From IMG/VR virus record IMGVR_UViG_2627853701_000003: a DNA stretch of 47,670 bases; one strand, given 5' to 3'. The position numbers and the translations under genes were made by a program. Under the pieces are notes generated by a model. It did no database searches. It was not told the DNA's origin and saw only the letters and a list, made by a program, of their open reading frames with translations. Shown in pieces: positions 1-47,670 of the stretch. Each line of letters opens with the position of its first letter. Positions within the stretch are counted from its first letter, which is position 1. Source of the DNA: a virus (Duplodnaviria > Heunggongvirae > Uroviricota > Caudoviricetes).

Positions 1-74
1 TCCGTAACGCCTCTGCCACGCGCGTAACGTGACAGGGATTAAGGGTAAACTAATTGATTTTGCAAGTTTTTATT

Positions 75-1361
75 TTACCCTGCTTTCTTATGGGGCATAC
101 ATGGGACACTTTCAGATAGTCTTTTGTTAAGGAGTTCTATCTGTTCGTGATTGTTGTCTTTCATCCATGCTCCGTAAACATTGAATACCATTTGTGCGTT
201 TGTGTGGCCCATCTGGCTTGCGATAAAACTAGGATTAGCTCCTGCGGCAAGTGACCAGCATGCATAAGTATGCCTGGATTGGTACGATTTTCTGTGTCTC
301 AGACCTGCGCGTTTTAAGATACTTGTCCATGACTCCCTGATGGAGTCAACCTTGTAGTGAGGTCCGGACAACTGCTGCTGTTTTGTTACCTGAGGACTAA
401 AAACAAAAGTGCATTTATGCACAGCAGTTCTCCCATATTCCCTCTGCTTCACCTCTACAGAATGTTGCTTTCCAAGCATGGTCATTTCCGCCTGGCTTTT
501 AAGAGCATCAATAGCTGGTTGAACCAGATGAATTGTCCTTCCGGTGCCTGCATCGGTTTTTGGTGGAGTGAATTCGCCAAGTTTTGTATAATTTCTACGG
601 ATGGTTATAGTCCTTGCTTTAAGGTCTATATCTTCCCATGCCAGCGATACCAACTCCCCGTGACGAATACCCGTGTATACAGCGAGAATCCACAGGTTTT
701 TTGTTTGTTGATGACGGCAAGCCTCAATAAAACGAATAAATTCGTCACGGGTGAGAGGATCTGGTTTTACCTTGGACTTTTTTAAGGGAGCCAGACCGTT
801 AAATGGGTTTCCTGAGGTATAACCATTATCTGTTGCAAATTGAAACATTCCAGCTATGGTTGTCATATAGTAGTTTACCGTGACCACTGAGCGCCCTTTT
901 ATGGAAGAAGTCTTTCCATTAGAAAGCTTTTGGTAACCGGTCAACAAATCTCTCCTTACGAAAAGTAAATCCTCTTTTGTTATGGATGAAACCAGTTTTT
1001 TTTCACCTAACATTGGTAACATGTTTTTAATTACTGACTGGTAACGGTTAAGTGCATTCGCACAAATCTCAATTTTCTTAAGGTCCAACCATTTTTCCGA
1101 AAGTGCCTTAACGGTTATCTCTCTTTTTCCCAGACCAAAGTGTTTCAGGTTAGGGGAATTAGGGAACTGCGCGGCGTAGTCGAAACTCCCCATTCTGATT
1201 GCAAAACAAACGGAAGTGCGAAGTTCACCAGCGATCTTCCGGTTTTTGGCTGTGTCAGGAACACCGAGGTTTTCTCTGACACGTTTGCCATTATAGTGAA
1301 ACCATATACGGAGTGATCCGCCATGGTTTTCAACGCCTGTCGGGTATGATGCGTTACTCAT
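75..1361 (-). CDS. int: phage tyrosine integrase
   Basis: 428-aa ATG-initiated ORF at the prophage left end; C-terminal tyrosine-recombinase signature (LRHRKSYQSRHTYACW ... HTNAQMVFNVYGAW); position and orientation match lambdoid int beside attL. Confidence 0.85.
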   Translation of the reverse strand: MSNASYPTGVENHGGSLRIWFHYNGKRVRENLGVPDTAKNRKIAGELRTSVCFAIRMGSFDYAAQFPNSPNLKHFGLGKREITVKALSEKWLDLKKIEICANALNRYQSVIKNMLPMLGEKKLVSSITKEDLLFVRRDLLTGYQKLSNGKTSSIKGRSVVTVNYYMTTIAGMFQFATDNGYTSGNPFNGLAPLKKSKVKPDPLTRDEFIRFIEACRHQQTKNLWILAVYTGIRHGELVSLAWEDIDLKARTITIRRNYTKLGEFTPPKTDAGTGRTIHLVQPAIDALKSQAEMTMLGKQHSVEVKQREYGRTAVHKCTFVFSPQVTKQQQLSGPHYKVDSIRESWTSILKRAGLRHRKSYQSRHTYACWSLAAGANPSFIASQMGHTNAQMVFNVYGAWMKDNNHEQIELLNKRLSESVPCMPHKKAG

Positions 1362-1394
1362 TAAACCTCCCAGACGTCCAGGAGCATTAACAGG

Positions 1395-1649
1395 TTAACC
1401 GGAACTTGCATTTTTGGCACCTGGTTGTTTCTGGTTTTCGATCCATCGCATAATTTCTTCGATGTTGTACAGGCATTCACTGTAATGCCCAGGATCACCT
1501 TCTACAGCGTAATGGCGGTATTCTTTTCCCTGCATCCATGACTTTCTTCTGGCCCGCTCGATGGTGCCGGGCTTTAGCCCTGTTGATGCAATAAGGACTC
1601 TCTCCGTACACCATTTGCTGGGGGTTATCTGATAGATGATTGTCTGCAT
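1395..1649 (-). CDS. small protein in the excisionase position (putative Xis-like)
   Basis: 84-aa ORF directly upstream of int on the same strand; assigned by position only. Confidence 0.35.
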   Translation of the reverse strand: MQTIIYQITPSKWCTERVLIASTGLKPGTIERARRKSWMQGKEYRHYAVEGDPGHYSECLYNIEEIMRWIENQKQPGAKNASSG

Positions 1650-1805
1650 GCCAACCTCATAAAACTTTCATCCACGGCAGTGGCACCACACGTCAAACAT
1701 TCGTTTCACAACTTCACGGCAGTAGAAGCCGTCGACATCACGGTTCAGGTCGTAGCGATTGCCGAATGTCTTGCGAACCCAGAACTCAAAAGCCGTATGC
1801 ATGTA

Positions 1806-2048
1806 TCACCTCCGTTGCATTGCGCGTAATTTTTTCAGGCGCATTTCCTGCTCAGTGCCCGCCAGAATTTTGCGGTACTCCTGTTGGTCAATATGTTCGA
1901 ACAGGTTGTTGAACTCACCAATGCGTACCCGTCCGGAGCGCCCGTCCATGCGTCGAAAGAACACTGAGTGCTGAGTACTGCGAGTAATCACCACAGGGTA
2001 TCCGGCTCTGTCCGTGTATATCTGACCACGTTGAATCAGAGCGAACAT
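1806..2048 (-). CDS. hypothetical early-region protein
   Basis: 80-aa ORF co-oriented with int/xis; no recognisable motif. Confidence 0.3.
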   Translation of the reverse strand: MFALIQRGQIYTDRAGYPVVITRSTQHSVFFRRMDGRSGRVRIGEFNNLFEHIDQQEYRKILAGTEQEMRLKKLRAMQRR

Positions 2049-2135
2049 TCCTTTATCCCCAGCGGAAAAGCGAATACAGAATAAATGCCACCGCTATTGC
2101 AACTCCAACTGCGGTGAATGCTTCAGGCCAATTCA

Positions 2136-2498
2136 TCATTTCACCTCCTGCGGCGGCTCCGGTAGCGGCATCCAGTGGGTTACTTTCGATGCCGGTTCTT
2201 CCCCATTGTCAGTAACTGCCCACCATTTGTTTCTCGAACAATCGTAATACCCTTCGAAGGTATCGCACTCAGTCCAGCCGTAAGACTTCCCCCAACACCA
2301 AACATACTGTTTATCGTTCGGCATTCGCTCACTACAGCTTATCCAACCATCCGGAGTTACCGGAGAGTTGCCAGCCTTGCGCATGGCAATCTCCATGATT
2401 TCAACCATATCTCCTGGTGGAATTTTACAATGCTGACCAATATGCCTCTGCTGCCTGGCATATTCGAGGATGTGCTCCAGCTTGATACGATTAATCAT
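2136..2498 (-). CDS. DUF551-like phage protein
   Basis: 120-aa ORF with C-terminal W-x-PLPEPP motif typical of DUF551 prophage proteins; abuts the next ORF. Confidence 0.45.
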   Translation of the reverse strand: MINRIKLEHILEYARQQRHIGQHCKIPPGDMVEIMEIAMRKAGNSPVTPDGWISCSERMPNDKQYVWCWGKSYGWTECDTFEGYYDCSRNKWWAVTDNGEEPASKVTHWMPLPEPPQEVK

Positions 2499-2851
2499 GA
2501 TTTATCTCCCTGAAGCATGGCTTCGCGGCAGTCGTTCCAGCCTTCAGCATAATCACTATACGCAAGAGGCCAACCGTTTCTGTATTCACGCGGCAACTTA
2601 TCAGGCACTACCAGCGCTGGCGGCGCGGAGAATAGTGGTTTAGGTGATATTTCCGCACGTTTTGCGTATGCTTCAACTGTGTCAGGGTTAAACAGGATTA
2701 TGTTTTCACCGCATTCCCACGCTATCGGTTCTGCTTCCAGCGATGCCAGTGCAATTTCATAAGCACGGCGCTCAATATTGTCTCGAACGTCCAGGCTGCC
2801 TATGCGCTCTTTGATTTCTTTAATCAGTTCTTTGTCGGTAATAGTGGTCAT
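2495..2851 (-). CDS. hypothetical phage accessory protein
   Basis: 118-aa ORF with 4-nt overlap to neighbours, typical of a tightly packed early accessory operon. Confidence 0.4.
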   Translation of the reverse strand: MTTITDKELIKEIKERIGSLDVRDNIERRAYEIALASLEAEPIAWECGENIILFNPDTVEAYAKRAEISPKPLFSAPPALVVPDKLPREYRNGWPLAYSDYAEGWNDCREAMLQGDKS

Positions 2852-3207
2852 GCCGCGTTTCCTTCTTTCTTATTAACAATTACACCGTCATATATTTCAT
2901 TAAGGTGCCCTCTCAACTCCATGCGCCTTAATGCAGACAACATGTAATCGCATTCAACCTGCTTATTTCCAGTAAATGGCTTATCGTCAGGATTACCCCA
3001 ACAGCAATTACCCTTGGGCCACCCATGTACTTTCCGTACTCTTCCGTTAACAACGTGAAGTAATCCCCAGCCAGGTGGTAAATCCTCAATTGAAATAATT
3101 CCCGGCTCACTAATAAAGAATCGCCAGTCGCCCATTCCAAGAGACGGATTTTTACGAAAACGCTTTTTTCTATCTGCCAACAAGTCAGCACGAGAACATT
3201 TCGCCAA
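2848..3207 (-). CDS. hypothetical phage accessory protein, possibly the 3' part of a frameshifted gene continuing from 3185-3391
   Basis: 119-aa ORF; an upstream 68-aa ORF (3185-3391) overlaps it by 23 nt in another frame. Confidence 0.3.
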   Translation of the reverse strand: MAKCSRADLLADRKKRFRKNPSLGMGDWRFFISEPGIISIEDLPPGWGLLHVVNGRVRKVHGWPKGNCCWGNPDDKPFTGNKQVECDYMLSALRRMELRGHLNEIYDGVIVNKKEGNAA

Positions 3208-3362
3208 TCAGGCATGATGCTGAATTTCTGAATCCCATAGCATCTGGCTGTTCTCCGGTACTGGTTACAGCTATAAAGCGGTCATGAAAACAAACCTTGA
3301 AACCGTTGCGCTTAAGGAACTTGTACGCAATCTGACAGAGTTCGCGGTGTGTTAACGCCATA

Positions 3363-4310
3363 TCACTCTCCTTTGATGCGAATGCCAGCAAGCCAGTTTC
3401 TTATGCCGATATATTCAGCGTTCCTGAAACCGCTTTTTACATATATAAATGGCAAGCGAAGATTGTGACCATTGACTGCCAGGTAGTCTTTACAACCCTG
3501 TTCGGTGAAACAGCAGGTAACGAATTCATCAATATCTTTCACAGCAACGCGCCGCCATTTTTCTGGTGGCTCTCGAAAGTTTTCATGAAGTAGCTCGAGA
3601 CGACGACTATGGCGTTTATTGGCTTCATTGCCATCTTCGTCAACCCAGACAATCCGGTCATGGTCATAATCAGCATCAACAGCGATTTCGCGCTTTTGAT
3701 ACACACAAAACATGGGATCTGACGTTATTCGATTGTCCTGTGTTCGAATATTTTCACCGATGATGCCAAACGAATCTGGTGCAGATTTTGTCTGCATCTC
3801 TTCGATACGTTCAGCCATCGCAGCACACTCTTCAAAGTTGCTTAATGCTTTTCGCTCCCATTCGGCGCATTGTTTTTCCAGTTCTGCTATGCGCTTACTT
3901 CCATCCGCGATTACTCCCTCGTAATATTCACGCTGCTCGTTGAGTTTTGATTTTGCTGCTTCAAGCTCAACACGCAGCTTCCCAACCGTAAGCGCAATCT
4001 CCTCGTTCTCCTGGTCGCGGCGTTTGATGTATTGCTGGTTTCTTTCCCGTTCATCCAGAAGCGCCAGCGCAACATTTGGATTAAAGGCAGCAATAAATTC
4101 AGCGTTTGCATAAGCCTGAACATCTGTTTCAACCAGGCAGTTAACATGACATTCCGCAATCACACCACCGGGTTCTCCTTTCCATTTTTGGCAAACAAAA
4201 ACTCCTGTTAAATTGCCGTGCTGGTTAACAGATGTATGCCCTACGATGTAGCTTCCTTTAGTTGCTTTCTCTGCCTTTTCACGCAGTGCCTGATAATTAA
4301 TTTCGCTCAC
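3363..4310 (-). CDS. Ead/Ea22-like early accessory protein
   Basis: 315-aa ORF with N-terminus MSEINYQALREKAEKATKG and a coiled-coil-rich middle, as I recall for Ea22-like proteins of lambdoid prophages. Confidence 0.5.
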   Translation of the reverse strand: MSEINYQALREKAEKATKGSYIVGHTSVNQHGNLTGVFVCQKWKGEPGGVIAECHVNCLVETDVQAYANAEFIAAFNPNVALALLDERERNQQYIKRRDQENEEIALTVGKLRVELEAAKSKLNEQREYYEGVIADGSKRIAELEKQCAEWERKALSNFEECAAMAERIEEMQTKSAPDSFGIIGENIRTQDNRITSDPMFCVYQKREIAVDADYDHDRIVWVDEDGNEANKRHSRRLELLHENFREPPEKWRRVAVKDIDEFVTCCFTEQGCKDYLAVNGHNLRLPFIYVKSGFRNAEYIGIRNWLAGIRIKGE

Positions 4311-4528
4311 TTCGAACCTCTCTGTTTACTGATAAGCTCCAGATCCTCCTGGCAACTTGCACAAGTCCGACAACCCTGAACTGCCAGGCGTCTTCGTTCA
4401 TCTATCGGATCGCCACACTCACAACAATGAGTTGCGGATACAGTCTGGTAGTTCAGGCGACGCATTTTTATTGCTGTATTGCGCTGTAATTCTTCAATTT
4501 CTGATGCTGAATCAATGATGTCTGCCAT
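4307..4528 (-). CDS. TraR/DksA-family C4 zinc-finger protein
   Basis: 73-aa ORF with CECG...CRTCASC (CxxC-x17-CxxC) zinc-finger spacing. Confidence 0.6.
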   Translation of the reverse strand: MADIIDSASEIEELQRNTAIKMRRLNYQTVSATHCCECGDPIDERRRLAVQGCRTCASCQEDLELISKQRGSK

Positions 4529-4626
4529 CTTACATTAATCCCTGAATTGTTGGTTAATACGCTTGAGGGTGAATGCGAACAATAAAAAAGGAGCCTGTAG
4601 CTCCCTGATGATTTTGCTTTTCATGT

Positions 4627-4908
4627 TCATCGCTCCTTAAAGACGCCGTTTAACATGCCGATCGCCAGACTTAAATGAGTCGGTGTGAATCCCATTAGCG
4701 TTACCGTTTCGCGGTGCTTCTTCAGTACGCTACGGCAAATGTCATCGACGTTTTTATCCGGAAACTGCTGTCTGGCTTTTTTGATTTCAGAATTAGCCTG
4801 ACGGGCAATGCTGCGAAGGGCGTTTTCCTGCTGAGGTGTCATTGAACAAGTCCCATGTCGGCAAGCATAAGCACACAGAATATGAAGCCTGCTGCCAGAA
4901 AAATGCAT
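4627..4908 (-). CDS. hypothetical protein
   Basis: 93-aa ORF; true start may be the internal Met (MTPQQENAL...). Confidence 0.3.
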   Translation of the reverse strand: MHFSGSRLHILCAYACRHGTCSMTPQQENALRSIARQANSEIKKARQQFPDKNVDDICRSVLKKHRETVTLMGFTPTHLSLAIGMLNGVFKER

Positions 4909-4918
4909 TCTGTTGTTG

Positions 4919-5110
4919 TCATGCCGGGTCTCTCTCGTTTGCTTCTGCTTTCGCCGCCATCATTTCCAGCTTTTGTGAAAGGGATGTGGCTAACGTATGA
5001 AATTCTTCGTCTGTTTCTACTGGTATTGGCACAAACCTGACTCCAATTTGAGCGAGGCTATGTGCCATCCCGATACTCGTTCTTAATTCAACAGGAGATG
5101 CTTTGTGCAT
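4919..5110 (-). CDS. hypothetical protein
   Basis: 63-aa ORF co-oriented with the Red operon. Confidence 0.3.
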   Translation of the reverse strand: MHKASPVELRTSIGMAHSLAQIGVRFVPIPVETDEEFHTLATSLSQKLEMMAAKAEANERDPA

Positions 5111-5264
5111 ACAGCCCCTCGTTTATTATTTATCTCTTCAGCCAGCCGCTGTGCTTTCAGTGGATTTCGGATAACAGAAAGGCCGGGAAATACCCAGCCT
5201 CGCTTTGTAACGGAGTAGACGAAAGTGATCGTGCCTACCCGGATATTATCGTGAGGATGCTTCA

Positions 5265-5942
5265 TTACCATTGCTCCCCATATACAAAACCAATTTCAGC
5301 CAGTGCCTCGTCCATTTTTTCGATGAACTCCGGCACCATCTCGTCAAAACTCGCCATGTACTTTTCATTCCGCTCAATCACGACATAATGCAGGCCTTCA
5401 CGCTTCATGCGCGGGTCATAGTTGGCAAAGTACCAGGCATCTTTTCGTGTCACCCACATGCTGTACTGCACCTGGGCCATGTAAGCCGATTTTATGGCCT
5501 CGAAACCACCGAGCCGGAACTTCATGAAATCCCGGGAGGTAAACGGGCATTTCAGCTCAAGGCCGTTGCCGTCACTGCATAAACCATCGGGAGAGCAGGC
5601 GGTGCGCATACTTTCGTCGCGATAGATGATCGGGGATTCAGTAACATTCACGCCGGAAGTGAACTCAAAGAGGGTTCTGGCGTCGTTCTCGTACTGTTTT
5701 CCCCAGGCCAGAGCCTTAGCGTTAACTTCCGGAGCCACACCGGTGCAAACCTCAGCCAGCAGGGTGTGGAAGTAGGACATTTTCATGTCAGGCCACTTCT
5801 TTCCTGATCGGGGTTTTGCTATTACGTTGTGAATTTCTGAAGCTGTGATGACGCCGAGCCGTAATTTGTGCCACGCATCATCTCCCTGTTCGACAGCTCT
5901 CACGTCGATCCCAGTACGCTGCAGGATAATGTCCGGTGTCAT
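5265..5942 (-). CDS. exo: lambda-type exonuclease (Red alpha)
   Basis: 225-aa product ([36 protein letters not shown]...) is near-identical to lambda Exo as I recall it. Confidence 0.95.
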
Positions 5943-6724
5943 GCTGCCACCTTCTGTTCAGTGGCTTTTTGTTTCAGGAATCCAAGAGCTTTTACTGCTT
6001 CGGCCTGTGTCAGTTCTGACGATGCACGAATGTCGCGGCGAAATATCTGGGAACAGAGCGGCAATAAGTCGTCATCCCATGTTTTATCCAGGGCGATCAG
6101 CAGAGTGTTAATTTCCTGCATGGTTTCATCGTTAACCGGAGTGATGTCGCGTTCCGGCTGACGTTCTGCAGTGTATGCGGTATTTTCGACAATGCGCTCG
6201 GCTTCATCCTTGTCATAGATACCAGCAAATCCGAAGGCGAGACGGGCACACTGAATCATGGCTTTATGACGTAACATCCGTTTGGGATGCGACTGCCACG
6301 GCCCCGTGATTTCTCTGCCTTCGCGGGTTTTGAATGGTTCGCGGCGGCATTCATCCATCCACTCGGTAACGCAGATCGGATGATTACGGTCCTTGCGGTA
6401 AATCCGGCATGTGCAGGATTCATTGTCCTGCTCAAAGTCCATGCCATCAAACTGCTGGTTTTCGTTGATGATGCGGGACCAGCCATCAACGCCCACCACC
6501 GGAACGATGCCGTTCTGCTTATCAGGGAAGGCGTAAATTTCTTTCGTCCACGGATTAAGGCCGTACTGGTTGGCGACGATCAACAATGCGATGAACTGCG
6601 CATCGCTGGCATCACCTTTAAATGCCGTCTGGCGAAGAGTGGTGATCAGTTCCTGTGGGTCGACAGAATCCATGCCGACACGTTCAGCCAGCTTCCCTGC
6701 CAGCGTTGCGAGTGCTGTACTCAT
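5939..6724 (-). CDS. bet: lambda-type recombination protein Bet (Red beta)
   Basis: 261-aa product ([59 protein letters not shown]...) matches lambda Bet; 4-nt overlap with exo. Confidence 0.95.
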
Positions 6725-6729
6725 CCGTT

Positions 6730-7026
6730 TTATACCTCTGAATCAATATCAACCTGGTGGTGAGCAATGGTTTCAACCATGTACCGGATGTGTTCTGCCA
6801 TGCGCTCCTGAAACTCAACATCGTCATCAAACGCACGGGTAATGGCTTTTTTGCTGGCCCCGTGGCGTTGCAAATGATCGATGCAGAGTGATTCAAACAG
6901 GTGCTGTGGAAGACCTTTTTCCATGTCGTCTGCCAGTTCTGCCTCTTTCTCTTCACGGGCAATCTGCTGGTAATGACGCGCCCAGCTCTGAGCCTCAAGA
7001 CGATCCTGAATGTAATAAGCGTTCAT
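6730..7026 (-). CDS. gam: RecBCD inhibitor Gam (short GamS form)
   Basis: 98-aa product [56 protein letters not shown]... matches lambda Gam; the upstream in-frame extension has no ATG before a stop. Confidence 0.9.
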
Positions 7027-7101
7027 GGCTGAACTCCTGAAAATGGCTGTGAATATATCGCCCGCGAAATGCCGGGCTGATTAGGTAAACAGGAAAGGGG
7101 A

Positions 7102-7512
7102 TTAGTGATTCAGGCCGTTGCCGCGTCCGTCGAGAAAAACTTCCACGAGCAAATCACGGGTATAAGTGCGCTCGATGCCGCGATGCAGATAAAGCCGTCC
7201 GCGTAAATTAGCTGATGCAGTCCAGGTACCATCTTTGTGTTTGACCAGCATTCCTGGCATGACCGCACCGCGATTAACGGTCTGCGTTCCGTAATGTTGA
7301 TGAACCATAAAAACTCCTGCCCGTAAGCTGGGCTGCTGAACATATAGAGACTTCTGCGCGTATTCAGGCGGTGGATGGCCGCCGGTTGTCATAACTAAGC
7401 CGCCTCGTTGAAGCGACTGAGGTATGAGGTGTTGAGTTGATTTCAGCTGGTCACACCGACGTTCACGCGTCCACTTCACCCCTCGCACTTCCCGGAGCCT
7501 GCTGAAATTCAA
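7102..7512 (-). CDS. first ORF of the leftward early operon (function unknown; occupies the N/kil position)
   Basis: 136-codon ORF that begins with TTG; first in-frame ATG is further in; Arg-rich N-terminus; a 77-aa ORF in another frame (7110-7343) overlaps it. Gene boundaries unresolved. Confidence 0.25.
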
Positions 7513-7529
7513 GCTGCGGATCTAAGCGG

Positions 7530-7579
7530 TCATCGCAACGGTGAATCAGGTGGTTGCCGTATCGTTGTGTTGTTGCGAT
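7530..7579 (-). promoter_or_regulatory. 9-bp inverted repeat (CATCGCAAC ... GTTGCGATG) at the predicted 5' end of the pL transcript
   Basis: Perfect 9-bp arms with a 32-nt spacer, directly downstream of the predicted pL -10. Confidence 0.35.
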
Positions 7580-7583
7580 GAAT

Positions 7584-7660
7584 TTATTTAAAACTATAGT
7601 TGTTTTGTCGTCAACAACAAAAGTTGTTTTATTGGTTTTTTTAGATGTAAATGGTTGTAT
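7584..7660 (-). promoter_or_regulatory. OL/pL: leftward early promoter with operator half-sites
   Basis: Minus strand reads TTGACG-17nt-TTAAAT, nearly identical to the pR sequence TTGACT-17nt-TAATCT; flanked by GTTGTT/AACAAC and ATGGTTGT half-sites shared with OR. Confidence 0.55.
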
Positions 7661-7766
7661 TTAGGATGGATTTATTTTGTGACTTGCATCGCATAGCGAT
7701 AACTGAAGCGAGGTCGTGGTGGTTTTTTGAATGGTTTGTGTGATGAGGGGGAGGGGCAAAAGAAAA

Positions 7767-7784
7767 CCCGGCACGGTGGCCGGG
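7767..7784 (-). terminator. rho-independent terminator ending the cI-downstream cassette
   Basis: Minus-strand hairpin CCCGGCCACCGUGCCGGG followed by UUUUCUUUUG, 4 nt after the stop of the 7789-8166 gene. Confidence 0.7.
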
Positions 7785-7788
7785 ATTC

Positions 7789-8166
7789 TTACGCAGGTAG
7801 GTAAAGATATGATTGTGGTGGCTTAATATTACTACCTAGAGCAGAGATAGGAATTGGTTCTTTATATCTTTCCACTTCACCAATTTTTATTGCGTAGGCC
7901 TTTTCTCTACCTGAATAATATGAGTCATAAAATTGCTTAGAAATACCTGCGTGTTTTTCCGTCTTTTTCCAAAGAGATTCCGGTTCGTCACTTAGTATTG
8001 ATTCAATACGGAATTGACCAACAACTTTACCTAATGGCATCGTGGCATAAATAACAACGGTGCTAATTTGCGGATTTTTGAATATACCTTTACGAAACTC
8101 GAACCGCTTTGTTCCGTTCAATATTTTTTCTGCAAACTCAGGCTTAATGGATAATAAAACTTTCAT
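7789..8166 (-). CDS. ASCH-like (PUA-fold) small protein, second gene of the rex-slot cassette
   Basis: 125-aa ATG ORF; N-terminus MKVLLSIKPEFAEKILNGTKRFEFRKG matches the ASCH-domain pattern as I recall it; roughly 32% GC against about 50% for the surrounding phage; overlaps the upstream gene by 23 nt. Confidence 0.55.
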   Translation of the reverse strand: MKVLLSIKPEFAEKILNGTKRFEFRKGIFKNPQISTVVIYATMPLGKVVGQFRIESILSDEPESLWKKTEKHAGISKQFYDSYYSGREKAYAIKIGEVERYKEPIPISALGSNIKPPQSYLYLPA

Positions 8167-9217
8167 TTATCTTGCCTAACTCGATGATCTTTAAGAACTG
8201 CTCATTTGTGAGTTTAAAGTGACTCCATCGGAATGCACGCGAACCATTTAGCCCCACATGATCTATTAAAATAGCACGATTGGGTCTCTTTGGCAAAGAC
8301 AGATTGTATGTGAATCTTATAATGAAAGGGTATCGACGTTCTTTATAGATTTTTCTGAGTTCATCTTCAGAAAATACGCTAAAACGAATACAATAGTCTA
8401 CAAAACTATCTTCGCTTAAAAATTCAGAAATATTTTTTACGCTCTCAACTACACATAATGTACTGGCTACAGAACGATAGCGAGCTGGCCCTTTTTTGTC
8501 TCCGGTTCTATAGATGACAATGATATCTCCTCTTTTCATTCCCATCACAGAACGCATTCCACATATGTAAATTTTATGAATGCTGTTAGCATGGGATATA
8601 TCTTTGACAATATCTGGTGATTCATTTACAAGTTTTGAATCAGGGAATAGTCTAGTGTGATATTCGGGATAAATCGCCAGTAAATATTTGTTGGCTCTTG
8701 ATGTCATTATTCGAGGGTAATCTAATAAAATATCACCATAAGGCTCATGCAAAGACCTCGCATATACAAACTCTTTCCCGTTATGTGTTTCTTTTTCACC
8801 ATGAATGTAAAATCCGTACGTTTGGAAAAGTTTTATTAGATGGACGTGTTTGTCGAAAACAGTAACATAAATATCATCAGATTTTGATGAAAATGCATGG
8901 TCAAACGCTTTTTTTAGAAATCGTTGTCCGCGAAGGGTGCCTTTAGATTCAAATTTGAATGTTCCTATCTTTAGATGACGTCCTGGTGGGAGCGCTGGAT
9001 TAATGTCATTTGCATCATCATTTTCTTTTAGATACATAAAACCTTCGATTTTATGCTTGTCATCATAGAGCACATAAGCTGATTCTCCTTCTCTGGCTTT
9101 TTTTTCTAACCAAAGAGGAAACTCTTTATAATCTTTTTTTAAAGAGTCAAAAAATGGGTCATTGTGATCAAAATCAGAGAATTTCTCATATTTTAAAGTA
9201 TCCATTAAGTTCTCCAT
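8144..9217 (-). CDS. GNAT-like acyltransferase domain fused to a PUA-like (EVE/ASCH-like) domain, first gene of the rex-slot cassette
   Basis: 357-aa ATG ORF (a second ATG at 9205 has a better GGAGA Shine-Dalgarno). Residues about 60-150 read like a GNAT core (LKIGTFKF..GTLRGQRFLKKAFDHAF..DDIYVTVFDKHVHLIKLFQTYGFYIHGE); residues about 215-260 read like a PUA-type module (MKRGDIIVIYRTGDKKGPARYRSVASTLCVVESV). Low GC. Domain calls are from motif reading only. Confidence 0.45.
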   Translation of the reverse strand: MENLMDTLKYEKFSDFDHNDPFFDSLKKDYKEFPLWLEKKAREGESAYVLYDDKHKIEGFMYLKENDDANDINPALPPGRHLKIGTFKFESKGTLRGQRFLKKAFDHAFSSKSDDIYVTVFDKHVHLIKLFQTYGFYIHGEKETHNGKEFVYARSLHEPYGDILLDYPRIMTSRANKYLLAIYPEYHTRLFPDSKLVNESPDIVKDISHANSIHKIYICGMRSVMGMKRGDIIVIYRTGDKKGPARYRSVASTLCVVESVKNISEFLSEDSFVDYCIRFSVFSEDELRKIYKERRYPFIIRFTYNLSLPKRPNRAILIDHVGLNGSRAFRWSHFKLTNEQFLKIIELGKINESFIIH

Positions 9218-27653: not shown

Positions 27654-29046
27654 AGACCGCCGCCGGTGGTACTGGCCGTGTCCGCACTGCGGGGAATATT
27701 TTCAGCCGGTGATGGATAACATGACCGGATACCGGAATAACCCGGATTTTGTGGCTGCCGGTCAGGCTGCCCGTCTGATGTGTCCGCATTGTCGCGGGCT
27801 GATTGCCCCTGAGCAGAAACGCGAACTGAATAACCAGGGGATCTGGCTTCGTGAAGGTGAACGGGCGGCGGCGGACGGCAGTATCACCGGAACGCCACGA
27901 AACTCCCGGATTGCGTCATTTTGGATGGAGGGGCCAGCTGCGGCGTTTCAGACCTGGGAACAACTGATTTTTAAACTGCTGGCGGCAGAAGAAGAGTATG
28001 AGCGAACCGGCAGTGAAGAGACCCTGAAAGCGGTGGTGAACACCGATATCGGACGACCCTATCTGCCCCGTTCAGCCACGGAACAGCGTAAAAGTGAACT
28101 GCTTGAACAGCGTGCCGAGCCGTTTCCCCGGCGATCTGTGCCGGATGGTGTGCGTTTTATTGAGGCAACGGTTGACGTACAGGGCGGTAAAAATCGCCGT
28201 TTTGTTGTGCAGATCACCGGATACGGAGAGCAGGGGGAACGCTGGATTGTTGATCGCTACAACATCCGGCATTCACTGCGCTGCAGTCCCAACGGTGAAA
28301 GTCTGCCGGTTGATCCGGCGGCATATCCGGAGGACTGGGATTTGTTGCTGACGGATGTGTTCCATAAAACATGGCCGCTGGCTTCTGATCCGGATGTGCG
28401 CATGCGTCTGATGGCCATGGCGGTGGATACGGGAGGGGAAGCCGGGGTGACAGATAACGCCTATCGTTTCTGGCGTCGTTGCCGGAGTGACGGACTGGGC
28501 AACAGGGTGTTTCTGTTCAAGGGGGATGGACTTCGCCGTGACAGGCTGATTAACCGAACCTTCCCGGATAATACCGGCAGAAGTGCCCGCCGTGCCAGAG
28601 CCAGTGGCGATGTCGCGCTGTGGCTGGTTCAGACGGATGCGTTTAAGGATCGTGTAAATAATGCCCTGTGGCGTGACACACCAGGGCCGAACTATATCCA
28701 CTTTCCCGACTGGCTGGGGCGGTGGTTTTACGATGAGCTGACCTATGAAGAGCGCGGCAGTGACGGAAAATGGCGAAAACCGGGCAGGGGCGCTAACGAA
28801 GCGTTTGACCTGCTGGTTTATGCGGATGCGCTTGCCGTTCTGCATGGTTACGAAAAGATCCGCTGGCCCTCCGCACCGGACTGGGCACAGCGGGAAACGT
28901 GGCTCGTCTTCCCGCAGGAGCGTTCTGGTGAAACGGTATCCCCGGAACTGACGGCCGGGGCAGAAAAACGCCGTCGCCGGAAGAAAAAACTGCGGACGGA
29001 GCGTGCGGAAGATAATCCATGGATAACATCAGGAGGCTGGTTGTGA
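27654..29046 (+). pseudogene. A: terminase large subunit (lambda gpA-like), N-terminally truncated
   Basis: Frame contains the CPHCG motif (WYWPCPHCGEYF) and a long gpA-like C-terminal body; it begins at the duplication junction with no N-terminal part and no small-terminase gene upstream. Confidence 0.7.
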
Positions 29047-29255
29047 GCACAGAAGAAGCCAGAGAAATGATACAGCGGTACCGTGAAGCGGAAATGGCCG
29101 TACTGGAGGGAAAGTCTGTCATCTTCAACGGGCAGCAACTGACGCTGGAAAGCCTTTCTCAGATCCGCGCCGGACGTCAGGAGTGGGAACGCAGGCTTGC
29201 CGCGATGGTGAGCCGCAGGCGGGGAAAACCGGGATTTAAACTGGCGAGGTTTTAA
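29019..29255 (+). CDS. W: head-tail joining protein W
   Basis: 78 aa ending ...SRRRGKPGFKLARF, similar to the lambda gpW C-terminus (..QRRRGPAGFYV); lies between terminase and portal as in lambda. Confidence 0.55.
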   Translation: MDNIRRLVVSTEEAREMIQRYREAEMAVLEGKSVIFNGQQLTLESLSQIRAGRQEWERRLAAMVSRRRGKPGFKLARF

Positions 29256-30757
29256 TGGCAATTATTGATGATGTGATCGGCGTGTTTTCCCCCGGGTGGA
29301 AAGCAGCCAGACTGCGTTCAAGGGCGTTAATCATGGCCTATGAGGCGGTGAAACCGACCCGGACACATAAAGCCCGGCGGGAAAATCGCTCTGCTGATCA
29401 GCTCAGTAAATACGGTGCGGTTTCCCTGCGGGAGCAGGCCCGTTTTCTGGATATCAATCATGACCTGGTGATTGGTGTGTTTGACAAGCTGGAAGAGCGG
29501 GTGATTGGTGCCAGGGGAATTATTGTGGAGCCTCAGCCATTACGAAAAAACGGGGAAATGGCGGCTGAGCTGGCTGCGGATATCCGCCGTTTGTGGGCTG
29601 AATGGTCCGTGAGTCCGGATGTGACAGGGCAGTATACCCGTCCTGTGCTTGAACGTTTACTGCTGCGGACCTGGCTGCGGGATGGTGAAGTGTTTGCGCA
29701 GATGGTCAGTGGTGCGGGAAACGGTCTGGAACGGACGGCGGGAGTGCCATTCTGGCTTGAGGCGATGGAGCCGGATTTTGTTCCCATGCGCACTGATGAA
29801 TCCGCCGGACTGAATCAGGGGGTTTTTCTTGATGAGTGGGGAAGACCGAAAAAATATCTGGTTTATAAAAATTATCCGGTCAGCGGCCGGCAGAGTGATA
29901 CGAAAGAAATCGCTGCCGGAAAAATGATCCACCTGAAGTTCACTCGTCGTCTGCATCAGACGCGAGGCTCATCCATGTTATCGGGGGTGCTGATGCGGAT
30001 CAGTGCCCTTAAGGAGTATGAGGATGCGGAACTGACAGCGGCGCGTATTGCTGCGGCGCTGGGACTGTATATCCGTAAAGGTGACGGACAGGACTATGAA
30101 GATCCGGGGATCAAAGAGACCGAGCGGGAAGTCCATATCACCCCGGGTATTATTTATGACGATTTGCGCAAGGGCGAGGATATCGGCATGGTCAAATCTG
30201 ACCGTCCCAATCCCAACCTTGAAACTTTCCGCAACGGCCAGTTGCGTGCAGTGGCAGCAGGCAGTCGTCTGAGTTTTTCCAGTGCGGCGCGTAACTATAA
30301 CGGCACCTACAGCGCCCAGCGGCAGGAGCTGGTCGAGTCCACGGATGGTTACCTGATCCTGCAGGACTGTTTTATTGGCGCGGTAACCCGCCCGGTGTAC
30401 CGGACATGGCTGAATATGGTGGTTGCGGCAGGTCTGCTGAAAATTCCGGCGGATGTGGAGATGAAAACGCTATATAACGCGACGTATTCCGGTCCGGTGA
30501 TGCCGTGGATCGACCCGGTTAAGGAAGCTGAAGCCTGGAGAATTCAGATCCGGGGTGGTGCAGCGACAGAATCTGACTGGGTGCGTGCCGGTGGGCGCAA
30601 TCCGGATGAGGTCAAACGTCGCCGCAAGGCTGAAATTGATGAAAACAGCAGACTGGGGCTGGTCTTTGATACTGACCCCGTCAACGACAAAGGAGGCAAC
30701 AGTGCCGGAACTGAACGACAGTATCAGCGCGACACCGAAAGCCAGCATGAAGAATAA
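29255..30757 (+). CDS. B: portal protein (lambda gpB-like)
   Basis: 500-aa ORF directly after W and before the protease-capsid gene. Confidence 0.8.
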   Translation: MAIIDDVIGVFSPGWKAARLRSRALIMAYEAVKPTRTHKARRENRSADQLSKYGAVSLREQARFLDINHDLVIGVFDKLEERVIGARGIIVEPQPLRKNGEMAAELAADIRRLWAEWSVSPDVTGQYTRPVLERLLLRTWLRDGEVFAQMVSGAGNGLERTAGVPFWLEAMEPDFVPMRTDESAGLNQGVFLDEWGRPKKYLVYKNYPVSGRQSDTKEIAAGKMIHLKFTRRLHQTRGSSMLSGVLMRISALKEYEDAELTAARIAAALGLYIRKGDGQDYEDPGIKETEREVHITPGIIYDDLRKGEDIGMVKSDRPNPNLETFRNGQLRAVAAGSRLSFSSAARNYNGTYSAQRQELVESTDGYLILQDCFIGAVTRPVYRTWLNMVVAAGLLKIPADVEMKTLYNATYSGPVMPWIDPVKEAEAWRIQIRGGAATESDWVRAGGRNPDEVKRRRKAEIDENSRLGLVFDTDPVNDKGGNSAGTERQYQRDTESQHEE

Positions 30758-32726
30758 ATCCTGGTTCAGGATGCAAGCTGGGGGGCCGGGTGACGCGGAT
30801 ATTTATATTTATGACGAGATTGGTTTCTGGGGAGTTACCGCGAAGCAGTTTGTCAGCGAACTGAATGCACTGGGTGATATCACCCACATTAATCTCCATA
30901 TCAATTCACCGGGTGGCGATGTCTTTGAAGGCATCGCCATTTTTAATGCCCTGAAAAATCAGGGGGCGACCATTACCGTGTATGTGGATGGCGTTGCCGC
31001 CTCGATGGCATCTGTGATTGCGATGGCCGGTGATACGGTCATTATGCCGGAAAATGCCTTCATGATGATCCATAAGCCATGGGGATTCAGTGGCGGGGAT
31101 GCTGAGGATATGCGCAGTTATGCCGATTTGCTGGATAAAGTCGAATCGGTACTGTTGCCAGCCTATGCGCAGAAAACCGGAAAAACCACCGATGAAATTG
31201 CCGCCATGCTGGCGGATGAAACCTGGATGTCCGGTGCCGAATGTCTGGCACACGGATTTGCTGACCAGGTGACACCCGCTGTTGAGGCAATGGCATGTAT
31301 TCAGTCAAAACGTACAGAGGAATTTAAAAAGATGCCGGAATCCATCCGAAACATGATTACTCCGCCACGCAACAGTGCCCCGCGTGATACCACAGTGACA
31401 ATCCCTGCACCGGCGGTAACAGAACCATCACCGGTACCGGCAGTGTCTGATGAGGCGACCATTCGCGCCCGCGTTATGGCTGAGCAGAAAGCCCGCATGT
31501 CAGGCATTAACGATCTGTTTGCCATGTTCGGCGGTCGCTATCAGACGCTTCAGGCACAGTGCGTGGCTGATCCTGACTGTTCGCTGGAAATGGCCCGTGA
31601 ACGTCTGCTGAATGAAATGGGCAAGGAGTCCTCGCCGACCAACAAAAATACACCGGCCCATATTTATGCCGGAAACGGCAATTTTGTGGGGGACGGGATC
31701 CGCCAGGCGATGCTGGCCCGTGCCGGATTTGAAAATGTCGAGAAGGATAACGCCTATAACGGGATGACCCTGCGTGAATGGGCTCGCATGTCACTGACGG
31801 AGCGCGGTATTGGGGTGGCCAGTTATAACCCCATGCAGATGGTCGGGCTGGCGCTGACGCACAGCACCTCTGATTTTGGCAATATTCTGCTGGATGTGTC
31901 GAACAAGGGGCTGATCCAGGGCTGGGAGGAATCAGAAGAAACCTTCCAGAAGTGGACCCGTAAGGGACGCCTGTCAGACTTCAAAACAGCGTATCGCGTG
32001 GGGATGGGCGGTTTTGGTTCTCTGCGCCAGGTTCGTGAGGGGGCGGAGTATAAATACATCACCACCTCAGATCGCAAGGAGACCATTGCACTGGCAACTT
32101 ACGGGGAGATTTTCTCCATCACCCGCCAGGCCATTATCAATGATGATCTGAATATGCTGGTGGACGTGCCGATGAAGATGGGGCGTGCGGCGAAGGCAAC
32201 GATTGGTGACCTGGTCTACAAGGTGCTGACGGATAACCCGAAACTGTCCGACGGTAAGGCGCTGTTCCATGCCGATCACAAAAATATTGCCACCGGGGGG
32301 ATCTCCGTTTCCGGACTGGATGCGGCCCGTCAGATGATGCGCCTGCAGAAAGAAGGCGATCGTGCCCTGAATATCCGTCCGGCCTTTATGCTGGTACCGG
32401 TGGCACTGGAGACGGTGGCGAACCAGACCATCAAATCGGCCAGTGTGAAAGGGGCGGATGCAAACGCCGGTGTCATTAACCCTATCCAGAACTTTGCTGA
32501 GGTGATTGCAGAAGCGCGTCTTGATGCGGCAGACCCGAAAACCTGGTATCTGGCGGCGGCACAGGGCACTGACACCATTGAAGTGGCCTGGCTGGATGGT
32601 GTGGACACGCCATACATTGATCAGCAGGAAGGTTTCACCACTGACGGCATTGCCACAAAAATCCGTATTGATGCCGGAGTGGCACCACTTGACTGGCGCG
32701 GGCTGGTGCGTTCGTCGGTGGCCTGA
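30747..32726 (+). CDS. prohead protease (ClpP/S49-like) fused to scaffold and HK97-fold major capsid protein
   Basis: From ATG 30747 overlapping the portal stop: N-terminal protease-like region (ADIYIYDEIGFWGV ... SPGGDVFEGIAIFNAL), Ala/Pro-rich linker, C-terminal capsid-like region; the track ORF starts earlier at 30555. Confidence 0.75.
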   Translation: MKNKSWFRMQAGGPGDADIYIYDEIGFWGVTAKQFVSELNALGDITHINLHINSPGGDVFEGIAIFNALKNQGATITVYVDGVAASMASVIAMAGDTVIMPENAFMMIHKPWGFSGGDAEDMRSYADLLDKVESVLLPAYAQKTGKTTDEIAAMLADETWMSGAECLAHGFADQVTPAVEAMACIQSKRTEEFKKMPESIRNMITPPRNSAPRDTTVTIPAPAVTEPSPVPAVSDEATIRARVMAEQKARMSGINDLFAMFGGRYQTLQAQCVADPDCSLEMARERLLNEMGKESSPTNKNTPAHIYAGNGNFVGDGIRQAMLARAGFENVEKDNAYNGMTLREWARMSLTERGIGVASYNPMQMVGLALTHSTSDFGNILLDVSNKGLIQGWEESEETFQKWTRKGRLSDFKTAYRVGMGGFGSLRQVREGAEYKYITTSDRKETIALATYGEIFSITRQAIINDDLNMLVDVPMKMGRAAKATIGDLVYKVLTDNPKLSDGKALFHADHKNIATGGISVSGLDAARQMMRLQKEGDRALNIRPAFMLVPVALETVANQTIKSASVKGADANAGVINPIQNFAEVIAEARLDAADPKTWYLAAAQGTDTIEVAWLDGVDTPYIDQQEGFTTDGIATKIRIDAGVAPLDWRGLVRSSVA

Positions 32727-32813
32727 TAACCGCGTTATCACAATCACTGCCCGAAAGGGCTTTTTTTATGCCTGAAAAACAGCCCCACAGGGGCTGTCCG
32801 GAGAAACAGCATT

Positions 32814-33140
32814 ATGGCGAAAAATTTTGTACAGGACGGTACCACCATTGAACTGGTGAATGCCGGAGATCAGACCATCCTGAGCGGTGCTGCGGTGGTG
32901 GTCGGCAGTATGGTGGCCGTGGCCATTACCGATATTCCTGCCGGTGAGGCCGGTGACGGTTTTGCCGAAGGCGTGTTCCTGCTGCCCAAACAGTCTGCTG
33001 ACGACATTCAGTCCGGCGCGGTGGTTTATCTGAAGGACGGGGTTGTGCAGCTGGCTGCAGACGGTGCGGTGGCAGCGGGGGTAGCCTGGGAAAATGCCCC
33101 TGCAAACAGCGCCACTGTGGCGGTAAAAATCAATGTCTGA
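32814..33140 (+). CDS. DUF2190-like head protein (possible decoration/cement)
   Basis: 108-aa Gly/Ala/Val-rich ORF directly after the capsid gene. Confidence 0.4.
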   Translation: MAKNFVQDGTTIELVNAGDQTILSGAAVVVGSMVAVAITDIPAGEAGDGFAEGVFLLPKQSADDIQSGAVVYLKDGVVQLAADGAVAAGVAWENAPANSATVAVKINV

Positions 33141-33414
33141 TCTGTTTACGCGAATGTGTTGCCGGATGGACGTGGCGACCGTTCGGGTGATGGGCAAACA
33201 GGCGGAGATTAACGGCGTCGTGTACGACGTGATGCCGGAGGAAGAGTCCGCGGAGATGGGGGCGCTTTCGGGCAGCCAGTTGTCACTGGTGGTGTTTTCA
33301 GCCCGGTACCGTCCGGCCCGTCATGATGTTGTTGTGTTTGCGGGGCGCACACTGACGGTGACCCGTTATGACACGTACAACGGTAAACCCCGGATTTTTG
33401 TCGAACAGGAATGA
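33133..33414 (+). CDS. head-tail connector (FII-like)
   Basis: 93-aa ORF between the head genes and Z, loosely resembling lambda FII. Confidence 0.4.
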   Translation: MSDLFTRMCCRMDVATVRVMGKQAEINGVVYDVMPEEESAEMGALSGSQLSLVVFSARYRPARHDVVVFAGRTLTVTRYDTYNGKPRIFVEQE

Positions 33415-34040
33415 GTATGGCAATAAAAGGTCTGGCGCAGGCCATGAAAAATCTGGATGCAATTGATCGCCGTGCCGTTCCCCGGGCCTCTGCCACGACA
33501 CTGAACCGAGTGGCGGGGGCCATTATTGCGAAAACGGCCTCTTCAGTTGCCAGGGAGCTGGCCGTTCCCCGTCGTCTTATCCGTGCCCGCATCCGGTTAA
33601 GTCCGGCACGACCGGATAAGGTTTACGCAAAGGTTTACATCAATACCGGCAACCTGCCCGCCATCAAACTGGGGGAGGCCCGCGTTCGACTTTCCCGCAG
33701 AAAACGGAGAAAGAAAGGACAGCGTGCGGCCCTGAAAGGGGGCGGCAGTGTGCTGATTGTGGGGAAAAGACGGATCCCGGACGCCTTTATCACCCGGCTG
33801 GCTAACGGACGCTGGCATGTGATGCAGCGTATGCCGTGGGCATCATCATCCACCGGCGCGGACAGCAAAGGGAGGCCGAAACGCCACCGTCTGCCGATCG
33901 AAGTGGTGAAGATTACGACTGCCGGACCGCTGGCAGAAACCTTTGAACGTGAACGGGACCGGATGTACCGGGAAAAATTACCGGCGCAGATGATGAAAGC
34001 CATGACGCATCAGTTACGCCTGGTGCTGAAAAGAAAATGA
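33411..34040 (+). CDS. Z: minor tail protein Z
   Basis: MSMAIKGLAQAMKNLDAIDRRAVPRASATTLNRVAG...SRRKRRKKGQRAALKGGGSVLIVGKRRIPDAFI..NGRWHVMQR matches lambda gpZ. Confidence 0.85.
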   Translation: MSMAIKGLAQAMKNLDAIDRRAVPRASATTLNRVAGAIIAKTASSVARELAVPRRLIRARIRLSPARPDKVYAKVYINTGNLPAIKLGEARVRLSRRKRRKKGQRAALKGGGSVLIVGKRRIPDAFITRLANGRWHVMQRMPWASSSTGADSKGRPKRHRLPIEVVKITTAGPLAETFERERDRMYREKLPAQMMKAMTHQLRLVLKRK

Positions 34041-34052
34041 CTGGGAGGGTGT

Positions 34053-34451
34053 ATGAAACACCGTGAAATACGGGCGGCAGTTCTGTCTGCCCTGAAAGAA
34101 AATATTTCTGAGAGGGTGAGCTGGTTTGACGGTCGCCCGGTTTTTATTGATGAACAGGAACTGCCTGCTGTTGCTGTTTACCTGACAGATGCGTCTGCTG
34201 CTGACGAGTTCGTTGATGAGGGAACCTGGGAGGCGACACTGCATATTGAGGTTTTTCTCAGGGCAAAAGAACCGGACTCGGCACTGGATATGTGGATGGA
34301 AGAAAAAATTCTTCCTGCGCTGGAGGCAGTTCCCGGGCTCAGTGCATTACTGCTGAAGATGAATCTTCAGGGGTATGACTACCGCCGGGATGATGAGTTT
34401 ATGATGTGGGGATCGGCAGATCTCCTGTGGAAAATTACCTACGAGATGTGA
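34053..34451 (+). CDS. U: tail terminator protein U
   Basis: [17 protein letters not shown]...LHIEVFL...[22 protein letters not shown] matches lambda gpU. Confidence 0.9.
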
Positions 34452-34458
34452 GGACGAT

Positions 34459-35211
34459 ATGGCAACACCAAATCCCCTTGAGCCGGTAAAAGGTGCCGGT
34501 ACCACTCTGTGGGTTTACAACGGCAAGGGTGATGCTTATGCAAACCCGTTGTCAGACGATGACTGGCAGCGACTGGCTAAGGTGAAGGATCTGACGCCGG
34601 GCGAGATGACGGCAGAACCCTACGATGATAACTACCTGGATGATGAAGACGCGGACTGGACCGCGACCGGGCAGGGGCAGAAGTCTGCAGGAGATACCAG
34701 TTTTACGCTGGCCTGGAAACCGGGAGAAGAAGGTCAGAAAGGGCTTATAGGCTGGTTTGAAAGCGGGGATGTGCGGGCCTATAAAATCCGTTTCCCAAAT
34801 GGCACGGTGGATGTGTTCCGTGGCTGGGTCAGCAGTATCGGTAAGGCCGTGACGGCGAAAGAAGTGATCACCCGCACGGTGAAAGTCACTAACGTGGGCA
34901 AACCTTCCGTGGCGGAAGAACGCAGCGAAATTACGCCGGCCACTGCAATTAAGGTGACACCGACATCCGGTACGGTGGCAAAAGGGAAAACAACCACCCT
35001 GACGGTTTCTTTTGAGCCGGAAAGTGCAACCGACAAGACGTTCAGAGCGGTTTCCGCCGATCCGTCGAAAGCCACCATTAGTGTGAAAGATATGACAATT
35101 ACGGTAAACGGCGTGGCGACAGGTAAGGTGCAGATCCCTGTGGTGAGCGGAAATGGTCAGTTCGCCGCAGTGGCTGAAGTCACCGTTACTGAAGCGGGCG
35201 CTGCAGGGTAA
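34459..35211 (+). CDS. V: major tail protein V with C-terminal Ig-like domain
   Basis: [82 protein letters not shown]... near-identical to lambda gpV. Confidence 0.95.
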
Positions 35212-35224
35212 ACGGAGGTAATAC

Positions 35225-35647
35225 ATGTTTCTGAAAACAGAACAATTTGAATATAACGGTGTGTCCGTCACGCTTTCCGAATTGTCTGCGCTGCAGCGGT
35301 TTGATTATATAAAGTTTGTTTCAGACGCAGAACAACAGGAGACAACGAAGCATGATGTCGTGCACATTAACCAGCGATATCTGGAAACGGCATCCCTGCT
35401 TGTGGCGATGTCGCTATGGCATTCCCATTCCCTCAAAGGCACTCTGGCCTCTCCGGAGACAGAGATGCAGCAGATCCGCCGTGAAGTGATGCTGGGATGG
35501 CCTGCTGATGCACTGAATCAGGCAACGAACCGGGTGCTTTATCTTTCAGGTATGCTGGATAACCGGCACGATGCCGATCCTGAACCAACCGGGAAAACAG
35601 AAGCGACTGAGCCGGTAACATCAAAAAAGCATTCGAAGGCGAGCTGA
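35225..35647 (+). CDS. G: tail assembly chaperone G
   Basis: 140-aa ORF directly after V; its 3' end carries an A-AAA-AAG slippery heptamer. Confidence 0.8.
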   Translation: MFLKTEQFEYNGVSVTLSELSALQRFDYIKFVSDAEQQETTKHDVVHINQRYLETASLLVAMSLWHSHSLKGTLASPETEMQQIRREVMLGWPADALNQATNRVLYLSGMLDNRHDADPEPTGKTEATEPVTSKKHSKAS

Positions 35648-35982
35648 ACTTTGTCCTGAAACTGGCGCGTGAGATGGAGAGAGCCGACTGGCGCGCCATG
35701 CTTGCCGGGATGACATCCACCGAATATGCCGACTGGCGACGTTTTTACTGCACGCATTATTTTCAGGATACCCAGCTGGATATGCATTTTTCCGGGCTGA
35801 TGTACGCCGTACTCAGCCTGTTTTTTTGCGATCCGGATATGCATCCGGCGGATTTCAGCCTGTTCGCTCCGGAGGCAGAGGAAGGACAGGCGGAGACGCC
35901 GGACGAAAATGATGTACTGATGCAGAAGGCGGCGGGCCTCGCCGGTGGAGTCCGTTTCGGGGAGGAGGGAAGGAGGTTGTGA
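35617..35982 (+). CDS. T: T frame of the G-T programmed -1 frameshift product
   Basis: The -1 frame from the slippery site (about 35617-35623) reads KKAFEGELNFVLKLAREMERADWRAML... into the 35674-35982 ORF; same arrangement as lambda G/GT. Confidence 0.7.
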   Translation, partial: NIKKAFEGELNFVLKLAREMERADWRAMLAGMTSTEYADWRRFYCTHYFQDTQLDMHFSGLMYAVLSLFFCDPDMHPADFSLFAPEAEEGQAETPDENDVLMQKAAGLAGGVRFGEEGRRL

Positions 35983-36016
35983 CAGTTATTGATGGTATCA
36001 GAGGACATTTCAGGAG

Positions 36017-38671
36017 GTGACCACGATGGCAGGTAATTTTGCCGATCTGACAGCCGTGCTGACACTGGATTCTGCCCGTTTTTCTGAAGAGGCAGCGCGG
36101 GTAAAAAAAGAGCTGGGTGAAACCAGTGCGCTTGCTGATTTGATGTCCGGGAAAGTCAGTCAGTCTTTCAGAAAACAGGCTGATGCTGCTGAGCAGAGTC
36201 TGAGCCGACAGGCGCTGGCTGCACAAAAAGCCGGGATATCAGTCGGACAGTATAAGGCTGCCATGCGCACACTGCCCGCACAGTTCACGGATATTGTCAC
36301 TCAGCTTGCCGGTGGTCAGAATCCCTTCCTTATCATGCTGCAGCAGGGGGGGCAGATCAGCGATTCATTCGGTGGACCGCTCAGCCTGCTTACCCTGCTG
36401 AAGGAGGAACTTCTCGGGATCAGGGATGCCTCTGAATCATCAGAGGAGTCGCTGTCAGATACGGCAAATGCACTGGCTGAAAATGCCCGGAATGCCGGTG
36501 AGCTGGGACGATTTATGTCGGTGGCCCGTGTGGCGGCAGGTGGCGGGGTTGCCGTACTGGCCGCGCTTGCTGCCGCCGCCTGGCAGGCAGAGCAGGCTGA
36601 CCGGGCCTTATTGCGTTCACTGACCCTGACCGGAGGGGCTGCTGCCACCACAACGGCAGAATTGTGGAAAATGGCCGGGGTGATCAGCGATGAAGCCGGT
36701 GGTGGTATCAGACAGGCGGCAGAAAATCTGGCCCGTCTGGCAGAAAGCGGGAAATATACCGCCGGGCAGCTACGGATCATGGGGGAAACCTCTCAGAGAT
36801 GGCTGCAGACGGTGGGGGACGATGCCGGGAAGGTGGAAAAAGCCTTTGAAGGGATTGCAGCAGATCCGGTGAAGGCGCTGGCCTCCCTGAATCAGCAGTA
36901 TAACTTCCTGAGCGTTTCCCAGTTACGCCATATTGATGAGCTTGAGCGCACGAAAGGTAAACAGGCTGCGGTGACGGAGGCGATGTCCCTGTTTGCGGAT
37001 GTCATGAATGCACGTCTGGAGCAACTTGATAAAGCGGCCACGCCGGTGGAAAAAATCTGGGACGATGTTAAAACCTGGACTTCTGACGCATGGGCATGGA
37101 TAGGTGATCATACACTGGGGGCACTCAGTCTGATCACTGACGTGGTGGCAGGAACCGTTGAACAGGTGAAGCTGCTGCTTGTGCAGGGGGATCTGGCGCT
37201 GGCTGAATTTATTCAGTCAGCCTGGGAAACGACAAAGAATGTGCCCGGCGTTGGTGCGTTGTTTGGTGAACTGGCAGAAGAGAACCGCGTATTTATTGAG
37301 AAAACAAAACGAGATGAACTGGCGCTGAGAAAATCCATTGCGGAACGGGATGCGCGTATACGCCAGGGGGAAATGGGGTACATCAACCGTTCGCGTGCAA
37401 CAGGCGTCAGCAAAGGTCCGGGGCAGCAGGAAGCCGTCAGCCGTCTGGCTGAAGAGCTGACAGGTAAAAAGCATACATCACCGAAAACGCGCTCTGCCGG
37501 GGAGAGGGAAGAGGAGCAGGCAAGAGAGGCTCTGCTTGCCCTTGAAGCTGAGCTCAGGACGCTGGAAAAACACAGCGGTGCGAATGAGAAAATCAGCCGG
37601 CAGCGCCGTGATTTATGGAAGGCGGAAAGTCAGTATGCGGTCCTGAAAGAGGCTGCCACGAAACGACAGTTATCTGAGCAGGAAAAATCCCTGCTGGCGC
37701 ATAAAGACGAGACGCTGGAGTACAAACGCCAGCTGGCTGAGCTGGGCGACAAGGTTGAATACCAGAAACGCCTGAATGAGCTGGCACAGCAGGCGGTGCG
37801 GTTTGAAGAGCAGCAGAGCGCGAAGCAGGCCGCCATCAGCGCAAAAGCCCGCGGTCTCACTGACCGTCAGGCGCAGCGGGAGTCTGAAGCGCAGCGTCTT
37901 CGGGACGTGTACGGTGATAATCCGGCTGCGCTGGCGAAGGCCACATCGGCACTGAAGAACACCTGGTCTGCGGAGGAGCAGCTTCGTGGAAGCTGGATGG
38001 CCGGGCTGAAGTCCGGCTGGGGCGAGTGGGCGGAAAGTGCGACGGACAGTTTTTCGCAGGTTAAAAGTGCTGCCACGCAGACCTTTGACGGTATTGCACA
38101 GAATATGGCGGCGATGCTGACCGGTGCAGAGGCAGACTGGCGGGGATTCACCCGTTCGGTGCTGTCCATGATGACAGAAATCCTGCTTAAACAGGCCATG
38201 GTGGGCATTGTCGGGCGTATCGGCAGCGCCATTGGCGGTGCTTTCGGTGGTGGTGCGTCTGCCTCCACGGGGACGGCCATTCAGGCTGCGGCGGCGAACT
38301 TCCATTTCGCGACCGGGGGATTTACGGGGACGGGGGGTAAATATGAACCTGCGGGAATTGTTCATCGCGGGGAGTTTGTCTTCACGAAGGAGGCAACCAG
38401 CCGGATTGGCGTCGGCAACCTGTACCGCCTGATGCGGGGCTATGCGGAAGGGGGTTATGTGGGCGGTGCCGGAAGTCCGGCGCAGATGCGGCGGACGGAA
38501 GGCATTAATTTTAATCAGAACAATCACGTGGTGATTCAGAACGACGGCACCAACGGACAGGCGGGGCCGCAGCTGATGAAGGCGGTGTATGACATGGCCC
38601 GCAAGGGGGCGCAGGATGAGCTCCGGCTGCAGTTGCGTGATGGCGGTATGTTATCGGGGAGCAGGCGATGA
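36017..38671 (+). CDS. H: tail tape measure protein H
   Basis: 884-aa ORF, coiled-coil-rich with Gly-rich C-terminal part, between G-T and M. Confidence 0.9.
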   Translation: MTTMAGNFADLTAVLTLDSARFSEEAARVKKELGETSALADLMSGKVSQSFRKQADAAEQSLSRQALAAQKAGISVGQYKAAMRTLPAQFTDIVTQLAGGQNPFLIMLQQGGQISDSFGGPLSLLTLLKEELLGIRDASESSEESLSDTANALAENARNAGELGRFMSVARVAAGGGVAVLAALAAAAWQAEQADRALLRSLTLTGGAAATTTAELWKMAGVISDEAGGGIRQAAENLARLAESGKYTAGQLRIMGETSQRWLQTVGDDAGKVEKAFEGIAADPVKALASLNQQYNFLSVSQLRHIDELERTKGKQAAVTEAMSLFADVMNARLEQLDKAATPVEKIWDDVKTWTSDAWAWIGDHTLGALSLITDVVAGTVEQVKLLLVQGDLALAEFIQSAWETTKNVPGVGALFGELAEENRVFIEKTKRDELALRKSIAERDARIRQGEMGYINRSRATGVSKGPGQQEAVSRLAEELTGKKHTSPKTRSAGEREEEQAREALLALEAELRTLEKHSGANEKISRQRRDLWKAESQYAVLKEAATKRQLSEQEKSLLAHKDETLEYKRQLAELGDKVEYQKRLNELAQQAVRFEEQQSAKQAAISAKARGLTDRQAQRESEAQRLRDVYGDNPAALAKATSALKNTWSAEEQLRGSWMAGLKSGWGEWAESATDSFSQVKSAATQTFDGIAQNMAAMLTGAEADWRGFTRSVLSMMTEILLKQAMVGIVGRIGSAIGGAFGGGASASTGTAIQAAAANFHFATGGFTGTGGKYEPAGIVHRGEFVFTKEATSRIGVGNLYRLMRGYAEGGYVGGAGSPAQMRRTEGINFNQNNHVVIQNDGTNGQAGPQLMKAVYDMARKGAQDELRLQLRDGGMLSGSRR

Positions 38672-47670: not shown

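What the first reader, a model, noticed from the sequence alone, without database searches (positions are those of the whole stretch)
7513..7766. pL/OL and pR/OR share near-identical promoter-operator modules; no N gene follows pL
The minus strand at about 7584-7614 reads TTGACGacaaaacaactatagttTTAAAT, almost the same as the pR sequence TTGACTaaaaacaaccatagttTTAATCT at about 10024-10052. Both are embedded in ATGGTTGT/ACAACCAT half-sites, including a perfect 9+7+9 palindrome at 10017-10041. This defines the immunity specificity and places pL directly upstream of the 7102-7512 ORF. No lambda N-like gene and no room for a nut-type leader follows pL, so early antitermination, if any, must work differently.
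Basis: seen in the sequence. Interest (0 to 1): 0.45.

Follow-up and report, generated by a model that had tools for sequence, protein, structure and literature searches.

The report
Left operator-promoter of N-less prophage
This is the repressor-controlled leftward early promoter of a very common lambda-like prophage of E. coli O157:H7, built like the phage 434/lambda switch; it drives a long untranslated leader and a cell-division inhibitor gene instead of an N antiterminator, an arrangement that is ordinary for lambdoid phages although how they manage without N is not settled.

Summary
The sequence observation holds. pL (7618-7588, minus strand) and pR (10019-10049) share 28 of 31 bases, and 10017-10041 is a perfect palindrome. 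The anatomy needs correcting. The operators are most likely six 14-bp sites, ACAAC-N4-GTTKT, like those of phage 434: OL1-3 and OR1-3, spaced 23-24 bp as in lambda. The palindrome is OR2 abutting OR1. The 136-aa ORF is over-extended. The real gene is a 68-aa KilR-type FtsZ inhibitor (7308-7102), preceded by a roughly 270-nt untranslated leader that starts at about +1 of pL and is shared by at least three immunity types. So "no N" is supported: no N/Nun family match, a non-coding substitution pattern, frame-breaking variants, and no N annotated in viable relatives. "No room for a nut-type leader" is wrong. An HK022 put model finds nothing. An exact rrn-type boxA follows cro, with no boxB hairpin and no copy in the left leader. 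The most likely reading is an N-independent lambdoid phage that relies on host factors. A role for the leader RNA remains open. This is a new member of a known kind, of modest interest.

The parts
7767..7784 (-). Intrinsic terminator ending the cI-cargo (immunity) transcript: CCCGGCCACCGTGCCGGG followed by TTTTCTTTTG.
   Evidence: It is also the upstream boundary of the block shared among most relatives.
7673..7766 (.). Spacer between the terminator and OL. It is shared by most relatives whatever their cargo genes; function unknown.
   Evidence: pi 0.11 for 7784-7673.
7645..7658 (.). OL3 candidate. Only one good half-site (ACAACCA...); a weak site.
7614..7627 (.). OL2, ACAACTTTTGTTGT, a perfect ACAAC-N4-GTTGT site. 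It abuts and overlaps the pL -35 hexamer.
   Evidence: No half-site column varies among 76 loci.
7609..7614 (-). pL -35 hexamer, TTGACG.
   Evidence: A TTGAC/TTGAT hexamer sits at the same alignment columns in three immunity types.
7590..7603 (.). OL1, ACAACTATAGTTTT on the minus strand. It lies between the -35 and -10 hexamers of pL.
7586..7591 (-). pL -10 hexamer, TTAAAT, after a 17-nt spacer. The predicted start is about A7579.
   Evidence: It aligns with TATTAT of phage 4A7. Inferred, not mapped.
7309..7579 (-). Untranslated pL leader of about 270 nt, conserved from about +1 in at least two immunity types and from 7545 in a third.
   Evidence: Its pi is 0.035 and 0.018, against 0.048-0.068 at third codon positions of kil, gam and bet.
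7389..7427 (-). Stable hairpin in the leader that pairs the in-frame ATG at 7392. This segment is shared with phage HK225.
   Evidence: -16.3 kcal/mol, z -3.15.
7102..7308 (-). kil, a 68-aa KilR-type FtsZ inhibitor and the first real gene of the pL operon.
   Evidence: phrog_294 E 2e-38. NCBIfam PRK11354 E 1e-16. Annotated as 68 aa. All 16 segregating sites fall at third codon positions.
9286..9975 (-). cI repressor: an HTH_3 domain plus a Peptidase_S24 domain. The N-terminal domain is closest to the 434 repressor.
9982..10010 (-). Predicted pRM: TTGATG (10010-10005), 17 nt, TACATT (9987-9982), then 6 nt to the cI ATG, giving a leaderless cI mRNA as in lambda.
   Evidence: Read. Inferred.
9987..10000 (.). 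OR3, ACAACCAAGGTTTT.
10011..10024 (.). OR2, ACGAAAATGGTTGT. Its centre lies about -42 from both pR and pRM.
10034..10047 (.). OR1, ACAACCATAGTTTT. Together with OR2 it forms the palindrome at 10017-10041.
10024..10052 (+). pR: TTGACT, 17 nt, TAATCT.
10080..10310 (+). cro analogue of the YdaS/P22-Cro family.
   Evidence: Role of YdaS as a Cro analogue: PMC8630535, PMC9986795.
10324..10335 (+). Exact rrn-type boxA, GCTCTTTAACAA, in an unstructured, G-poor gap between cro and cII.
10380..10919 (+). CII analogue of the YdaT family.
   Evidence: PMC9986795.

Best explanation
The interval is the OL/pL control region of a lambda-type immunity switch in an E. coli O157:H7 lambdoid prophage.

The repressor is a LexA-like, self-cleaving CI whose DNA-binding domain resembles that of phage 434. 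It is inferred to bind as dimers to 14-bp sites, ACAAC-N4-GTTKT. These are OL1 (7590-7603), OL2 (7614-7627) and a weak OL3 (7645-7658) on the left, and OR1-OR3 (10034-10047, 10011-10024, 9987-10000) on the right. The geometry matches lambda: sites lie about -18 and -42 from pL and pR, and OR2 lies about -42 from a leaderless pRM.

After CI is lost, pL is inferred to start near 7579. It makes an untranslated leader of about 270 nt and then kil (68 aa, a KilR-type FtsZ inhibitor), gam, bet and exo.

The phage has no N or Nun gene and no put RNA. My commitment, which is inferred, is that it has no dedicated early antiterminator and that early transcription relies on host factors. On the right, an exact boxA just after cro would load NusB/NusE and protect the untranslated cro-cII gap from Rho. 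On the left, the first convincing intrinsic terminator lies 3 kb downstream, past exo. The long C-rich leader probably limits Kil expression instead, by analogy with Rho/NusG silencing of Rac kilR.

Shown by computation: sequence similarity, site geometry, conservation patterns, and family matches or their absence. Inferred: repressor binding, transcription start points, and everything about elongation control. The confidence of 0.7 is for the whole statement: about 0.85 for the switch, the leader and kil, about 0.9 for the absence of N, and about 0.55 for 'no dedicated early antiterminator'.
For: Switch:
- pL and pR are 28/31 identical.
- Seven of the 21 window-wide matches to ACAAC-N4-GTTGT (2 mismatches or fewer) fall in two stretches totalling about 130 positions, with spacings of 24, 23 and 31 bp.
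- Klebsiella phage ST101-KPC2phi6.1 has the same spacings, but the 25-bp palindrome is lost there.
- Among 76-78 loci with an identical CI, 1 of 50 half-site columns varies against 38 of 160 other columns (Fisher p 2.5e-4).
- The CI N-terminal domain is closest to the 434 repressor among solved structures (E 5e-9), and 434 operators are 14-bp ACAA-N6-TTGT (established knowledge).
- The terminator at 7784-7767 closes the cI-cargo operon.

No N:
- Pfam, PHROGs and NCBIfam give nothing for 7309-7512, and kil is the only match in the ORF.
- Codon-position test and frame-breaking variants.
- PGAP and the 4A7 record annotate kil as 68 aa.
- Viable phage PhiR47_2 has Q but no N.
- Every locus with this CI that extends far enough has the same leader and kil.

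No put: a covariance model built from HK022 putL and putR recovers both at E below 1e-20 and finds nothing in the window, 4A7 or the Klebsiella phage at E up to 10.

boxA: there is a single exact copy, at 10324-10335. The surrounding RNA is unstructured (-5 kcal/mol, z +0.7) and G-poor (C/G up to 2.8).

Left operon: the first strong intrinsic terminator is at 4606-4588.

Rho/NusG silencing of Rac kilR: PMC5793797.
Against: - The generic sigma-70 scan does not call pL or pR, because their -10 hexamers are weak. No transcription start data were available.
- The viable relative PhiR47_2 has two fair intrinsic-terminator-like hairpins on the pR strand before Q, at 10979-11004 and 13053-13074 in L093. 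Some antitermination or internal promoters may therefore be needed on the right.
- boxA/Nus complexes are known mainly to counter Rho, not intrinsic terminators.
- The 4A7 immunity type has only a 30-nt cro-cII gap and no boxA, so boxA is not general to the N-less family.
- The leader is conserved from +1 and varies less than neighbouring synonymous sites. That would fit an RNA function I could not identify.
Confidence: 0.7

Rival explanations
1. The conserved pL leader is itself a cis-acting RNA that modifies RNA polymerase. It would be a functional analogue of HK022 putL, unrelated in sequence, and would replace N and nutL.
For: - Homology among immunity types starts at about +1 of pL.
- Leader diversity is below the synonymous-site diversity of the flanking genes.
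- All six common polymorphisms that fall in alifold-predicted pairs keep pairing through G-U.
- A strong intrinsic terminator lies 3 kb downstream, before the xis/int side of the operon.
Against: - The put covariance model gives no hit.
- The leader folds no better than shuffles (z -0.03 and -0.15).
- There are no compensatory double changes, and rare variants break the stems.
- The alifold structure was derived from the same alignment, so that test is circular.
- No second copy exists downstream of pR.
- A third immunity type replaces the first 35 nt of the leader.
- The loci were chosen for identical Kil, which depresses the diversity of linked sequence.
Confidence: 0.12
2. The leader is chiefly a Rho/NusG-dependent attenuator that keeps the toxic kil gene silent in lysogens and tempers it after induction. 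This is compatible with the best explanation.
For: - About 270 nt are untranslated, with C-rich, G-poor stretches (C/G 1.8 at 7580-7521 and 7440-7381).
- A hairpin sequesters the upstream ATG at 7392.
- Rac kilR is silenced by NusG/Rho (PMC5793797).
- Kil belongs to the KilR family.
Against: - There is no sequence similarity to the Rac kilR upstream region or to KilS.
- Composition alone is a weak predictor of rut sites.
- gam, bet and exo lie downstream and would be attenuated too.
Confidence: 0.3
3. A short arginine-rich peptide encoded at 7512 to about 7420 (...GVK[W/R][13 protein letters not shown]...) is a miniature N-like protein.
For: - It is the first open frame after pL.
- KRTRERR resembles the TRR(R/H)ERR core of the lambda and P22 N arginine-rich motifs (from memory).
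- The first 26-31 codons stay open in nearly all variants.
Against: - The start is TTG with no Shine-Dalgarno sequence.
- Substitutions fall evenly over the codon positions, and all those seen are non-synonymous.
- The length varies (31, 40 and 72 or more codons), and in this window the frame is fused to kil.
- No boxB-like hairpin exists in either leader.
- No family match.
Confidence: 0.04
4. The exact boxA and the two collinear motifs shared by the pL leader and the cro-cII gap are nut-like sites for an unidentified factor. The motifs are CGCAGCTTRAATTTC (7518-7504 and 10301-10315) and AATCAACTYAACA (7442-7430 and 10341-10353). Alternatively, they are binding sites for the YdaT-type CII analogue.
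For: - The best and third-best leader matches in 11 kb of the pR operon fall within one 55-nt span that also holds boxA, and in the same order.
- In CP-933P, YdaT footprints about 95 nt between ydaS and ydaT and recognises AATCAA half-sites (PMC9986795).
Against: - Both motifs are polymorphic on the pL side: C7513T, and a TCAAC duplication.
- The first motif overlaps the cro stop codon.
- The spacing differs between the two sides (40 nt against 76 nt).
- No boxA exists on the left.
- The 4A7 immunity type lacks all three elements on the right.
- This CII analogue gave no PDB sequence match at E 0.001 or below, the CP-933P YdaT structure of PMC9986795 presumably included. Its DNA specificity therefore cannot be transferred.
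Confidence: 0.1
5. The 25-bp palindrome ATGGTTGT-N9-ACAACCAT is the operator unit.
For: It is a perfect 9+7+9 palindrome, and ATGGTTGT is also present at 7651.
Against: - The equivalent pair at OL has a 10-nt spacer, not 9.
- The Klebsiella relative loses the outer palindrome but keeps the 14-bp sites.
- The N4 spacing inside the 14-bp sites is constant in all six.
- The repressor resembles 434 CI, which uses 14-bp operators.
Confidence: 0.1

Closest known systems
Phage 434 / lambda immunity switch (CI, Cro, tripartite OL and OR, pRM/pR/pL)
   Same: - Divergent pRM and pR with three evenly spaced operators, and a matching OL over pL.
- A repressor that couples an HTH domain to an S24 self-cleavage domain.
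- The cI start codon follows the predicted pRM -10 hexamer closely enough for a leaderless mRNA.
- A 14-bp operator of the form ACAA-N6-TTGT.
- Accessory genes and a terminator between cI and OL, in the position of rexAB.
   Different: - The operator sequence, and so the immunity specificity, is its own.
- Cro is YdaS-like and the CII analogue is YdaT-like, as in Rac and CP-933P.
- There is no cIII and no N.
Lambda N / nut antitermination
   Same: - An exact boxA sits in the nutR position, just after cro.
- A long leader follows pL, where nutL would lie.
   Different: - No N gene.
- No boxB hairpin.
- No boxA in the left leader.
HK022 put RNA (N-independent, RNA-only antitermination)
   Same: - N-less lambdoid phage.
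- A conserved transcribed element begins right at the pL start.
   Different: - No match to a put covariance model.
- No second copy after pR.
- No excess folding stability.
Rac prophage (racR-ydaS-ydaT, kilR)
   Same: - Cro and CII analogues of the YdaS and YdaT families.
- A KilR-family FtsZ inhibitor in the leftward operon, behind a long untranslated region.
- No N.
   Different: - The repressor here is a full-length CI with an S24 domain.
- The kil upstream DNA is unrelated, with no KilS homologue.
- The recombination genes are lambda Red rather than RecET.
- Close relatives are viable phages.
rrn-type BoxA/Nus-factor antitermination
   Same: A 12 of 12 match to GCTCTTTAACAA in an untranslated, unstructured, G-poor RNA.
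   Different: - Phage context.
- A single copy, present in only one immunity type.
- Function untested.

Membership tests
Lambda-type CI/Cro immunity switch | Repressor with an N-terminal HTH domain and a C-terminal LexA-like S24 self-cleavage domain | tested here: met
   Pfam HTH_3 (E 5.5e-13) and Peptidase_S24 (E 1.2e-18). phrog_4 and phrog_6201.
Lambda-type CI/Cro immunity switch | Repeated operators over divergent pRM/pR, and matching operators over pL | tested here: met
   Six 14-bp sites spaced 23-24 bp. pL and pR are 28/31 identical. Half-sites are spared by polymorphism.
Lambda-type CI/Cro immunity switch | The repressor actually binds these sites and represses pL and pR | not testable with these tools
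   Needs EMSA or footprinting, and reporter fusions.
Phage 434-type repressor/operator | DNA-binding domain homologous to 434 CI, and 14-bp ACAA-N6-TTGT operators | tested here: met
   The best solved-structure matches are a 434-derived domain (1sq8, dh434, E 1.8e-9) and the 434 repressor (1per, E 4.7e-9). OL2 is ACAACTTTTGTTGT. The half-site specificity itself was not tested.
Lambda N / nut system | N-family protein with an arginine-rich motif encoded first in the pL operon | tested here: not met
   No Pfam, PHROG or NCBIfam match for 7309-7512. The frame is not conserved. The substitution pattern is non-coding.
Lambda N / nut system | boxA plus a boxB hairpin in both early leaders | tested here: not met
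   boxA occurs only at 10324-10335. The post-cro RNA is unstructured, and no boxB-like hairpin appears in either leader.
HK022 put RNA | Two-stem element of about 70 nt, similar to putL/putR, downstream of pL and pR | tested here: not met
   Covariance model R1 finds both HK022 copies (E 1e-22 and 1e-20) and nothing in the window at E up to 10. The model rests on only two sequences.
KilR/Kil FtsZ inhibitors | Sequence membership of the small Kil family | tested here: met
   phrog_294 E 2.4e-38. NCBIfam PRK11354 E 1.1e-16, but 60.6 bits, below the curated 92-bit cut-off. Annotated 'phage encoded cell division inhibitor' by PGAP.
KilR/Kil FtsZ inhibitors | Inhibits FtsZ and cell division | not testable with these tools
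   Needs an expression and filamentation assay.
rrn-type BoxA antitermination | BoxA consensus in nascent untranslated RNA | tested here: met
   A 12 of 12 match, the only exact one in 47.7 kb; 13 nt after the cro stop, in an unstructured, G-poor gap.
rrn-type BoxA antitermination | NusB/NusE-dependent protection from Rho | not testable with these tools
   Needs nusB or nusE mutants, or bicyclomycin, with reporter fusions.

The most novel reading that the evidence does not exclude
The roughly 270-nt pL leader is a previously undescribed cis-acting RNA that takes the place of N and nutL, either as a processive antiterminator or as a regulated Rho attenuator for kil and the Red genes. It is conserved from the transcription start across at least three immunity types and is found in about 37% of complete E. 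coli genomes.
Probability: 0.12. Interest if true: 0.65.

Novelty: new member of a known kind. Interest (0 to 1): 0.3.

Why it matters
This module is very common. The kil-leader-OL block is present at 80% coverage or more in 2022 of 5426 complete E. coli genomes, including O157:H7, and in viable phages such as 4A7 and the PhiR series.

Defining its operators gives a testable immunity specificity for a large prophage family. It also corrects an over-long ORF call that some phage records carry (a 128-aa 'Kil').

The open point is how lambda-like phages with Red genes, nin genes and Q run their early operons without N or put. Specialists already note this question in passing (PMC12315714). The conserved leader and the lone boxA are concrete handles for testing it.

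Tried and rejected
- **Rfam.** The gathering scan of the whole window and the E-value scan of 7030-7800 gave nothing relevant in the region.
- **HK022 put.** No similarity by eye and no covariance-model hit.
- **Distant relatives of the leader.** Citrobacter, Kluyvera, Enterobacter and other loci found through Kil do not carry it. A 'distant' blastn against phages found only copies 93.6% identical or more, plus a 35-nt piece in HK225. Real covariation could therefore not be tested.
- **Rac.** The kilR upstream region and the KilS sRNA are unrelated in sequence.
- **Immunity module with an N-bearing left arm.** None found. All loci recovered through CI that extend far enough carry the same leader and kil.
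- **CP-933P YdaT operator.** TTGATT-N6-AATCAA gives only 2-3-mismatch matches at pR, in the cro-cII gap and in the leader. The CII analogue here gave no PDB sequence match, so this lead was not pursued.
- **Literature.** No paper was found for the 'GevT/GevA' names. No paper on a kil-upstream sRNA in O157 was found among those searched.

Full report
**What the window is.** The region is 100% identical to E. coli O157:H7 chromosomes such as EC4115 and TW14359. The 7030-7790 block occurs at 80% coverage or more in 2022 of 5426 complete E. coli genomes. It also occurs at 91-99.5% identity in viable lambda-like phages, including PhiR47_2, 4A7 (genus Bievrevirus) and Perceval.

The local gene order, on the minus strand unless noted, is as follows:

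| Feature | Coordinates |
|---|---|
| exo | 5265-5942 |
| bet | 5939-6724 |
| gam | 6730-7026 |
| kil | 7102-7308 |
| leader | 7309-7579 |
| OL/pL | about 7580-7672 |
| intrinsic terminator | 7784-7767 |
| ASCH-domain gene | 7789-8166 |
| 357-aa acetyltransferase-like gene | 8144-9217 |
| cI | 9286-9975 |
| OR with pRM and pR | about 9980-10060 |
| cro analogue (plus strand) | 10080-10310 |
| YdaT-type CII analogue (plus strand) | 10380-10919 |
| O (plus strand) | from 10916 |

This is the lambda plan. The two accessory genes sit where rexAB sit in lambda.

**Check of the observation.** The quoted sequences are there. Aligned, pL (7618-7588, minus strand) and pR (10019-10049) are 28/31 identical with one 1-nt gap. 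The score is 45, against at most 30 for unrelated windows. 10017-10041 is a perfect 9+7+9 palindrome. A generic sigma-70 scan calls neither promoter, because the -10 hexamers TTAAAT and TAATCT are weak.

The promoter assignment rests on comparison with relatives. In an alignment of 64 distinct relatives, the stretch 7672-7580 comes in at least three sequence types. All three keep a TTGAC/TTGAT hexamer, and 17 nt later a -10 hexamer, at the same columns. Phage 4A7 has the near-consensus TTGATA-17-TATTAT. WIN-type TTAAAT aligns with that TATTAT, which puts the start near A7579.

**What the operators are.** Matches to ACAAC-N4-GTTGT with 2 mismatches or fewer number 21 in the window, no more than in shuffles. 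Seven of them sit in two short stretches: 7590, 7614 (and an overlapping one at 7617) on the left, and 9987, 10011, 10034 and 10065 on the right.

- The spacing is 24 bp on the left and 24, 23 and 31 bp on the right.
- Relative to the predicted starts, OL1 and OR1 lie at about -18 and OL2 and OR2 at about -42.
- OR2 is also about -42 from a pRM candidate. That candidate is TTGATG (10010-10005), 17 nt, TACATT (9987-9982), then 6 nt to the cI ATG, so the cI mRNA would be leaderless as in lambda (read).

Four independent lines favour these 14-bp sites over the 25-bp palindrome.

1. The equivalent GTTGT...ACAAC pair at OL is one base further apart, while the N4 inside every site is constant.
2. 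Klebsiella phage ST101-KPC2phi6.1 has a diverged copy of this immunity region. It keeps the sites and the 24/23/31 spacing, but its OR1 is ACAACTAAGGTTTT, which destroys the palindrome.
3. Among 76-78 IMG/VR loci that encode an identical CI, only 1 of 50 half-site columns varies, against 38 of 160 other columns, central N4 bases included (Fisher p 2.5e-4).
4. The CI N-terminal domain is closest, among solved structures, to the phage 434 repressor (E 5e-9). 434 operators are 14-bp ACAA-N6-TTGT (established knowledge).

The palindrome is therefore OR2's right half abutting OR1's left half. OL3 (7645-7658) has only one good half-site. The site at 10065-10078 overlaps the cro Shine-Dalgarno sequence and start codon, and may be conserved for that reason.

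**What follows pL.** The 136-aa ORF (7512-7102) is a mechanical ORF. Only its last 68-77 residues match a family: phrog_294 Kil (E 2e-38) and NCBIfam PRK11354, a KilR-type FtsZ inhibitor (E 1e-16, below the curated cut-off). The first 68 codons match nothing in Pfam, PHROGs or NCBIfam.

- Fourteen of 64 distinct relatives have a stop at 7419. Four have a 5-nt TCAAC duplication near 7440, and one has a 1-nt deletion.
- Segregating sites fall 11/8/8 over the three codon positions in 7512-7309. In kil they fall 0/0/16, in gam 20/14/44 and in bet 111/111/173. The kil figure is partly a selection effect, because the loci were chosen for identical Kil.
- More distant Kil genes from Citrobacter, Kluyvera and others share only the ATG at 7308 and nothing upstream.
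- PGAP and the 4A7 RefSeq record call a 68-aa gene. PhiR47_2 carries a 128-aa call, which I regard as over-extended.

pL is thus followed by about 270 nt of untranslated leader.

**The leader.** Homology among immunity types begins at about +1 of pL for two types and at 7545 for the third. Every locus recovered through CI that extends far enough carries the same leader and kil. Nucleotide diversity is 0.035 for 7578-7430 and 0.018 for 7429-7309. Third codon positions of kil, gam and bet show 0.048-0.068.

As a whole the leader folds no better than shuffled sequence (z -0.03 and -0.15). One hairpin, 7427-7389, is exceptional (z -3.15) and pairs the in-frame ATG at 7392. That segment is shared with phage HK225, upstream of its kil.

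In an alifold consensus of 62 distinct leaders there are no compensatory double changes. The six common polymorphisms that fall in predicted pairs stay paired through G-U, but rare variants break pairs, and the test is circular. Two stretches are C-rich and G-poor.

**Tests for antitermination.**

- **N/nut.** There is no N gene. No boxB-like hairpin exists in either leader, and the post-cro RNA is essentially unstructured.
- **put.** A covariance model built from HK022 putL and putR recovers both copies and nothing else.
- **boxA.** The only exact GCTCTTTAACAA in the window lies 13 nt after the cro stop. It is present in all but one of the loci of this immunity type that cover the position, L035 being the exception. 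It is absent from the 4A7 type, whose cro-cII gap is 30 nt, and from the left leader.
- **Shared motifs.** Two collinear motifs are shared by the left leader and the cro-cII gap: 15 nt with one mismatch and 13 nt with one mismatch. Both fall within the 55 nt that hold boxA. They are polymorphic on the left, and one overlaps the cro stop codon. They could be relics, CII-analogue sites (compare PMC9986795) or chance.

**Terminators.** On the pL strand, the first convincing intrinsic terminator is at 4606-4588, beyond exo and the small orfs. On the pR strand, the window shows none before Q apart from an IS junction. PhiR47_2, however, has two fair candidates before Q.

**Most likely mechanism.** This is a 434-like/lambda-like bistable switch whose left arm drives leader-kil-gam-bet-exo. 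I judge the switch part well supported (about 0.85).

On elongation, I commit to no dedicated early antiterminator (about 0.55). On the right, boxA would recruit host Nus factors. On the left, the long untranslated leader would act, if anything, as a brake on the toxic Kil. This is by analogy with Rac kilR, which NusG/Rho keeps silent (PMC5793797). The rivals are an unrecognised RNA element in the leader, nut-like sites for an unknown factor, and a tiny arginine-rich peptide. Each has specific evidence against it, given under the rival explanations.

**Comparison with what is known, and novelty.**

- The architecture is that of 434 and lambda.
- The cro and cII analogues are of the Rac/CP-933P type (PMC8630535, PMC9986795).
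- Absence of N is a recognised feature of many lambdoid phages and is usually noted only in passing. One example is 'no homolog of N... may have put' for phage LLS (PMC12315714).
- N-like genes can also sit elsewhere. In mEp021, gp17 lies in the right operon (PMC11893012). No such gene is annotated in PhiR47_2.

The finding is therefore a new member of a known kind. The immunity specificity and the leader have not, to my knowledge, been described. Interest is modest, 0.3.

Noticed in passing
window 12241-13454, with flanks 11932-12201 and 13509-13946: An IS3-family insertion sequence interrupts the lambda-P-like replication gene. It carries an ALIL frameshift pseudoknot at 13057-13173 and two minus-strand transposase ORFs. 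This prophage copy is therefore probably replication-defective, unlike PhiR47_2, which has an intact P.
   Followed up: partly
window 25481-27653 and 31644-33815: A 2173-bp direct repeat, 99.9% identical, lies 6.16 kb apart inside the structural-gene region. It could be a real duplication, a recombination product between prophages, or an assembly artefact.
   Followed up: partly
window 18284-18301: A perfect TTGATTTTGGGAAATCAA lies in the intergenic region upstream of ninB and overlaps promoter-like hexamers on both strands. It matches the TTGATT-N6-AATCAA operator described for CP-933P YdaT (PMC9986795). About 0.003 such matches are expected by chance. It may be a CII-analogue-controlled promoter, like lambda paQ.
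   Followed up: partly
window 7789-9217 (minus strand): The two genes in the rexAB position are a 357-aa acetyltransferase-like protein and a 125-aa ASCH-domain protein. The PhiR47_2 record labels them 'GevT toxin / GevA antitoxin'. No paper using these names was found. In relatives this cargo is swapped for other genes, with the boundary exactly at the terminator at 7784.
   Followed up: partly
window about 7440-7431: The leader carries TCAAC-TCAAC. Four relatives, from two immunity types, have a third TCAAC copy. This slippage-type polymorphism shifts the frame of the mechanical 136-aa ORF.
   Followed up: yes
window 7573-7600 (plus strand): A promoter-like match, TTGCGA-16-TATAGT (9 of 12), reads rightward out of OL1, antisense to pL. 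It is probably chance, but it lies inside the operator.
   Followed up: no
window 20835-21450: Downstream of Q lie three tRNA genes, an STnc100 match (21196-21388) and the anti-sRNA AgvB (21389-21450, minus strand). These are typical of EHEC lambdoid prophages.
   Followed up: no
L094 (phage HK225), about 1304: A boxA-like GCTTTTTAACAA (1 mismatch) lies about 66 nt downstream of HK225's annotated leftward promoter and upstream of small unannotated-function ORFs and kil. HK225 may have a nutL-like site where this prophage has none.
   Followed up: no
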